A stretch of DNA of 64,000 nucleotides from a plasmid (NZ_KX832927.1); one strand, 5' to 3'. Counted from the first letter of the stretch, positions 1 through 64,000 are shown. Numbers and translations are program-made. The notes: generated by a model not told the origin, from the sequence alone.

Positions 1-2
1 TG

Positions 3-404
3 GCGGCGGCATCCGCCAGCCAAATGGGGCAGGCCGTAATGCCAACTTTAGCTACCAGCTCGGCCATTGCAAAAAGCGCAGGTAAAGGCATGGTGTCAGG
101 TTTGGCTGCGGCGACTGCCAGCTACATTCCCCAAGACGAGCTGAGCTTTACTCGAAGCTATAAGAACTCTGAGGCTGTGGATATGGCAAAGGGCCTGGGG
201 ACATTGAAAGAAGCGCCTGAGTTTCTCTACGTTGTTACAGACGTAAATGCCAACATTGCGGTCAAATGCAAGCGCGTCTGGGAGCCTCAATCTCTGGCTT
301 TAAGTCCAGTGATTGTTGAGCTGGTGGAACTACGTAAGACGAACAACAAAGACAGCTACGAACAAGCACTATCCCACCTCGATTGTTCAATGTTCACAGA
401 CTAA
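3..404 (+). CDS. Hypothetical protein, 5'-partial. The frame is open back to the window start.
   Basis: Open frame from nt 3 with no stop (AAASASQMGQ...). Stop at 402-404 is followed by a hairpin plus T-run. No recognisable domain. Confidence 0.4.
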   Translation, partial: AAASASQMGQAVMPTLATSSAIAKSAGKGMVSGLAAATASYIPQDELSFTRSYKNSEAVDMAKGLGTLKEAPEFLYVVTDVNANIAVKCKRVWEPQSLALSPVIVELVELRKTNNKDSYEQALSHLDCSMFTD

Positions 405-413
405 AACAATTAA

Positions 414-437
414 GGGGCCGATGGCCCCTAATTTTTA
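414..437 (+). terminator. Rho-independent terminator
   Basis: GGGGCCGATGGCCCC perfect stem followed by TAATTTTT. Confidence 0.7.
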
Positions 438-495
438 ATAACCCAATTTCTTTTGATACCTGATTTTCCTACCAAGCACAGTTGTCATACACCAT

Positions 496-634
496 TCAAT
501 TCACATGGATAGCGAATACTTCAACCGGACAATCTCCAAAGTGCGGGTGCGTTATAACACTCCTTGAGAAGCCACGCCAAGGGCGAATCTCTATCCTGGA
601 CATATCTCCAGCCTTTGGGTAGCCACACTTAACA
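496..634 (-). pseudogene. ASCH-domain protein gene, C-terminal part, split by the Tn10 insertion
   Basis: Continues in frame with 10982..11130 once Tn10 and one copy of the 9-bp duplication are removed. The reconstructed 92-aa ORF is MKKRILHLPVKKIYFDQIKSGEKPDEYRLV...VEVFAIHVN. Confidence 0.75.
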
Positions 635-1963
635 CTGATGAATCCCCTAATGATTTTTATCAAAATCATTAAGTTAAGGTAGATACACATCTTGTCATAT
701 GATCAAATGGTTTCGCCAAAAATCAATAATCAGACAACAAAATGTGCGAACTCGATATTTTACACGACTCTCTTTACCAATTCTGCCCCGAATTACACTT
801 AAAACGACTCAACAGCTTAACGTTGGCTTGCCACGCCTTACTTGACTGTAAAACTCTCACTCTTACCGAACTTGGCCGTAACCTGCCAACCAAAGCGAGA
901 ACAAAACATAACATCAAACGAATCGACCGATTGTTAGGTAATCGTCACCTCCACAAAGAGCGACTCGCTGTATACCGTTGGCATGCTAGCTTTATCTGTT
1001 CGGGCAATACGATGCCCATTGTACTTGTTGACTGGTCTGATATCCGTGAGCAAAAACGGCTTATGGTATTGCGAGCTTCAGTCGCACTACACGGTCGTTC
1101 TGTTACTCTTTATGAGAAAGCGTTCCCGCTTTCAGAGCAATGTTCAAAGAAAGCTCATGACCAATTTCTAGCCGACCTTGCGAGCATTCTACCGAGTAAC
1201 ACCACACCGCTCATTGTCAGTGATGCTGGCTTTAAAGTGCCATGGTATAAATCCGTTGAGAAGCTGGGTTGGTACTGGTTAAGTCGAGTAAGAGGAAAAG
1301 TACAATATGCAGACCTAGGAGCGGAAAACTGGAAACCTATCAGCAACTTACATGATATGTCATCTAGTCACTCAAAGACTTTAGGCTATAAGAGGCTGAC
1401 TAAAAGCAATCCAATCTCATGCCAAATTCTATTGTATAAATCTCGCTCTAAAGGCCGAAAAAATCAGCGCTCGACACGGACTCATTGTCACCACCCGTCA
1501 CCTAAAATCTACTCAGCGTCGGCAAAGGAGCCATGGATTCTAGCAACTAACTTACCTGTTGAAATTCGAACACCCAAACAACTTGTTAATATCTATTCGA
1601 AGCGAATGCAGATTGAAGAAACCTTCCGAGACTTGAAAAGTCCTGCCTACGGACTAGGCCTACGCCATAGCCGAACGAGCAGCTCAGAGCGTTTTGATAT
1701 CATGCTGCTAATCGCCCTGATGCTTCAACTAACATGTTGGCTTGCGGGCGTTCATGCTCAGAAACAAGGTTGGGACAAGCACTTCCAGGCTAACACAGTC
1801 AGAAATCGAAACGTACTCTCAACAGTTCGCTTAGGCATGGAAGTTTTGCGGCATTCTGGCTACACAATAACAAGGGAAGACTCACTCGTGGCTGCAACCC
1901 TGCTTACTCATAATCTATTCACACATGGTTACGTTTTGGGGAAATTATGAGGGGATCTCTCAG
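635..1963 (+). mobile_element. IS10: IS10-Left (1329 bp)
   Basis: Outside end at 635, inside end ...TGAGGGGATCTCTCAG at 1963, intact transposase ORF. Confidence 0.9.
742..1950 (+). CDS. tnpA(IS10): IS10 transposase (IS4 family), intact 402 aa
   Basis: Protein MCELDILHDSLYQFCPELHLKRLNSL... recognised as IS10 Tnp. It matches the disrupted right copy except for a single I/V difference. Confidence 0.95.
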   Translation: MCELDILHDSLYQFCPELHLKRLNSLTLACHALLDCKTLTLTELGRNLPTKARTKHNIKRIDRLLGNRHLHKERLAVYRWHASFICSGNTMPIVLVDWSDIREQKRLMVLRASVALHGRSVTLYEKAFPLSEQCSKKAHDQFLADLASILPSNTTPLIVSDAGFKVPWYKSVEKLGWYWLSRVRGKVQYADLGAENWKPISNLHDMSSSHSKTLGYKRLTKSNPISCQILLYKSRSKGRKNQRSTRTHCHHPSPKIYSASAKEPWILATNLPVEIRTPKQLVNIYSKRMQIEETFRDLKSPAYGLGLRHSRTSSSERFDIMLLIALMLQLTCWLAGVHAQKQGWDKHFQANTVRNRNVLSTVRLGMEVLRHSGYTITREDSLVAATLLTHNLFTHGYVLGKL

Positions 1964-2315
1964 TGCTCAGCATGTTTGAGTGCTTTACTCGCCGCGGGTT
2001 GAGAAATATGTAAAACTTCAGCCGCACGCGTTAAGGAACCACAAGTCATTACAGCATAAAAGATATCGAGATGTCTTAATTTCATTCCATGTAGCCTACT
2101 GATTATTTATTTCTACGGACTATTCTAACGAATAAAGTATAAATAATCAGATATACTCGTCATAATTCAAATTTTGGTTTAGTTGTCACGAGAATTAATT
2201 CGTAAACGTGCAAGCTAAATAGATTGACTAGGGGAATATACGGGGTAAGAAAGCGGCTCGGCATACTGCCCTATAATAAATTGTTAGGAGAAGTACGCCG
2301 AGTAGTGTGTAGCTA

Positions 2316-3521
2316 TTAGGTAAAGTATGTACCAATTTCAATAAATATTTTAATTAAGATACTGTTTGAAATATCAACAATAAAGGCACCGACCATAGGA
2401 ACGACAAGGAAAGCTTTATGTGATGGTCCAAATGCTTTTGTGACTGTTTGCATATTCGCAATTGCTGTTGGTGTTGCTCCCATACCAAAGCCACAGTGAC
2501 CCGCGCTGATCACGACAGCATCATAATCTTTGCCCATCATTTTGAAGGTGACAAAGCAGGCAAATAGCACCATGACAACAGTTTGTACAGCAATGATAAT
2601 TAATACTGGCCCTGCCATGCTTGCCAATTGACCAAATTTTAATGACATTAACGCCATTGCCAAGAAAAGCGATAAAGCAACGCTACCTAATACATCGACG
2701 GTCGGCTCAAACACTTCGTGTTTAAATACATGAGTCAGTGTATTACGGATAATAATACCGACAAATAAACACCAGACAAAAGTAGGCAGTTGCAGAAAAG
2801 TATCTTTAAACAATGCACTGATATAGCCACCAACAACAATACAGATAATCAGCATTGAAATGGTTTCAATAACGTTATTTGCATTGATTTTTCTTTTGAC
2901 GCTTGGTTGCTCAAAAGCTTCAACGATAGTGTCGCGCTCTTGCTCGGTTGTTTTAGGAATAGAGACCTTTTTCAAAAGATGACGGGCAACAGGGCCGCCA
3001 ACTAAACCACCCAACACTAATCCAAGTGTTGCACAAGCCATCGCTAATTCAACGGCGCCTGTTACACCATATTTATCAGCGAGAATAGGGCCCCATGCTC
3101 CGGCATTACCATGACCACCTGTTAGAGTAATTGAACCTGCAATTAAGCCAATAAATGGACTTTCATTCATCATGACAGCCATACTCATGCCGACAGTATT
3201 TTGAATGGCGATTAGGATCGTTACTGCAATAGTTAATAGAACTAACGGCTTTCCTCCTTTAATCAGTCGAGAAAAGTCAGAACTTAGCCCGATAGAGGAA
3301 AAGAATGTGAGCATTAATAAACTTTGCAATGAAGCATCAAAAGTAAACGAATAACCTGATGTTTTATCAATAATTAACAGAACAATTGCAACAATAAAGC
3401 CACCAACGACGGCTTCTGGTATGTGGTTTTTTTGTAGGAACGGGGTAAATTTTACGACAAACATTCCTATGAGTAGCGCGATACATGCGACTAATAATGT
3501 ATAACTGGCATCTAGGATCAT
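2316..3521 (-). CDS. Sodium/glutamate symporter GltS-like permease (Tn10 accessory gene)
   Basis: 401-aa multi-pass membrane protein. Its position between IS10L and the jem/tet genes matches the Tn10 gltS-like gene. Confidence 0.8.
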   Translation of the reverse strand: MILDASYTLLVACIALLIGMFVVKFTPFLQKNHIPEAVVGGFIVAIVLLIIDKTSGYSFTFDASLQSLLMLTFFSSIGLSSDFSRLIKGGKPLVLLTIAVTILIAIQNTVGMSMAVMMNESPFIGLIAGSITLTGGHGNAGAWGPILADKYGVTGAVELAMACATLGLVLGGLVGGPVARHLLKKVSIPKTTEQERDTIVEAFEQPSVKRKINANNVIETISMLIICIVVGGYISALFKDTFLQLPTFVWCLFVGIIIRNTLTHVFKHEVFEPTVDVLGSVALSLFLAMALMSLKFGQLASMAGPVLIIIAVQTVVMVLFACFVTFKMMGKDYDAVVISAGHCGFGMGATPTAIANMQTVTKAFGPSHKAFLVVPMVGAFIVDISNSILIKIFIEIGTYFT

Positions 3522-3964
3522 TTTTTTACCTCTATTAGTTTACCAGAATTTTCACTATAACAATTTAACAATAGTGAAAAATGAAGTTACTTTGGTTAAC
3601 TAATCTTTAACAATGAGTTTTATTAGGGTATCCATAACTTTTAGTTAATAGGGTCATAATTTTAGTGTGATCTTAATCATGAAATATTAAAAAGATTAAA
3701 ATAACAACAATGGTATTTAATGATGGGTAAACCTAAATACCATGCGGGATCCGCACTATTTTCGGTGATAGCAAAAAATAAAAAAGTATAAATAATAAAC
3801 AAAATTATAAGAGAAGGAGAACATGATAAGCGCAGGCCGAGCAATTTAAAGAAGTGTGATATACAACATAAAACAGCAGCATGACCTTTCTATATTTCGT
3901 TGCTTATCGAAGTGTTAATTTTCGGGTGGATTACTCTGTTTGTTGATTAATAACGGAGAAAAAT

Positions 3965-4664
<700 letters not shown>

Positions 4665-4671
4665 ACTTGCG

Positions 4672-5968
<1,297 letters not shown>

Positions 5969-5983
5969 CTAATTTTTGTTGAC

Positions 5984-6032
5984 ACTCTATCATTGATAGA
6001 GTTATTTTACCACTCCCTATCAGTGATAGAGA
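5984..6032. promoter_or_regulatory. tetO: tetO1 and tetO2 operators in the tetR/tetA divergent promoter region
   Basis: Palindromes ACTCTATCATTGATAGAGT (5984-6002) and TCCCTATCAGTGATAGAGA (6014-6032). Confidence 0.95.
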
Positions 6033-6040
6033 AAAGTGAA

Positions 6041-7246
6041 ATGAATAGTTCGACAAAGATCGCATTGGTAATTACGTTACTCGATGCCATGGGGATTGGC
6101 CTTATCATGCCAGTCTTGCCAACGTTATTACGTGAATTTATTGCTTCGGAAGATATCGCTAACCACTTTGGCGTATTGCTTGCACTTTATGCGTTAATGC
6201 AGGTTATCTTTGCTCCTTGGCTTGGAAAAATGTCTGACCGATTTGGTCGGCGCCCAGTGCTGTTGTTGTCATTAATAGGCGCATCGCTGGATTACTTATT
6301 GCTGGCTTTTTCAAGTGCGCTTTGGATGCTGTATTTAGGCCGTTTGCTTTCAGGGATCACAGGAGCTACTGGGGCTGTCGCGGCATCGGTCATTGCCGAT
6401 ACCACCTCAGCTTCTCAACGCGTGAAGTGGTTCGGTTGGTTAGGGGCAAGTTTTGGGCTTGGTTTAATAGCGGGGCCTATTATTGGTGGTTTTGCAGGAG
6501 AGATTTCACCGCATAGTCCCTTTTTTATCGCTGCGTTGCTAAATATTGTCGCTTTCCTTGTGGTTATGTTTTGGTTCCGTGAAACCAAAAATACACGTGA
6601 TAATACAGATACCGAAGTAGGGGTTGAGACGCAATCGAATTCGGTATACATCACTTTATTTAAAACGATGCCCATTTTGTTGATTATTTATTTTTCAGCG
6701 CAATTGATAGGCCAAATTCCCGCAACGGTGTGGGTGCTATTTACCGAAAATCGTTTTGGATGGAATAGCATGATGGTTGGCTTTTCATTAGCGGGTCTTG
6801 GTCTTTTACACTCAGTATTCCAAGCCTTTGTGGCAGGAAGAATAGCCACTAAATGGGGCGAAAAAACGGCAGTACTGCTCGGATTTATTGCAGATAGTAG
6901 TGCATTTGCCTTTTTAGCGTTTATATCTGAAGGTTGGTTAGTTTTCCCTGTTTTAATTTTATTGGCTGGTGGTGGGATCGCTTTACCTGCATTACAGGGA
7001 GTGATGTCTATCCAAACAAAGAGTCATCAGCAAGGTGCTTTACAGGGATTATTGGTGAGCCTTACCAATGCAACCGGTGTTATTGGCCCATTACTGTTTG
7101 CTGTTATTTATAATCATTCACTACCAATTTGGGATGGCTGGATTTGGATTATTGGTTTAGCGTTTTACTGTATTATTATCCTGCTATCGATGACCTTCAT
7201 GTTAACCCCTCAAGCTCAGGGGAGTAAACAGGAGACAAGTGCTTAG
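6041..7246 (+). CDS. tet(B): Tetracycline efflux MFS transporter TetA, class B
   Basis: Protein MNSSTKIALVITLLDAMGIGLIMPVLPTLLREF... (401 aa). The true start is 6041; the track ORF starts upstream at 5993. Confidence 0.97.
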   Translation: MNSSTKIALVITLLDAMGIGLIMPVLPTLLREFIASEDIANHFGVLLALYALMQVIFAPWLGKMSDRFGRRPVLLLSLIGASLDYLLLAFSSALWMLYLGRLLSGITGATGAVAASVIADTTSASQRVKWFGWLGASFGLGLIAGPIIGGFAGEISPHSPFFIAALLNIVAFLVVMFWFRETKNTRDNTDTEVGVETQSNSVYITLFKTMPILLIIYFSAQLIGQIPATVWVLFTENRFGWNSMMVGFSLAGLGLLHSVFQAFVAGRIATKWGEKTAVLLGFIADSSAFAFLAFISEGWLVFPVLILLAGGGIALPALQGVMSIQTKSHQQGALQGLLVSLTNATGVIGPLLFAVIYNHSLPIWDGWIWIIGLAFYCIIILLSMTFMLTPQAQGSKQETSA

Positions 7247-7358
7247 TTATTTCGTCACCAAATGATGTTATTCCTCGAAATATAATGACCCTCTTGATAA
7301 CCCAAGAGGGCATTTTTTACGATAAAGAAGATTTAGCTTCAAATAAAACCTATCTATT

Positions 7359-7952
7359 TTATTTATCTTTCAAGCTCAATAAAAAGCCGCGGTAAATAGC
7401 AATAAATTGGCCTTTTTTATCGGCAAGCTCTTTTAGGTTTTTCGCATGTATTGCGATATGCATAAACCAGCCATTGAGTAAGTTTTTAAGCACATCATCA
7501 TCATAAGCTTTAAGTTGGTTCTCTTGGATCAATTTGCTGACAATGGCGTTTACCTTACCAGTAATGTATTCAAGGCTAATTTTTTCAAGTTCATTCCAAC
7601 CAATGATAGGCATCACTTCTTGGATAGGGATAAGGTTTTTATTATTATCAATAATATAATCAAGATAATGTTCAAATATACTTTCTAAGGCAGACCAACC
7701 ATTTGTTAAATCAGTTTTTGTTGTGATGTAGGCATCAATCATAATTAATTGCTGCTTATAACAGGCACTGAGTAATTGTTTTTTATTTTTAAAGTGATGA
7801 TAAAAGGCACCTTTGGTCACCAACGCTTTTCCCGAGATCTCATCTATTGAAACAGCTTGATAGCCTTTTTCAACAAACAATATTCGTGCTGAGTTAACCA
7901 GTGATTGATAGGTACTCTTAAAATTTTCTTGTTGATGATTTTTATTTTCCAT
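7359..7952 (-). CDS. tetC: TetC (Tn10 TetR-family regulator)
   Basis: MENKNHQQENFKSTYQSL... with a TetR-family HTH. Tn10 order tetA-tetC-tetD. Start chosen at the MENKN methionine; the track ORF is longer. Confidence 0.85.
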   Translation of the reverse strand: MENKNHQQENFKSTYQSLVNSARILFVEKGYQAVSIDEISGKALVTKGAFYHHFKNKKQLLSACYKQQLIMIDAYITTKTDLTNGWSALESIFEHYLDYIIDNNKNLIPIQEVMPIIGWNELEKISLEYITGKVNAIVSKLIQENQLKAYDDDVLKNLLNGWFMHIAIHAKNLKELADKKGQFIAIYRGFLLSLKDK

Positions 7953-8039
7953 GATAGATTTAAAATAACATACCGTCAGTATGTTTATGGTATCATGATG
8001 ATGTGGTCGTGACAATCTTAAGAACATTTAGGTTATTTT

Positions 8040-8456
8040 ATGTATATTGAACAGCATTCTCGCTATCAAAATAAAGCTAATAACATCCAATTAAGATATG
8101 ATGATAAGCAGTTTCATACAACGGTTATCAAAGATGTTCTATTATGGATTGAACATAATTTAGATCAGTCTTTACTGCTTGATGATGTGGCGAATAAAGC
8201 GGGTTATACCAAGTGGTATTTTCAGCGGCTGTTCAAAAAAGTAACAGGGGTCACACTGGCTAGCTATATTCGTGCTCGTCGTTTGACGAAAGCGGCTGTT
8301 GAGTTGAGGTTGACGAAAAAAACTATCCTTGAGATCGCATTAAAATATCAATTTGATTCCCAACAATCTTTTACACGTCGATTTAAGTACATTTTTAAGG
8401 TTACACCAAGTTATTATCGGCGTAATAAATTATGGGAATTGGAGGCAATGCACTGA
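8040..8456 (+). CDS. tetD: TetD (AraC/XylS-family regulator of Tn10)
   Basis: 138 aa with an AraC-type HTH (TKWYFQRLFKKVTGVTLASYIRARRL). Last gene before the IS10R inside end. Confidence 0.9.
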   Translation: MYIEQHSRYQNKANNIQLRYDDKQFHTTVIKDVLLWIEHNLDQSLLLDDVANKAGYTKWYFQRLFKKVTGVTLASYIRARRLTKAAVELRLTKKTILEIALKYQFDSQQSFTRRFKYIFKVTPSYYRRNKLWELEAMH

Positions 8457-8626
8457 GAGATCCCCTCATAATTTCCCCAAAGCGTAACCATGTGTGAATA
8501 AATTTTGAGCTAGTAGGGTTGCAGCCACGAGTAAGTCTTCCCTTGTTATTGTGTAGCCAGAATGCCGCAAAACTTCCATGCCTAAGCGAACTGTTGAGAG
8601 TACGTTTCGATTTCTGACTGTGTTAG

Positions 8627-9822
<1,196 letters not shown>

Positions 9823-10981
9823 TTAGCCTGGAAGTGCTTGTCCCAACCTTGTTTCTGAGCATGAACGCCCGCAAGCCAACATGTTAGTTGAAGCATCAGG
9901 GCGATTAGCAGCATGATATCAAAACGCTCTGAGCTGCTCGTTCGGCTATGGCGTAGGCCTAGTCCGTAGGCAGGACTTTTCAAGTCTCGGAAGGTTTCTT
10001 CAATCTGCATTCGCTTCGAATAGATATTAACAAGTTGTTTGGGTGTTCGAATTTCAACAGGTAAGTTAGTTGCTAGAACCCATGGCTCCTTTGCCGACGC
10101 TGAGTAGATTTTAGGTGACGGGTGGTGACAATGAGTCCGTGTCGAGCGCTGATTTTTTCGGCCTTTAGAGCGAGATTTATACAATAGAATTTGGCATGAG
10201 ATTGGATTGCTTTTAGTCAGCCTCTTATAGCCTAAAGTCTTTGAGTGACTAGATGACATATCATGTAAGTTGCTGATAGGTTTCCAGTTTTCCGCTCCTA
10301 GGTCTGCATATTGTACTTTTCCTCTTACTCGACTTAACCAGTACCAACCCAGCTTCTCAACGGATTTATACCATGGCACTTTAAAGCCAGCATCACTGAC
10401 AATGAGCGGTGTGGTGTTACTCGGTAGAATGCTCGCAAGGTCGGCTAGAAATTGGTCATGAGCTTTCTTTGAACATTGCTCTGAAAGCGGGAACGCTTTC
10501 TCATAAAGAGTAACAGAACGACCGTGTAGTGCGACTGAAGCTCGCAATACCATAAGTCGTTTTTGCTCACGAATATCAGACCAGTCAACAAGTACAATGG
10601 GCATCGTATTGCCCGAACAGATAAAGCTAGCATGCCAACGGTATACAGCGAGTCGCTCTTTGTGGAGGTGACGATTACCTAACAATCGGTCGATTCGTTT
10701 GATGTTATGTTTTGTTCTCGCTTTGGTTGGCAGGTTACGGCCAAGTTCGGTAAGAGTGAGAGTTTTACAGTCAAGTAATGCGTGGCAAGCCAACGTTAAG
10801 CTGTTGAGTCGTTTTAAGTGTAATTCGGGGCAGAATTGGTAAAGAGAGTCGTGTAAAATATCGAGTTCGCACATCTTGTTGTCTGATTATTGATTTTTCG
10901 CGAAACCATTTGATCATATGACAAGATGTGTATCCACCTTAACTTAATGATTTTTACCAAAATCATTAGGGGATTCATCAG

Positions 10982-11130
10982 CACTTAACATGGACTTCAT
11001 CATACTCGCGCCCCTCTAGTCTTTTTATCCAGTAGTCTGTAACGAGGCGATATTCATCTGGTTTTTCTCCAGATTTGATCTGATCGAAGTAAATCTTTTT
11101 TACGGGCAGATGAAGTATTCTCTTTTTCAT
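10982..11130 (-). pseudogene. ASCH-domain protein gene, N-terminal part, interrupted by Tn10
   Basis: ATG at 11130. The frame continues across the Tn10 target-site duplication into 496..634. Confidence 0.75.
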
Positions 11131-11155
11131 AATCACCACCTGATAGCCCATCAGA

Positions 11156-11362
11156 CTATCTAACTATTCGACAAAACATCCCTTTTTCAATTTCTGTCTC
11201 TCTCGCCTCATGGGCCAATACAATATCCGCGATAACACGAATATTCCCTTCATAGTTGCGAATGGCCGCATCCCTCATCGTGTCTAAAGTGTCCTGACAC
11301 TTCGCTCGCCTGAATTTAACGAGCCAACTTTGCCGATCTATCTTGTCCACACCAAATCCCAT
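11156..11362 (-). CDS. Hypothetical small protein (68 aa)
   Basis: ORF in an operon-like array with neighbouring minus-strand genes. No recognisable domain. Confidence 0.4.
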   Translation of the reverse strand: MGFGVDKIDRQSWLVKFRRAKCQDTLDTMRDAAIRNYEGNIRVIADIVLAHEARETEIEKGMFCRIVR

Positions 11363-11980
11363 TTAGCGAACCATGTATCCAGCTTTTTTGGCCGCAGCAT
11401 CAAGCTCGGAGGAGAAGTTAACGTCGGACTTTTCTGCCGCGTTATAGAGGGCTCCACACTTGGGCCATGAGCGTCCTACCAGTTTCATCGCCAACGCATC
11501 CGCCAGCATTTCTCGGATCTGTGTTTCAGCCTCACCAAAATCGGCCAGAGTTTCGTCTATGCCCGACTCTTCCATCAGCTCGATGAGCTGTGGTTGTTTG
11601 AGCCAGACGCCTGTTTGCATTTCCAACTGATCTCTTGCATCGGCCACCAATTGGCGTTCAAGGGTTACGCCATTCACGGTCTTAACAAATTGCTTTGGCT
11701 GACGCTTTACCTTTTTTGGCCTGGACACATCAGAGATAACCGTCACCGGCTTCCCACGCAGTTCACGCGGCAACGGTCCACTTAGCCCCAGAACTAAGCG
11801 ACGAGCGTACTCATGCTCGTATGGTTTCAACCCTCGACCTTCACGGTACATTTCAGTATCCACCAGCAGATCACCGCGCAGCCTCGCATTTTTCCGCACT
11901 TGTTCGGACAAGACCGATTTACCCTTCCCGCTGGCTCCCATTACGAGCGAGTGAGATTCTACTTTGTTATCAAAAAACAT
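11363..11980 (-). CDS. P-loop NTPase / kinase-like protein
   Basis: Walker A motif GASGKGKS near the N-terminus; 205 aa. Resembles phage/plasmid polynucleotide-kinase or AAA_33-like kinases. Confidence 0.6.
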   Translation of the reverse strand: MFFDNKVESHSLVMGASGKGKSVLSEQVRKNARLRGDLLVDTEMYREGRGLKPYEHEYARRLVLGLSGPLPRELRGKPVTVISDVSRPKKVKRQPKQFVKTVNGVTLERQLVADARDQLEMQTGVWLKQPQLIELMEESGIDETLADFGEAETQIREMLADALAMKLVGRSWPKCGALYNAAEKSDVNFSSELDAAAKKAGYMVR

Positions 11981-12073
11981 AATTCCGCCCCCAAGGAGGT
12001 GTTGCTATAAAACATGGTTTGAACATCCGTATTTTCACGGCAATAACCGCCGGATAATGCAAGACTCCCAAAC

Positions 12074-12292
12074 CTAAATAGGTCTCCAGGTGATGACATC
12101 GAAGTCATAGCTGACTTCCGAGTTGTCGTCCGCCGTTCGCCACGAACAATCATCTTCCTGAACATGGATCAAGTCGTACTCAACAATTTTGCCCGACCAA
12201 CATCCTTTAAGCTGGCAATGAACAGGCACACCGACGACCGGCATCTTGTCGTTGACGCTGATCCACGGTTCTTGCTTTTGATCCAGATCCAC
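12074..12292 (-). CDS. DUF551-like phage-associated small protein
   Basis: 72 aa with the Trp-rich C-terminus typical of DUF551 (…DVITWRPI). Confidence 0.45.
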   Translation of the reverse strand: MDLDQKQEPWISVNDKMPVVGVPVHCQLKGCWSGKIVEYDLIHVQEDDCSWRTADDNSEVSYDFDVITWRPI

Positions 12293-12497
12293 CGGTTAGT
12301 CCTCTATGAACGATTTAATGGATCGCCCATCAAAAAACAGTTTCCCAGTTCCTGATACCGAATGTACTTCTGGAGCTGCCTTCCCTTTCAGGAGTTTCTG
12401 ATAGCGCACCGCGTCTTTGAGCTCAGAGATCCTGACGCCAATGAGTGTGGCCGTCTCCTCAACTGTTAAAATACGGTCCCAAAAGCTGGTGGCGCTG

Positions 12498-13154
12498 TTA
12501 TTGCGCCCACCGATACTCTGGGCAACGCACTCTGTTCTGGCCGCTTTTCCCTTTGCCATTGGCAATGTCCTCTTCATTCTTCTCAGCCCCCAGCTTACTC
12601 AGTATTTCAGCTTTTGTAGCGCGATGGCCGCGCATTAAAAGAGCATTCAGCAGGTATCCAGTGAACACCTCTGTACTCGGCATACGGTCAAGCAACTCAA
12701 CATACTGCTCATCCGTCAAATCATGGATCTCACAATATTTTTCCACCGCCTTTTCGTAGGCTTCTGCGTAGCCATGAGTGGAAATCCTGAAAGCAATATC
12801 CCCATTGCCGTAGCCTGGCTTTGTGACGAGAAAACAAGGCGCGAAGTAGGTTCTCTTCACCCCCATCCGGCTCCGGTTCTCAATGCTGATATAAGCCCTC
12901 AGCCCCTCAGCAATGATGTTTGGCCCGGAGTTGCGTCGCCGCTTACAAGTTTTATTCTGACGCTTCACCTCTTCTGCCTCAGCTTCCCACTTTCGGTCCA
13001 AGCTGTAGGCCAGCCGGTGAGCTGTTGCGTAGGAATACTCTCTCAAGGAGAAGTATTCCTGCCGGTAATCATCCGCCACCCCAACTGTTCGTGCGACACG
13101 GAACCCGACGAAACCGGCGTCATGGGTTCCCTCGCCGTAGTAAATGACTGCCAT
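12498..13154 (-). CDS. Hypothetical protein, possibly an AP2/HNH-associated DNA-binding protein
   Basis: 218-aa ORF. It overlaps the 12296..12577 ORF in another frame, so the exact 3' end is uncertain. Confidence 0.4.
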   Translation of the reverse strand: MAVIYYGEGTHDAGFVGFRVARTVGVADDYRQEYFSLREYSYATAHRLAYSLDRKWEAEAEEVKRQNKTCKRRRNSGPNIIAEGLRAYISIENRSRMGVKRTYFAPCFLVTKPGYGNGDIAFRISTHGYAEAYEKAVEKYCEIHDLTDEQYVELLDRMPSTEVFTGYLLNALLMRGHRATKAEILSKLGAEKNEEDIANGKGKSGQNRVRCPEYRWAQ

Positions 13155-14581
13155 TATCTACCTTCCTTACTTCTGATACCGTGCTGCACCACGGTATGGC
13201 GACCGCAATTCACATTCAGGTGATCCCGAACTGCGGCCATGACCGCTGAATGCAATCTGTAATCCACACTCTGCCCAAGCGTTTCTGTCGCTTGTTCTTT
13301 TGCCATCCACGAAACATCAAAGCTATCAGGTATCGACATCAACTCCTGAACCAGATCGACCGATGGCTTGTAAATGCGGCCACCGTCTTGGATGTACACT
13401 GCATCCTTTACCCCACGATCCTGAGACTTGAGGATGGTCGGGCAACTGGTGCTTTCTCTCGTCAAGAACGCAGGCATCCTGCGAGAAGTTGACTCTCTGG
13501 CCTGAATTGACTTCAACACTGTGACGTCAGCACAATCCCCGAGGTGCTTCTCGATCACCGGCCACAATCGTCCACCAGCTCTCTGCTCAGGTTTCGGTGG
13601 AACGAACCCAGGGAAGACCGACGCCACCATGTAATAGCGTTCTCGCCCCTGGTAAGCGCCGAAATCCAGACCGTTCAAGACCATCTCAGTGAGGAAGTAC
13701 CCCATCCGCCGCAGTGTCGTTCCCATCATCGCCCCGGCTCCGGATGCTTTGAAGTTCGGGACGTTTTCCACCAGCACGACGGCAGGGTTCACGACCTCGA
13801 TCTGTTTTAGTGCCGGGTAAACCATGTCGAGCATGGTGGAGAGATCCTCAAGAGAACGCTCTTTGTCCCTTGGACTTTTGGCGTTTGAGTGGTCATCACA
13901 CCCCAACGAGTAATGGGCCAAACCAATTGGTGGGCACTCCGCCAGCAAGGCTCCAAGGCGATCCAGCTCCAGGTGATGAATGTCTTCATTCAGCAGGATA
14001 CGCGGGGAGCTGTTCACCAGCGTATTGAGCGCATGTACTTCACTCAGGTTCCGCCCGGATGCTCTGTCTCTGGCTTCAACTGGACGATGCTCCAAAACAA
14101 TCTCAGCCTTCCAGCCAAGCGCTTCCATAACATGAATGTCTACCCCGCCAGTCAATGCCACAAAGGCACGGAAAGGGCTGGTTTTTCTGAACCGATCCGC
14201 AATGGCAAAGGCTCTGTTTGCGACAGGAGTGAAGACTACTCGGCCTTTTCGCATTTCGACGTGGAAACGCTCTGTATAGCGAGGGAAGCACTTATCTATG
14301 AGCCCTTGTCCAGAAAACTCAATAACGGTTTCCAGCGGGTTGTTGGAGCGACTCTTTGGTTGATACCGGCGCTGATAAACCTGGTGTGTCTGTAGTTCAT
14401 CGGTCGCTGGGATCACCGAAAAACCGCCCATCCCCTCCCCTGGCTCAACGGCGATGCCCATACCTGGCTTGAACCCCATAACATCCAAAAAGTTGGACGA
14501 AACCCTAACCTTGCGTTTATCGCCTACTCGATTGAACGCAAGTTGTTTGGTTACTACGGAGGGGGAGACGATCGGTAACAT
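13154..14581 (-). CDS. DNA (cytosine-5)-methyltransferase-like protein. No restriction partner is evident, so it appears orphan.
   Basis: 475 aa with an ENV motif (LVENVPNF) and other C5-MTase-like blocks. Surrounded by phage-like genes rather than an endonuclease. Confidence 0.6.
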   Translation of the reverse strand: MLPIVSPSVVTKQLAFNRVGDKRKVRVSSNFLDVMGFKPGMGIAVEPGEGMGGFSVIPATDELQTHQVYQRRYQPKSRSNNPLETVIEFSGQGLIDKCFPRYTERFHVEMRKGRVVFTPVANRAFAIADRFRKTSPFRAFVALTGGVDIHVMEALGWKAEIVLEHRPVEARDRASGRNLSEVHALNTLVNSSPRILLNEDIHHLELDRLGALLAECPPIGLAHYSLGCDDHSNAKSPRDKERSLEDLSTMLDMVYPALKQIEVVNPAVVLVENVPNFKASGAGAMMGTTLRRMGYFLTEMVLNGLDFGAYQGRERYYMVASVFPGFVPPKPEQRAGGRLWPVIEKHLGDCADVTVLKSIQARESTSRRMPAFLTRESTSCPTILKSQDRGVKDAVYIQDGGRIYKPSVDLVQELMSIPDSFDVSWMAKEQATETLGQSVDYRLHSAVMAAVRDHLNVNCGRHTVVQHGIRSKEGR

Positions 14582-14584
14582 TGG

Positions 14585-15085
14585 TCAACCTCTTTTCTTC
14601 TTGTTTTGCTCGCGCTTCACCATTGCTCCAGCAGCTTTCAGAAGTCTCTGGTTCTCCGCCAGCTCCTCTTGGAGTTCCTGAGTATCCTCTTCTGTCTGAG
14701 GCTTTTTCAGCTCGGCCTCGCAATATTGGACCTCTTCCTGCAAGCTGACTTTCGCAAACTTGAGAGCGGCCAGTCGCGTCGTATAAACGCCAAAAGGCAA
14801 TTCGCCACCTTCCCGGAACTGCTTCAAACACCAGCTCGGTATAGATGGCAACCAACCAAAGTCCCCATTCTTCCGTGACCTTTTCCCCCACGTAATCCCA
14901 TCTAACTTTTGGGCAAGATTGACATAGCGTTGATCGCTGGTTGAGTTGCGTCGTTTCTGAATAGAGCGAACTATCCACTCTGTAACCTCGACCTTTGCTT
15001 TATCATCATCAGAGATGTAATAAAGGGCTGCGTACAACACAGCGCCTTTACGAATGACTGATGGTGGGTATGCCTGGGCTTTCAT
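14585..15085 (-). CDS. Hypothetical protein
   Basis: 166-aa ORF with coiled-coil and charged C-terminus. Confidence 0.4.
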   Translation of the reverse strand: MKAQAYPPSVIRKGAVLYAALYYISDDDKAKVEVTEWIVRSIQKRRNSTSDQRYVNLAQKLDGITWGKRSRKNGDFGWLPSIPSWCLKQFREGGELPFGVYTTRLAALKFAKVSLQEEVQYCEAELKKPQTEEDTQELQEELAENQRLLKAAGAMVKREQNKKKRG

Positions 15086-15093
15086 CTATCCCC

Positions 15094-15426
15094 CTATCGC
15101 TTTTTCTGTCCGACAAGACGGAGATGATCGGCGGCCAAGTCATACTGCTCGTTTTTGTCGCGGCGGCGGAATCTGTCAAAAAACTTCCCTCGTGGCAGGG
15201 TTTCTTCCATAGCGATCAGGCGGTTCAGCCACACTTCTTGAGGTAGCATCCCTGCTGGAGTCGGCCCGAGCTTACGTCCTTCCTTGACGTGCTCCATTGT
15301 TTGCGTGGCAGTAAAAATCGCACCACCAAACTTTCTCCACTTGAATTGCAGGGGCATATCTGGAGACTCATCCAGCATCAATTTCTTATTGGTTTGTTCT
15401 GTCACGACAATTACTCCACCATCCAT
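15094..15426 (-). CDS. Hypothetical protein
   Basis: 110-aa ORF in the same minus-strand array. Confidence 0.35.
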   Translation of the reverse strand: MDGGVIVVTEQTNKKLMLDESPDMPLQFKWRKFGGAIFTATQTMEHVKEGRKLGPTPAGMLPQEVWLNRLIAMEETLPRGKFFDRFRRRDKNEQYDLAADHLRLVGQKKR

Positions 15427-15935
15427 TCTTCACTAAGCAGGAACGCCCAGCGCTCTTCTGCTTTTTCTGGGTTGTCTTTGGCCTGTTTGATCATGATCTC
15501 GGCGGCGTTAAAGCCTACCTCTCCACTGAACCGGCCCCATGAATGGCTATGCCACTCGCGCATCACACTTCGGCCAAGCGATGCAAGTTCTGGACTTACA
15601 CCCTCATGGAGGGCATAGAGCTCCCAAGCATCCCACCCGTATCGTAATAGGTTGTGCCCTGGGGCGTTAAAGGCCTGAGCAGCCTTGAACCGCTCTCCAG
15701 GCTCCTTCCCTCTAACATCCACACCCTGGAGCACCAACCCCATTACCACTTCAATGACCGGCTCGCGTTGCTTCTTTGCCAGCTCGATGGCAGCCACCAG
15801 CATTGCTTTGGCGTCAGCAAATTTCCCATGCCCTTGGCACATACCGCAGGTTTCTTTGGAAGGGGAAAAGTCATAAACACCGGAACCAGCACAGAGGCGG
15901 CATGTCATGTCAATCATGGGCTCTTCTCTCCTCAT
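15411..15935 (-). CDS. Hypothetical protein with a CxxCxGxG zinc-ribbon motif
   Basis: CRLCAGSGV...CGMCQGHGK repeats (DnaJ-type zinc-finger-like). Confidence 0.45.
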   Translation of the reverse strand: MRREEPMIDMTCRLCAGSGVYDFSPSKETCGMCQGHGKFADAKAMLVAAIELAKKQREPVIEVVMGLVLQGVDVRGKEPGERFKAAQAFNAPGHNLLRYGWDAWELYALHEGVSPELASLGRSVMREWHSHSWGRFSGEVGFNAAEIMIKQAKDNPEKAEERWAFLLSEEWMVE

Positions 15936-16617
15936 ACTCTTCGATGCGCTCTTTCAGACGCTGAACCACTGGTGCGAGCTCAGGGATAGCTTCCGCTTCC
16001 TCAAGCGTGTATCGCTTGTCTTCCTGGTAATCGACTATTTGAGGAGGCCTTGGCTGTTTAGGGAACTCAGCAAAGTCATTCAGCGACATCGAGGTAGGAA
16101 GTCCTCCTTCAATCTCACCTTTTTCGTTGAGTGACTGGGTGACGATAAGCTGTGTTCCGCCCACCTCGGTATCAAAGCGGTCATCAAAGCGCTCACCGAT
16201 AGTCCAGCCGCCACGGCCAAGAACACAGGTCGTACTCATACGTAGGCGATTGAATGCTTTAGCGTCATCCCAGTTCAAAGGATTTTCATCCATGAGGAAA
16301 AAAGGCGCTTCGTCCCGAACGAACACCTTGGACTTGGCGTTATCGAAGATCGGCCCAAACACCCCCTGCTGGAGGTATGGTTCGACCTTCTCTGCAAGAT
16401 CCTGGTGCCCTTGAGAACGCAGCGCCTCATAGAGCTGGGTGATTGTTTGTTTGCCGGTGCCCGGAAGGCAGGACAATACTGTCTGCTTTTCCTCGTCACT
16501 CAGGCTTACCATTCTGGACAAAAAGCTGACTACCAGCTCGTTGTGCCCATCGACCGTTTCAATGTTGAGCTTGTTCTCGTCCATCTTCTTCCTCAGTAAT
16601 CGGTTCGATAAATTCAA
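15910..16617 (-). CDS. Hypothetical protein
   Basis: 235-aa ORF; overlapping start/stop with neighbours suggests an operon. Confidence 0.4.
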   Translation of the reverse strand: MNLSNRLLRKKMDENKLNIETVDGHNELVVSFLSRMVSLSDEEKQTVLSCLPGTGKQTITQLYEALRSQGHQDLAEKVEPYLQQGVFGPIFDNAKSKVFVRDEAPFFLMDENPLNWDDAKAFNRLRMSTTCVLGRGGWTIGERFDDRFDTEVGGTQLIVTQSLNEKGEIEGGLPTSMSLNDFAEFPKQPRPPQIVDYQEDKRYTLEEAEAIPELAPVVQRLKERIEEYEERRAHD

Positions 16618-16832
16618 TGGAGTCCATGCTTACATGACTGATAATGGCTTTCAGGCCGCAGCAGTCGCATGGTTCAAAGGTCAGTTCTGATCCCTTGGGA
16701 GACTGATGCGTGACCGTTGCCACAGCCCCTAGAGGGATCACCCCCCAGCCGTTTTTTAGTACCCGAGTAGTTCTGACCAGCCGACCTTTGTACTCTCGTT
16801 TCAGTTTCGGATGCGGCACTACCGCATATCGC

Positions 16833-17219
16833 TTACTCATTTCGGTCCCCTTGTACCAAAGGCTCGACAACCAGCTCTTGAGCTTCGTCCCAGTCGGACA
16901 CCTTTGCATCACCAAACGCAAAGGCAATTCGCATAGCCACTGTCGGCCTGCCTATTTTCATCAAGTAAGCCGCAGCACCGGCACACATCGACTCTTGTCC
17001 CGAAGGTGCATAGTTACCCTCTTCATCCCATTCACCACCTGACTTTGAATGCACGGTCTTGTGGCAATGAAACGTCGTCATGTCGTTTTCAACGATGTCG
17101 TTGATGATGCCTTCTAATCGCCCAGGGACCAGCTCGATAGCGCCCTCCTTCCGGAATGGACAGTTGGCGCAAGGTTTCTTCAAACGGAGATGATTTGCTT
17201 GCTTTGGCATACATATCAC
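16833..17219 (-). CDS. Hypothetical Cys-rich protein (CxxC...HCH)
   Basis: 128-aa ORF with CANCPFRK and HCHKTVH motifs. First gene of the minus-strand array, downstream of the palindrome-containing intergenic region. Confidence 0.4.
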   Translation of the reverse strand: MICMPKQANHLRLKKPCANCPFRKEGAIELVPGRLEGIINDIVENDMTTFHCHKTVHSKSGGEWDEEGNYAPSGQESMCAGAAAYLMKIGRPTVAMRIAFAFGDAKVSDWDEAQELVVEPLVQGDRNE

Positions 17220-17375
17220 TTTTACAGTATCATTTTATGATTCTATGATATAGCCATATTCCGTGTAGTCAATATCTCACTAACAATTACTTTCTATCGG
17301 ACGCTTACGCGCCCATTTTGGGCAGATAGACAAGTTATTTGGGCGTTTGGAGTGTGCGAGGTGGACAGCGGGGAG

Positions 17376-17393
17376 ACTTTCACATGTGAAAGT
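17376..17393. promoter_or_regulatory. 18-bp perfect palindrome ACTTTCACATGTGAAAGT, a candidate operator, in a divergent intergenic region
   Basis: Perfect inverted repeat. The same core occurs upstream of parA at 20791-20807. Confidence 0.5.
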
Positions 17394-17730
17394 TTTGTTT
17401 CTTGGTATCGTTTTATTGTCCCTTGATATTATTTTATGATGCTGTAATAATCATAAATAAGGGCCGCATCGCTCTTCGACCTTCGTTGCAGCCCTTACAA
17501 CACAATCAAGCAATTAAGGAGCTTTGTTATGCTGCAAGGCAATACTAACACGAATAAGCGCATCCCGCTCGCGGCGTTCATGAAATGGCCGCTGGCGAAA
17601 CGTCAGGACTTCATCGACCGGGAAATGTCCGGTTGCCCCGACTTTATCAAGACGTCTTTGCTTCGGCATTAAGGCGATCAGGCAGGAAAGCAAAGAACCT
17701 CGCTTCGGCGGGGTTCTTCGTTTCTACCTC

Positions 17731-18399
17731 TTGAATGTTTCGTCAGAACAAACTGGAGCGCTTATGTCACCAGAAACACAGCAACTTACATCCAAGGCTT
17801 TATCTCTCATCGAGCAGTCCCGATACAGAATGGGCACATCTCGGTTTGTTGAGGCCTTTATTGACCAGTGGGCATACTTGCAGACTGGCCTATACCCAGC
17901 CAAGGAGGAGATCCCGGAAGAACTTCAGCCGGTCGCCTTCGAGCTCTCTCACGTCCTGTCTGCCGCCATTAAGCGCGACCCCACCAGCGATGTTTTGGGT
18001 TACGTCCTAAGCATGTCTGGCTTCCACAAGAAGGGCACCAATTACTTCCCCACTCCTCCAGAGATTGGCCGCTTGATGTCACTCATTGTTGGCTCACAGT
18101 CTTCGGCAGACTTTTATGAGCCCTGCTGTGGTTCTGGCATCAACGCCATTCACTGGATGGAAAACCTGATCGAGAACCACGGTCCCGAAGCATTGAGAGA
18201 AGCCTCAATCTACCTGGAAGACATCGATCCGTTGATGGTGAAGTGCTGCATGATCCAGCTATTCCATTATTTCGAGTCCCGCAATACCACTCCCAAAACG
18301 CTGAGTATCGTCGGCATAGACACCCTTAGCAGACGAACCAAGAACATCGCCTACTACGCCGAAAAACCTCCAGCAACCGCCGCTACCGTGGCAGCATAA
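17731..18399 (+). CDS. N6-adenine methyltransferase-like protein, short; motif IV (NPPY) is not evident
   Basis: HsdM-like motif X (NYFPTPPEIGRLM) and motif I (FYEPCCGSGINAI), but only 222 aa and no NPPY motif downstream. An alternative start at 17764 (MSPETQQ) is possible. Confidence 0.5.
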   Translation: MNVSSEQTGALMSPETQQLTSKALSLIEQSRYRMGTSRFVEAFIDQWAYLQTGLYPAKEEIPEELQPVAFELSHVLSAAIKRDPTSDVLGYVLSMSGFHKKGTNYFPTPPEIGRLMSLIVGSQSSADFYEPCCGSGINAIHWMENLIENHGPEALREASIYLEDIDPLMVKCCMIQLFHYFESRNTTPKTLSIVGIDTLSRRTKNIAYYAEKPPATAATVAA

Positions 18400-18424
18400 A
18401 AAAACCCGCCGATTGGCGGGTTTT
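18398..18424. terminator. Bidirectional rho-independent terminator between convergent genes
   Basis: AAAAAAA-CCCGCCGATTGGCGGG-TTTT. Confidence 0.7.
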
Positions 18425-18451
18425 GCATTCAATGCGCTGCTCTATGGCACC

Positions 18452-18730
18452 TTACAGTTTTCCGTACCGGTTCAAGAACGAAGACCTGTCTAAGATCCCC
18501 CAGTCTGTCAGCATGTAGTAGCCGGTGGCACCTCGTTCGCCGGTAGACTCCCTGACGAACAAGATATTCATTCCGAACTCATCACGCAGGGCAGACAACT
18601 GTCTCTTGATCGTTGATTCAGGAATATTTGTTGCCTTGTGAAGGTCTTGGAGACTTGGCTTCTCCGTTTTAGACAGGGCATTCACCAAAGCAAATTTTCT
18701 TTTCATGTCCTGTGAGATCTTCATATTCAC
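18452..18730 (-). CDS. Small HTH DNA-binding protein, third gene of the parAB operon
   Basis: 92 aa with a helix-turn-helix-like segment (IPESTIKRQLSALRDEFG). Immediately downstream of parB. Confidence 0.5.
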   Translation of the reverse strand: MNMKISQDMKRKFALVNALSKTEKPSLQDLHKATNIPESTIKRQLSALRDEFGMNILFVRESTGERGATGYYMLTDWGILDRSSFLNRYGKL

Positions 18731-18772
18731 CTGTTCTTGACAGGCCCAACCTCTCTGGCTGGGCCTCCTTTA

Positions 18773-19954
18773 TTAGCCTTCGACACTCAGGAGTTCAATG
18801 TCTGACACAGGCACATGAACATGCTTTTCCTTGCCTTCGCCATCGAGCGTTTTAACCCAGACAGTAGACGGAACCAGAGCAACACGGTCGGTCATGATGA
18901 CTCCACGTTTGGTCTCGCCATCCAGGTTAACGTTGACAGCAAAAATCAAACTGTCAGCCCGGACGTTCTTCCATTCCTTGTCCTTCGGCAGAGGAGGAAG
19001 AGCATCACCGCCTTCTTCATCTTTGTCCTTGCCGCTGTTATCTGGCTGCTTGACAGGATCTTTGTGCTCACCCTCTTCATCACGCAAAGGGTCTTCGTCA
19101 TCATCGTCCTGACCATTGGAATTTTTACCCCCTTCCAGTTCCTCCTGGGCAAGGTTCAGGTCGTCATTCCCGGTTTGTTCCGACGTACCATCCCCACCCG
19201 AGTTGAGGGATTGCTCGTCGGTGTTGCCAGCGCCAAGCTCATCATTCTGGTGGGAGCCAGTCAGTGGGCCTTTTTCCATTTCGTCTTTGATACGTTTGGC
19301 ATCATTCAGCAGCTCACGGCTTTGTTTACGAGTAATCCCGTCAGACATAGCCACCGCGCAGACGGCGCGACATCTTTCTTCATTCAGATCGAACAAGAGA
19401 CGAAGGTTATTCAAGGTCTCTGTATCAGAACATACTTCATTATCGTATAACTCACGCACACAGTCAGGTAGCTTGAGCAACGACAGATGCGTAGATACGA
19501 AAGTGATATTCTTACCGAGCCGATCAGCAATATCCTTTTGCTTCCAACCTTCTTCAATAAACAGGTTTAACGCCTCGGCAATCTCTACCGGAGTCAAGTC
19601 ATCCCGCTGGATGTTTTCGATCAGCTCACCAGCAGTCTCGTCCAAGTTGTTCTGGACCTTATCATTCACCACCAAGTCAATGGTCTCGATACCAGCGTGT
19701 TTACACGCTCTCCAACGCCGCTCCCCTTTTTGGATGACGAACTTGCCTTCTTCGTTCTTCGGGAACACGATGATCGGAGACTGCTGCCCTTCGGTCAGCA
19801 AGGTTGCCGCCAGCTCTTCAATGTTACGGAAGCGCTTACGAACCTGGACCTTGGATACAACGTCGTCAACAGGTACGGTAAGAACCTCTTTGCCTTTCTT
19901 GCCTTTGGCGGCTTTAGCAAGTTCGGACAGGCCTTTTAAATTGTTCAATGCCAT
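18773..19954 (-). CDS. parB: ParB-family partition protein
   Basis: ParB N-terminal domain (…QSPIIVFPKNEEGKFVIQKGERRWRA…) with an acidic, low-complexity C-terminus. Directly downstream of parA. Confidence 0.85.
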   Translation of the reverse strand: MALNNLKGLSELAKAAKGKKGKEVLTVPVDDVVSKVQVRKRFRNIEELAATLLTEGQQSPIIVFPKNEEGKFVIQKGERRWRACKHAGIETIDLVVNDKVQNNLDETAGELIENIQRDDLTPVEIAEALNLFIEEGWKQKDIADRLGKNITFVSTHLSLLKLPDCVRELYDNEVCSDTETLNNLRLLFDLNEERCRAVCAVAMSDGITRKQSRELLNDAKRIKDEMEKGPLTGSHQNDELGAGNTDEQSLNSGGDGTSEQTGNDDLNLAQEELEGGKNSNGQDDDDEDPLRDEEGEHKDPVKQPDNSGKDKDEEGGDALPPLPKDKEWKNVRADSLIFAVNVNLDGETKRGVIMTDRVALVPSTVWVKTLDGEGKEKHVHVPVSDIELLSVEG

Positions 19955-19957
19955 CGC

Positions 19958-20749
19958 TTAGCCCACCTTCTCTAATAGTTCTTCCAACACCGCCTCAACT
20001 TCTTTGGCCGCGACATGTCCATAGCGAAGCTCCCAGACAGGGATGCCATCAGTCGTCGCCGTATCGAGCGGAGGCCGGTGCATAATTTTGTTCTCAAACA
20101 ACAGATCCGGAACTGTGTTCTCCAGCGACTTGAGGGCTTTGTCGTGATTGACAGAGCGGTCCATGTCGTTGATCACGATGCCCAGGATCTCCAAATCTTG
20201 GTTGTACGCCTCGCGCACACCAATAATCGTGTTCAGGAGACCTTCTACGCCGTCCACAGCGAAGCCAGAGAGCTTTACTGGACATGCCACATGGGTAGAC
20301 ATCACCAACGCTGCCACCAGCTTTCTGCCGAGGCTAGGCGGACAATCAATCAGCACGTAGTCGTAGTTCTCAAACAGCTCAGCCAAATGGCGAGCCGGAT
20401 TCATGGCCTGGTCAAGAGGCACAGCCTCCATCTCAAACAGATCCGGGTCGTTTTTCGGCGTATGAATGAGGTCTGCACCGCAAGGGCAGTGCATGACCTC
20501 AATGCCGTCCAGCTCGTAAGCGAACAGCTCTGCGGTTTTGGTTCCTGTGAGGATGGGCTCGTAGTCACCATCCTCAAGCTCTCGTCTGGGGGCCAGTCGA
20601 GAGGACGTGTTCCCCTGACCATCCATATCCAAGACCAGCACTTTCTTTTTCTTCTGTAACGCCAGATAAAAGGCCTGCTGGATACAGAGGGTACTCTTAC
20701 CCACTCCGCCTTTCTGGTTGGCGAAGCTGATTACTTTTGCCATACCCAC
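19958..20749 (-). CDS. parA: ParA-family partition ATPase
   Basis: Deviant Walker A motif KGGVGKST; 263 aa. Confidence 0.9.
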   Translation of the reverse strand: MGMAKVISFANQKGGVGKSTLCIQQAFYLALQKKKKVLVLDMDGQGNTSSRLAPRRELEDGDYEPILTGTKTAELFAYELDGIEVMHCPCGADLIHTPKNDPDLFEMEAVPLDQAMNPARHLAELFENYDYVLIDCPPSLGRKLVAALVMSTHVACPVKLSGFAVDGVEGLLNTIIGVREAYNQDLEILGIVINDMDRSVNHDKALKSLENTVPDLLFENKIMHRPPLDTATTDGIPVWELRYGHVAAKEVEAVLEELLEKVG

Positions 20750-20790
20750 CTCTATTTTGGTTTCTCGCAGGTGATCAAGACCACCCCCAA

Positions 20791-20807
20791 ACTTTCACAT
20801 GTGAAAG
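20791..20807. promoter_or_regulatory. Palindrome ACTTTCACATGTGAAAG, about 43 bp upstream of the parA start; a candidate par operator
   Basis: Same 16-bp core palindrome as at 17377-17392. Confidence 0.5.
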
Positions 20808-20880
20808 ATTGTAGCGATCATAAAATGATACTGCAATATCTAATTATGGTTCTGTTAAAACAAACTTTAAACAAAAAAAC

Positions 20881-20902
20881 GGCCATGAAGGCCGCTTATT
20901 GA
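20881..20902 (-). terminator. Rho-independent terminator for gene 20917..21228
   Basis: Stem CGGCCATGAAGGCCG, followed by a T-run on the minus strand. Confidence 0.55.
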
Positions 20903-20916
20903 CAAGGTTTGTGCTG

Positions 20917-21228
20917 TCAGCGCAATTGATTTGCTGCTCCAAGCCCATTCGCCAATAACTGCATCGCATCGTTGAACAGCGCGGAGCCCCGTTCCGGTGT
21001 GAGCAATTCCGGCATATCTTCTCGCGGCCAAGTACCGGCTACTTGAATGAGCAAACTGGCAGCCCAGTGGATCTGCTTTTCTTCACTTTCATCGGCCAGA
21101 GTGCATACGACGGGGAAACCGTACTTACGCCCCCAGCGACTCACCTCTTTGAACGATACCAGCTCAGGCTTTTGCAAATCCCGGCTGTAGGCCTCAGCTA
21201 TCATGTGGTTCAGTTCTTTAGCGTCCAT
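20917..21228 (-). CDS. Hypothetical protein (103 aa)
   Basis: ORF between parA and the sul2 island; no known domain recognised. Confidence 0.4.
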   Translation of the reverse strand: MDAKELNHMIAEAYSRDLQKPELVSFKEVSRWGRKYGFPVVCTLADESEEKQIHWAASLLIQVAGTWPREDMPELLTPERGSALFNDAMQLLANGLGAANQLR

Positions 21229-21534
21229 TTATCCCACTCTATTGTAAACAAGACATTTTTATCTTTTATATTCAATGGCTTATTTTCCTGCTAATTGGTA
21301 ATACCATGAAAAATACCATGCTCAGAAAAGGCTTAACAATATTTTGAAAAATTGCCTACTGAGCGCTGCCGCACAGCTCCATAGGCCGCTTTCCTGGCTT
21401 TGCTTCCAGATGTATGCTATTCTGCTCCTGCAGCTAATGGATCACCGCAAACAGGTTACTCGCCTGGGGATTCCCTTTCGACCCGAGCATCCGTATGAGA
21501 CTCATGCTCGATTATTATTATTATAGAAGCCCCC

Positions 21535-22197
21535 ATGAATAAATCGCTCATCATTTTCGGCATCGTCAACATAACCTCGGACAGTTTCTCCGATGGAGGC
21601 CGGTATCTGGCGCCAGACGCAGCCATTGCGCAGGCGCGTAAGCTGATGGCCGAGGGGGCAGATGTGATCGACCTCGGTCCGGCATCCAGCAATCCCGACG
21701 CCGCGCCTGTTTCGTCCGACACAGAAATCGCGCGTATCGCGCCGGTGCTGGACGCGCTCAAGGCAGATGGCATTCCCGTCTCGCTCGACAGTTATCAACC
21801 CGCGACGCAAGCCTATGCCTTGTCGCGTGGTGTGGCCTATCTCAATGATATTCGCGGTTTTCCAGACGCTGCGTTCTATCCGCAATTGGCGAAATCATCT
21901 GCCAAACTCGTCGTTATGCATTCGGTGCAAGACGGGCAGGCAGATCGGCGCGAGGCACCCGCTGGCGACATCATGGATCACATTGCGGCGTTCTTTGACG
22001 CGCGCATCGCGGCGCTGACGGGTGCCGGTATCAAACGCAACCGCCTTGTCCTTGATCCCGGCATGGGGTTTTTTCTGGGGGCTGCTCCCGAAACCTCGCT
22101 CTCGGTGCTGGCGCGGTTCGATGAATTGCGGCTGCGCTTCGATTTGCCGGTGCTTCTGAAGGCTCAAATAAGGAAAACTTATGGAAAGAAATATTAA
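21535..22197 (+). CDS. sul2: Dihydropteroate synthase Sul2, 3'-truncated at about codon 208 and fused to 12 foreign codons
   Basis: MNKSLIIFGIVNITSDSFSDGGRYL... matches Sul2 through ...RFDLPVLL. The sequence then diverges (KAQIRKTYGKKY*) at the junction with the erm segment, and GC drops sharply. The characteristic sul2 upstream region is present at 21230-21534. Confidence 0.9.
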   Translation: MNKSLIIFGIVNITSDSFSDGGRYLAPDAAIAQARKLMAEGADVIDLGPASSNPDAAPVSSDTEIARIAPVLDALKADGIPVSLDSYQPATQAYALSRGVAYLNDIRGFPDAAFYPQLAKSSAKLVVMHSVQDGQADRREAPAGDIMDHIAAFFDARIAALTGAGIKRNRLVLDPGMGFFLGAAPETSLSVLARFDELRLRFDLPVLLKAQIRKTYGKKY

Positions 22198-23050
22198 AGA
22201 CTCTCAAAACTTTTTACATAATAAAAAATTGGTTCAAAAACTTGTTGAAGAGAGTAATCTCTCTAAAGAAGATACAGTATATGAAATAGGTCCCGGAAAA
22301 GGTATGATTACAGAACAATTATTGGCTAGATGTAAAAATGTTATAGCTATAGAATTGGATAACAAATTATATCAATTATTACAGGATAAATTTAAAAATC
22401 CTAAACTGACACTTATAAATGAAGACTTCATGTTAACGAATCTACCAGATGAAAAGTATAAAGTTTTTTCAAATATTCCATTTAATATGACAGCAGAGAT
22501 TTTAACAAAATTATTAACTGCACCTAATCCGCCACAGGATATGTATATTATTATGCAATATGAAGCGATGCTAAAATATGCGGGAGCTCCATATTATAAA
22601 GATAGTTTAAAGTCACTTATGTTTAAACCAATGTACGATATTAAAATGGTTCACGAATTTGACTCAGCCGATTTTACACCTAAACCAAATGTTTCTATAG
22701 TAATGGTACATTTTCATAAAAAGAAATATTGCGATATAAAGAAAGCCACAATGTTAGAGTTTTGGGATTTTTTATCGTATGTGTACGCTGCTCCTGGGAA
22801 ATTTTTTAAAGAAAAAACCAAAAAAGTTTTTTCTTATGAACAACAAAAGCGTTTAAGAAAATCTATTAATCTAGACGAAGATGTTACTTTCTCCGAATGG
22901 ACTTATTTGCAATGGGTTGAGATATTTAATACCTACAAACAGTTTGTATCTGATGATAAAAAAAAGTTTGTTATAGGCTCTTATGCCAAATTGTTATTAG
23001 AACAATCTAAATTAAATAGAATGCACAGGAACAGACAACAAAAGTATTAA
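22181..23050 (+). CDS. erm: Erm-family 23S rRNA (adenine-N6)-methyltransferase with a C-terminal extension; erm(42)-like
   Basis: N-terminal KDSQNFL motif, SAM-binding motif EIGPGKGMIT and NIPF motif. 289 aa, AT-rich, overlapping the truncated sul2 and followed by ISCR2. The erm(42) assignment is from memory of the family, not from an alignment. Confidence 0.75.
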   Translation: MERNIKDSQNFLHNKKLVQKLVEESNLSKEDTVYEIGPGKGMITEQLLARCKNVIAIELDNKLYQLLQDKFKNPKLTLINEDFMLTNLPDEKYKVFSNIPFNMTAEILTKLLTAPNPPQDMYIIMQYEAMLKYAGAPYYKDSLKSLMFKPMYDIKMVHEFDSADFTPKPNVSIVMVHFHKKKYCDIKKATMLEFWDFLSYVYAAPGKFFKEKTKKVFSYEQQKRLRKSINLDEDVTFSEWTYLQWVEIFNTYKQFVSDDKKKFVIGSYAKLLLEQSKLNRMHRNRQQKY

Positions 23051-23100
23051 TAAATTTTTTAAAATCAGTTTATAAAATAGTAAAATGTTATAGGAGCAGT

Positions 23101-23292
23101 ATGAAAAAGATAGTTTTCTTTTCAATTCCATTGTTTGGACATGTTAAACGTATAGGAAGAATAAACGCCCTTTTCACCCAAGTCCAACAGCTTTGGACCG
23201 CAGTTGACTCTTTCGACACCCCTGCGATGCAACCCAATCCGGCTGACGGGGAGCCAGCAACGCTGAAAATTTACCCTCCTCTTTCCCACTAG
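23101..23292 (+). pseudogene. Remnant of a glycosyltransferase-like (macrolide glycosyltransferase-type) gene, truncated at the ISCR2 end
   Basis: N-terminus MKKIVFFSIPLFGHV resembles the GT1/MGT N-terminal motif. The frame then runs into GC-rich ISCR2-end sequence. Confidence 0.35.
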
Positions 23293-23382
23293 CGGCTCCT
23301 TTTCCGACAACCAGCACGGCGGATCCCTGCCGCGGCGCTGTGAACGCAGCATTTTGATTGGTATCGTTGGCCTTCAGGCTCG

Positions 23383-24876
23383 TCAGTCAAACAGACCCAG
23401 GAGCAGCTCAGCCGGTGGCGCCCGGCTTTCGGGTAACGCCCTGGTCCCGCTGGTTTCGGCTTTGTGCTTCAGGTGATCAAGGATCTGCTTGATCACTATA
23501 GGGTCTTCAATGCAGGCGATGACTTTCATGGCGCCGCCGCAGCCGCTGCAGGTCTCGATGTCGATATTGAAAACACGCTTGAGCCGTTGCGCCCATGTCA
23601 TCGACGCTCGCCGTTGTGCTGGTGTTGCCGGTTCATCAGCCACCCTGACCTTGTTGCCCCTGCCCCGTTTTGCCGGCGTGACCAACGCCCGGTGCCGACT
23701 GTTGGGTGCGAACACCCCGTGGAAGCGGGTTAGGTTGACTCTGGGCTTCGGTACCAGGGCGGCCAGCCTTGCAATGAAATCCAATGGTTCGAAAATGACG
23801 TGCGTGGTGCCGTCCCGGTACGGCGTCTTGAGCTGGTAGCGCACGTTGCCGCCTCGTGTTAACGACAGCCGCTTCTCGGATACCGCCGGGCGGCTGATGT
23901 ACCGGCACAGCCGTTCGAGCTTCTTGCGTTCATCGGCCCTGGCCGCCACGCCGGCGTGCAGGCTGGACCCGGCTACCTTGCCAATCCCGTCACCGAACGG
24001 ATCACCACTGGTCGGCAGAGTTTGCAAAGTGAACACCTTTCGCCCCGCCTGTGAACCGACAGCGATACGGTAAGTGATCGAGTGCCCCAGCAGGGGTGTC
24101 ATCGGGTCGTCATCCACCGCATCCGAGGCCAGATAGCTGTTTTCGACATCCCGTTCCAGCAGGCCTTGCCGTTCCAGATAGCGACCCACCCGGTGGGCGA
24201 TGGTGTGCGTCAGCTGGGTGAGCTCTGGGCTGGTCGGCGCCTTGACCCAGCGGAAACGCGCTGAGCCGTGGGATTGCTCGACATACACACCGTCGAGAAA
24301 CAGCATGTGGAAGTGAACATTCAGATTGAGCGCCGATCCAAAACGCTGGATCAGGGTGACCGCGCCCGTCTTGGCCACTTGGTGGGTATGGCCCGCTTTC
24401 TTGACCAGGTGCGTGGCAATGACGCGGTAAACGATGCCCAGCACCCACCCCATGATCTCGGGCCGGCTGGCAAACAGGAAACGCAGCTGAAACGGGAAGC
24501 TCAACACCCACTGACGCATGGGTTGTTCAGGCAGTACTTCATCAACCAGCAAGGCGGCACTTTCGGCCATCCGCCGCGCCCCACAGCTCGGGCAGAAACC
24601 GCGACGCTTACAGCTGAAAGCGACCAGGTGCTCGGCGTGGCAAGACTCGCAGCGAACCCGTAGAAAGCCATGCTCCAGCCGCCCGCATTGGAGAAATTCT
24701 TCAAATTCCCGTTGCACATAGCCCGGCAATTCCTTTCCCTGCTCTGCCATAAGCGCAGCGAATGCCGGGTAATACTCGTCAACGATCTGATAGAGAAGGG
24801 TTTGCTCGGGTCGGTGGCTCTGGTAACGACCAGTATCCCGATCCCGGCTGGCCGTCCTGGCCGCCACATGAGGCAT
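23383..24876 (-). CDS. tnpA(ISCR2): ISCR2 transposase (IS91 family, rolling-circle)
   Basis: 497-aa protein MPHVAARTASRDRDTGRYQSHRPEQTLLYQIVDEYYPAFAAL... with the HUH/Y2 core typical of ISCR2. Confidence 0.92.
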   Translation of the reverse strand: MPHVAARTASRDRDTGRYQSHRPEQTLLYQIVDEYYPAFAALMAEQGKELPGYVQREFEEFLQCGRLEHGFLRVRCESCHAEHLVAFSCKRRGFCPSCGARRMAESAALLVDEVLPEQPMRQWVLSFPFQLRFLFASRPEIMGWVLGIVYRVIATHLVKKAGHTHQVAKTGAVTLIQRFGSALNLNVHFHMLFLDGVYVEQSHGSARFRWVKAPTSPELTQLTHTIAHRVGRYLERQGLLERDVENSYLASDAVDDDPMTPLLGHSITYRIAVGSQAGRKVFTLQTLPTSGDPFGDGIGKVAGSSLHAGVAARADERKKLERLCRYISRPAVSEKRLSLTRGGNVRYQLKTPYRDGTTHVIFEPLDFIARLAALVPKPRVNLTRFHGVFAPNSRHRALVTPAKRGRGNKVRVADEPATPAQRRASMTWAQRLKRVFNIDIETCSGCGGAMKVIACIEDPIVIKQILDHLKHKAETSGTRALPESRAPPAELLLGLFD

Positions 24877-25086
24877 GTTCCGCGTCCTTGCAATACTGTG
24901 TTTACATACAGTCTATCGCTTAGCGGAAAGTTCTTTTACCCTCAGCCGAAATGCCTGCCGTTGCTAGACATTGCCAGCCAGTGCCCGTCACTCCCACTCG
25001 ATTGTAAACAAGCACACAAAACCCTTTAGTGACAACAATTTGCAAGAACTATCAGGCTCAGTGCCATGAAAAATACCATGACCAGA

Positions 25087-25311
25087 TCATGAGGTTGAAC
25101 ACGGCTTGCGCCGGCAGCGTTCACGCTCCTGGTCGGCGATCTCGCCCGGCTGCAATGCTAGCTCAGCATCGGTCATGCGCTCCAGCACGTCGCGTAGGCG
25201 GATGGTGCAAGGAATGGGCGGCAGCTCGAACTCATAGCCGCCGGCGATCATTTCGGCCGCAATCTCCTCGGTGATGAAAAACGGCTCGTCGTCTTGGTTC
25301 GGCTTCTTCAT
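25087..25311 (-). CDS. Hypothetical protein of the GIsul2-like segment
   Basis: 74-aa ORF immediately upstream of the resolvase gene. Confidence 0.4.
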   Translation of the reverse strand: MKKPNQDDEPFFITEEIAAEMIAGGYEFELPPIPCTIRLRDVLERMTDAELALQPGEIADQERERCRRKPCSTS

Positions 25312-26015
25312 GCCCTTTCCTCCTGGCGCTCATCCTGGCCGACAGCGGCCAGGGCATCGGCTTCCGTCAATGCGTCCTCCACGAACGCGCCGTGCTGCTT
25401 CGCTTCGGCCTGGCTGACCTCGGCCCATATCCGTTTCACCTGGGCCGCACTGTACCCGGCCAGCTCGGCGGTCTTGTTGATGCTGTAGCCGGACTTGCGC
25501 AGCGCGACAACTTGGGCGCGGCGCTTCGGATCAGCACGGCGGCCCTTGTACCGCCCGGCCTGGCGGGCCAACTCAATGCCTTGGCGCTGGCGTTCGCGCC
25601 TGTCCTCGTAGTCGTCGCGGGCCATCTGCAAGGCCAGGCGAAAAAGCATGATCTGCACGGCTTCCAGCACGATCTTGGCGACGCCCTGGGCCTCGGCCGC
25701 CAGGTCGGATAGATCGACCACGCCAGGGACGGCCAGGCTTGCGCCTTTGGCCTGTATCGAGGCCACCAGGCGCTCGGCCTCGGGCAAAGGTAGGCGGCTG
25801 ATGCGGTCGATCTTCTCGGCAATGACCACCTCGCCGGGCTGTAGGTCGCCGATCATGCGCAGCAGCTCAGGCCGGTCGGCGCGTGCGCCGGATGCCTTCT
25901 CACGGTAGATGCCGGCGACGTAGTAGCCGGCGGCCTTCGCGGCCGTAGTGATCGCCTCTTGGCGTTCCAAGTCCTGCGCGTCGGTGCTGACGCGCAGATA
26001 GACCCGCGCCACCAT
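25308..26015 (-). CDS. Serine recombinase/resolvase (GIsul2 resG-like)
   Basis: N-terminus VARVYLRVSTDAQDLERQ is the resolvase catalytic-Ser motif. The track ORF begins 10 codons earlier, at 26045. Confidence 0.75.
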   Translation of the reverse strand: MVARVYLRVSTDAQDLERQEAITTAAKAAGYYVAGIYREKASGARADRPELLRMIGDLQPGEVVIAEKIDRISRLPLPEAERLVASIQAKGASLAVPGVVDLSDLAAEAQGVAKIVLEAVQIMLFRLALQMARDDYEDRRERQRQGIELARQAGRYKGRRADPKRRAQVVALRKSGYSINKTAELAGYSAAQVKRIWAEVSQAEAKQHGAFVEDALTEADALAAVGQDERQEERA

Positions 26016-26088
26016 CGGCGCGGCTACTGGCTTCGTCCTGCGCATACTTGCGGGCTCCTTTGGGCATACTCAAATGCACCCATCTTAA

Positions 26089-26241
26089 ATGTCATTTTCA
26101 GAAGACGACTGCACCAGTTGATTGGGCGTAATGGCTGTTGTGCAGCCAGCTCCTGACAGTTCAATATCAGAAGTGATCTGCACCAATCTCGACTATGCTC
26201 AATACTCGTGTGCACCAAAGCGAGGTGAGCATGGCGACGGA
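26089..26241. repeat. IRt end of class 1 integron / Tn402 (25-bp IRt at 26089-26113) plus adjacent sequence; 153-bp copy
   Basis: TGTCATTTTCAGAAGACGACTGCAC. The whole segment is repeated inverted at 27443-27565. Confidence 0.85.
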
Positions 26242-26562
26242 GGCTCTGTTGCAAAGATTGGCGGCAGTCAGAGGTAGGCTGTCGCTCTGCGCCGATCAGG
26301 CGGCTGCTGCGAAATGGTGGTTGAGCATGCCCATGGCCTCCGTCAGCGCCGAGGGCCCAATGCCAAAAGCTCTCTCCACAAGGCGCACCTCGCCCCTGAT
26401 GCCGGGCTGCAGGCACCAGGGGCGAGCCTGTCCTTTGCGCAGGGCTCGCATGACTTCGAATCCCTTGATCGTGGCATAGGCCGTGGGGATCGATTTGAAA
26501 CCGCGCACCGGCTTGATCAGTATCTTGAGCTTTCCGTGATCGGCCTCGATCACGTTATTGAG
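26242..26562 (-). mobile_element. IS6100: Partial IS6100 (321-bp end fragment) directly abutting a complete IS6100
   Basis: The sequence from GGCTCTGTTGCAAAGATTGGCGG to ...CACGTTATTGAG is identical to the first 321 bp of the adjacent complete copy. Confidence 0.85.
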
Positions 26563-27442
26563 GGCTCTGTTGCAAAGATTGGCGGCAGTCAGAGGTAGGC
26601 TGTCGCTCTGCGCCGATCAGGCGGCTGCTGCGAAATGGTGGTTGAGCATGCCCATGGCCTCCGTCAGCGCCGAGGGCCCAATGCCAAAAGCTCTCTCCAC
26701 AAGGCGCACCTCGCCCCTGATGCCGGGCTGCAGGCACCAGGGGCGAGCCTGTCCTTTGCGCAGGGCTCGCATGACTTCGAATCCCTTGATCGTGGCATAG
26801 GCCGTGGGGATCGATTTGAAACCGCGCACCGGCTTGATCAGTATCTTGAGCTTTCCGTGATCGGCCTCGATCACGTTATTGAGATACTTCACCTGCCGGT
26901 GGGCCGTCTCCCGGTCCAGCTTTCCTTCGCGCTTCAATTCGGTGATCGCTGCACCATAGCTCGGCGCTTTGTCGGTATTGAGCGTGGCAGGCTTTTCCCA
27001 GTGCTTCAGGCCTCGCAGGGCCTTGCCCAGGAACCGCTTCGCTGCCTTGGCGCTGCGGGTCGGCGACAGGTAGAAATCGATCGTGTCGCCCCGCTTGTCG
27101 ACTGCCCGGTACAGGTAGGTCCACTTGCCCCGCACCTTGACGTAGGTTTCATCCAGGCGCCAGCTCGGATCAAAGCCACGCCGCCAGAACCAGCGCAGCC
27201 GCTTCTCCATCTCCGGGGCGTAGCACTGGACCCAGCGATAGATCGTCGTATGGTCGACCGAAATGCCGCGTTCCGCCAGCATTTCCTCAAGGTCGCGATA
27301 GCTGATCGGATAGCGACAATACCAGCGCACCGCCCACAGGATCACATCACCCTGGAAATGGCGCCACTTGAAATCCGTCATCGTTCCGTCCGTCCAATCT
27401 CCGCCAAGCATGCTCAAGCTTCACGATTTTTGCAACAGAGCC
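26563..27442 (-). mobile_element. IS6100: IS6100 (880 bp, IS6 family)
   Basis: 14-bp IRs GGCTCTGTTGCAAA at 26563 and TTTGCAACAGAGCC at 27429-27442, enclosing an IS6100 transposase gene. Confidence 0.92.
26617..27381 (-). CDS. tnpA(IS6100): IS6100 transposase
   Basis: MTDFKWRHFQGDVILWAVRWYCRYPISYRDLEEMLAERGISVDHTTIYRW... (254 aa from the MTDFK start). Confidence 0.93.
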   Translation of the reverse strand: MTDFKWRHFQGDVILWAVRWYCRYPISYRDLEEMLAERGISVDHTTIYRWVQCYAPEMEKRLRWFWRRGFDPSWRLDETYVKVRGKWTYLYRAVDKRGDTIDFYLSPTRSAKAAKRFLGKALRGLKHWEKPATLNTDKAPSYGAAITELKREGKLDRETAHRQVKYLNNVIEADHGKLKILIKPVRGFKSIPTAYATIKGFEVMRALRKGQARPWCLQPGIRGEVRLVERAFGIGPSALTEAMGMLNHHFAAAA

Positions 27443-27565
27443 CACACGAGTATTGAGCATAGTCGAGATTGGTGCAGATCACTTCTGATATTGAACTGTC
27501 AGGAGCTGGCTGCACAACAGCCATTACGCCCAATCAACTGGTGCAGTCGTCTTCTGAAAATGACA
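27443..27565. repeat. Inverted 123-bp copy of the IRt end (25-bp IRt at 27541-27565)
   Basis: Reverse complement of 26089-26211; the classic In4-type arrangement flanking IS6100. Confidence 0.85.
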
Positions 27566-27887
27566 TTTGGTATCTCTCATAAACGGATGTTTTTGAGAGA
27601 ACTATCTTCGGCCTTCACACGCACGAAAGGCGGCGAAGCTCCGCCGTTAATCCGTCCGCCGGAGATCTCGCCCAGGCAGGCTGAAGGCCGAGCAAGCCTG
27701 ACAGGCCCGAAAAGCCCGGCACGGGCGTCGGCGGCGATGACGGCGGCGGCATTATCCAGGGTTGATGATGGAAGTGGAGGATATCGACAACCTCTCGCGC
27801 AACCAAGACATCGCGGTCGGACTGCAAGTGATCTTGAAGCCACGGGCCCGTCCCACCCCGACATGGACCTCGATGCCCGAACGGACG

Positions 27888-28388
27888 TTAGATTTCGAGT
27901 TCTAGGCGTTCTGCGATGAAGGTTGGATCCCAGCCGGGATTGAAAGTGTCGACGTGGGTGAATCCGAGCCGCTCGTATAGGCCACGCAGGTTCGGGTGGC
28001 AGTCGAGCCGCAGCTTGGCGCACCCCTGCGTTCGCGCGGCATGGCGGCAAGCCTCGATCAGCGCGGAGCTGACACCCCGGCCCGCATGTGTCCGTCGCAC
28101 CGCGAGCTTGTGCAGATATGCGGCCTCCCCCTTGAGGGCGTCGGGCCAGAACTCGGGATCCTCGGCCGACAAGGTGCAACAGCCGACGATGCCGTCGCTG
28201 CAACTCGCGACTAGGAGCTCGGATCTCAGGACGAAGGTCTCCGCGAATGTCCGGTCGATCCGCGCGACGTCCCAGGCGGGCGTTCCCTTGGCGGACATCC
28301 ACGCCGCAGCGTCGTGCATCAGCCGCACAACCTCGTCGATATCACCCGAGCAGGCGACCCGAACGTTCGGAGGCTCCTCGCTGTCCAT
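27888..28388 (-). CDS. orf5: orf5 GNAT-family acetyltransferase of the class 1 integron 3'-CS
   Basis: MDSEEPPNVRVACSGDIDEVVRLMHDAAAWM... directly downstream of sul1. Confidence 0.9.
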   Translation of the reverse strand: MDSEEPPNVRVACSGDIDEVVRLMHDAAAWMSAKGTPAWDVARIDRTFAETFVLRSELLVASCSDGIVGCCTLSAEDPEFWPDALKGEAAYLHKLAVRRTHAGRGVSSALIEACRHAARTQGCAKLRLDCHPNLRGLYERLGFTHVDTFNPGWDPTFIAERLELEI

Positions 28389-28515
28389 TCGCTCCCCTGG
28401 CGCGGTATGAACCGCCGCCTCATAGTGCAGTTTGATCCTGACGAGCCCAGCATGTCTGCGCCCACCTTCGCGGAACCTGACCAGGGTCCGCTAGCGGGCG
28501 GCCGGAAGGTGAATG

Positions 28516-29355
28516 CTAGGCATGATCTAACCCTCGGTCTCTGGCGTCGCGACTGCGAAATTTCGCGAGGGTTTCCGAGAAGGTGATTGCGCTTCGCAGA
28601 TCTCCAGGCGCGTGGGTGCGGACGTAGTCAGCGCCATTGCCGATCGCGTGAAGTTCCGCCGCAAGGCTCGCTGGACCCAGATCCTTTACAGGAAGGCCAA
28701 CGGTGGCGCCCAAGAAGGATTTCCGCGACACCGAGACCAATAGCGGAAGCCCCAACGCCGACTTCAGCTTTTGAAGGTTCGACAGCACGTGCAGCGATGT
28801 TTCCGGTGCGGGGCTCAAGAAAAATCCCATCCCCGGATCGAGGATGAGCCGGTCGGCAGCGACCCCGCTCCGTCGCAAGGCGGAAACCCGCGCCTCGAAG
28901 AACCGCACAATCTCGTCGAGCGCGTCTTCGGGTCGAAGGTGACCGGTGCGGGTGGCGATGCCATCCCGCTGCGCTGAGTGCATAACCACCAGCCTGCAGT
29001 CCGCCTCAGCAATATCGGGATAGAGCGCAGGGTCAGGAAATCCTTGGATATCGTTCAGGTAGCCCACGCCGCGCTTGAGCGCATAGCGCTGGGTTTCCGG
29101 TTGGAAGCTGTCGATTGAAACACGGTGCATCTGATCGGACAGGGCGTCTAAGAGCGGCGCAATACGTCTGATCTCATCGGCCGGCGATACAGGCCTCGCG
29201 TCCGGATGGCTGGCGGCCGGTCCGACATCCACGACGTCTGATCCGACTCGCAGCATTTCGATCGCCGCGGTGACAGCGCCGGCGGGGTCTAGCCGCCGGC
29301 TCTCATCGAAGAAGGAGTCCTCGGTGAGATTCAGAATGCCGAACACCGTCACCAT
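28516..29355 (-). CDS. sul1: Dihydropteroate synthase Sul1
   Basis: [35 protein letters not shown]... (279 aa). The track ORF is N-terminally over-extended. Confidence 0.95.
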
Positions 29356-29696
29356 GGCGTCGGCCTCCGCAGCGACTTCCACGATGGGGATCGGGCGAGC
29401 AAAAAGGCAGCAATTATGAGCCCCATACCTACAAAGCCCCACGCATCAAGCTTTTGCCCATGAAGCAACCAGGCAATGGCTGTAATTATGACGACGCCGA
29501 GTCCCGACCAGACTGCATAAGCAACACCGACAGGGATGGATTTCAGAACCAGAGAAAGAAAATAAAATGCGATGCCATAACCGATTATGACAACGGCGGA
29601 AGGGGCAAGCTTAGTAAAGCCCTCGCTAGATTTTAATGCGGATGTTGCGATTACTTCGCCAACTATTGCGATAACAAGAAAAAGCCAGCCTTTCAT
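29349..29696 (-). CDS. qacEdelta1: QacEdelta1 SMR efflux protein (3'-CS)
   Basis: [27 protein letters not shown]...; 115 aa, overlapping the sul1 start. Confidence 0.95.
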
Positions 29697-29812
29697 GATA
29701 TATCTCCCAATTTGTGTAGGGCTTATTATGCACGCTTAAAAATAATAAAAGCAGACTTGACCTGATAGTTTGGCTGTGAGCAATTATGTGCTTAGTGCAT
29801 CTAACGCCTGAA

Positions 29813-30658
29813 TTAAGCCGCGCCGCGAAGCGGCGTCGGCTTGAATGAATTGTTAGACATCATTGGCGTGGCACCAAGCAGTTTAGTGGCTTCATGCTTC
29901 ACGAAGTGAACAAACGCCTCTAACTGATCCGTGAGCGAAGCCAAGCAATCTTCTCCTTGTCCAAGATAAGCCTGCCGGGCTTCAAGCAGCACGGGCTGAT
30001 GTTGAACTGGCAAACGCTCCATTACCCAGTTGGCGGCAACATCCTTCGGCGCGATCTTGCCGGTTGCTGCGCTGTACCAAATACGAGACAAAGTAAGCAC
30101 TACATTCCGCTCGTCACCTATCCAATCCGGCTGTGAGTTCCATAGTTTCAGGGTGTCGGCCAGTGCCTTGAATAGATCGCTTTCCGGGACTGGGTTGAAG
30201 AAATCTTCCGCAGCCGAACCGGCCAAGGCAAGGCTATGTTGCCTTGCTTTTGTTAGCAGAATGGCTAGATCAACATCGGTTGTCGCAGGCTCGAAGATGC
30301 CCGCAAGAATGTCTTTGCGCTGCCACTCCCCGAATTGCAGTTCCCGTCTGGCCGGATAGCGCCAAGGAACGATGTCACTGTGCACGACAATGGTAACTTC
30401 CAAGGCGCGGAGAACTCTGCTTTGACCAGGGAAAACGGAAACCCCCAAGAGATCGACGAACAGAGCTTGCCGCACACTCTCATCGAGCCGTGCGGTCACA
30501 GTAACCAGCAAATCAATATCACTGTATGGCTTCAGGCCACCGTCGAGTGCAGAGCCATACAAATGCATGGCCAGCAACGTCGATCCCAGATGATGCTCGA
30601 TGACGTTGAGTGCCTGTGATAACTGTACCGAAATCTCGGCGGGCACTGTGTTTATCAT
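29813..30658 (-). CDS. aadA: Aminoglycoside (3'')(9) adenylyltransferase AadA-family cassette. The variant resembles aadA7 and its C-terminus reads through into attC.
   Basis: NTVPAEISVQLSQALNVIEHHLGSTLLAMHLYGSALDGGLKPYSDIDLLVT... is clearly ANT(3'')-Ia family but is not aadA1 or aadA2. The usual stop position is ATG here, so the frame continues through attC-derived codons (…MMSNNSFKPTPLRGAA*). The 5' boundary is ambiguous: the track ORF extends to 30712 across the dfrA1 attC. Confidence 0.85.
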   Translation of the reverse strand: MINTVPAEISVQLSQALNVIEHHLGSTLLAMHLYGSALDGGLKPYSDIDLLVTVTARLDESVRQALFVDLLGVSVFPGQSRVLRALEVTIVVHSDIVPWRYPARRELQFGEWQRKDILAGIFEPATTDVDLAILLTKARQHSLALAGSAAEDFFNPVPESDLFKALADTLKLWNSQPDWIGDERNVVLTLSRIWYSAATGKIAPKDVAANWVMERLPVQHQPVLLEARQAYLGQGEDCLASLTDQLEAFVHFVKHEATKLLGATPMMSNNSFKPTPLRGAA

Positions 30659-30750
30659 GATGTCTAACGCCTGGCACAGCGGATCGCAAACCTGGCGCGG
30701 CTTTTGGTACAAAAGGCGTGACAGGTTTGCGAATCCGTTGCTGCCACTTG

Positions 30751-31224
30751 TTAACCCTTTTGCCAGATTTGGTAACTATAATTTATGTTAGAGGCGAAGT
30801 CTTGGGTAAAAACTGGCCTAAAATTGCTGGGGATTTCAGGAAAGTAAACATCACCTTCCGGCTCGATGTCTATTGTAGATATATGTAGTGTATCTACTTG
30901 ATCGATCAGGCTTTTGTATATCTCCCCACCACCTGAAACAATGACATGATCCGTTATTTTCTTTAGGTTGGTTAAAGCATCTTTAATTGATGGAAAGATC
31001 ACTACGTTCTCATTGTCAGATGTAAAACTTGAACGTGTTACGACCGCATACTTTCGGTTGGGTAATGCTCCCATTGATTCAAAAGTCTTGCGTCCAACCA
31101 ACAGCCATTGGTTATAGGTAATAGCTTTAAACAGGAGCTGTTCACCTTTGGCACTCCATGGAATATCAGGGCCATTCCCGATAACTCCATTCTTCGATAT
31201 AGCTACCATTAGTGATAGTTTCAC
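30751..31224 (-). CDS. dfrA1: Trimethoprim-resistant dihydrofolate reductase DfrA1 cassette
   Basis: [59 protein letters not shown]...; 157 aa. GTG/TTG-type start directly after attI1 (GTTAAC junction). Confidence 0.92.
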
Positions 31225-31239
31225 AATTCTTCCTCAGAG

Positions 31240-31310
31240 GTTAACTTTGTTTTAGGGCGACTGCCCTGCTGCGTAACATCGTTGCTGCTCCATAACATCA
31301 AACATCGACC
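31240..31310 (-). promoter_or_regulatory. attI1: attI1 recombination site
   Basis: Reverse complement reads ...CAGCAGGGCAGTCGCCCTAAAACAAAGTTAAC, with the first cassette joined at GTTAAC. Confidence 0.7.
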
Positions 31311-31384
31311 CACGGCGTAACGCGCTTGCTGCTTGGATGCCCGAGGCATAGACTGTACCCCAAAAAAACAGTCATAACAAGCCC

Positions 31385-32398
31385 ATGAAAACCGCCACTG
31401 CGCCGTTACCACCGCTGCGTTCGGTCAAGGTTCTGGACCAGTTGCGTGAGCGCATACGCTACTTGCATTACAGCTTACGAACCGAACAGGCTTATGTCCA
31501 CTGGGTTCGTGCCTTCATCCGTTTCCACGGTGTGCGTCACCCGGCAACCTTGGGCAGCAGCGAAGTCGAGGCATTTCTGTCCTGGCTGGCGAACGAGCGC
31601 AAGGTTTCGGTCTCCACGCATCGTCAGGCATTGGCGGCCTTGCTGTTCTTCTACGGCAAGGTGCTGTGCACGGATCTGCCCTGGCTTCAGGAGATCGGAA
31701 GACCTCGGCCGTCGCGGCGCTTGCCGGTGGTGCTGACCCCGGATGAAGTGGTTCGCATCCTCGGTTTTCTGGAAGGCGAGCATCGTTTGTTCGCCCAGCT
31801 TCTGTATGGAACGGGCATGCGGATCAGTGAGGGTTTGCAACTGCGGGTCAAGGATCTGGATTTCGATCACGGCACGATCATCGTGCGGGAGGGCAAGGGC
31901 TCCAAGGATCGGGCCTTGATGTTACCCGAGAGCTTGGCACCCAGCCTGCGCGAGCAGCTGTCGCGTGCACGGGCATGGTGGCTGAAGGACCAGGCCGAGG
32001 GCCGCAGCGGCGTTGCGCTTCCCGACGCCCTTGAGCGGAAGTATCCGCGCGCCGGGCATTCCTGGCCGTGGTTCTGGGTTTTTGCGCAGCACACGCATTC
32101 GACCGATCCACGGAGCGGTGTCGTGCGTCGCCATCACATGTATGACCAGACCTTTCAGCGCGCCTTCAAACGTGCCGTAGAACAAGCAGGCATCACGAAG
32201 CCCGCCACACCGCACACCCTCCGCCACTCGTTCGCGACGGCCTTGCTCCGCAGCGGTTACGACATTCGAACCGTGCAGGATCTGCTCGGCCATTCCGACG
32301 TCTCTACGACGATGATTTACACGCATGTGCTGAAAGTTGGCGGTGCCGGAGTGCGCTCACCGCTTGATGCGCTGCCGCCCCTCACTAGTGAGAGGTAG
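31385..32398 (+). CDS. intI1: Class 1 integron integrase IntI1
   Basis: [56 protein letters not shown]...; 337 aa. Confidence 0.97.
31472..31500 (-). promoter_or_regulatory. Pc: Cassette promoter Pc, weak variant PcW (TGGACA-17 bp-TAAGCT), inside intI1
   Basis: On the minus strand, -35 TGGACA at 31500-31495 and -10 TAAGCT at 31477-31472, with a 17-bp spacer. Confidence 0.7.
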
Positions 32399-32575
32399 GG
32401 CAGCGCAAGTCAATCCTGGCGGATTCACTACCCCTGCGCGAAGGCCATCGGTGCCGCATCGAACGGCCGGTTGCGGAAAGTCCTCCCTGCGTCCGCTGAT
32501 GGCCGGCAGCAGCCCGTCGTTGCCTGATGGATCCAACCCCTCCGCTGCTATAGTGCAGTCGGCTTCTGACGTTCA

Positions 32576-32600
32576 GTGCAGCCGTCTTCTGAAAACGACA
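32576..32600. repeat. IRi, the 25-bp inverted repeat at the intI1 end of the class 1 integron
   Basis: GTGCAGCCGTCTTCTGAAAACGACA, the reverse complement of TGTCGTTTTCAGAAGACGGCTGCAC. Confidence 0.9.
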
Positions 32601-32688
32601 CCACCCTGCCCTTTCCCTGGCGTTTTTTGTCGCGTGTTTTAGTTGCATGAAATAGAATACTTGCGACTAGAACCGGAGACATTACGCC

Positions 32689-32741
32689 ATGAAAGACAAG
32701 AGCGCCGCCGCTGGCCTGCTGCTGGGATATGCCCGCGTCAG
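32689..32741 (+). pseudogene. 5' fragment (17 codons) of a serine-resolvase (tnpR-like) gene, cut by IS26
   Basis: MKDKSAAAGLLLGYARV followed immediately by the IS26 IR. LGYARVS is the resolvase N-terminal catalytic motif, and upstream sequence resembles a res site. Confidence 0.4.
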
Positions 32742-33561
32742 GGCACTGTTGCAAAGTTAGCGATGAGGCAGCCTTTTGTCTTATTCAAAGGCCTTACATT
32801 TCAAAAACTCTGCTTACCAGGCGCATTTCGCCCAGGGGATCACCATAATAAAATGCTGAGGCCTGGCCTTTGCGTAGTGCACGCATCACCTCAATACCTT
32901 TGATGGTGGCGTAAGCCGTCTTCATGGATTTAAATCCCAGCGTGGCGCCGATTATCCGTTTCAGTTTGCCATGATCGCATTCAATCACGTTGTTCCGGTA
33001 CTTAATCTGTCGGTGTTCAACGTCAGACGGGCACCGGCCTTCGCGTTTGAGCAGAGCAAGCGCGCGACCATAGGCGGGCGCTTTATCCGTGTTGATGAAT
33101 CGCGGGATCTGCCACTTCTTCACGTTGTTGAGGATTTTACCCAGAAACCGGTATGCAGCTTTGCTGTTACGACGGGAGGAGAGATAAAAATCGACAGTGC
33201 GGCCCCGGCTGTCGACGGCCCGGTACAGATACGCCCAGCGGCCATTGACCTTCACGTAGGTTTCATCCATGTGCCACGGGCAAAGATCGGAAGGGTTACG
33301 CCAGTACCAGCGCAGCCGTTTTTCCATTTCAGGCGCATAACGCTGAACCCAGCGGTAAATCGTGGAGTGATCGACATTCACTCCGCGTTCAGCCAGCATC
33401 TCCTGCAGCTCACGGTAACTGATGCCGTATTTGCAGTACCAGCGTACGGCCCACAGAATGATGTCACGCTGAAAATGCCGGCCTTTGAATGGGTTCATGT
33501 GCAGCTCCATCAGCAAAAGGGGATGATAAGTTTATCACCACCGACTATTTGCAACAGTGCC
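32742..33561 (-). mobile_element. IS26: IS26 (820 bp)
   Basis: 14-bp IRs GGCACTGTTGCAAA at 32742 and TTTGCAACAGTGCC at 33548-33561. Confidence 0.95.
32794..33498 (-). CDS. tnpA(IS26): IS26 transposase Tnp26
   Basis: MNPFKGRHFQRDIILWAVRWYCKYGISYRELQEMLAERGVNVDHSTIYRWVQRYAPEM... Confidence 0.95.
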   Translation of the reverse strand: MNPFKGRHFQRDIILWAVRWYCKYGISYRELQEMLAERGVNVDHSTIYRWVQRYAPEMEKRLRWYWRNPSDLCPWHMDETYVKVNGRWAYLYRAVDSRGRTVDFYLSSRRNSKAAYRFLGKILNNVKKWQIPRFINTDKAPAYGRALALLKREGRCPSDVEHRQIKYRNNVIECDHGKLKRIIGATLGFKSMKTAYATIKGIEVMRALRKGQASAFYYGDPLGEMRLVSRVFEM

Positions 33562-33569
33562 CTTTATTT

Positions 33570-34896
33570 AATGAGATGGTCACTCCCTCCTTCCCGGTAC
33601 TATGCTGAGGACAGGCTTTCATTCGGAGAACTATCATGGAAAACATTGCGCTCATTGGTATCGATCTGGGTAAAAACTCTTTCCATATTCATTGCCAGGA
33701 TCGTCGCGGGAAGGCTGTTTACCGTAAAAAATTTACCCGGCCAAAGTTGATCGAATTTTTGGCGACATGCCCCGCTACAACCATCGCAATGGAAGCCTGT
33801 GGCGGTTCTCACTTTATGGCACGCAAGTTGGAAGAGTTGGGGCATTCCCCAAAGCTGATATCACCACAATTTGTCCGCCCGTTCGTTAAAAGCAATAAAA
33901 ACGACTTTGTCGACGCCGAAGCTATTTGTGAAGCTGCATCGCGTCCGTCTATGCGTTTTGTGCAGCCCAGAACGGAATCTCAGCAGGCAATGCGGGCTCT
34001 GCATCGTGTCCGTGAATCCCTGGTTCAGGATAAGGTAAAAACAACCAATCAAATGCATGCTTTTCTGCTGGAATTTGGCATTAGCGTTCCCCGAGGAGCT
34101 GCCGTTATTAGCCGACTGAGTACCATTCTTGAGGATAATAGTTTGCCTCTTTACCTCAGCCAGTTATTGCTGAAATTACAACAGCATTATCACTATCTTG
34201 TTGAGCAGATTAAAGATTTGGAATCCCAGTTGAAACGAAAGTTGGACGAAGATGAGGTTGGACAGCGCTTGCTGAGCATTCCCTGCGTCGGAACACTGAC
34301 AGCGAGTACTATTTCAACTGAGATTGGCGACGGGAAGCAGTACGCCAGCAGCCGTGACTTTGCGGCGGCAACAGGGCTTGTACCTCGGCAGTACAGCACG
34401 GGAGGTAGGACGACATTGCTGGGAATTAGTAAGCGAGGTAATAAAAAGATCCGAACTTTGTTGGTTCAATGTGCCAGGGTATTCATACAAAAACTGGAAC
34501 ACCAGTCTGGCAAATTGGCCGATTGGGTCAGGGATTTACTGTGCCGGAAAAGCAACTTTGTCGTCACTTGTGCTCTGGCAAACAAGCTGGCCAGAATAGC
34601 CTGGGCCCTAACGGCACGACAGCAAACTTATGTAGCATAACGGCAGAAATACACCGGTTTAAAGAATTACTGATCTGGTTTTGCGAATACTGATATTGAT
34701 GATACTAACGGCCCACCGGCCTGTTGAGGAACCTGTAAAACGGAAAGGCTCATTGAAGCCGTATATTTTCTGGAGGTTCATCAGGCGCGGAACTCATCAA
34801 GGCGCGGGAATAAAATCCCATTCAGACGCCGGATAGATTCAAGCAAGCCAACTTGTCGTCAAAATCGGTGTTGCAAAAACGGGAGTGACCATAGAT
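33570..34896 (+). mobile_element. IS4321: IS4321/IS5075-like element (IS110 family, IS1111 subgroup) inserted in the 38-bp IR of a Tn21-family transposon
   Basis: Flanked by CTTTATTT on the left and TCCGTTTTCTGAGGCGACCCC on the right. Together these are the reverse complement of a Tn21-type IR, GGGGTCGCCTCAGAAAACGGA / AAATAAAG. Element ends TGAGATGGTCACTCCC…GGGAGTGACCATAGAT. Confidence 0.8.
33636..34640 (+). CDS. IS4321/IS5075 transposase (IS110 family)
   Basis: MENIALIGIDLGKNSFHIHCQDRRGKAVYRKKFTRPKLIEFLATCPATTIAMEACGGSHF...; 334 aa. Confidence 0.9.
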   Translation: MENIALIGIDLGKNSFHIHCQDRRGKAVYRKKFTRPKLIEFLATCPATTIAMEACGGSHFMARKLEELGHSPKLISPQFVRPFVKSNKNDFVDAEAICEAASRPSMRFVQPRTESQQAMRALHRVRESLVQDKVKTTNQMHAFLLEFGISVPRGAAVISRLSTILEDNSLPLYLSQLLLKLQQHYHYLVEQIKDLESQLKRKLDEDEVGQRLLSIPCVGTLTASTISTEIGDGKQYASSRDFAAATGLVPRQYSTGGRTTLLGISKRGNKKIRTLLVQCARVFIQKLEHQSGKLADWVRDLLCRKSNFVVTCALANKLARIAWALTARQQTYVA

Positions 34897-34917
34897 TCCG
34901 TTTTCTGAGGCGACCCC
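34897..34917 (-). repeat. Outer 21 bp of a Tn21-family 38-bp terminal IR, separated from its inner 8 bp by IS4321. The rest of the transposon was removed by IS26.
   Basis: TCCGTTTTCTGAGGCGACCCC. Confidence 0.7.
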
Positions 34918-34956
34918 CAGTATTCCGGCTTTCACGGCATCGTTATCCCCGGTACG

Positions 34957-35754
34957 TTGCGTGACTCTATCTTTGTGCTGGAAGGGCTTCTGGAGCAGCA
35001 GACGGGGCTGAATCCGGTGGAGATTATGACGGACACTGGAGGGTCCAGCGACATTATCTTTGGCCTGTTCTGGCTGCTGGGCTACCAGTTTTCGCCCCGC
35101 CTGGCAGATGCCGGTGAGGCGGTATTTTGGCGTGCAGATAAAAATGCGAACTACGGGGTACTGGATGAGCTGGCGCGGGGATGCGTTGAACTGTCAAAGA
35201 TAGAAACCCAATGGGATGAAATGATGAGGGTTTCCGGTTCTCTGAAGCTGGGTACAGTCCACGCCTCAGAACTTGTGGGCTCGCTTTTAAAAAGTTCCCG
35301 TCCGTCAGGGCTGGCGCAGGCGATTATGGAGGTGGGACGGGTCAACAAGACGCTGTACCTCCTCAACTACATTGATGATGAAGAATATCGTCGCAGGATA
35401 CTGACTCAGCTTAACCGGGGAGAAGGCCGTCACGCCGTGGCAAGGGCGATCTGTTACGGCCAACGTGGTGAGATTAGAAAACGTTACCGTGAGGGGCAGG
35501 AGGATCAACTGGGTGCGCTGGGGCTTGTCACTAACGCAGTTGTATTGTGGAACACGCTTTATATGCAGGAAGCGCTATCACATTTGCGCAGCGCTGGTGA
35601 GATCCCGGAAGACGAGCATATCTCACGCCTGTCGCCACTGATGTACGGTCATATCAACATGCTGGGACATTATACGTTCACGCTGCCGGAAAATATTCTG
35701 AAGGGAGAGTTGAGGCCATTAAATTTCAATTCAAACAATGAATTATTGCCTTAA
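34957..35754 (+). pseudogene. tnpA: 3' fragment (C-terminal 265 aa) of a Tn3-family transposase gene
   Basis: …DDEEYRRRILTQLNRGEGRHAVARAICYGQRGEIRKRYREGQEDQLGALGLVTNAVVLWNTLYMQ… is a Tn3-family TnpA C-terminus. It ends inside the 38-bp IR at 35749-35786, and its 5' end is cut by the Tn21-family IR at 34917. Confidence 0.75.
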
Positions 35755-35786
35755 CGTGGTTTTTTACACGATTGAACCTCGAACCC
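35749..35786 (+). repeat. 38-bp terminal inverted repeat of a Tn3-family transposon (outer GGGG at 35783-35786); boundary of the high-GC resistance region
   Basis: CTTAACGTGGTTTTTTACACGATTGAACCTCGAACCCC, in the same class as the Tn3 IR …ACGTTAAG. GC content drops from above 50% to about 30% immediately after it. Confidence 0.7.
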
Positions 35787-35811
35787 CTAGTACGAACTGA
35801 GCGAGGGATTA

Positions 35812-36265
35812 ATGCTTAAACAACTCTTTCGATTTTTAATCGGTGATAAATTTATTCCATTGAATAAACTGAATAAAATTGATTTTGAACGTATTTCTGA
35901 TTTTGAATCAATAGATTGGAGAGTCGGTGTTATCCGGAATGGTGGGCTCTATAAAAGAGATTGGTTAAAACTCAAAGACAATGAAAAAAAGGAATTAAAA
36001 AGCAATCGAAAATAAAAACTGAAAGAATAAAAATCTCTAAAAGTGACTACGACATAATAGCAAAGATAATTAATATAGAGGATCAATTTAATTTCCTTGC
36101 TAGGGATAAAATAGGTCGATTATCAAAAGTGGATAGGATGCTATTAGAGCATCTTTCTGATGATACTAAAAAGGAATTATTACATTCAAAGTTAAGCTCT
36201 TTTAGCCTTGACGATATTGAATATATTCATTTATTAGTCTTTTTTGATAATGCAATCATTACTTA
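35812..36265 (+). pseudogene. Hypothetical gene with an apparent -1 frameshift near 36012 (67-aa and about 84-aa parts)
   Basis: ORF 35812..36015 ends at TAA. An open frame in another phase continues from 36012 to 36265 with the same codon-usage style. An A7 run lies at 35984-35990. Confidence 0.35.
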
Positions 36266-36494
36266 AAAAAATGAAAAAACATAATTAAAATATAATGTTA
36301 TAATTACCAATAAATAGTATGTCTCTTAATAATAATCTGATAATATCGTCTTGGGTGCTTGAATCATTTTGGTTCGAGCATTGCTAAGAGCCAAAAAGAC
36401 GAAAGCCCCGAATCTTGATGTTAATCTCAATTCGAGGCAGTCTACAAACTTCGCAATTTGATTCTGTCTCCTTTTACTCAAGGAGTCAAGAGAA

Positions 36495-36638
36495 ATGAGC
36501 AAATTTGCCCTGATAGGGCTGATTGCTGTGTGCATCACAGTTCTGTGCTTCTCATTGTTAATGCGTGATCGCTTATGTTCACTAAATTTCACAAGCGGAG
36601 GCACAGTGGTTCAAGCAACGTTATCTTGTGATAAGTAA
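36495..36638 (+). CDS. hok: Hok/Gef-family type I toxin (47 aa). It is not in the ORF track because it is under 60 aa.
   Basis: MSKFALIGLIAVCITVLCFSLLMRDRLCSLNFTSGGTVVQATLSCDK has the Hok/Gef signature: an N-terminal transmembrane helix, R-D-x-L-C, and a short periplasmic tail. The upstream region, with a mok-like overlap and space for a Sok promoter, sits within the 36326..36604 antisense ORF. Confidence 0.7.
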   Translation: MSKFALIGLIAVCITVLCFSLLMRDRLCSLNFTSGGTVVQATLSCDK

Positions 36639-36724
36639 CGTTGCTCTTGTGGGGGAAACCCCCACATTTTCTCTTTTACAGATTACGATAGTTTGGTGAT
36701 ACAAGCACCCTTTTATTCGGTTAA

Positions 36725-36994
36725 CTATGGTTTACTCTTTTTGCTATCAATCATGCCACTTTCGTTGAATAGATAGATAAGCCAGTATATTAAATATAAT
36801 GCTGTTGTAATCATGCCTATATTGATCATCAATAATCCGAATCGCGGTGTATTATTAATATCAAACAGTAAATCATCTCTGATAAAATAACTAAAGAGTA
36901 AAAATACAACTGATATACCAGAATAACCAAATGCAAATTTGAATAGTCTTGATTTCGATTTAGCGAAAATCATTATTAAAATTATCAAAAACAA
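36725..36994 (-). CDS. Small membrane protein (two transmembrane segments)
   Basis: 89 aa, strongly hydrophobic. Confidence 0.4.
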   Translation of the reverse strand: MFLIILIMIFAKSKSRLFKFAFGYSGISVVFLLFSYFIRDDLLFDINNTPRFGLLMINIGMITTALYLIYWLIYLFNESGMIDSKKSKP

Positions 36995-37023
36995 AACATA
37001 ATCATTTACAGAGAAAATAACAT

Positions 37024-37052
37024 CTAAAATAGAGCTTAGAACCTATCCCAAT
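37024..37052. repeat. Solo 27-29 bp copy of the IS5-family IS terminal repeat (CTTAGAACCTATCCCAATAGGTTTTTATT), identical to the IS end at 43055-43083
   Basis: Exact direct repeat of the left end of the IS at 43055. No transposase sequence is adjacent. Confidence 0.7.
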
Positions 37053-37152
37053 AGGTTTTTATTATAGTTGTTTAATAGAACTATCATACATTTATTATAG
37101 TTCTATTTTATAGGTAATTTTCATATCAATTGTAATTAAGATAAAAAAATTA

Positions 37153-38067
37153 CTATCTCAACTCAATCTCTTTCGCCAACTTATTGTATTTGTAATTCGT
37201 AATTTGGCCATTTACTAATAATTCAACGGCTTGTTGAATCACATTTAAAGGCGCAATAAACCACTCTTTAGGTTGATGATTTTTACCATCTTTATCTGCA
37301 ACAAATAAATCAAGGCAAGACTCACCAAAGAAAGCATGTAAGTAATATTCAAATTTCTGTGGGTTAATATTGAATGCTTGATACTCAGCAATTACGTCAA
37401 CATCAGCCATCAAATAGGTAGGTTCTTTTTTTGCATTAGCAATACGTTTTTCAACAGTTGTAGTTGCAAATCCAATTTTATAGAGGTGATCAAGTGACTG
37501 AATACGTGGATCTTTACTTTGTGACTTTAGGATATAAATATAACCTGTAGATGTATCATCTTCGGTAATACCGCCAAAATGAGTATAGAAATTGGAGTTT
37601 TCTTGCTCATTCGTTTCTGAAACAATACGTCCATCTTTATACAATGCTTTAGCTAGTGAGCGATAAAGCATAGTTGATTCGGTGCCATTCTCAAAGATGG
37701 TTCGTGTCCGACCATCTTTACGAAAACGCTTGCCATCCACGGTTTTAGCCTCAGACGTAAAATTGATATCTGCAAGATAAACCAGCAAGCCATTTAAAAC
37801 ATAGTAATTACCTTCAACTAGTTGGTATCCCTTATCGTTGAAAGGTAATAACTTACGTTTACCTTCCCGAAGCTCTTGATGAACATTTTTAAATAGATGT
37901 TCAAATTGATCAAAGTCCTTACAGCGTTTGCGTTTAGCAACCTCGTCTGCAGCAGCACGTTGGGCAGTAACATGTTTAATCTTAAAGATGTCACCATCTT
38001 GACCATCATCTAGTAGACCTAGATCATCATCATTAAAAATATCTTCGAGAGATTTAATCTCAGACAT
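37153..38067 (-). CDS. T5orf172 (GIY-YIG-like) domain protein with a coiled N-terminal region. This is gene 4 of the candidate defence operon and a putative nuclease effector.
   Basis: C-terminal block TGYIYILKSQSKDPRIQSLDHLYKIGFATTTVEKRIANAK…VIAEYQ matches the T5orf172/MUG113 signature. The N-terminus contains DDDLGLL. A 3-nt gap separates it from the upstream gene. Confidence 0.6.
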   Translation of the reverse strand: MSEIKSLEDIFNDDDLGLLDDGQDGDIFKIKHVTAQRAAADEVAKRKRCKDFDQFEHLFKNVHQELREGKRKLLPFNDKGYQLVEGNYYVLNGLLVYLADINFTSEAKTVDGKRFRKDGRTRTIFENGTESTMLYRSLAKALYKDGRIVSETNEQENSNFYTHFGGITEDDTSTGYIYILKSQSKDPRIQSLDHLYKIGFATTTVEKRIANAKKEPTYLMADVDVIAEYQAFNINPQKFEYYLHAFFGESCLDLFVADKDGKNHQPKEWFIAPLNVIQQAVELLVNGQITNYKYNKLAKEIELR

Positions 38068-38070
38068 GTT

Positions 38071-38358
38071 TTAGTCCTGCTGTTCTGGGAGCAAATTATG
38101 TTCATCGTAATCTGCCAAAGCCATATATTGCTCTGGATTACTCTTGATCGATTCTAGACGACTCGCAAGCATAAACTCCGAAATGTTTGCCATATTTTTG
38201 GTAGGTACACGTCCATGCTGTGTCATAAAGTTATTGATTTCATTAAATTTAGAGACTAATTGTTCATCAGCAGTTAGGGCTGAAGTCTTTTTCTTAACTT
38301 TTAAAAGCCCCAAATCGTCATCAGCAATCATATCGTGAAGCCAGTCAAAATCTTCCAT
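38071..38358 (-). CDS. Small acidic protein (95 aa), gene 3 of the operon
   Basis: Shares the N-terminal motif D(I/M)xxDDDLGLL with the 304-aa protein. Gaps to its neighbours are 3 nt. Confidence 0.5.
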   Translation of the reverse strand: MEDFDWLHDMIADDDLGLLKVKKKTSALTADEQLVSKFNEINNFMTQHGRVPTKNMANISEFMLASRLESIKSNPEQYMALADYDEHNLLPEQQD

Positions 38359-38361
38359 GTT

Positions 38362-40293
38362 TTACACTCCAGCTCGTCTACGTTGTTCACGAATATAGAT
38401 TAAGCATTCAGCTAGTCGCTTCTCAATTAAGTTACTTGACTCTAGACTAGGTTCACGTCCTGTTTGTTTAGTGAAGGCTTTGAGTTTAGGCCACAGCTCA
38501 ATTGCTTCTTCCTGAGTCATACTAATTTTAGTTGCTTCAATTGCTTCTTTAATCAATTTCAAAACATTCACTGTGACATCCTTTGACAGAATCTCAAAAG
38601 CCTTTTGGAATGGATTCACAGATTGAATAAGATCAATATTGAGATCATCAATATTGACAAACTTATCCGCCATACGAATAAATTTCTTATCACCGACTTC
38701 TTTTACTTCTGCTGTACTAATCACTGAGTCAACTACTAAATATTGACTCACTTCCTCAAGCTCTGATTTTGTTAAATCTGGATATTTAGTTTGGATAATC
38801 TTTGGAATAAGGACCTTATTGACTACTTCAGGCTCAACCTTTCCAGCAGAGCCAGCGATCACTTTGGCATCTTGAAGAATTGCTGCTTTTAGATCCACAA
38901 GATCATTTTCAATAATCGCTTTTGTTTTTGCTGTACTTGGTTCTTTAAATCCTTTGATGGTTAAAGTGCCTGGTGGAACAATATCCTCATCATCTCGTTT
39001 AGTTTTAAACTTGAAGTTTGGTGCAAGGATCTGCTCCATGAGCAAAGATGCAGTAATTGCTTTAAGCATGTTATTTACTGCAAATTTGACTTCAGTATCT
39101 TGAGCATCAGGTTGTGCAATAAGATTTGTGAACTGTGCATGTGATTTGTTTGAGCTATCACGAGTACAGCGACCTACGATTTGCACAATTTCTGTCAAAG
39201 ATCCCCGATAACCAATCGTTAAGGCATGTTCACAGAATTGCCAGTCAAACCCTTCTTTTGCCATTCCAAGAGCAATAATTAGATCAAGATCATCGACTGT
39301 TTTGATATTTCGTAGATATTCAACAACTTTGTCGCGCCCATCTTCTTCAACTAGATCAGCTACTTTTAAAATCTTACCATCTGGACGTTTGATGGTAATA
39401 ATGCCAGTATCGGGGGCTTTAGCAATGAACTCGCCAATAATTTCGAGAATGGCATCAACTTCATCATATTTATCTTTGGTTGATTCACCTGAATTTACAT
39501 TTGGAATATGAATGATGGTCTTTTTGTCGGTATCTAATACATACTCAAGAGCAATATTACCTTCATCATCTTTAGTAAAATAACGACCTTTATAAAAGTG
39601 ATATCCTATGCCAAGTGATTTTAAGTAAGTGTAACCATTTAATTGTTCATAATAGTTGAACGAAACTTTATCAAACTTGGCTTCATCTTCAGGGGTAAGT
39701 ACAGGAACGCTATCACCACGGAAGTAAGAGCCTGTCATTGCAATAATATGAGCTGTGGTATTGTCCATCAGAGATTTAAGAACAGTACCTAAAATATTAT
39801 CGGCATCTGCTGATACATGATGGAATTCATCAATTGCGACTAATGTGTTGTCAAATACCTTATCTTCAAGCTCTTCAAAAGCGAATCTTAATGTAGCATG
39901 GGTACACACCAAGATCTGATCAGAGTCTTCTATAAAGCGTTTAAAGGCTTTTACTTTGCTTTTGTCCCCACCAGCAGTACATAAGTTGTTTTCAGGTTTA
40001 ATATCCCAATCTGCAAAAAAACCATTTTCTGTAAGCTTAGTGTTAGCAAATGAACCACCGATAGAGCGTTCAGGTACAGCTACGATAACTTTTTTAATAC
40101 CTTGATTATGCAGTTTATCCAACGCTAGGAACATTAATGCACGAGATTTACCTGAAGCGGGTGGTGCTTTTAACAATAAATATTGTGAGTTGCGAGATGC
40201 GTAAGCACGAGCTTGCATAGCCCGCATACCCATGTTGTTTGTTGAGGTGCTTTCACCAGTTTGCTGGTAACAAACATCAATTATATTAATCAT
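38362..40293 (-). CDS. SF2 helicase (DEAD/DEAH-like, DEFH box) with a C-terminal domain of about 250 aa and unknown function; gene 2 of the operon
   Basis: Motif I LKAPPASGKS, motif II AIDEFHHV, motif III MTGSY, motif VI QIVGRCTR. Its start overlaps the stop of the upstream MTase gene (ATGATTAA). Confidence 0.75.
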   Translation of the reverse strand: MINIIDVCYQQTGESTSTNNMGMRAMQARAYASRNSQYLLLKAPPASGKSRALMFLALDKLHNQGIKKVIVAVPERSIGGSFANTKLTENGFFADWDIKPENNLCTAGGDKSKVKAFKRFIEDSDQILVCTHATLRFAFEELEDKVFDNTLVAIDEFHHVSADADNILGTVLKSLMDNTTAHIIAMTGSYFRGDSVPVLTPEDEAKFDKVSFNYYEQLNGYTYLKSLGIGYHFYKGRYFTKDDEGNIALEYVLDTDKKTIIHIPNVNSGESTKDKYDEVDAILEIIGEFIAKAPDTGIITIKRPDGKILKVADLVEEDGRDKVVEYLRNIKTVDDLDLIIALGMAKEGFDWQFCEHALTIGYRGSLTEIVQIVGRCTRDSSNKSHAQFTNLIAQPDAQDTEVKFAVNNMLKAITASLLMEQILAPNFKFKTKRDDEDIVPPGTLTIKGFKEPSTAKTKAIIENDLVDLKAAILQDAKVIAGSAGKVEPEVVNKVLIPKIIQTKYPDLTKSELEEVSQYLVVDSVISTAEVKEVGDKKFIRMADKFVNIDDLNIDLIQSVNPFQKAFEILSKDVTVNVLKLIKEAIEATKISMTQEEAIELWPKLKAFTKQTGREPSLESSNLIEKRLAECLIYIREQRRRAGV

Positions 40294-43006
40294 TTAAACG
40301 CTCCTCCTCAATCATCTTATTATAAAGATTAAAAAGGTGCTCAAGTCTTTCTTCATCTGAATCTAATGTTTTTTTATAATAGCACTGCTCAACAATTCTA
40401 TCATTTTCCTGATGTGCTAATAATAGATCTAATGGCATAGTATCTGGATCATATAATTTAGACATTGGTAAATTTGAATATGTTTCTCTAATCGTTAAGA
40501 TGTTAAATGCTGATGCAACTAACTCCTCCTTTAACTCCTTAGTAATTTTAGGAAATGGGAATGTATTGTAGCAAAGCACCGATGAATACCTTAAACGTGT
40601 CTCAAGTGCCCCTCCGACAGCTCTTACCCAAAGCATGTGCATTTTGGATGTTAGAAGGGAAAATACATAAGGTTCTGGATTATATATAGCAAACGCAAGA
40701 TTATTAATTATGATCGAATCATCTAAAAAACCTATCGGAATATATGGACGACGTTCCGAAGATGTTCCTGGAATAATTATAGCTGAACCTGCTTGGTGTC
40801 TAATCTCAATAAAACGATATGGACGATCGGCAAATTGTTGATATGACTTTTTTTTACTTTGTGCACGCTCGACATACACTGAATTTAACCGCTCTTGCAT
40901 TGGTGGAATATCCTTAATTTCATGTAAATCTCCTTCTGATATCCATAAACACCATCTGTCTATGCCTTTAATAAACTCATTAGAACCAACAACTTTTTTA
41001 ATAAATGGTTTTAATTTTGGATACTCATTAATTAATTGATCCTTTTCTTCTGTTGAAAAATGCAAATATCCCCAATCATTAGGCATATTTCCTAAAACCA
41101 TTTTAGGTAAATTTGATAGAACTTTTGTTCTTTTAGAGACAGTAGGAGTATTTAAAGAGGTTAAATAAGGACTAATATTTTTGCAAACTAGGACTCTATT
41201 TTCCTGATAAAGCTTTCTATTTAAAGGCAAGTATTCGTTATTAATCAATCCAACAATAATACATGTAACACCTGCATTAGATTTTGCACTATTAGTCCAT
41301 TTAAAAGCTTTATGTGCAAAATGTATATCTACATTATTTTGATAAATGAGAGGCCAAAGTAATGAAACTTGCTCCCCTTGAGATAAAGAGTTTGTTGAAA
41401 CAAATGCAAGAGAGCCTTTAGTACTTTTAATATATTGTGAACCTTTAATAAACCAACAGGATATATAATCTAATTTCGTAGTTGAACCAATTACAGCATA
41501 TAAATCATTTTTTTGACTTTCTGATTGTTGTGAAAAACCTTTGTAAGGAGGGTTCCCTAGCACGAAGACTTCATCGTTTTCTGTAATTGGACATAGATCT
41601 GACCAACTTATTTGGACGGCATTTGCATTTATGATATTACCTCCTTTTTTAAGAGGTAAGGATGGTAAAGATTCTCCAAATTCATCTTTAAAAGCAATAT
41701 TCATTTGGTGTTCAGCTAACCATAAAGATAATATGGCTATTTCATGTGCAAAATCATCAATTTCTATACCATAAAATTGAGAAACCTGAATCACTGAAAA
41801 TGGTTTTGAAAGCTGACCTGTTTTATCAAGTTCAAGCTCTTGAATACGTTTTAAAAGCTCCTTTTCAAACTTACGAAGCTCTTTATAAGCAATAATAAGA
41901 AAGTTTCCTGAACCACATGCAGGGTCAAAAATTTTCAATTGCCCTAAACGCTGCTGTAGCTGCAATAATTTATTTATGCTGTCCTGATTCTTTTCTAGTT
42001 CTTCGTAAAGGTCATTCAAAAATAAAGGTTCAATAACCTTCATAATATTTGGAACAGACGTATAGTGCTGTCCCATATTGCTACGTTGTTCCGTATGAAC
42101 AACTGCTTGGAACATTGAACCAAAAATATCAGGATTAATATCAGACCAATCTAATTCTGCACCACATTCAATCAAGATTTGGCGTGATTTACGGTTAAAT
42201 TTAGGAACTTGGATATCATCCTTAAAGAGACCACCATTTACATAAGGAAAATCTGATAAGTAGTCTGGTAGATCTTTAGGGCGTTGCTGTTTTGATTGAT
42301 TTAAAACAACAAACAATCGCTTTAAATAGTCTGATAGATCTGAACCATCTTGTTTTGTATGAGAACCAATAGCATCAGAAAACTGTTTATCTTTGAAAAT
42401 TTCTGTATCTTCAGCAAAATAACAAAACAGTAATCGTGATAAGAAAATATTGAGTTGATGTAAATTCTCTTTATTATTTAAGCCATCTTCATCGAAATTA
42501 TCTGCTTTAATTTCGTCAAAGAGCTTTGCCAATTTTTCGGCTGCTTTAACATCCGCTGGGTTTTCACCCTGATATACAGCTTTCTCCATCCCAGCCCATG
42601 GTAGGAAGAAATCAAATTTTTTAGCTAAATCACTAAACTCGATATCCAAACTATCATTTGTTTTGGTATCAATAGCTAATAATTTTTTAAAATCCGTGAC
42701 TATTAAGAAACGAATCTTATTGCCTTCAGTTCGTCTTTCTTGCTTCATTTGGTCAATGAGACCATATAGATCTTGTTGTTTTGCAATTTTAAAATAGAGT
42801 TGGCGCTTCCAAAAAACAGAGTTTTCCTTATCTTCAGCTAAATTTCGCTCACCAGAGCGCACACGCCCCACAGACTGACTGCGATGTCCATAAGCTAAAA
42901 GCAACTCATAGATAAAGTCTTGTTTGTTTAACTCATCTTGAGTAATTTTACTGATGATCTGTTTAACATTTTCTTCGATTTGGACAATATTCATGTGACA
43001 TGACAA
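40286..43006 (-). CDS. MmeI-like (Type IIL/IIG-type) fusion protein: N-terminal PD-(D/E)xK-like nuclease region, gamma-class N6-adenine DNA methyltransferase, and C-terminal TRD; gene 1 of the operon
   Basis: 906 aa. Candidate nuclease motif IVTD-x8-IDTK near residue 100. MTase motif X HYTSVPNIM, motif I DPACGSGNFL and motif IV GNPPY, in gamma-class order. About 380 aa of C-terminal TRD-like sequence. The size and domain order fit the MmeI family. Confidence 0.7.
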   Translation of the reverse strand: MSCHMNIVQIEENVKQIISKITQDELNKQDFIYELLLAYGHRSQSVGRVRSGERNLAEDKENSVFWKRQLYFKIAKQQDLYGLIDQMKQERRTEGNKIRFLIVTDFKKLLAIDTKTNDSLDIEFSDLAKKFDFFLPWAGMEKAVYQGENPADVKAAEKLAKLFDEIKADNFDEDGLNNKENLHQLNIFLSRLLFCYFAEDTEIFKDKQFSDAIGSHTKQDGSDLSDYLKRLFVVLNQSKQQRPKDLPDYLSDFPYVNGGLFKDDIQVPKFNRKSRQILIECGAELDWSDINPDIFGSMFQAVVHTEQRSNMGQHYTSVPNIMKVIEPLFLNDLYEELEKNQDSINKLLQLQQRLGQLKIFDPACGSGNFLIIAYKELRKFEKELLKRIQELELDKTGQLSKPFSVIQVSQFYGIEIDDFAHEIAILSLWLAEHQMNIAFKDEFGESLPSLPLKKGGNIINANAVQISWSDLCPITENDEVFVLGNPPYKGFSQQSESQKNDLYAVIGSTTKLDYISCWFIKGSQYIKSTKGSLAFVSTNSLSQGEQVSLLWPLIYQNNVDIHFAHKAFKWTNSAKSNAGVTCIIVGLINNEYLPLNRKLYQENRVLVCKNISPYLTSLNTPTVSKRTKVLSNLPKMVLGNMPNDWGYLHFSTEEKDQLINEYPKLKPFIKKVVGSNEFIKGIDRWCLWISEGDLHEIKDIPPMQERLNSVYVERAQSKKKSYQQFADRPYRFIEIRHQAGSAIIIPGTSSERRPYIPIGFLDDSIIINNLAFAIYNPEPYVFSLLTSKMHMLWVRAVGGALETRLRYSSVLCYNTFPFPKITKELKEELVASAFNILTIRETYSNLPMSKLYDPDTMPLDLLLAHQENDRIVEQCYYKKTLDSDEERLEHLFNLYNKMIEEERLND

Positions 43007-43061
43007 CCATTTTTAAGCTGATAATTTGTTAAATAAACAATGAGTTAATATGACTAAGAAC

Positions 43062-43334
43062 CTATCCCAATAGGTTTTTATTCCAGACAATGACACCACA
43101 GGCAAAATGCAGCATCGCCTCATAATTCTCGACTTTCTTCTCCCAACGAGTCAGGACACGACGATAGCGATTCATCCAACTGTGTGTTCTCTCTACAACC
43201 CAGCGGTGAGCCTTAAAATCCGTGTTTTTGATGGCTTCTGACTCATCCTTCCGTGACTGGATATGAGGTTCATAGCGACGACTTTTCAGATACGATTTCA
43301 ACCATTCCGCTTCATACCCTTTGTCCATGCACAA
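43062..43334 (-). CDS. IS5-family transposase OrfB (C-terminal DDE part)
   Basis: …HRWVVERTHSWMNRYRRVLTRWEKKVENYEAMLHFACGVIVWN… is a typical IS5/IS427-group C-terminus. Confidence 0.7.
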   Translation of the reverse strand: MCMDKGYEAEWLKSYLKSRRYEPHIQSRKDESEAIKNTDFKAHRWVVERTHSWMNRYRRVLTRWEKKVENYEAMLHFACGVIVWNKNLLG

Positions 43335-43455
43335 CCGGAGCCTCTTGCATGGTCTGCCCGTCTGGAGGGCATCGAGCGTATCCGCAACCAGCTTTATGTT
43401 CCGGCTACAACCAGTGCAAGCGGAAGCCTGTTCGCGTCAGTCATCAGACTGCGCT

Positions 43456-43854
43456 TTACTCCCTGTTTCCCACGGTCTGTAGGGTTCCGGCCTGTTTTTT
43501 TGAGCCTGCCAGGGGTGATTTTGTCATACAACCATCAATCGACAGCCACGACCAGTCAATAGCGTCCAGCTGTTCGCTGGCAAGCAACCCGTTTTGCCAG
43601 AAGCGTTCAAATACGCCAGCATCCCGCCACTCTTGAAATCGGCGGTGAGCAGAGCTTGACGAGCATATACCGGTGGCATTCAGCGCATTCCACTGGCAAC
43701 CCGTCCTGAGTACGAAGAAGATGGCGTTCATTGCAGCGCGATTATCAACCCGCTTGCGGTGCGTACCCAGAGGATGGTGAGTTTTATGCTCCGGAATCAG
43801 TTGAGCCATTTTCTCCCAGAGTCCATCACTGATCTGCCACTTGTTGCCCGTCAC
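43456..43854 (-). CDS. IS5-family transposase OrfA (N-terminal HTH part)
   Basis: MTGNKWQISDGLWEKMAQLIPEHKTHHPLGTHRKRVDNRAAMNAIFFVLRTGCQWNALN… is an IS5/IS427-group N-terminus. Confidence 0.7.
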   Translation of the reverse strand: MTGNKWQISDGLWEKMAQLIPEHKTHHPLGTHRKRVDNRAAMNAIFFVLRTGCQWNALNATGICSSSSAHRRFQEWRDAGVFERFWQNGLLASEQLDAIDWSWLSIDGCMTKSPLAGSKKQAGTLQTVGNRE

Positions 43855-44013
43855 GCTTCGCCTTCAGAAATTATCATTATGTATTATCTGACAATTCCTT
43901 TTGGGATAGGTTCTTAATGATGATATAGCATTATCTAAAGGAATTTGATTACTTGTTGCTGTGTGTAGTGTTTCATTTTCCATTCTATCCCATAACCCTT
44001 TTAAGTATTATAT

Positions 44014-44346
44014 CTATCCTATTAACGCCTTTGCTTTAGCTTTTATCTCTGCCAGTTCTGATGCTTCCACTTTGCCTTTTTTAGTAACCTTACGAGCTCT
44101 CCAGTCAACACAAGTAACTTGATCAGCTAATGCGTAGCTGTCTCTTTCGTTCGAGATCTCGCATTCAAATGGATAGCCTTTGCCTTTAGTTGTACATGGT
44201 ACGCATAGTAAGAGCCCTACTTTATTATTGTATGCAAATGGACTGAGGACAACAGCAGGACGATGACCGCCCTGCTCATGTCCCTCAACTGGATCAAAAT
44301 CAATCCAAATCAAATCACCAGAATCAGGCACGTAGCGAGATACCAT
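44014..44346 (-). CDS. mazF: MazF/PemK-family endoribonuclease toxin
   Basis: MVSRYVPDSGDLIWIDFDPVEGHEQGGHRPAVVLSPFAYNNKVGLLLCVPCTTKGKGYPFE… is close to E. coli MazF. Confidence 0.9.
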   Translation of the reverse strand: MVSRYVPDSGDLIWIDFDPVEGHEQGGHRPAVVLSPFAYNNKVGLLLCVPCTTKGKGYPFECEISNERDSYALADQVTCVDWRARKVTKKGKVEASELAEIKAKAKALIG

Positions 44347-44591
44347 TATATTAATTCCTTACCTGTGCGAGCTCCGAAATCTACTTTCTCATGAATATTT
44401 TCCGGTGTGATACCGGCTAACAAATTATCTAATGAGTATTCTACCGCTTTAACTGGCGTAATGATGATACGACCTTCTTCTACCGCTATTTCAACCGTAT
44501 CATCAACGCTAAGTGCCGCTTTTTGCATGATTGCAACAGGAAGCCGTACAGACGGGCTATTGCCCCATTTTTTTACTGTGACCTGAGCCAT
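44346..44591 (-). CDS. mazE: MazE/PemI-family antitoxin
   Basis: MAQVTVKKWGNSPSVRLPVAIMQKAALSVDDTVEI…ITPENIHEKVDFG is MazE-like. Its stop overlaps the mazF start. Confidence 0.9.
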   Translation of the reverse strand: MAQVTVKKWGNSPSVRLPVAIMQKAALSVDDTVEIAVEEGRIIITPVKAVEYSLDNLLAGITPENIHEKVDFGARTGKELI

Positions 44592-44639
44592 TTATCACCT
44601 CTACAATTCAACGTTCGAGTTTAAATAGTAGCACCCTAT

Positions 44640-44900
44640 TTTAAATGTATCAACATTGTTGATGGTATTGATGTGTATAAACACATAAACACATAAACAC
44701 ATAGACACAAGCGAGCATAAGTAAGAATATACATAAAAACATTGACGCATGTGCGTGTGCATGTGTAACTAACTGATTTCAAGAGTTAGGTATGTACCTT
44801 TACGAGTTAATGTGTTTTTGCTCATATACACATAAACACAAATACACATTGATTATTTTTTGGCTTACTTAGATAATGAACAAAACACAAACACACATAT
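44640..44900. repeat. Array of ACACATA / CACATAAACA-type short direct repeats; a candidate centromere (parH/parC-like) or operator upstream of parA
   Basis: Multiple copies of CACATAAACACAT, ACACAAATACACAT and AAACACAAACACACAT across an AT-rich 260 bp immediately upstream of the ParA start. Confidence 0.55.
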
Positions 44901-44911
44901 GAGGGTTTCCA

Positions 44912-45535
44912 GTGAAGGTAATTTCTTTTTTAAATCCGAAAGGCGGGTCTGGAAAAACAACCACCGTCATAAACGTTGCTACTGCTATGCAAAGAGCCGG
45001 TTATTCGTTAGCGGTTGTCGATACAGACCCTCAAATGAGCCTATCTAACTGGTCTAAAGAAGGGAACTGTGATTACGATGTTTTCACCGCAGCCAGTGAG
45101 AAAGACGTTTATAGCATCCGTAAGGATCTAAGTGATTATGATTTTGTCATTGTAGATGGTGCTGGTTCACTTTCTGTAATTACTTCAGCAGCGGTTATGG
45201 TTAGCGACCTTGTTATAATTCCAGTCTCGCCAAGCCCTCTTGATTTTTCCGCAGCCGGTAGTGTTACATCAGTTCTTGAAGCTCAGGCATACAGCCGCAA
45301 AGTAGAAGCTAGGTTCCTGATCACTCGCAAAATTGACCAAACCACTATGTTGCAAGTATTAAAAGACAACCTCAAAGATACCGGCTTACCTTCTTTCAAA
45401 ACCGCCATTGCTCAACGGCAGAGCTATATTAAATCTATTCTGGATGGTAAGAGTATTTTTGAAACTAACGATGGTAATGCAAAAGGCGAGATTGAAATAC
45501 TAACCAAAGAAATTCTGACTATTTTTGAGTCATAA
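44912..45535 (+). CDS. parA: Small ParA-type (type Ib) partition ATPase
   Basis: MKVISFLNPKGGSGKTTTVINVATAM… with a deviant Walker A motif; 207 aa. Confidence 0.85.
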   Translation: MKVISFLNPKGGSGKTTTVINVATAMQRAGYSLAVVDTDPQMSLSNWSKEGNCDYDVFTAASEKDVYSIRKDLSDYDFVIVDGAGSLSVITSAAVMVSDLVIIPVSPSPLDFSAAGSVTSVLEAQAYSRKVEARFLITRKIDQTTMLQVLKDNLKDTGLPSFKTAIAQRQSYIKSILDGKSIFETNDGNAKGEIEILTKEILTIFES

Positions 45536-45626
45536 TGTGAACTAACACATAAACACAAATGTGTGTTTACACATAAGCACTAAAACACAAAAGCGCATAT
45601 GTGTTTTTAATGAAAAGAGATACTTT

Positions 45627-45854
45627 ATGGCACTAGAAAAAGTAAATGAATCATCAAATTCACAAAAGATGAAGTTCGGTGAAAACAGAGACTTAGATAA
45701 AATTCTTGAAAAAAGTACAAAAACAAAACGTATAAATGTAGATCTTGATGAAGATACTCAAATTCGATTCAAATCTGCATGTGTCAAACGAAACACCACT
45801 ATGAAAGATGTAATATCAGATTATGTTCATCAGTGGCTGAAGCAAAATGAATAG
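45627..45854 (+). CDS. Small partition-adaptor-like protein (ParG/RHH-like) downstream of parA
   Basis: 76 aa from the ATG at 45627 (MALEKVNESSN…). The position and size are typical of a type Ib ParG. The track ORF is over-extended at its 5' end (from 45561). Confidence 0.5.
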   Translation: MALEKVNESSNSQKMKFGENRDLDKILEKSTKTKRINVDLDEDTQIRFKSACVKRNTTMKDVISDYVHQWLKQNE

Positions 45855-45950
45855 GTAGTGTTTTCTTGGGATGATATTTCATCCCTTTTTATTTTACTTT
45901 TATCTCAATTTCACTATGTAAAATTCAAAACAGAAGTGTCTCATGCTCAA

Positions 45951-46319
45951 CTATTCGACCCAATCTGGTAGCTTTGGCAATGGTTGTCTTTTCCACGGCT
46001 CCTGCTCTCCAAGATTCCAAATTTCAGTGTTGTATGTTCCTGTTCCACCAAAATCAAGGCTTGGTCGTAACTGCGATATGTAGCAGTACGCGAGAAACCC
46101 GTTCTCTCTCTTGCGTACCAATTCAGTCCAACCGACCGCGTATATATCTTGTAGATATGCTTCCCAAGCAAACAGCACACCGGTATTGCTCCAATGTTCT
46201 AACTCAGGATAAAACCTTCTTATTTCCTTTATAAAATCAATCACGTCACTATTGAATTCATTATCTGGACATGGGTTGCTCGGGTTTCGTTGAAACGTTT
46301 CTTCATTAAAAACAAACAT
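45951..46319 (-). CDS. Hypothetical protein (122 aa)
   Basis: ORF with no recognisable domain. Confidence 0.4.
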   Translation of the reverse strand: MFVFNEETFQRNPSNPCPDNEFNSDVIDFIKEIRRFYPELEHWSNTGVLFAWEAYLQDIYAVGWTELVRKRENGFLAYCYISQLRPSLDFGGTGTYNTEIWNLGEQEPWKRQPLPKLPDWVE

Positions 46320-46419
46320 GCTCCGGTCCTCTACACTAACTGGCAGTGTTTTTGCTTTTTATAATTGTACCTGTGATTAAATTCTTCACTTTGATATTAG
46401 GCTAATTGCTATATCACGT

Positions 46420-46545
46420 AAAACACACTCAAATGTGTGAACACACATTAACACATACGTGTTCATGTGATTAACCCCACACAAATACACATTAACACAT
46501 TAACACATATACACATACGTGTTTATGTGTATAATTAGTTTTGCC
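46420..46545. repeat. Second array of ACACAT-containing repeats (AACACATTAACACAT etc.), with an internal inverted repeat ACACACTCAAATGTGTGAACACACATTAACACATACGTGTTCATGTG
   Basis: Direct and inverted copies of the same short motif family as at 44640-44900 and 45541-45600. Confidence 0.5.
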
Positions 46546-46587
46546 ATACGTTATATGATTATAATAAGTACCAACACTAGGGTTATA

Positions 46588-46615
46588 ACGCCACATTGTG
46601 GCGTTTTTTTTTGGC
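46588..46615 (+). terminator. Rho-independent terminator-like hairpin (AACGCCACATTGTGGCGTT followed by T9)
   Basis: Perfect 7-bp stem plus a T-run. It lies downstream of the repeat array with no annotated plus-strand gene ending there, so it could terminate a small RNA. Confidence 0.45.
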
Positions 46616-46673
46616 TGTCATTTAGGAAGGGCAGGGCAGGAAAAATAGAAGCTCAAAGCGAAGCACATAGCCG

Positions 46674-47066
46674 TCAGTATGCTTTGTTTAGCTGTGGCTC
46701 GATCTTTGAATTAGCCTTTTCTAGCCAATTCATACTATTAGAACAATCCTTCTCATGACCAATGATTGTCAATACCTGTTTATAAGCATCATCATTCAAC
46801 ATGAATTTCAAACTATTCAGATAGCCATATAAAGGGTCCCTAACTATCACATCGTCTGCCGTGACTGACTGCGCACATACCTGATAGCGGATATCTATAA
46901 TGTTTTGAACAACACTCATACAAGCTGGACAGTTTGCTTTGTATTTCTCTAAATCAGAATATCGCTGTCCTTCAATCCCTTCCATTGCAGAATAACTATT
47001 ACCTAATGCTGGCACTGCAAACAGTGAAGTTATCAGAATGAAAGGTAAGGATATTGTAAGTTTCAT
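46674..47066 (-). CDS. Secreted/periplasmic Cys-containing protein (signal peptide)
   Basis: N-terminal signal peptide MKLTISLPFILITSLFAVPALG; 130 aa. Confidence 0.5.
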   Translation of the reverse strand: MKLTISLPFILITSLFAVPALGNSYSAMEGIEGQRYSDLEKYKANCPACMSVVQNIIDIRYQVCAQSVTADDVIVRDPLYGYLNSLKFMLNDDAYKQVLTIIGHEKDCSNSMNWLEKANSKIEPQLNKAY

Positions 47067-47074
47067 TTTTATTC

Positions 47075-47548
47075 TTAGTTTAGGTTGTTCTGCTGTTCAC
47101 TTAGTAGTTGCAACTCAGTCCACACCTCAGTTTCCGAGGCTTTTAAAACCTCATCCAACTGATCTGGTGTCGTTGCTTCTAACACGGCTTGTCGGTTCTC
47201 ACCACTTAACTTACCGGACATGATTTGTACACCTGACATGATCATTGCGTGATATAAGTTCTGGCGTTCCTTTTCATCTGCTGAAAATATGCTATCCAGC
47301 ATCTCTAAAACCCCGTTATAGCGCATAATTTCGCTTTCACTGCACTGTGACGTATTCATAAGGTGTTTGAGCTCGTGTAGCTTCTCACGGGCTTTAAATA
47401 GGGCATAGTTTAGAACTGTTTGATCACGTTTCATTTCTGCCATCACATAATTAGGATTTTGAACGTTACAATTTGAAATTTGGTCTGCCTTAGCCATTCT
47501 GCTCTCCTGCATTTGTATTTTTACTATTAGGTAATACTCTAAACACAC
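47075..47548 (-). CDS. Hypothetical protein (157 aa)
   Basis: ORF downstream of the ssb-like gene, with a small overlap. Confidence 0.4.
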   Translation of the reverse strand: MCLEYYLIVKIQMQESRMAKADQISNCNVQNPNYVMAEMKRDQTVLNYALFKAREKLHELKHLMNTSQCSESEIMRYNGVLEMLDSIFSADEKERQNLYHAMIMSGVQIMSGKLSGENRQAVLEATTPDQLDEVLKASETEVWTELQLLSEQQNNLN

Positions 47549-47834
47549 CTGTCTGGTAATTCATTATTATAGAACAGGAATTATTAGTCGGTTGTAGCCT
47601 TGCTTCGATGTAAACAAGTTGTCCTTTCTGACCAAAATTAGCTGCTATTTCTGCTATTTTTCCGTATGCACTAATGTTAAACCAATCTGTTATCGGGTTT
47701 CCTTTCGAGTCATGCCGGTTAATTGCAACAGAGAAGTAGGTCATAGCGTCACCGTTAAGCTCTGAATACTTCAGATTATCTTTCGGGGACGAACCTAATC
47801 GAGCGATCAGTTGCACCTTGTTAAGTAATTCCAT
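47490..47834 (-). CDS. ssb: Single-stranded DNA-binding protein-like (short OB-fold, no acidic tail)
   Basis: …KVQLIARLGSSPK…TDWFNISAYGKIAEIAANFGQKGQLVYIEARLQ… parallels the SSB core (…[31 protein letters not shown]…). Confidence 0.6.
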   Translation of the reverse strand: MELLNKVQLIARLGSSPKDNLKYSELNGDAMTYFSVAINRHDSKGNPITDWFNISAYGKIAEIAANFGQKGQLVYIEARLQPTNNSCSIIMNYQTGVFRVLPNSKNTNAGEQNG

Positions 47835-47836
47835 TG

Positions 47837-48883
47837 TTATGCCTGAATAGCTTCAGTGTTAGATTCGGTTTCGTGCGGTTCGTTCTCATCATCATTAGAT
47901 GCGGCTGATTCATCATTCGCAAACTTCTGAAGTACATCATTAAGCAGGGTCACAATTGTTACTGGCATTTCTACCGTTACTGTTTCATCATTTTCTTGAA
48001 TATCAGCAACTTTGTCGTGAATTGTTGTGCGGATTTCACTTAATTGTGAAAACACAGAATGTATTTCTTTTTTTGAAAAAGGTACTTTCTTCACTGAAGG
48101 TACAAATTTCCGTGTAACTTTATTTTTGCCGCTGTCAGTCGCCTTCTGCAATCCTGCAATGATCACATCATATGCCTCTTGATTAGTTTCTTCACACTCA
48201 AGCAGTATTTCGATAGCTAAATCAGAAGTAATCAGGTTCTTCCTGACAAGATCAGTAATTCGGTAATCTGCTCGGAACAAGCGTAATAATCTGTTGATCG
48301 TAACAACACTTGTATTCGTATATCGTGCAATTTCCTTTTTTTCCCATCCCATACTAAGTAAACGATGGAAACCATCAGCTTTTTCTAACGGGGCTAAAGG
48401 TTTACCTTCAGAAGATGTCAGCATATTGACGATTTCGAGTTGCTGACTGCCTGAAAACTCCGTGACGTATACGCCCTTAATCGTGCAGCCTTCTTCCATT
48501 GCCATGCGTAGAGCACAGTATCTGTGGTGTCCATCAATAATCTGCAAGCGTGGCAAATTATCAACCGTTACTACTTTCACAACGATTGGAGGAACATAAA
48601 CACCAGTTACATACGAATTTTTGATACGTGCGGCATGTTCAGTATCGATCTCTCTCAGGTTGAACCCTTCCTGTACGTACAGTAACTCTACGTTGACGCG
48701 ATAAATATCACCACGTGAACACACCTTTTCCTCAAAAGCATCCGACATTTTGCGTAATGTTGAGATGTTGTGTGCTTCAGTATTTTTTTTCAGCGTAGGG
48801 TAGGGTAGGTCATTGAGAAGTACCTTGCTCATATCCGAATTGTGTTGACTACCATTCGTAGAAATTGCTGCGTTAGTATTCAT
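47837..48883 (-). CDS. ParB-like nuclease-domain protein (ParB/Srx fold)
   Basis: Motif …LQIIDGHHRYCALRMA… (the DGHHR box of the ParB N-terminal domain); 348 aa. Confidence 0.65.
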   Translation of the reverse strand: MNTNAAISTNGSQHNSDMSKVLLNDLPYPTLKKNTEAHNISTLRKMSDAFEEKVCSRGDIYRVNVELLYVQEGFNLREIDTEHAARIKNSYVTGVYVPPIVVKVVTVDNLPRLQIIDGHHRYCALRMAMEEGCTIKGVYVTEFSGSQQLEIVNMLTSSEGKPLAPLEKADGFHRLLSMGWEKKEIARYTNTSVVTINRLLRLFRADYRITDLVRKNLITSDLAIEILLECEETNQEAYDVIIAGLQKATDSGKNKVTRKFVPSVKKVPFSKKEIHSVFSQLSEIRTTIHDKVADIQENDETVTVEMPVTIVTLLNDVLQKFANDESAASNDDENEPHETESNTEAIQA

Positions 48884-49309
48884 AGTCCTCGCCTTGTCAT
48901 TGTGTAACTAGGTATTATTTTTATTCAACGTAAGGCTATCACACAGGATTTTCTATTTTCCTTAGTTACATAGGGAAAACGGTATCATTTCGATTTATGT
49001 TTATTGTTATCAATCGGTTAAGAGATGACAATCATATAGAGTAATACATGATAATATAATTAAATCAATGGCTTGCATTGATAATCATAAATTGATAATG
49101 ATTGTTTCTTTATCTGAATAATATTTGATTATTTGAATATAATTCTAAACGAAAGGAATTCTCAATGTGAGTATTTTGGCTGATACAATTAGCAGGGTCG
49201 TGGTGAATCCTGCTTAATTTGATTAGGGGTATTATCTAAGTATTAATTAATAATGCGTTTATCAATGAATGTGATAAACGAAGCTAATCGGTCTTGATTA
49301 GAGTCGCCC

Positions 49310-50572
49310 CTAAATCTTCACTACGGGAAGATCTGATATTCTCGTAGTGTATGCCGGTGAAAGCATTTCTCGCTTCATGCGCCAGCTTGTATCCATTACC
49401 TTTCCAGCGAACCATATTTTGCTAACGCCTCGATTATTTATCTGGTCCAAGGTTTTCATCAATTGTTCACTTCCTTTGTAGGGTTTACTCTCAGAAAATA
49501 AATTAAGTTGAGTAACTGATGGATCAGAAAAATCAGTGAGCATGATGCCAGCTTTGTGATATCTAACCCCTGATTTCCAGATTGTCTTTAACAAACGCAC
49601 TGCGACATTGATAATGTCTCTTGTATCAGCACTTGGATATTCTAACCGTTCAGAACGGTGGTTGTAGTATTGCGTTCCGCTGGCGTAATGGCTGGTTTGG
49701 ATAAAAACAGAGACAAAGGAACAGACTCGTTTTTCAGCTCGAAGTTTCTCTGCTGCTCTCTCTGAATACTCGCAGATAGCCTGATGCATATGCTCATAGA
49801 GCTCAATTTTTTTTCCAAATGAACGTGAACAAATGATTTGCTCTTTAGTTTTTGCTACTTCTTCAAGCTCGATGCAAGATTCACCGTTCAGCTCTCTCAC
49901 AGTGCGTTCTACAACCACACCGAATGTTTTACGGATCATGGTTGTTTCAGCCCTAGCCAAATCAAGCGCTGTAACTATTCCCATAGCATTTAGCCGGTTA
50001 CTTATTTTTCTACCCACACCCCATACTTCATTAACAGGCACAAGGGACATGAGCCTTTTCTGACGTGAAGTAGCACTCAAATCGACTACACCGCCTGTTT
50101 TGGTCCATGTTTTAGCAGCATGGTTTGCCAGTTTAGCCAGTGTTTTAGTTTGAGCAAAACCAACACCGACAGGTACATGAGCAATCTGCAAAATTCGTTG
50201 TTGTATCTTGCGACCGTAATCTTCTAACGGGAAATTTCTAAGCATACCGGTCATATCAAGGAATTGTTCGTCAATACTATATGTTTCTACTCGTGGGGCA
50301 AAACCTGATAGTGTGTCCATTACGCGGTTGCTGATGTCAGCATAAAGAGTGTAATTACTACTAAAAACCTGAATGTCATGCTTTTTGACCAGTGACTGAA
50401 TCTCAAAGTATAGAGCCCCCATTTTGATCCCAAGCAACTTCACTTCCTTGGAACGTGCAATGACACAACCATCATTGTTTGATAAAACAATAACCGGCTT
50501 ATTGGCAATATCAGGGCGAAAAATCCGCTCACAACTGGCGTAGAAACTGTTTACATCAACTAAGGCAAACAT
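49310..50572 (-). CDS. umuC: Y-family translesion DNA polymerase subunit UmuC/MucB-like
   Basis: [43 protein letters not shown]… is a canonical UmuC N-terminus; 420 aa. Confidence 0.9.
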   Translation of the reverse strand: MFALVDVNSFYASCERIFRPDIANKPVIVLSNNDGCVIARSKEVKLLGIKMGALYFEIQSLVKKHDIQVFSSNYTLYADISNRVMDTLSGFAPRVETYSIDEQFLDMTGMLRNFPLEDYGRKIQQRILQIAHVPVGVGFAQTKTLAKLANHAAKTWTKTGGVVDLSATSRQKRLMSLVPVNEVWGVGRKISNRLNAMGIVTALDLARAETTMIRKTFGVVVERTVRELNGESCIELEEVAKTKEQIICSRSFGKKIELYEHMHQAICEYSERAAEKLRAEKRVCSFVSVFIQTSHYASGTQYYNHRSERLEYPSADTRDIINVAVRLLKTIWKSGVRYHKAGIMLTDFSDPSVTQLNLFSESKPYKGSEQLMKTLDQINNRGVSKIWFAGKVMDTSWRMKREMLSPAYTTRISDLPVVKI

Positions 50573-50988
50573 TATCTCGCCTTGTGGATAATGTAAGTCA
50601 CAGTGCCGAATATACTCAATTCTTCACCCTCACTGATGTATATCGGTGAGTAGTTGCTGTTCATGGGTATAAGGGCAATAACAGGGCTGGTTTGTAGTCG
50701 TTTTATCGTAAACTCTCCATCGAGAGAAGCAATGACGATATCTCCATGTTTTGCATCAATCGAACTATCTACTATGACGATATCTCCATCTAGAATCTGT
50801 GCGTCCATCATAGAAGTACCAGATACTCGTAAAAAGTATGTGCCTGAAGGGTGCTTGATCAGCAAAGAGTTTAAATCGATACGATCCTCTAAGTAATCAC
50901 TCGCAGGAGAAGGAAACCCCGCAGGGATCTGCTCTGCGAAAAAAGGTAATGGAAGGGCTTCATCTACGGTACATGGGATTAATTTCAT
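50572..50988 (-). CDS. umuD: UmuD/MucA-like LexA-family peptidase
   Basis: …[23 protein letters not shown]…K… contains the Ser-Lys dyad region. Its stop overlaps the umuC start. The track ORF extends to 51048. Confidence 0.85.
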
Positions 50989-51299
50989 ACGAATCTCAAT
51001 ACTGTATAAAAACACAGTATTGTATACATCCGAGTTAGGAAATTGCAAGCTATGTATTAGATATTAAAATGACTGGATAACGGCATTTACTGTTTAGCTG
51101 CTCACAAATCACGATATAGATAATTATTGTACTGTAAGCCTATTATTGAACTGAATGCGCGATGGGGGAGAGCACATTTTCCCCCAATCATAATTGAGTC
51201 TAAGACGAAACTATGCGAGATGCCCGTTACGATATTTCAGCCAGACTACCAGCGTTTTCATGAGATGATTTCGAGAACGAAAATAGAGGCTATTTCTAA

Positions 51300-52052
51300 T
51301 TAACTGATCTGTTTTCTAAACCAAGCCTTGAACTGATTGCGTTTTGAGTGAGTGTACAGGTCGTAATCAATAGGATACTTTTTACGGAACTCGCTGATAG
51401 CTCGTTCGCATGTTTTTTTATCTTTTACTTGTTCTGATGAAAAACCTAGTGAAGCAATTTTTTGTGTAATTTGAGGGTCGGTGTGGTGTGGTGGTCTTTT
51501 CGGTTGAGCACCGACATCGAGTCCGAAACGAACAAGTTTATCATGAGCCAACTTTTGTACTTCAAAGATATGATCGTTGTTCATAGTATTAACTAGCATA
51601 TCTATACATTCTGTACACTTATATTTACCAAGTAAGTGAATCGCCAGTAGCCTTTTCTCAAAGGAGTAAACAACACTTATATTTCTTTTAATATCTTTCC
51701 ATACTTTTTCTGATGGTTCTGACTCACTATATTTCTCTTTTGGCTCCTCAAGAGATAATAAGAAATCCTTAGCGGTAATAGATTCTTTTAATAGCTTTCT
51801 TTTAAAACTATTGAAAGCAGTCTTCATGTATTGCAAAGGCTCTGCCATAGGATGTGATTTACCCGGCTTTGTTAATCTCTCATGCTCTTGGTAACGCTTA
51901 TTAACTCTTTCCCAATCCTTTGGATAGATACGTTTAAACTCAGAAAAGAAGGAATCAAAATCACAATCAACAGCAAGGAGAGACAGCACCGTTGCTATTT
52001 TGAATTCTTTTTTTGGTATAACACTGCCTTTTGATACCCGTTGTCTACTCAT
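51300..52052 (-). CDS. Hypothetical protein with HEAT/PBS-lyase-like repeats
   Basis: 250 aa. Helical-repeat-like segment …VYSFEKRLLAIHLLGKYKCTECIDMLVNTMNNDHIFEVQKLAHDKLVRFG…. Confidence 0.4.
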   Translation of the reverse strand: MSRQRVSKGSVIPKKEFKIATVLSLLAVDCDFDSFFSEFKRIYPKDWERVNKRYQEHERLTKPGKSHPMAEPLQYMKTAFNSFKRKLLKESITAKDFLLSLEEPKEKYSESEPSEKVWKDIKRNISVVYSFEKRLLAIHLLGKYKCTECIDMLVNTMNNDHIFEVQKLAHDKLVRFGLDVGAQPKRPPHHTDPQITQKIASLGFSSEQVKDKKTCERAISEFRKKYPIDYDLYTHSKRNQFKAWFRKQIS

Positions 52053-52303
52053 ATTAACCCTCTACATACCAAAGTTGGTTACAAACCCCACTTTTATGTG
52101 AGGTTACAATTTGAATTGTATGAAATTTTTGGGGGAAGAGAAAGCTGAAAATAGGGCTTGAATTGCCGATAAACTCTGAGGTGTATACCTTTTTATGAGG
52201 TAAGCTCAATGGGATCTAATGAGCATTTTTCGCATCCAGCATCTTGCCAACTACCTCATCTAAAGGAATAGTAACCTTGCCTTTCATAATGATTTTTACA
52301 TAA

Positions 52304-52729
52304 TTAATAGTGGAAGTTTGAACGACCTGCATGTTTATTTAAACCGTTTAATTTTATTAGTAACGGTAAATAATTCTGGTTCTTCAGATATGCTTTTGCT
52401 TTAAGCGCGAGATAGTAACTCTCAATCCCCGCAATCACCACAAACAAAACAGTAGCAGACTCATACCCTATCCCATATGCATAGTTTTTACAGTCGGGCA
52501 ATATATCGTCACTGTGGCTATGTATTGCGGAATGAGGCTCACCGGTCAAAGTATTGATGATAATAGGCAGGGGGTTTTCGAGTAGTTCAAGCAGATCCGA
52601 TGGTGACAGTTCATTAATGAATGTTTCATCACCTGCACTAATTTTATCAAATGCCGGTTTCACAGGAACTCCTGAATGGGCTATAAATTCAGAGGCTATG
52701 TGCTGTAACAACGCTGTGTTGTTCATCAT
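52304..52729 (-). CDS. Hypothetical protein (141 aa), third gene of a three-gene overlapping operon
   Basis: Start overlaps the stop of 52726..53022 by 4 nt. Confidence 0.45.
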   Translation of the reverse strand: MMNNTALLQHIASEFIAHSGVPVKPAFDKISAGDETFINELSPSDLLELLENPLPIIINTLTGEPHSAIHSHSDDILPDCKNYAYGIGYESATVLFVVIAGIESYYLALKAKAYLKNQNYLPLLIKLNGLNKHAGRSNFHY

Positions 52730-53022
52730 TTTTTATAGGTCCTCCCATACTGTTTGAAATATTCATTGAGCTCTTTGTCTCGCTCATACGTAGCCGCATC
52801 TGCCGCTTGTCTGGCTTCATCAACCTGCTTTCTTTGTAGTTCTTCAGCCAGCTTCAGATAAGATTGAATATTCTCTTGGTTTGGTTCATTTGTTACGAGT
52901 TCAAACGCAGCTCTTTCACGTTCCTCCAATGAGCTACACCCCATCAACAAAAACATAGCAATTGAAGCACAAAAGTAAAAACGGGCGGTTGAGAATTCCC
53001 GTTGTGTTTTTTTCTTCATCAT
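52726..53022 (-). CDS. Small lipoprotein-like protein (98 aa)
   Basis: Signal peptide with a lipobox-like LLMGCSS. Overlaps both neighbouring genes by 4 nt. Confidence 0.45.
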   Translation of the reverse strand: MMKKKTQREFSTARFYFCASIAMFLLMGCSSLEERERAAFELVTNEPNQENIQSYLKLAEELQRKQVDEARQAADAATYERDKELNEYFKQYGRTYKK

Positions 53023-53855
53023 TTTTCCAACTTAATTATCTGTTGCCCCCTAAACACGCCAAGGAGAGTCGTTTTGTGTTTGTCAGAACGCTCTTGTCTG
53101 TCTGCTTCAGCAGTAAACAATGGCAGGGGACTTACTTTAAAATCCTGATCCTGCACTATCAAAAACGGCACAGGAGCGTTTATGCAGCGTTTTTTCCCAC
53201 TGGCAAAGGTTAGGTTGCAGATCGGCTGCGGCGTAACGCTACGCTTTATTCTGAGCCTATTAGCAGGGCACTCTTGGATTTTATCCATTAAGTCCTGTAA
53301 CTCAGCGTTGCCTTTTGCTATGTCAGCTATGAGCTGATAAAGCTTAACAGGGTCTGTTTTCTGCATGAGTCCTTTTAAGCCCCACGTATATGAAGCATGA
53401 GTGATCACATCGTCAGAGTTAAATACAGGAATGTTCCGGTACAAATGCAGTGTCATTACGTTACTCAGATGTTTACGCAAAATTCTGAAACGCTCAGATT
53501 TTGGCAGTGCGACAACCGAGCTTCTGATATTGTTTTTTACGGTATTGATTTTGATTAGATGATCAGCAAGTTCCATAGCCGCAGTTGATAACTGTACATA
53601 TCCGGCTGTTCGCCTCGCAAACTTTTGTGAGTACAACGGAGAAATGTATAAGTCCTGCCAACATGAGATAACCGATGTATAGGCATGAGGACCCCAATTC
53701 ACAACCGGCTCAATGCATTTATCGATATCATCACAACCATTTTCTACCGGTGGAATGACACAGGTAAGAGCTGAAATTACCTTTGTATCTCGAAAAAGAG
53801 AGTCAAGCTGGTGGAGGTACTTCAGCAATGAACCAATATAGCTATCAAGCATCAC
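53019..53855 (-). CDS. Hypothetical protein (278 aa), first gene of the three-gene operon
   Basis: ORF with several Cys residues; no recognisable domain. Confidence 0.45.
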   Translation of the reverse strand: MMLDSYIGSLLKYLHQLDSLFRDTKVISALTCVIPPVENGCDDIDKCIEPVVNWGPHAYTSVISCWQDLYISPLYSQKFARRTAGYVQLSTAAMELADHLIKINTVKNNIRSSVVALPKSERFRILRKHLSNVMTLHLYRNIPVFNSDDVITHASYTWGLKGLMQKTDPVKLYQLIADIAKGNAELQDLMDKIQECPANRLRIKRSVTPQPICNLTFASGKKRCINAPVPFLIVQDQDFKVSPLPLFTAEADRQERSDKHKTTLLGVFRGQQIIKLEK

Positions 53856-54113
53856 ATGAAACTCCTGTTCTTAGAAAGAAAGAATCATAACCAAATATGC
53901 CAACATACAAATAGGTGTCTAACAAATACAGGAGCAAAACTTACACATCTGCGCCCCTGACTCGCTCTTTTTTCTCTCTTTTTCTCTTTTTTTCTCCCCC
54001 TTTTCTCTAGACGCGGCTGTTCAGGGTGGAACGCCCATGTAACTACACCATCTTTTGTATGTTGGCATATTTCATGGCGACTTTTACAAAATGAAATATG
54101 ACCGCTCATGCTA

Positions 54114-54341
54114 TTATTCTTGTTCTCTGGATTTCTTCAAAAATTTTTTAAAACTGCTATCACTGACCATCAAGCCGTAAGCCGGTAAAGCATCCATAAT
54201 CGCATTCCAAGACATGCCTGATGATTTCATTTCAAATAAATCATCCTGAATATGGTTCAACATAGCATTTTTTTTATAATTCGGGTTCTGCAAACTGAAC
54301 TGAGTAATTTTTTCTTGTAATCGTTTATTTTTATACATCAT
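54114..54341 (-). CDS. Small protein (75 aa) immediately downstream of the rep gene
   Basis: 3-nt gap to the rep stop; basic C-terminus. Confidence 0.4.
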   Translation of the reverse strand: MMYKNKRLQEKITQFSLQNPNYKKNAMLNHIQDDLFEMKSSGMSWNAIMDALPAYGLMVSDSSFKKFLKKSREQE

Positions 54342-54343
54342 TA

Positions 54344-55180
54344 CTATAATAAACCTATCTGCTTTTCGAGCTCGTCCAGTTCCTTATCGGTAGGCATAGA
54401 ACTACCCACTTTTTCATTGTGAATAACATAGGATATGCGTAACACAGAAGCCTTGCGTCCTCTACGTGACTCAATCGCAATTGAAACATCCTTGATATTC
54501 GTTTGTTCACCCAAACTAACCGCCAGCCGCTTTAAAAACTGACCAAAATACTTATAGCTTTGATAGAGATATTCCTTATTGCCTTTCTTATCTATATTGA
54601 ACAGCCACATTTCGTCCTTAAGTTCGTCAACTCCAATTGTGAAAGACGTTTTATATTCGGCAATAGTATTACGTTTAGAGTACCGTTTCATAATTAGCTG
54701 ATATAGATTTGCCAAACTAGCATCCGATAATCTAGCTACATAAAAAAGGTTTTGTGTCGTGAATTTTTTTGATAATTCAAAGAAATAGGGAAATACCCTA
54801 CGGTTAAAGAATATTTTGCAGTAGCCTTCGTCAAAGTAATATGTAGCACTCGTTGTAATGTTGGTTTTTGAAGCTCGTTTAAAACCTTCCTCACTTAGAT
54901 CTTCATATATGTGAGAGCTCAACAGAGTATCTACGGCGAGTGGAAGGGATTTATACGCAGTTGAAAGGTCCACGTCACAAATTTCAGCATACTCCTTAGC
55001 TTTAACCTCAAAGCATATTTCATCTTCATCAACAGATTCTCTAGGATCAGATATCTGAGCGAGAATAAGAAACAGCACTCTTTTCGCCGGTATAGGTAAG
55101 CTGGCGAGAGAAAGATTGAAATCATCAGAATGACGAACATTAGTATAAAGTGTTAAGTTACTGATTTGCTTCTTTTTCAT
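54344..55180 (-). CDS. rep: Rep_3-type (iteron plasmid) replication initiator
   Basis: About 280 aa, with an array of 22-bp iterons immediately upstream (55.4-56.24 kb). The sequence pattern (…YVARLSDASLANLYQLIMKRYSKR…) is consistent with the winged-helix RepA/RepB/RepE class. Start chosen at MKKKQISN; the track ORF runs to 55243. Confidence 0.65.
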   Translation of the reverse strand: MKKKQISNLTLYTNVRHSDDFNLSLASLPIPAKRVLFLILAQISDPRESVDEDEICFEVKAKEYAEICDVDLSTAYKSLPLAVDTLLSSHIYEDLSEEGFKRASKTNITTSATYYFDEGYCKIFFNRRVFPYFFELSKKFTTQNLFYVARLSDASLANLYQLIMKRYSKRNTIAEYKTSFTIGVDELKDEMWLFNIDKKGNKEYLYQSYKYFGQFLKRLAVSLGEQTNIKDVSIAIESRRGRKASVLRISYVIHNEKVGSSMPTDKELDELEKQIGLL

Positions 55181-55394
55181 CACAAAAGACTCAATTCCAA
55201 CATGATAGGTATATATTCTAAAGGTTGTTTTGTCTAAAAGCAAAGTGACCTTTAAAGTAATACGTAGCTGGTGGAGTATTGAACACCAGACGAAAATAGC
55301 CTTAACGTTGTGATAATAAATACATAAAGTATGTTACCTCTCACATTAGCAATACTTCCATGACGGCTTATTGCCAAGTCAGTTAACGAAATTT

Positions 55395-55980
55395 CCATAT
55401 GACAAACTGCATATGTCACGACCTTTCGTTAACACACTGATAAACAGTAAGTTAATGAAGTCCACCATACTACTCTATACTGCATCAACGACGACCTTTT
55501 ACCTTAAACAGAAAAGTAACTTTTTTTTATGATCATACTGCACCAATGACGACCTTTAGCATAACCGATTGATATATAAGGATTATATATACATGCTTAC
55601 ACCATTCTATACTGCATTAGCGACGACCTTTAGCCACCAGCAGAAAAATACCTTTTTTTATGACCGTACTGCATCAACGGCGACCTTTAGTGTAACAATA
55701 TGATATATAAGGATTTATTTTAAGCATTTACACCGTTATATACTGCACAAGTGGCGACCTTTAGCCTTTAATAGAAAAGTACCTTTTTTTATGACTATAC
55801 TGCACCAACGGCGACCTTTTGTATAACATGTTGATATATATGAATTAAATTATGATAAAAGTATATATTTATACTGCATCAGCGGCGACCTTTAGCCACC
55901 AGCAGAAAAATACCTTTTTATTGATTAACTGCATCAACGGCGACCTTTTGCAGCAAATCAAAAATATACTTTTTCGGTAG
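55395..55980. repeat. About ten dispersed copies of the about 20-bp iteron core ACTGCAnCAnnGnCGACCTTT, spaced about 60 bp apart with two alternating spacer types
   Basis: For example TACTGCATCAACGACGACCTTT, TACTGCACCAATGACGACCTTT, TACTGCATTAGCGACGACCTTT and TACTGCATCAACGGCGACCTTT. The spacers alternate between …AGAAAAGTACCTTTTTTTATGAC… and …GATATATAAGGATT…. Confidence 0.7.
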
Positions 55981-56109
55981 TGGAATATTACAAAACATTT
56001 AAGAAAATCGTACTTATCCACAACAAAATTAGAAAATAAACTAATATTAATTAATAGGATATGATTTTTTTGATTAAATAACGAGCCTTGGTTAATAATT
56101 AACCGCATA

Positions 56110-56241
56110 TACTTTACAAGTGACGACCTTTCACTGCATCAACGGCGACCTTTCACTGCATCAACGGCGACCTTTCACTGCATCAACGGCGACCTTTTAC
56201 TGCATCAGCGACGACCTTTCACTGCATCAGTGACGACCTTT
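56110..56241. repeat. oriV: Six tandem 22-bp iterons (CACTGCATCAACGGCGACCTTT); the candidate oriV for the Rep_3 initiator
   Basis: Six head-to-tail 22-mers with minor variants at the outer copies. Confidence 0.8.
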
Positions 56242-56514
56242 AATATCGTAACTAAATGATTATTATGAATATATCCCCATATCTAAGGTTTTAATTTTTT
56301 AAGATCTAAAAAGAAAGAAAAGATCTTAATATGCTAAGATGTGCTTCACTGTGGACAATTTTCTTATGCTTTCTAACGCACTCGCTTTGCTCGTTTGTTC
56401 AACAGCGACACCGACACGAAAACAAGTTTTCATGTCTCTCGCTGTTCAGAGCTAAAAATGTAAATTCATTTATGATTGAAAAAAAAAGCCCAAACAAATG
56501 TTTAGGCTTCTCAG

Positions 56515-57006
56515 TTAATGAGTGTCGATCAAATACAGACTTTTTAGCGTTACAACAGTACATGCATAACTTATTTTTAACGCTGCGGATAGCTGCTGTA
56601 CGATGAACACAGCAAGTTCCAAACGTTGGTATTGATCTATACCGTGTTCTAGCGTCTGTCCTGCTTCAGAGATCAAGAAAATCATTCCTGACTTACCATT
56701 ATCAAAAACAGACAACCCTTTGTTCCTACTATCCCCATGATATCGAGCTTCAAAATTATCAATATACTTCTTTGATAGAAGCACTAATGCAGAGAGCTGA
56801 GTCAGTTCTTTTAAGGATAACTGAATAGTCTGTTTTTGCTCCCATCTTGCAGTTCCATCCTTTTCAAGAGGTGCTATCTCGATGTTAATGGTAGGAACGC
56901 CAGATCTGGAAACTACCTTTTGAAAGTTAAGACAGGAACGTTTTTTTTCGATTTTCTGCCAATCGGCGAAGAACTTTAAAGTTTCACCATACTCTTGTTC
57001 GGACAT
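56515..57006 (-). CDS. Hypothetical protein (163 aa) downstream of parR
   Basis: ORF with no recognisable domain. Confidence 0.4.
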   Translation of the reverse strand: MSEQEYGETLKFFADWQKIEKKRSCLNFQKVVSRSGVPTINIEIAPLEKDGTARWEQKQTIQLSLKELTQLSALVLLSKKYIDNFEARYHGDSRNKGLSVFDNGKSGMIFLISEAGQTLEHGIDQYQRLELAVFIVQQLSAALKISYACTVVTLKSLYLIDTH

Positions 57007-57016
57007 ACACCACCCT

Positions 57017-57397
57017 TCAATCTGGTAATGAACCTTTCAAATTCTTTGCTGCCTGACTTGGGGGCTCCTTCTCTATTTTTACTTTATCAGTCAGTAACGC
57101 CCGTTTTGCCTGACTCAAATTTACTTTATTGTGAGCATGAGTGCCGTCACTATCAACAGTTAGAAAGGAATCTAACATTACTTTGAAGGTATCAGCCTTT
57201 GTCCTGTCTGATAGAATTGAAGCCAGCAAAGAAGGCAATCTATCATCAATTTCCCCTAATGCGATCCCTGCCAGTAACGCTGTACGTACTGCTTCAGTTT
57301 GAACCGGCGATTCTTCAATCTTTTTAATTGCGAATTTATCAGCCTCGCTGAGTTCGGGACGAAGATACAAAATTATCTTTTTACGCTCTTGTTTCAT
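57017..57397 (-). CDS. parR: ParR/StbB-like centromere-binding protein
   Basis: 126 aa immediately downstream of parM, with 4-nt spacing. Confidence 0.6.
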   Translation of the reverse strand: MKQERKKIILYLRPELSEADKFAIKKIEESPVQTEAVRTALLAGIALGEIDDRLPSLLASILSDRTKADTFKVMLDSFLTVDSDGTHAHNKVNLSQAKRALLTDKVKIEKEPPSQAAKNLKGSLPD

Positions 57398-57401
57398 AAC
57401 G

Positions 57402-58361
57402 TTATCCTAATAATTTCAGACCCCGAACCAAAGCAAACTGAGGTTCTTCAGCCACGTAGAAACGTTCTGGTTGGATTGCTATTTTCTTTCTGATTGCATC
57501 AGCGGAAAGCGCAGCTCCACCACCAATAACCATGACATGTGTATAGCCCTTAAAGGTGCTGACCGCATCGAGCACACGGGTATTTAGTCGTTCAATACTG
57601 CTGTTCATGGCATCTTTCACCATCTGAATATCATCAACGCTGTTGATGTTATCTAACAGATAGTTTTCATCGTGCCGGTTAATAATGAGTTGATCTGCGT
57701 TATAGCTGGATGTTTCTGTTGAAGCGTTCGCCAAAGCTCTTTTGACTTCGTTAGTCACCAATGATACGCCAAGCGTAGGATCACCAAAAATGCGTGATAC
57801 AGACGTCATTTGACCAGAAACCATTGAGATATCAGTTGTGGTGCCTCCAATATCAATAATCAGTACAGAATGATTGGGTCTTAATTCATCACACAAAGAT
57901 ATACCCGCAGGAATTGACTCAGGACGAACGGTTACTTTTTTGATTTTGAAAGGTTCATTTCGGCTTACTTGAACTTCGCGCATTAAGTTATCTTTTTTGC
58001 GTTGGATGTTATCCATTCGATATTGCGCATCCTGATCGTAAAATTCTGCCAATGGTAGAGTGACAACGATTTCAACCTCTTGGGGAGGTAAACCGCTAAT
58101 CTGAAGTGCATGTTGCACTGCAACTGCGTTTAGAGGGCTATACTGCCAAGCTACGTTGTTAGTTGGCAAATTGTCAGGATCAATAATATCGAATGAATAC
58201 TTCTCGTTATCAACGGTATAGTTGAATGGTTTGCCAGTACCAAAAGCCGTACCCCAACCGCGTTTGAAGCTGTTAGGACTAATTTTAATTACTTCACCTT
58301 CCTGATCCTGTTCCCACAGCATTTTTATGTTAGTAGAACCATCATCTATATAAATACGCAT
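57402..58361 (-). CDS. parM: ParM/StbA actin-like plasmid segregation ATPase
   Basis: MRIYIDDGSTNIKMLWEQ…NSFKRGW…NIAWQYS…IDIGGTTTDIS…GDPTLGVSLVT…THVMVIGGGA… parallels R1/NR1 StbA/ParM. Confidence 0.85.
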   Translation of the reverse strand: MRIYIDDGSTNIKMLWEQDQEGEVIKISPNSFKRGWGTAFGTGKPFNYTVDNEKYSFDIIDPDNLPTNNVAWQYSPLNAVAVQHALQISGLPPQEVEIVVTLPLAEFYDQDAQYRMDNIQRKKDNLMREVQVSRNEPFKIKKVTVRPESIPAGISLCDELRPNHSVLIIDIGGTTTDISMVSGQMTSVSRIFGDPTLGVSLVTNEVKRALANASTETSSYNADQLIINRHDENYLLDNINSVDDIQMVKDAMNSSIERLNTRVLDAVSTFKGYTHVMVIGGGAALSADAIRKKIAIQPERFYVAEEPQFALVRGLKLLG

Positions 58362-58379
58362 TTGAAGCCTCTAATTGTT

Positions 58380-58640
58380 AATGTGATGCATCTGAGATTT
58401 ATTTGATGCGATATTGAGTATGTTTGTAATTTTAACAGTGGAACTTGAGTGTCGCAAGAGGTTGATGTGAGATTAATTTGAGAAATATCAGGGTGTAAAA
58501 ATCATAATGAAAATGAAAATATATCATTTAGATGTTGGTGTGATGCGTAACTGAGGTTTATATGAGGCTTGTACTGTGTGGTGTTACTGTGTGAGGATTA
58601 ATTGAGGTATATCTGATGTGTGTAGATATACCTCGATACC
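58380..58640. repeat. parC-like centromere/promoter region upstream of parM, with repeated TGAGATT / GTGTGAGGATTAATTGAGGT-type motifs
   Basis: Several imperfect direct repeats (…GATGCATCTGAGATTTATTTGATGCG…, …TTGATGTGAGATTAATTTGAG…, …GTGTGAGGATTAATTGAGGT…). Confidence 0.45.
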
Positions 58641-58657
58641 TTGACTGTGAATGTGTT

Positions 58658-59470
58658 TCACAAAGGCGGCAATGCTGAGGGGAAAAGTTTTGCGATCAAA
58701 TCATTAGTATTGTTTATCAAACTTTCACTTTTAAATAATAGATGCATTGTGCCTTTTTTGTACCACTTAACGAAGAAAAATTCAGTTTCAAAATTTTTAT
58801 TATTAGTTTGCACATTATCAGATATATATAGCCCAACACTATTTTGAAATTCGTGAATAGGTTTTTGTTCAAGAAGGCAAAATATTCTAACTAAGTCATT
58901 AACTGTATCAGTCTTATTAAACCTTGTTGAATACTTACCTACTGTAATGGCATTATCTATTATTATTTTTTTTCCAAGACAGCGGGGATTGTTGCTTTTG
59001 TAATCCCATGAAACTGATTGCAATACATCCATTAATCCATTCTTGAATGAATCAGCGCGATTAACACTTAAACTTGTAAAAGTGCATGATGCATTTTCGA
59101 GGTTAAACACCGGAGATTTCATATTGTAAAGATCGTATTGTAATTTCTCTATTTGTTTATTGCTCATGATTGTTTTGATACCAGATTTATCAATAAACAT
59201 TTGCCATATCTTTCTGTCTAACCAAAGTTCAAACCGTGTTCTGTCATCATCATCATTAGTATTTCTAGGATATTGTAAATCAATTAAATCGTCCTCTATG
59301 CATTGGTGAGGAAAATGATTATTGGTATTGGGGATTGTTTTTATTATTTCGATTGCCTCTGCTGCTTTAGAGAGTGATTCTTTATATAGGCTAATAGCAT
59401 GTTCTCGGATCGCAATTACTCTGTCTATCTCAATTGATTCGATGATATTAGTATTGGTATTAAGGTTCAT
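58658..59470 (-). CDS. Hypothetical protein (270 aa)
   Basis: ORF with no recognisable domain. Confidence 0.4.
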   Translation of the reverse strand: MNLNTNTNIIESIEIDRVIAIREHAISLYKESLSKAAEAIEIIKTIPNTNNHFPHQCIEDDLIDLQYPRNTNDDDDRTRFELWLDRKIWQMFIDKSGIKTIMSNKQIEKLQYDLYNMKSPVFNLENASCTFTSLSVNRADSFKNGLMDVLQSVSWDYKSNNPRCLGKKIIIDNAITVGKYSTRFNKTDTVNDLVRIFCLLEQKPIHEFQNSVGLYISDNVQTNNKNFETEFFFVKWYKKGTMHLLFKSESLINNTNDLIAKLFPSALPPL

Positions 59471-59793
59471 TAATAAAATCCAATTAAATTTTTTATATGA
59501 AATACGTTATGCGAGAAAAAAATAGAAGTAATACCATATCAAGCAAATACCAATAAATATATATATTTGTCAAAATGGAAACTTCATTGTTTAATTAAAA
59601 ATGAATTATTATGGTTTAATTTAATCCTGTTAATTTGGTAATCAATTATATAATGAATTGTTGTATTTAAATAAGTAATGGTATTGTATTTATCATTTTT
59701 ACAAATATATTGCTTTCAGCTTTATACGAATATAGTATTAATTCACAAATCTAATTAATTACACAGCTAATAATAATTAAACGAGGATGAGTC

Positions 59794-60213
59794 ATGAATA
59801 CCTATAATGTATCGTATAAAGTTAACCTTAATAACAATAACTATGTGCTGGCTTCATTTGATGTACAGGCAAAGTCAGAAAAGGAAGCGCGTAAAATAAT
59901 AAGTAAGTCGAATATAGGCGTTGAGGAATATACTGTTACTGAGAAAGACTTTTTCTCAGTAACGTGGTGTGCTGAAGATATTCATACAAGTATTGTTTCC
60001 GGTTGGGATAGTGAAACAGAATTAGATGAATTTAATAAAACTGATCTTGATGTTTTCTATTTTAATTTAAATGATGATGATAAAAAGGAATTTTGTTTAG
60101 ATGTTTTGGAGTCACTTAAAAATAACCATGATTGTAATTATGGTATTAATTGGGATGTAATTAAAATATCAGCAGATTCAAGTATGGATATATGGAAAAG
60201 ATTAATTAATTAA
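59794..60213 (+). CDS. Hypothetical acidic protein (139 aa)
   Basis: ORF with no recognisable domain. Confidence 0.4.
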   Translation: MNTYNVSYKVNLNNNNYVLASFDVQAKSEKEARKIISKSNIGVEEYTVTEKDFFSVTWCAEDIHTSIVSGWDSETELDEFNKTDLDVFYFNLNDDDKKEFCLDVLESLKNNHDCNYGINWDVIKISADSSMDIWKRLIN

Positions 60214-60548
60214 GTTTCAATATTAAATTACAGAAAAATAGTCAGAGCTTATTGTGTCTGGCTATCTTCACCAAAGGGAAAGCCTCTACTTATTCGTAAA
60301 ATACTGCACAAAATGGCTGAAAAAAGTGAATGGATGCAAGTAGTGGCTTTTAATATCATATATGCTTCGTCTAAGCGATTCTGAGCCACTCTAGCCTGTA
60401 TGCCAGTGCTCACCCACGATGATATGTGGAAATCCTCTCAAAATCGCCCCTACGCTGTTTTTAAAGACAGGGAAAGGATCGCCTACGGCTCACAGTACCC
60501 CCTAAAAGATCGCCTACGGCTCACAGTAAACCAAAAAAAACATAAAAT

Positions 60549-61019
60549 TCAGCTAGTAACACCGATAGCCGTTTTTCTTGTGCCCTTTTTCAAATGTGTA
60601 ATTCTCATTTTCAATGACTTAGTAATATTTTTGGTTTGCTTAATGTCAGCCCTGATAATTTTAAACTTATCCTCGTATTTTTGAATAAGCTGGCGCACTT
60701 CATCAGACCGAATTGAAAAATAGCGTATGTCAAAATCGCCATTACCTGTGGTTGGAGCATTGCGCATAGAGCCAACTTTTTTAGTTGCCTTGTTCATCAC
60801 AACCATTCCCCATCGAATCCGTACTGAGCCCCTGTCGTTATGAATTACTGGCAGGTATGGGGAAAATAACTCTTTGTTATTTATTTCTTGCATAAACTGT
60901 TGGATCAGATTTACCGCATTATCAGCGCATACAGTTATTGCTTCCTCACAGTCAGCAAGGATTGCTTCCAGCTTTAGCAATAACGCATCTTCATATGATA
61001 CTGACATGAATTTCAGCAC
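60549..61019 (-). CDS. Hypothetical protein (156 aa)
   Basis: ORF with no recognisable domain. Confidence 0.4.
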   Translation of the reverse strand: MLKFMSVSYEDALLLKLEAILADCEEAITVCADNAVNLIQQFMQEINNKELFSPYLPVIHNDRGSVRIRWGMVVMNKATKKVGSMRNAPTTGNGDFDIRYFSIRSDEVRQLIQKYEDKFKIIRADIKQTKNITKSLKMRITHLKKGTRKTAIGVTS

Positions 61020-61069
61020 TCCAGAAAAGGTTCAGAAAAAGTTATTTTAACATAAACTAATTATACCGT

Positions 61070-61180
61070 AACTACCCTATTGGTGACTTATTAGCCCGAT
61101 TACATTAAGTCGTAACTACCGTTTTGGTGACTTAATATCTGAGATACATTAAGTCACCAAAACCCCTTTGGTGACTTAAT
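61070..61180. repeat. Cluster of TGGTGACTTAAT / ATTAAGTCACCAAAAC direct and inverted repeats; a candidate operator set or oriT-like region
   Basis: TTGGTGACTTATTAGC, TTGGTGACTTAATATCTGAGATACATTAAGTCACCAAAAC, TTGGTGACTTAATG. Confidence 0.5.
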
Positions 61181-61493
61181 GTTTTTTGAAAATGTGCCGA
61201 TAACAATTTTGGTGCAGAAGAAAGAATTGTCTTTCATAAGCCATAAAACACCTATTTTCGACTAAATGTGAATGTTATTAATTTCTTTGGATTATAAGTA
61301 TCATGCCAATAATTATTTTGGTTATTTAACGTATTGAATATGTGTGAAATTTCATTCTCTCTCTGTTTACGCATACTGTAAATAAATGTATAATAAATTG
61401 CATTAGTCGTAGTTAGTGTGTTGACGACTAATGCATGTCTTACTATAATTTATACTGATATATACGTATATGCTCAGAATAAGTGAGGGGAGG

Positions 61494-62042
61494 ATGAAAC
61501 GCTTTCTTCTGTTTTTAAGCATTTTTAATGCTGCGATTTGCGAGGCTGCTGTTGTAGATTTAACTAATACCTCGTGGGAAAAGCACGCTAAACAATGTAA
61601 CCTCGATCCGCTTTTACTCTATGCTATTGCTCTTAAAGAGAGCTCCCATAGAACAGGCGATAAATCTTTTGTTGCACCCCATCGCTATGCTTTAAATAAC
61701 CCAATTATGGGCTCTTATTATCCGGTGAACCGAGATGATGCTGTCCGAAAAGTGCGGGAATATGTAAGCGTTTCAGCATTGACTGATATCGGTATTACAC
61801 AAATTAATTGGCGTTGGAACGGTAGTAATTATGTTTCTGACCCTGCTGAGTTATTAGATGTAGATAAGAACATTGAGGTATCAGCGAAGGTCTTGTGTCG
61901 AGCGATTGAACTATCTCCAAATGATATAGCGCAAGCCATCGGTAATTATCACACACCAAATCCAGCGTTAAAGAACAAAGCTAAAGAATATGGTGAATCA
62001 GTTCTGCTCATATGGAAAAGATTGAAAGAAAATGAACAATAA
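61494..62042 (+). CDS. Lytic transglycosylase (Slt-domain, orf169/VirB1-like) with a signal peptide
   Basis: MKRFLLFLSIFNAAICEA… followed by …LLYAIALKESSHRTG…GITQINWRWN…, the SLT catalytic E-S motif. Typical first gene of a conjugative-transfer or pilus region. Confidence 0.7.
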   Translation: MKRFLLFLSIFNAAICEAAVVDLTNTSWEKHAKQCNLDPLLLYAIALKESSHRTGDKSFVAPHRYALNNPIMGSYYPVNRDDAVRKVREYVSVSALTDIGITQINWRWNGSNYVSDPAELLDVDKNIEVSAKVLCRAIELSPNDIAQAIGNYHTPNPALKNKAKEYGESVLLIWKRLKENEQ

Positions 62043-62586
62043 AATAAATTGCTACAACACTGAAATGACTGATGTACTTTTCAGTTTATTAAGTAATTCT
62101 GAAAGAGTTGATAATAATCCATTTGTGGTCGTCAATTCTGACAAAACCTGTTTTGTTGAAGATTTTTCCATTATGAGAGATTTTTTCAGTGGATTGAAAG
62201 TGCCAGCATATATATTGAGCTATAAAGAGGATTCTCAGTCTTTATATACTAAGAAAGACCCGAACTTTAAAAAATCACTGTTGGATGTTTCATTTTTGCG
62301 TTTAACAATGCTAATTGAATCAGCAATTATTAACAGCATGTCTGGCACAGATACTAATCATTTCTTTTGGTTTAATGATTGTCAGTCATACAATACAATT
62401 AATAAGTTTTCTTTTAAAGAAATACTGTTTTCTTTGTATTCAAAACAAATATATATTTCTCCAATTTACAGACCTTCGATTATATCAACTAGGTTAGTCG
62501 ATAATGATGGTTATCATAAAAAATATGATGATGTATTATTCTATCTTAAATCTAGAGCGCGCTTATGTGGAAAGGTGTTTAAATGA
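62032..62586 (+). CDS. Hypothetical protein (184 aa). It could be the FlhD-like partner of the downstream FlhC-like gene, but the similarity is weak.
   Basis: Overlaps the downstream gene by 4 nt. Confidence 0.4.
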   Translation: MNNKINCYNTEMTDVLFSLLSNSERVDNNPFVVVNSDKTCFVEDFSIMRDFFSGLKVPAYILSYKEDSQSLYTKKDPNFKKSLLDVSFLRLTMLIESAIINSMSGTDTNHFFWFNDCQSYNTINKFSFKEILFSLYSKQIYISPIYRPSIISTRLVDNDGYHKKYDDVLFYLKSRARLCGKVFK

Positions 62587-63143
62587 AATTAACTATTGCG
62601 CCAGAAGATTATCAATTAGCAATTGATATGATAAAACTTGGATTTAGAAAGAATGTAATATTGTCTGAGATTCCAGCAATATCTCCACGTATGTATGGAT
62701 GTTTACGAAATGATTCAGGAATTGATAATGAGGATAATGATTTTACGTTAGGACGACTAAGAAAAATTAGCACTATATTAGCTAATCAACATGATAAACG
62801 ATCTGCTACTGATTTTTTACATGTATATTTAATGACTGCACAAGATCCAGAAAATAGATTGCAAATAGAAGAATTGGTTGGTGCTTATAAAGCATACCGC
62901 CATTTATTTAATGTTCATTGTGGCTTCTTTGATGATCCATTAAAGAAACACATAATTGATCCGAACTTGGCATGGCAAATCGCAACCAATTACCGAAATG
63001 GAATAATTGGTTTAACTGGCTGTTTTGAGTGTCGGCAGAAATATATCTATCTTACACACGAATCAGAGGATTCCTGCAATATGAAATGTCCATATTGCTC
63101 TGAATCTAAAGAAAATGAATTTATTAATAATAAGGGTGAATAA
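62583..63143 (+). CDS. FlhC-family transcriptional activator homologue (AcaD/SetD-like candidate transfer activator)
   Basis: N-terminal YQLAIDMIKLGFRKNVILSEI parallels FlhC [20 protein letters not shown]. The C-terminal Cys cluster CFECRQKYIYLTHESEDSCNMKCPYC parallels the FlhC zinc site. Confidence 0.55.
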   Translation: MKLTIAPEDYQLAIDMIKLGFRKNVILSEIPAISPRMYGCLRNDSGIDNEDNDFTLGRLRKISTILANQHDKRSATDFLHVYLMTAQDPENRLQIEELVGAYKAYRHLFNVHCGFFDDPLKKHIIDPNLAWQIATNYRNGIIGLTGCFECRQKYIYLTHESEDSCNMKCPYCSESKENEFINNKGE

Positions 63144-63982
63144 TGAAAAGTTGTAAAATGATTACAGGGATTCTATTTTCATTAGTGTTATCCGGCTGTG
63201 CTAATAATGAAAATAGTAATTGGATATATAATAATGAGGCTTCAAAACCAGTGGTTGAAAATGGAAGTGAGGCTCTCAAAATTGCTAAATCAATAGGGTT
63301 GAATAATCTGGATGATGATGCGGATAATTACACGATCTTTGCTGTGTTAGTACCAAGTCAGAAAGGAAATTCATTAAAAAAGATTAAGGAACCTATTGTT
63401 GTAAACGATACAAAAGGGATGGATCAGTTAAGAGAAATCACCTTACAAAGCAAGAATGCAGTAAATGTAGTGGATCTTACCCTTGCTGCAACAGTAAACC
63501 CTGTTTTTGGGCTTTTAGCTTTTGATACAAGCACACCTGAAGAACGAGCACCTATGATGGAAGGTCGTTTACTAGTAACCGAATGGGGGTCTACACCGCT
63601 GAGTTTCAGTGACCAGCTTTTGAAAACGAAGCGTATTAACTCTGTCTTTGATAAATACTTATCAAATGCAATTAAAGCTGAAGTGGCTGGAAATGTTTTA
63701 GCATGTAACGCTGCTAAATTTGTATCTGTTACAGAAAATAGAACTATTTCCGAGCAGAATCTATATGTAAATGTGCATCAAGCACCATTCACTAATCTGA
63801 AGTATTCATATAATTATACGGATCATGAGTGTGTTCATTATTTACACGACACTGGTAAGTATGAGGAAGAATTCAAGAAAATTAGTGTTGAGTTAGGTCC
63901 TGAAACCGTACTGTTTTTGCCGAGCAATTTGAAAAGTGAGCCAAAAATAATACGGAATGGTCAGGTATATAAATTTAGATAA
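63143..63982 (+). CDS. Lipoprotein (279 aa)
   Basis: Signal peptide plus lipobox LVLSGCAN. Confidence 0.5.
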   Translation: MKSCKMITGILFSLVLSGCANNENSNWIYNNEASKPVVENGSEALKIAKSIGLNNLDDDADNYTIFAVLVPSQKGNSLKKIKEPIVVNDTKGMDQLREITLQSKNAVNVVDLTLAATVNPVFGLLAFDTSTPEERAPMMEGRLLVTEWGSTPLSFSDQLLKTKRINSVFDKYLSNAIKAEVAGNVLACNAAKFVSVTENRTISEQNLYVNVHQAPFTNLKYSYNYTDHECVHYLHDTGKYEEEFKKISVELGPETVLFLPSNLKSEPKIIRNGQVYKFR

Positions 63983-64000
63983 AAAAAATCCCGCTTATTA

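Follow-up and report, generated by a model that had tools for sequence, protein, structure and literature searches.

Members of the YeeA subgroup of MmeI-family methyltransferases (DnmA in Bacillus subtilis) "invariably" have as neighbours a DEAD helicase, YeeB, and a GIY-YIG protein, YeeC, according to Morgan et al. (2009; PMC2731913), who found no endonuclease activity in two of them. The mechanism considered below for YeeA–YeeB–YeeC is the one proposed in that paper. The prototype is OspHL35III, and Blow et al. (2016; PMC4752239) count 'several hundred members' in REBASE; papers on the family also include Nye (2020) and Fernandez (2023). In Vibrio crassostreae, knock-out of yeeAB restored phage sensitivity, indicating that this homologue protects against phage. 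In B. subtilis, the operon does not restrict plasmid transformation, and single deletions of yeeB or yeeC leave susceptibility to three phages unchanged, and the authors regard it as a relic; DnmA regulates some promoters, its deletion is viable, and phage genomes show no depletion of its recognition motif (PMC7261158; PMC9973331). Stretches of the active Vibrio homologue are missing from the B. subtilis proteins (Fernandez et al.). The literature contains no biochemical demonstration of cleavage by any member of the family, and neither biochemistry nor a solved structure of YeeB or YeeC.

A divided member of the family on a plasmid

A window of 64,000 nucleotides of plasmid NZ_KX832927.1 contains four minus-strand ORFs at 40286-43006 (906 aa), 38362-40293 (643 aa), 38071-38358 (95 aa) and 37153-38067 (304 aa), which the original prediction took for an undescribed four-gene defence system. 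The locus is likely to be an intact plasmid-borne member of the YeeA(DnmA)–YeeB–YeeC family, a three-component, Type IIG-derived restriction-modification (RM)-like system of the REBASE OspHL35III type, for which ATP-driven, methyltransferase-dependent restriction is proposed. It has three components and not four, with yeeC split into two co-translated ORFs, because the 95-aa and 304-aa proteins correspond to one YeeC in 74 of 80 related loci. Nor is the system undescribed: the cluster was defined by Morgan et al. (2009), catalogued by Blow et al. (2016) and studied in B. subtilis and V. crassostreae. The three protein families, their order, strand and translational coupling are those of OspHL35III-type loci, as are an MmeI-architecture methyltransferase without the PD-ExK catalytic residues and, downstream on the same strand, a YeeB-type helicase followed by YeeC. 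The window copy differs in its split YeeC (95 + 304 aa), its Morganellaceae plasmid and its own target recognition domain (TRD). The features are as follows.

40286..42994, minus strand: yeeA/dnmA-like gene, MmeI-family N6-adenine methyltransferase with TRD, 902 aa (Pfam, PADLOC and 5HR4 matches)
42503..42994, minus strand: YeeA N-terminal domain (ORF residues 5-168), homologue of the MmeI nuclease domain without catalytic D70/E80/K82
41234..41998, minus strand: gamma-class N6A methyltransferase domain (Pfam MmeI_Mtase, residues 337-591)
40544..41146, minus strand: YeeA TRD (Pfam MmeI_TRD, residues 621-821)
38362..40293, minus strand: yeeB, SF2 DEAD/ResIII-type helicase or translocase, 643 aa (Pfam DEAD, ResIII, weak Helicase_C)
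38368..38514, minus strand: YeeB C-terminal helical hairpin (residues ~594-642), HA-like, with a motif in common with the 95-aa protein
38071..38358, minus strand: yeeC 5' fragment, 95 aa, with a DDDLGLL peptide and then a three-helix HA-like module; colinear with fused YeeC
38302..38322, minus strand: DDDLGLL copy 1 (residues 13-19 of the 95-aa protein)
37153..38067, minus strand: yeeC 3' fragment, 304 aa, with the second DDDLGLL, a beta-rich middle domain and a T5orf172 (GIY-YIG-type) domain
38011..38031, minus strand: DDDLGLL copy 2 (residues 13-19 of the 304-aa protein), supported by HHalign of the two modules
37219..37545, minus strand: T5orf172/GIY-YIG-type nuclease domain, GYIY ... YKIG ... 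R ... E ... EWF
~43053-43926, minus strand: IS5-family element abutting the 5' end of the operon, 59 nt upstream of the yeeA ATG (context)

The ORF coordinates and junctions bear out the tight packing described in the original prediction, including the overlap of the first stop with the second start. This overlap is of 8 nt, ATGATTAA, with GAGGAGGAG just before it, and TAA-AAC-ATG stands at both the second/third and third/fourth junctions, with GGAG or AGGA upstream. Pfam assigns five MmeI domains to gene 1, DEAD/ResIII to gene 2, none to gene 3 and T5orf172/MUG113 to gene 4, so that one co-translated operon of an MmeI-family methyltransferase/TRD, an SF2 helicase and a T5orf172 protein is supported. 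Catalytic sequence motifs are intact in every ORF. Membership of genes 2–4 in a named system, which the original prediction would have taken as its refutation if shown by HMM hits, is instead indicated by the literature and conserved synteny; PADLOC and NCBIfam hold no models for these genes.

Components of the system

YeeA carries the Pfam domains MmeI_N, MmeI_hel, MmeI_Mtase, MmeI_TRD and MmeI_C, matches the PADLOC model REase_MTase_IIG (PDLC03598) over its full length (E 5.5e-301) and aligns with the MmeI structure 5HR4 (E 3.5e-195). The homologue consensus begins at M5 of the ORF, which places the conserved start at the ATG at 42994 and not at the TTG at 43006; the predicted 906 aa is thus the ORF length, and the protein has 902 aa. 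The motifs HYTSVPNIM, DPACGSGNFL (motif I) and GNPPY (NPPY being motif IV) are present in the translation as predicted, and DPACGSGNFL and NPPY are kept in 53 homologues. The assignment of gene 1 to the MmeI/Type IIL architecture holds for the five domains, the methyltransferase motifs and the TRD, but not for the nuclease or for action as a lone enzyme. The catalytic residues of MmeI are D70, E80 and K82 (PMC4833311); they correspond to S63, K73 and a gap in YeeA by pairwise alignment and to E, K and V by family-profile alignment. The TD-x7-D-T-K hairpin that had been taken for a PD-(D/E)xK motif aligns with MmeI residues 114-125, outside the active site and non-catalytic in MmeI. Since D70/E80/K82 are replaced, gene 1 is assigned by its sequence to the YeeA/DnmA subgroup that lost the nuclease catalytic residues, and not to the nuclease-methyltransferases. 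The hairpin is kept within the subgroup in the form TD-x7-D-x-K, and it could conceivably be a relocated second active site. The TRD is the most divergent part of the operon, being 42% identical to that of the nearest Acinetobacter relative, as against 85% for the YeeA N-terminal domain, 93% for YeeB and 92% for YeeC. It is unlike the TRDs of all close relatives, and the recognition specificity probably differs from theirs.

YeeB is an SF2 helicase with intact ATPase motifs, in agreement with the earlier assignment of gene 2: PPASGKS, DEFHH and QIVGRCTR (motifs I, II and VI) are present and invariant in 15 homologues. Relatives 71% identical to it carry the source name 'ATP-dependent helicase YeeB'. 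Its core covers roughly residues 26-378, followed by a C-terminal domain from about 395 to 643. In an AF2 model, block-mean pLDDT is about 80-91 over residues 591-640, which include most of the C-terminal hairpin; the remainder is poor, and the class of motor is not readable from it.

YeeC is a T5orf172 (GIY-YIG-type) protein, of which the 95-aa and 304-aa ORFs are the two halves. Pfam T5orf172 and MUG113 match residues 175-283 of the 304-aa protein, as foreseen for gene 4, and the domain is conserved among YeeC homologues together with its catalytic residues. The supposed third gene aligns colinearly with residues 1-95 of fused YeeC, which is 380-425 aa long, and the two ORFs taken together are likewise colinear with it. 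Among the 150 matches listed of 348 representative-level relatives of the 95-aa protein, nearly all match at the N-terminus and many are proteins of YeeC length; the 95-aa protein also matches a protein with six Pfam HA repeats. Homologues of the 304-aa protein with at least 66% identity are all 304 aa long, and those with 61% or less are mostly about 385-440 aa. The split form is common to the window and a clade of Acinetobacter, Serratia, Snodgrassella and Commensalibacter. Its origin is not a recent nonsense mutation, because the split is kept down to 66% identity, both halves are conserved, and the spacer between them differs (3 nt in the window versus 4 nt in Acinetobacter). Fission of YeeC has occurred at least twice at different points, in this clade and in two other loci (L026 and L072).

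The DDxLGLL peptide is duplicated in YeeC, the two modules being matched by HHalign with a probability of 89% over 15 columns. The YeeC N-terminus and the YeeB C-terminus have in common an HA-like (helicase-associated domain, Pfam PF03457) helical module, for which HHalign between the YeeB hairpin and YeeC module 1 gives a probability of 93% and E 3e-7. In one locus the N-terminal part of YeeC is joined to an Mrr-type nuclease. It is conceivable, if on balance doubtful, that the YeeC N-terminus, with its two DDxLGLL peptides and HA-like module, is a portable adaptor that docks the nuclease onto the YeeA–YeeB motor, works in trans and may take other effectors; the free 95-aa form could then gate recruitment of the nuclease as a regulatory subunit. 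An adaptor able to work in trans would account for the repeated fission at different points.

Distribution and surroundings of the operon

YeeB is found in at least 591 species-level genomes and on 234 plasmids, with 61-93% identity across more than 15 phyla, and phage genomes essentially lack it, with 3 fragments in 50,697 records. The recurrence of an MmeI-like gene with this helicase and a T5orf172 gene, on which the original prediction had left judgement to a survey, is thus extensive. Synteny was compared in 80 kept loci from more than 15 phyla. The order yeeA–yeeB–yeeC is constant, with the exception of one locus (L025) in which yeeA lies downstream of yeeC. YeeA is present in 67 of the loci, the other 13 all having less than 2.4 kb of upstream sequence; it thus stands alongside YeeB and YeeC wherever the flanks are long enough. 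In 30 loci yeeB and yeeC overlap by 8 nt. Synteny and translational coupling of the three genes extend across bacterial phyla. Extra same-strand genes occupy the yeeA–yeeB gap in 22 of 54 loci with full-length YeeA, and eight of ten sampled have a Pfam match (RhuM, AAA_15/AbiEii-like, AAA_13, AlbA_2+HATPase_c_4, DEAD helicase). Genes of this kind are embedded as cargo in Type I RM operons. The divergent TRD and the gap cargo are RM-like evolutionary signatures.

The sequence is homologous to the Acinetobacter operons up to about 43047, and the IS5-family element marks the upstream boundary and probably displaced the native promoter. A search between this element and yeeA found no promoter-like site, and expression of the operon is putative. 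On the other flank come 1.4 kb of AT-rich plasmid sequence containing a hok/gef gene, and then a Tn3-family fragment, an IS110-family element and IS26. The operon has a GC content of 31-37% versus 47-52% in the adjoining mobile-element stretch; the description of an AT-rich module bounded by IS ends therefore fits its composition and 5' end, but on the other side plasmid DNA intervenes. Its neighbours on the plasmid include IS5, mazEF, parA and hok. In related copies yeeA is knocked out while yeeB and yeeC are intact, by IS26 on Proteus plasmids and by ISVsa5 on Morganella pDZa. The blaOXA-23 transposon Tn2009 has the helicase gene and split yeeC without the methyltransferase, and this copy is a truncated remnant cut by ISAba1 (PMC9241911).

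Proposed mechanism and rival explanations

Defence by Type ISP-like logic is the most likely function of the operon. YeeA would recognise a short asymmetric site and methylate one adenine, by which self DNA is marked. At an unmodified site, its degenerate N-terminal domain would recruit YeeB, which would translocate DNA with ATP, the translocation and collision steps being proposed by analogy; YeeC, tethered through the DDxLGLL peptides and HA-like module, would then cut. As Type I and Type ISP systems do, this one would need its methyltransferase subunit for restriction, and the tolerated loss of yeeA would then be explained.

Type ISP enzymes (LlaGI/LlaBIII) seem the best mechanistic analogue, with translocation followed by cleavage. 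The functional parts are the same (nuclease, SF2 helicase, gamma-class adenine methyltransferase and a single TRD), and an asymmetric site with single-strand modification is expected for the window system as well. The likeness drawn in the original prediction thus extends to the set of functions but not to the architecture: a Type ISP enzyme is a single chain whose nuclease is of the Mrr PD-(D/E)xK type, whereas here there are three or four polypeptides with a T5orf172/GIY-YIG-type nuclease, and any kinship of the helicases in sequence is conjectural. Type I systems (HsdM/HsdS/HsdR) likewise have separate methyltransferase and motor-nuclease subunits, a hypervariable specificity module, similar kinds of in-operon cargo and, presumably in both, restriction dependent on the methyltransferase/specificity subunit. 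The window system differs in that HsdS is absent and the TRD is fused to the methyltransferase, in its separate GIY-YIG-type nuclease in place of the PD-ExK domain of HsdR, and in its site, which is probably short and asymmetric instead of bipartite. Searches of the operon proteins against Pfam, NCBIfam and PADLOC gave no match to an HsdS or HsdR family. The suggested Hachiman-like logic was rejected, neither HamA nor HamB being found with PADLOC, nor DUF1837 with Pfam. BREX and DISARM were also rejected as assignments, the only matches to PglX and DrmMI being partial, in the methyltransferase/TRD region and all below curated cut-offs.

MmeI itself has the methyltransferase, helical spacer, TRD and C-terminal domains in one chain that aligns with YeeA end to end, as well as a homologous N-terminal domain, but it works by itself and cleaves 20 bp away from its site with no need for ATP, whereas YeeA always comes with a helicase and a distinct nuclease, a contrast also drawn by Morgan et al. 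(2009). A self-sufficient MmeI-type Type IIL enzyme beside an independent helicase/small-nuclease pair, or a novel four-component system, is very unlikely. The MmeI Pfam domains including MmeI_N, the conserved D-x7-D-x-K pattern of the N-terminal domain and the persistence of the helicase and split yeeC module in Tn2009 would agree with it, but D70/E80/K82 are replaced across the whole subgroup, two members lacked endonuclease activity (Morgan et al., 2009; PMC2731913), YeeA accompanies YeeB and YeeC wherever flanks suffice, the Tn2009 copy is a remnant, and the 95-aa ORF belongs to YeeC. It is just as improbable that the operon serves methylation-guided exclusion without cutting, in the manner of BREX, or mobile-element competition or plasmid maintenance instead of phage defence. 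Its location beside mazEF, hok and par genes, the weak PADLOC matches to PglX and DrmMI, and the B. subtilis motif, which is not depleted in phage genomes, point that way; genes for PglZ, BrxC, BrxL and DrmA/B/C are absent nearby, cleavage is favoured by the conservation of a GIY-YIG-type domain and its catalytic residues, and a phage phenotype is reported in Vibrio.

A relic or orphan methyltransferase, in which restriction is lost, YeeA deposits only epigenetic m6A, and yeeB and yeeC persist as passengers, a view put forward for B. subtilis DnmA, is somewhat less remote and still unlikely. The promoter regulation by DnmA and the B. subtilis operon without restriction or phage phenotype are consistent with it; the IS5-family element may have removed the promoter, the split of YeeC could be a step towards decay, and sister copies are disrupted by IS elements. 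However, all catalytic motifs are intact in all ORFs of the window, both halves of split YeeC are conserved down to 66% identity with spacers of different length, and the B. subtilis proteins, from which this proposal comes, lack stretches of the active Vibrio homologue (Fernandez et al.).

What is new here is the repeated fission of YeeC, the duplicated DDxLGLL, the HA-like module of YeeC and YeeB, and the defence cargo of the yeeA–yeeB gap. With the 95-aa ORF seen as a YeeC fragment, it is not counted as a new component. Because YeeB and YeeC have no PADLOC model, current pipelines report a solitary Type IIG enzyme beside 'DEAD helicase / hypothetical / GIY-YIG', a misleading label for a family so widespread in genomes and on plasmids, with remnants even in a blaOXA-23 transposon. 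YeeABC systems are good candidates for a 'split Type ISP' mechanism, with the adaptor motifs as concrete targets for mutagenesis. Carried intact on a conjugative-type Morganellaceae resistance plasmid, the operon could influence both the phage susceptibility and the DNA uptake of the host.

The operon and its published relatives

The locus belongs to a known RM-like family that is biochemically uncharacterised, and its YeeC has undergone a lineage-specific fission. Its four minus-strand ORFs are tightly packed, on which the ORF listing and the junction sequences agree, and the methyltransferase and helicase motifs quoted in the original prediction are present in the translations and conserved among homologues. 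The operon is intact in the window and AT-rich (31-37% GC).

ORFs of the operon with profile matches
40286-43006, minus strand: g1 (yeeA), 906 aa, TTG start; Pfam MmeI_N, MmeI_hel, MmeI_Mtase, MmeI_TRD and MmeI_C; PADLOC Type IIG model PDLC03598 over the full length (E 5.5e-301)
38362-40293, minus strand: g2 (yeeB), 643 aa; Pfam DEAD/ResIII and a weak Helicase_C
38071-38358, minus strand: g3, 95 aa; no match in the Pfam scan
37153-38067, minus strand: g4, 304 aa; Pfam T5orf172/MUG113

Because the homologue consensus starts with MNIxQIE, the conserved start of g1 is taken to be at 42994, an ATG. A Shine-Dalgarno-like sequence is found at every junction, all of which are tight. The g1/g2 junction is an 8-nt overlap, ATGATTAA, with GAGGAGGAG just before it. 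TAA-AAC-ATG is present at both g2/g3 and g3/g4 with GGAG or AGGA upstream, so that g2, g3 and g4 lie in one shared reading frame. The same 9-nt sequence, TAAAACATG, is found at these two junctions (window 38359-38364 and 38068-38073), and the fission junction g3/g4 may be a copy of the upstream g2/g3 junction.

The original prediction took this operon for an undescribed four-gene defence system, a reading that is withdrawn here since the same YeeA-YeeB-YeeC family is already in the literature and g3 is a part of YeeC. Morgan et al. (2009) divided MmeI homologues into two sets and proposed that the methyltransferase gives specificity and protection and that the helicase and nuclease do the scission (PMC2731913). 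Blow et al. (2016; PMC4752239) is a further paper on this already described system. DnmA, the YeeA of Bacillus subtilis, introduces m6A at GACGAG (PMC7261158, PMC9973331). Relatives of g2 with 71% identity carry the source name 'ATP-dependent helicase YeeB', and the Acinetobacter copies are called YeeB and YeeC-like in the Tn2009 literature (PMC9241911). Scans of genes 2-4 with PADLOC, NCBIfam and PHROGs gave weak partial matches only (Cas3, PbeA, PDC-S57, phrog_16) and no named system; these collections hold no meaningful model for g2-g4, which is why neither the original prediction nor automated pipelines could name the system.

Gene 1 and the MmeI active site

Gene 1 had been described as a nuclease-methyltransferase, which it is not, since the MmeI active site is lost and no endonuclease activity was found for two proteins of its subgroup, one from Moraxella osloensis and the other YeeA of B. 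subtilis (Morgan et al., PMC2731913). The catalytic residues of MmeI are V69-D70 ... E80-M81-K82 (PMC4833311). A pairwise alignment to MmeI (5HR4) places S63, K73 and a gap of g1 at these positions; with 21 subgroup members aligned as a profile, the subgroup consensus has E, K and V there. The reading of the originally quoted D-x-D-x-K motif as the MmeI active site was rejected, as the MmeI catalytic positions align elsewhere and the TD-x7-D-T-K of g1 aligns to MmeI 114-125 (CDF...TDLI), a later, non-active-site hairpin.

42658-42693, within g1 (YeeA ORF residues 105-115): TD-x7-D-x-K hairpin, conserved across the YeeA subgroup

Both D residues of the hairpin are found in at least 90% of the subgroup sequences and the K in at least 70%, whereas MmeI has D...D-x-I at this position. 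The hairpin may have a structural role, serve in an interaction or be an active site that was relocated.

The nearest Acinetobacter operon is 93% identical to the window in YeeB and 92% in YeeC. Identity in YeeA falls from 85% in the N-terminal domain to 66% in the methyltransferase and 42% in the TRD, the pattern that would be expected under specificity swapping.

Co-occurrence, distribution and the fission of yeeC

A search with the YeeB alignment against one genome per species gave at least 591 confirmed loci, the best 80 of which were analysed by tblastn with the four window proteins and by ORF extraction. These 80 loci are spread over Pseudomonadota, Bacteroidota, Bacillota, Actinomycetota, Planctomycetota, Chlamydiota, Campylobacterota, candidate phyla radiation lineages and others, with helicase identities of 61-93%. 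YeeA is present in 67 of these best 80, and in each of the other 13 the sequence upstream of the helicase is shorter than 2.4 kb. The gene order is yeeA-yeeB-yeeC on one strand, except in L025, where yeeA lies downstream of yeeC, and in 30 of the 80 loci the YeeB stop and the YeeC start overlap by 8 nt. The co-occurrence inquired after in the original prediction was borne out in that the families recur together across the best 80 of at least 591 loci, but as three genes, yeeA-yeeB-yeeC, with the 95-aa part usually fused to the rest of YeeC.

YeeB is nearly absent from phage genomes (3 fragments in 50,697 records) and occurs on 234 plasmids. In comparisons between phyla as remote as Chlamydiota, candidate phyla radiation lineages, Actinomycetota and Pseudomonadota, its identity is 61-72% (L004-L083); identities of YeeA (42-57%) and YeeC (35-60%) in these loci are both below that of YeeB. 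Judged by these identities, the conservation of YeeB is unusually high for a defence gene, and conservation across phyla points to strong constraint and frequent horizontal transfer.

Among the 54 loci with a full-length YeeA, 22 carry 0.5-5.7 kb of same-strand genes between yeeA and yeeB (including L011, L014, L016, L041, L042, L047, L062 and L081). Eight of ten sampled cargos have Pfam matches, to RhuM, AAA_15/AbiEii-like and AAA_13 ATPases, AlbA_2+HATPase_c_4 proteins and an extra DEAD helicase. Accessory defence genes seem to use the yeeA-yeeB gap as an insertion hotspot. Cargo of the RhuM/AAA/AlbA_2 kind is also embedded in Type I RM operons, which the YeeA-YeeB-YeeC loci resemble in this respect.

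In 74 of the best 80 of at least 591 loci, a single ORF of 380-425 aa contains the matches to both g3 and g4, and g3 and g4 (95 + 304 aa) are colinear with it; by this alignment the 95-aa gene is assigned as the front of YeeC. All g4 homologues with at least 66% identity are 304 aa long, and those with at most 61% are mostly about 385-440 aa, indicating that the split is old within one clade, which comprises Acinetobacter, Serratia, Snodgrassella, Commensalibacter and Morganellaceae plasmids of the window type. The g3/g4 spacer is 3 nt and in frame in the window, but in Acinetobacter it measures 4 nt and breaks the frame, for which reason programmed read-through at the in-frame TAA was rejected. 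This difference argues for stable gene fission over read-through or a recent nonsense mutation. In L026 and L072, yeeC is split elsewhere, after the second copy of the DDxLGLL peptide, which implies that fission occurred at least twice.

The AF2 model obtained for a fused YeeC homologue with 57% identity to g4 (mean pLDDT 77, pTM 0.39; usable per domain) has a short N-terminal helix with DDxLGLL, a confident three-helix module (residues 30-83), a second DDxLGLL inside a disordered linker, a beta-rich middle domain and a T5orf172 domain with conserved GYIY / YKIG / R / E / EWF residues. The duplication of DDxLGLL has an HHalign probability of 89%. A Foldseek comparison of this model with the PDB gave no match at E 0.001 or better, so the structure-based GIY-YIG and Tudor/SH3-like assignments are leads, not results. 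Profile searches with YeeB and YeeC against PDB sequences gave no sequence relatives.

The g3 protein had 348 phmmer matches in the full library; among the 150 listed, nearly all lie at the N-terminus of the protein and many of the proteins are of YeeC length. A further match was to a protein with six Pfam HA (helicase-associated, PF03457) repeats, by which indirect link the g3 module is regarded as HA-like; a Pfam scan of the 95-aa module family gave sub-threshold PMBR matches only. The helical module of g3 also matches the last helices of YeeB over 33 columns (HHalign probability 93%, E 3e-7). The C-terminus of g2 had been left unassigned, and an HA-like helical relation of its tail to g3 is what emerged for it. 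The YeeB AF2 model as a whole, built from a shallow alignment, is poor (mean pLDDT 56), the matched tail being one of its few confident stretches.

The metagenomic locus L085 (2148-9665) encodes an MmeI-like methyltransferase, an IS-split YeeB and a 554-aa protein in which the YeeC N-terminal modules and half of T5orf172 are followed by a terminal Mrr_cat nuclease domain. This protein could represent an effector swap or an accidental fusion within a decaying locus; as proof of effector swapping it was set aside as an anecdote, being a single locus with an IS-disrupted helicase and half of T5orf172 kept.

Mobile context and proposed mode of action

Elements near the operon
33636-34640: IS110-family transposase, part of the mosaic 32794-35754
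34957-35754: Tn3-family transposase, C-terminal fragment, part of the same mosaic
36495-36638: hok/gef gene (47-aa Hok/Gef toxin), downstream of the operon
about 43053-43926, minus strand (same direction as the operon): IS5-family element, ending 59 nt upstream of the yeeA ATG

Homology to Acinetobacter is limited to window 37152-43047. Small ORFs downstream of the operon are common to Proteus and Morganella plasmids, and farther downstream lie the Tn3-family fragment, the IS110-family element and IS26. The mobile-element mosaic with the IS26 transposase (32794-35754) adjoins a probable resistance region, a GC-rich stretch (55-65%) from about 23 to 33 kb. On both sides of the operon are plasmid maintenance genes (44014-44591, 44912-45854 and 36495-36638; mazF/pemK-like toxin and antitoxin, parA, parG, Hok/Gef). 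The IS5-family element has ORFs of 132 aa and 90 aa in overlapping frames and is about 93% identical to copies on Vibrio and Shigella plasmids.

Several related copies are disrupted. Proteus terrae plasmids carry identical DNA from which IS26 has removed the 5' half of yeeA, an ISVsa5 insertion lies close to the yeeA 3' end in Morganella morganii pDZa, and in A. baumannii Tn2009 yeeA is removed and yeeB truncated by ISAba1. The remnant in this blaOXA-23 transposon (L002, A. baumannii pABTJ1, 9749-12365; about 85% DNA identity to the window) consists of the split yeeC with its 95-aa ORF and the ISAba1-truncated yeeB. Separate YeeB fragments (residues 1-156) occur on dozens of A. baumannii plasmids. 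The Proteus and Morganella copies show that yeeA loss with yeeB and yeeC intact is repeatedly tolerated. This is consistent with restriction that depends on the methyltransferase and with the viability of the B. subtilis dnmA deletion.

The main rival explanation is decay: the operon would be a relic like that of B. subtilis, where transformation is not restricted and deleting yeeB or yeeC singly leaves susceptibility to three phages unchanged (PMC7261158, PMC9973331). A promoter scan gave fewer consensus sites than shuffled sequence and none upstream of yeeA, between IS5 and the ATG, so that transcription of the operon may start in the IS or be impaired. On the other side, the parts list is complete in the window with intact catalytic motifs, synteny is obligate and the genes are coupled; and in Vibrio crassostreae, inactivation of yeeAB brings back sensitivity to one phage subgroup (bioRxiv 10.1101/2021.05.05.442762).

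Following the proposal of Morgan et al. (2009) and the analogy with Type I/ISP enzymes, YeeA of an active operon would mark self DNA with m6A on a single strand of an asymmetric site. Where a site is unmodified, YeeA would recruit the YeeB motor and the YeeC nuclease, and cleavage would then be ATP-dependent. We add to this scheme that the DDxLGLL peptides and the HA-like modules may be tethers; if the peptides act in this way, YeeC would be splittable between its two DDxLGLL copies, because each half keeps one.
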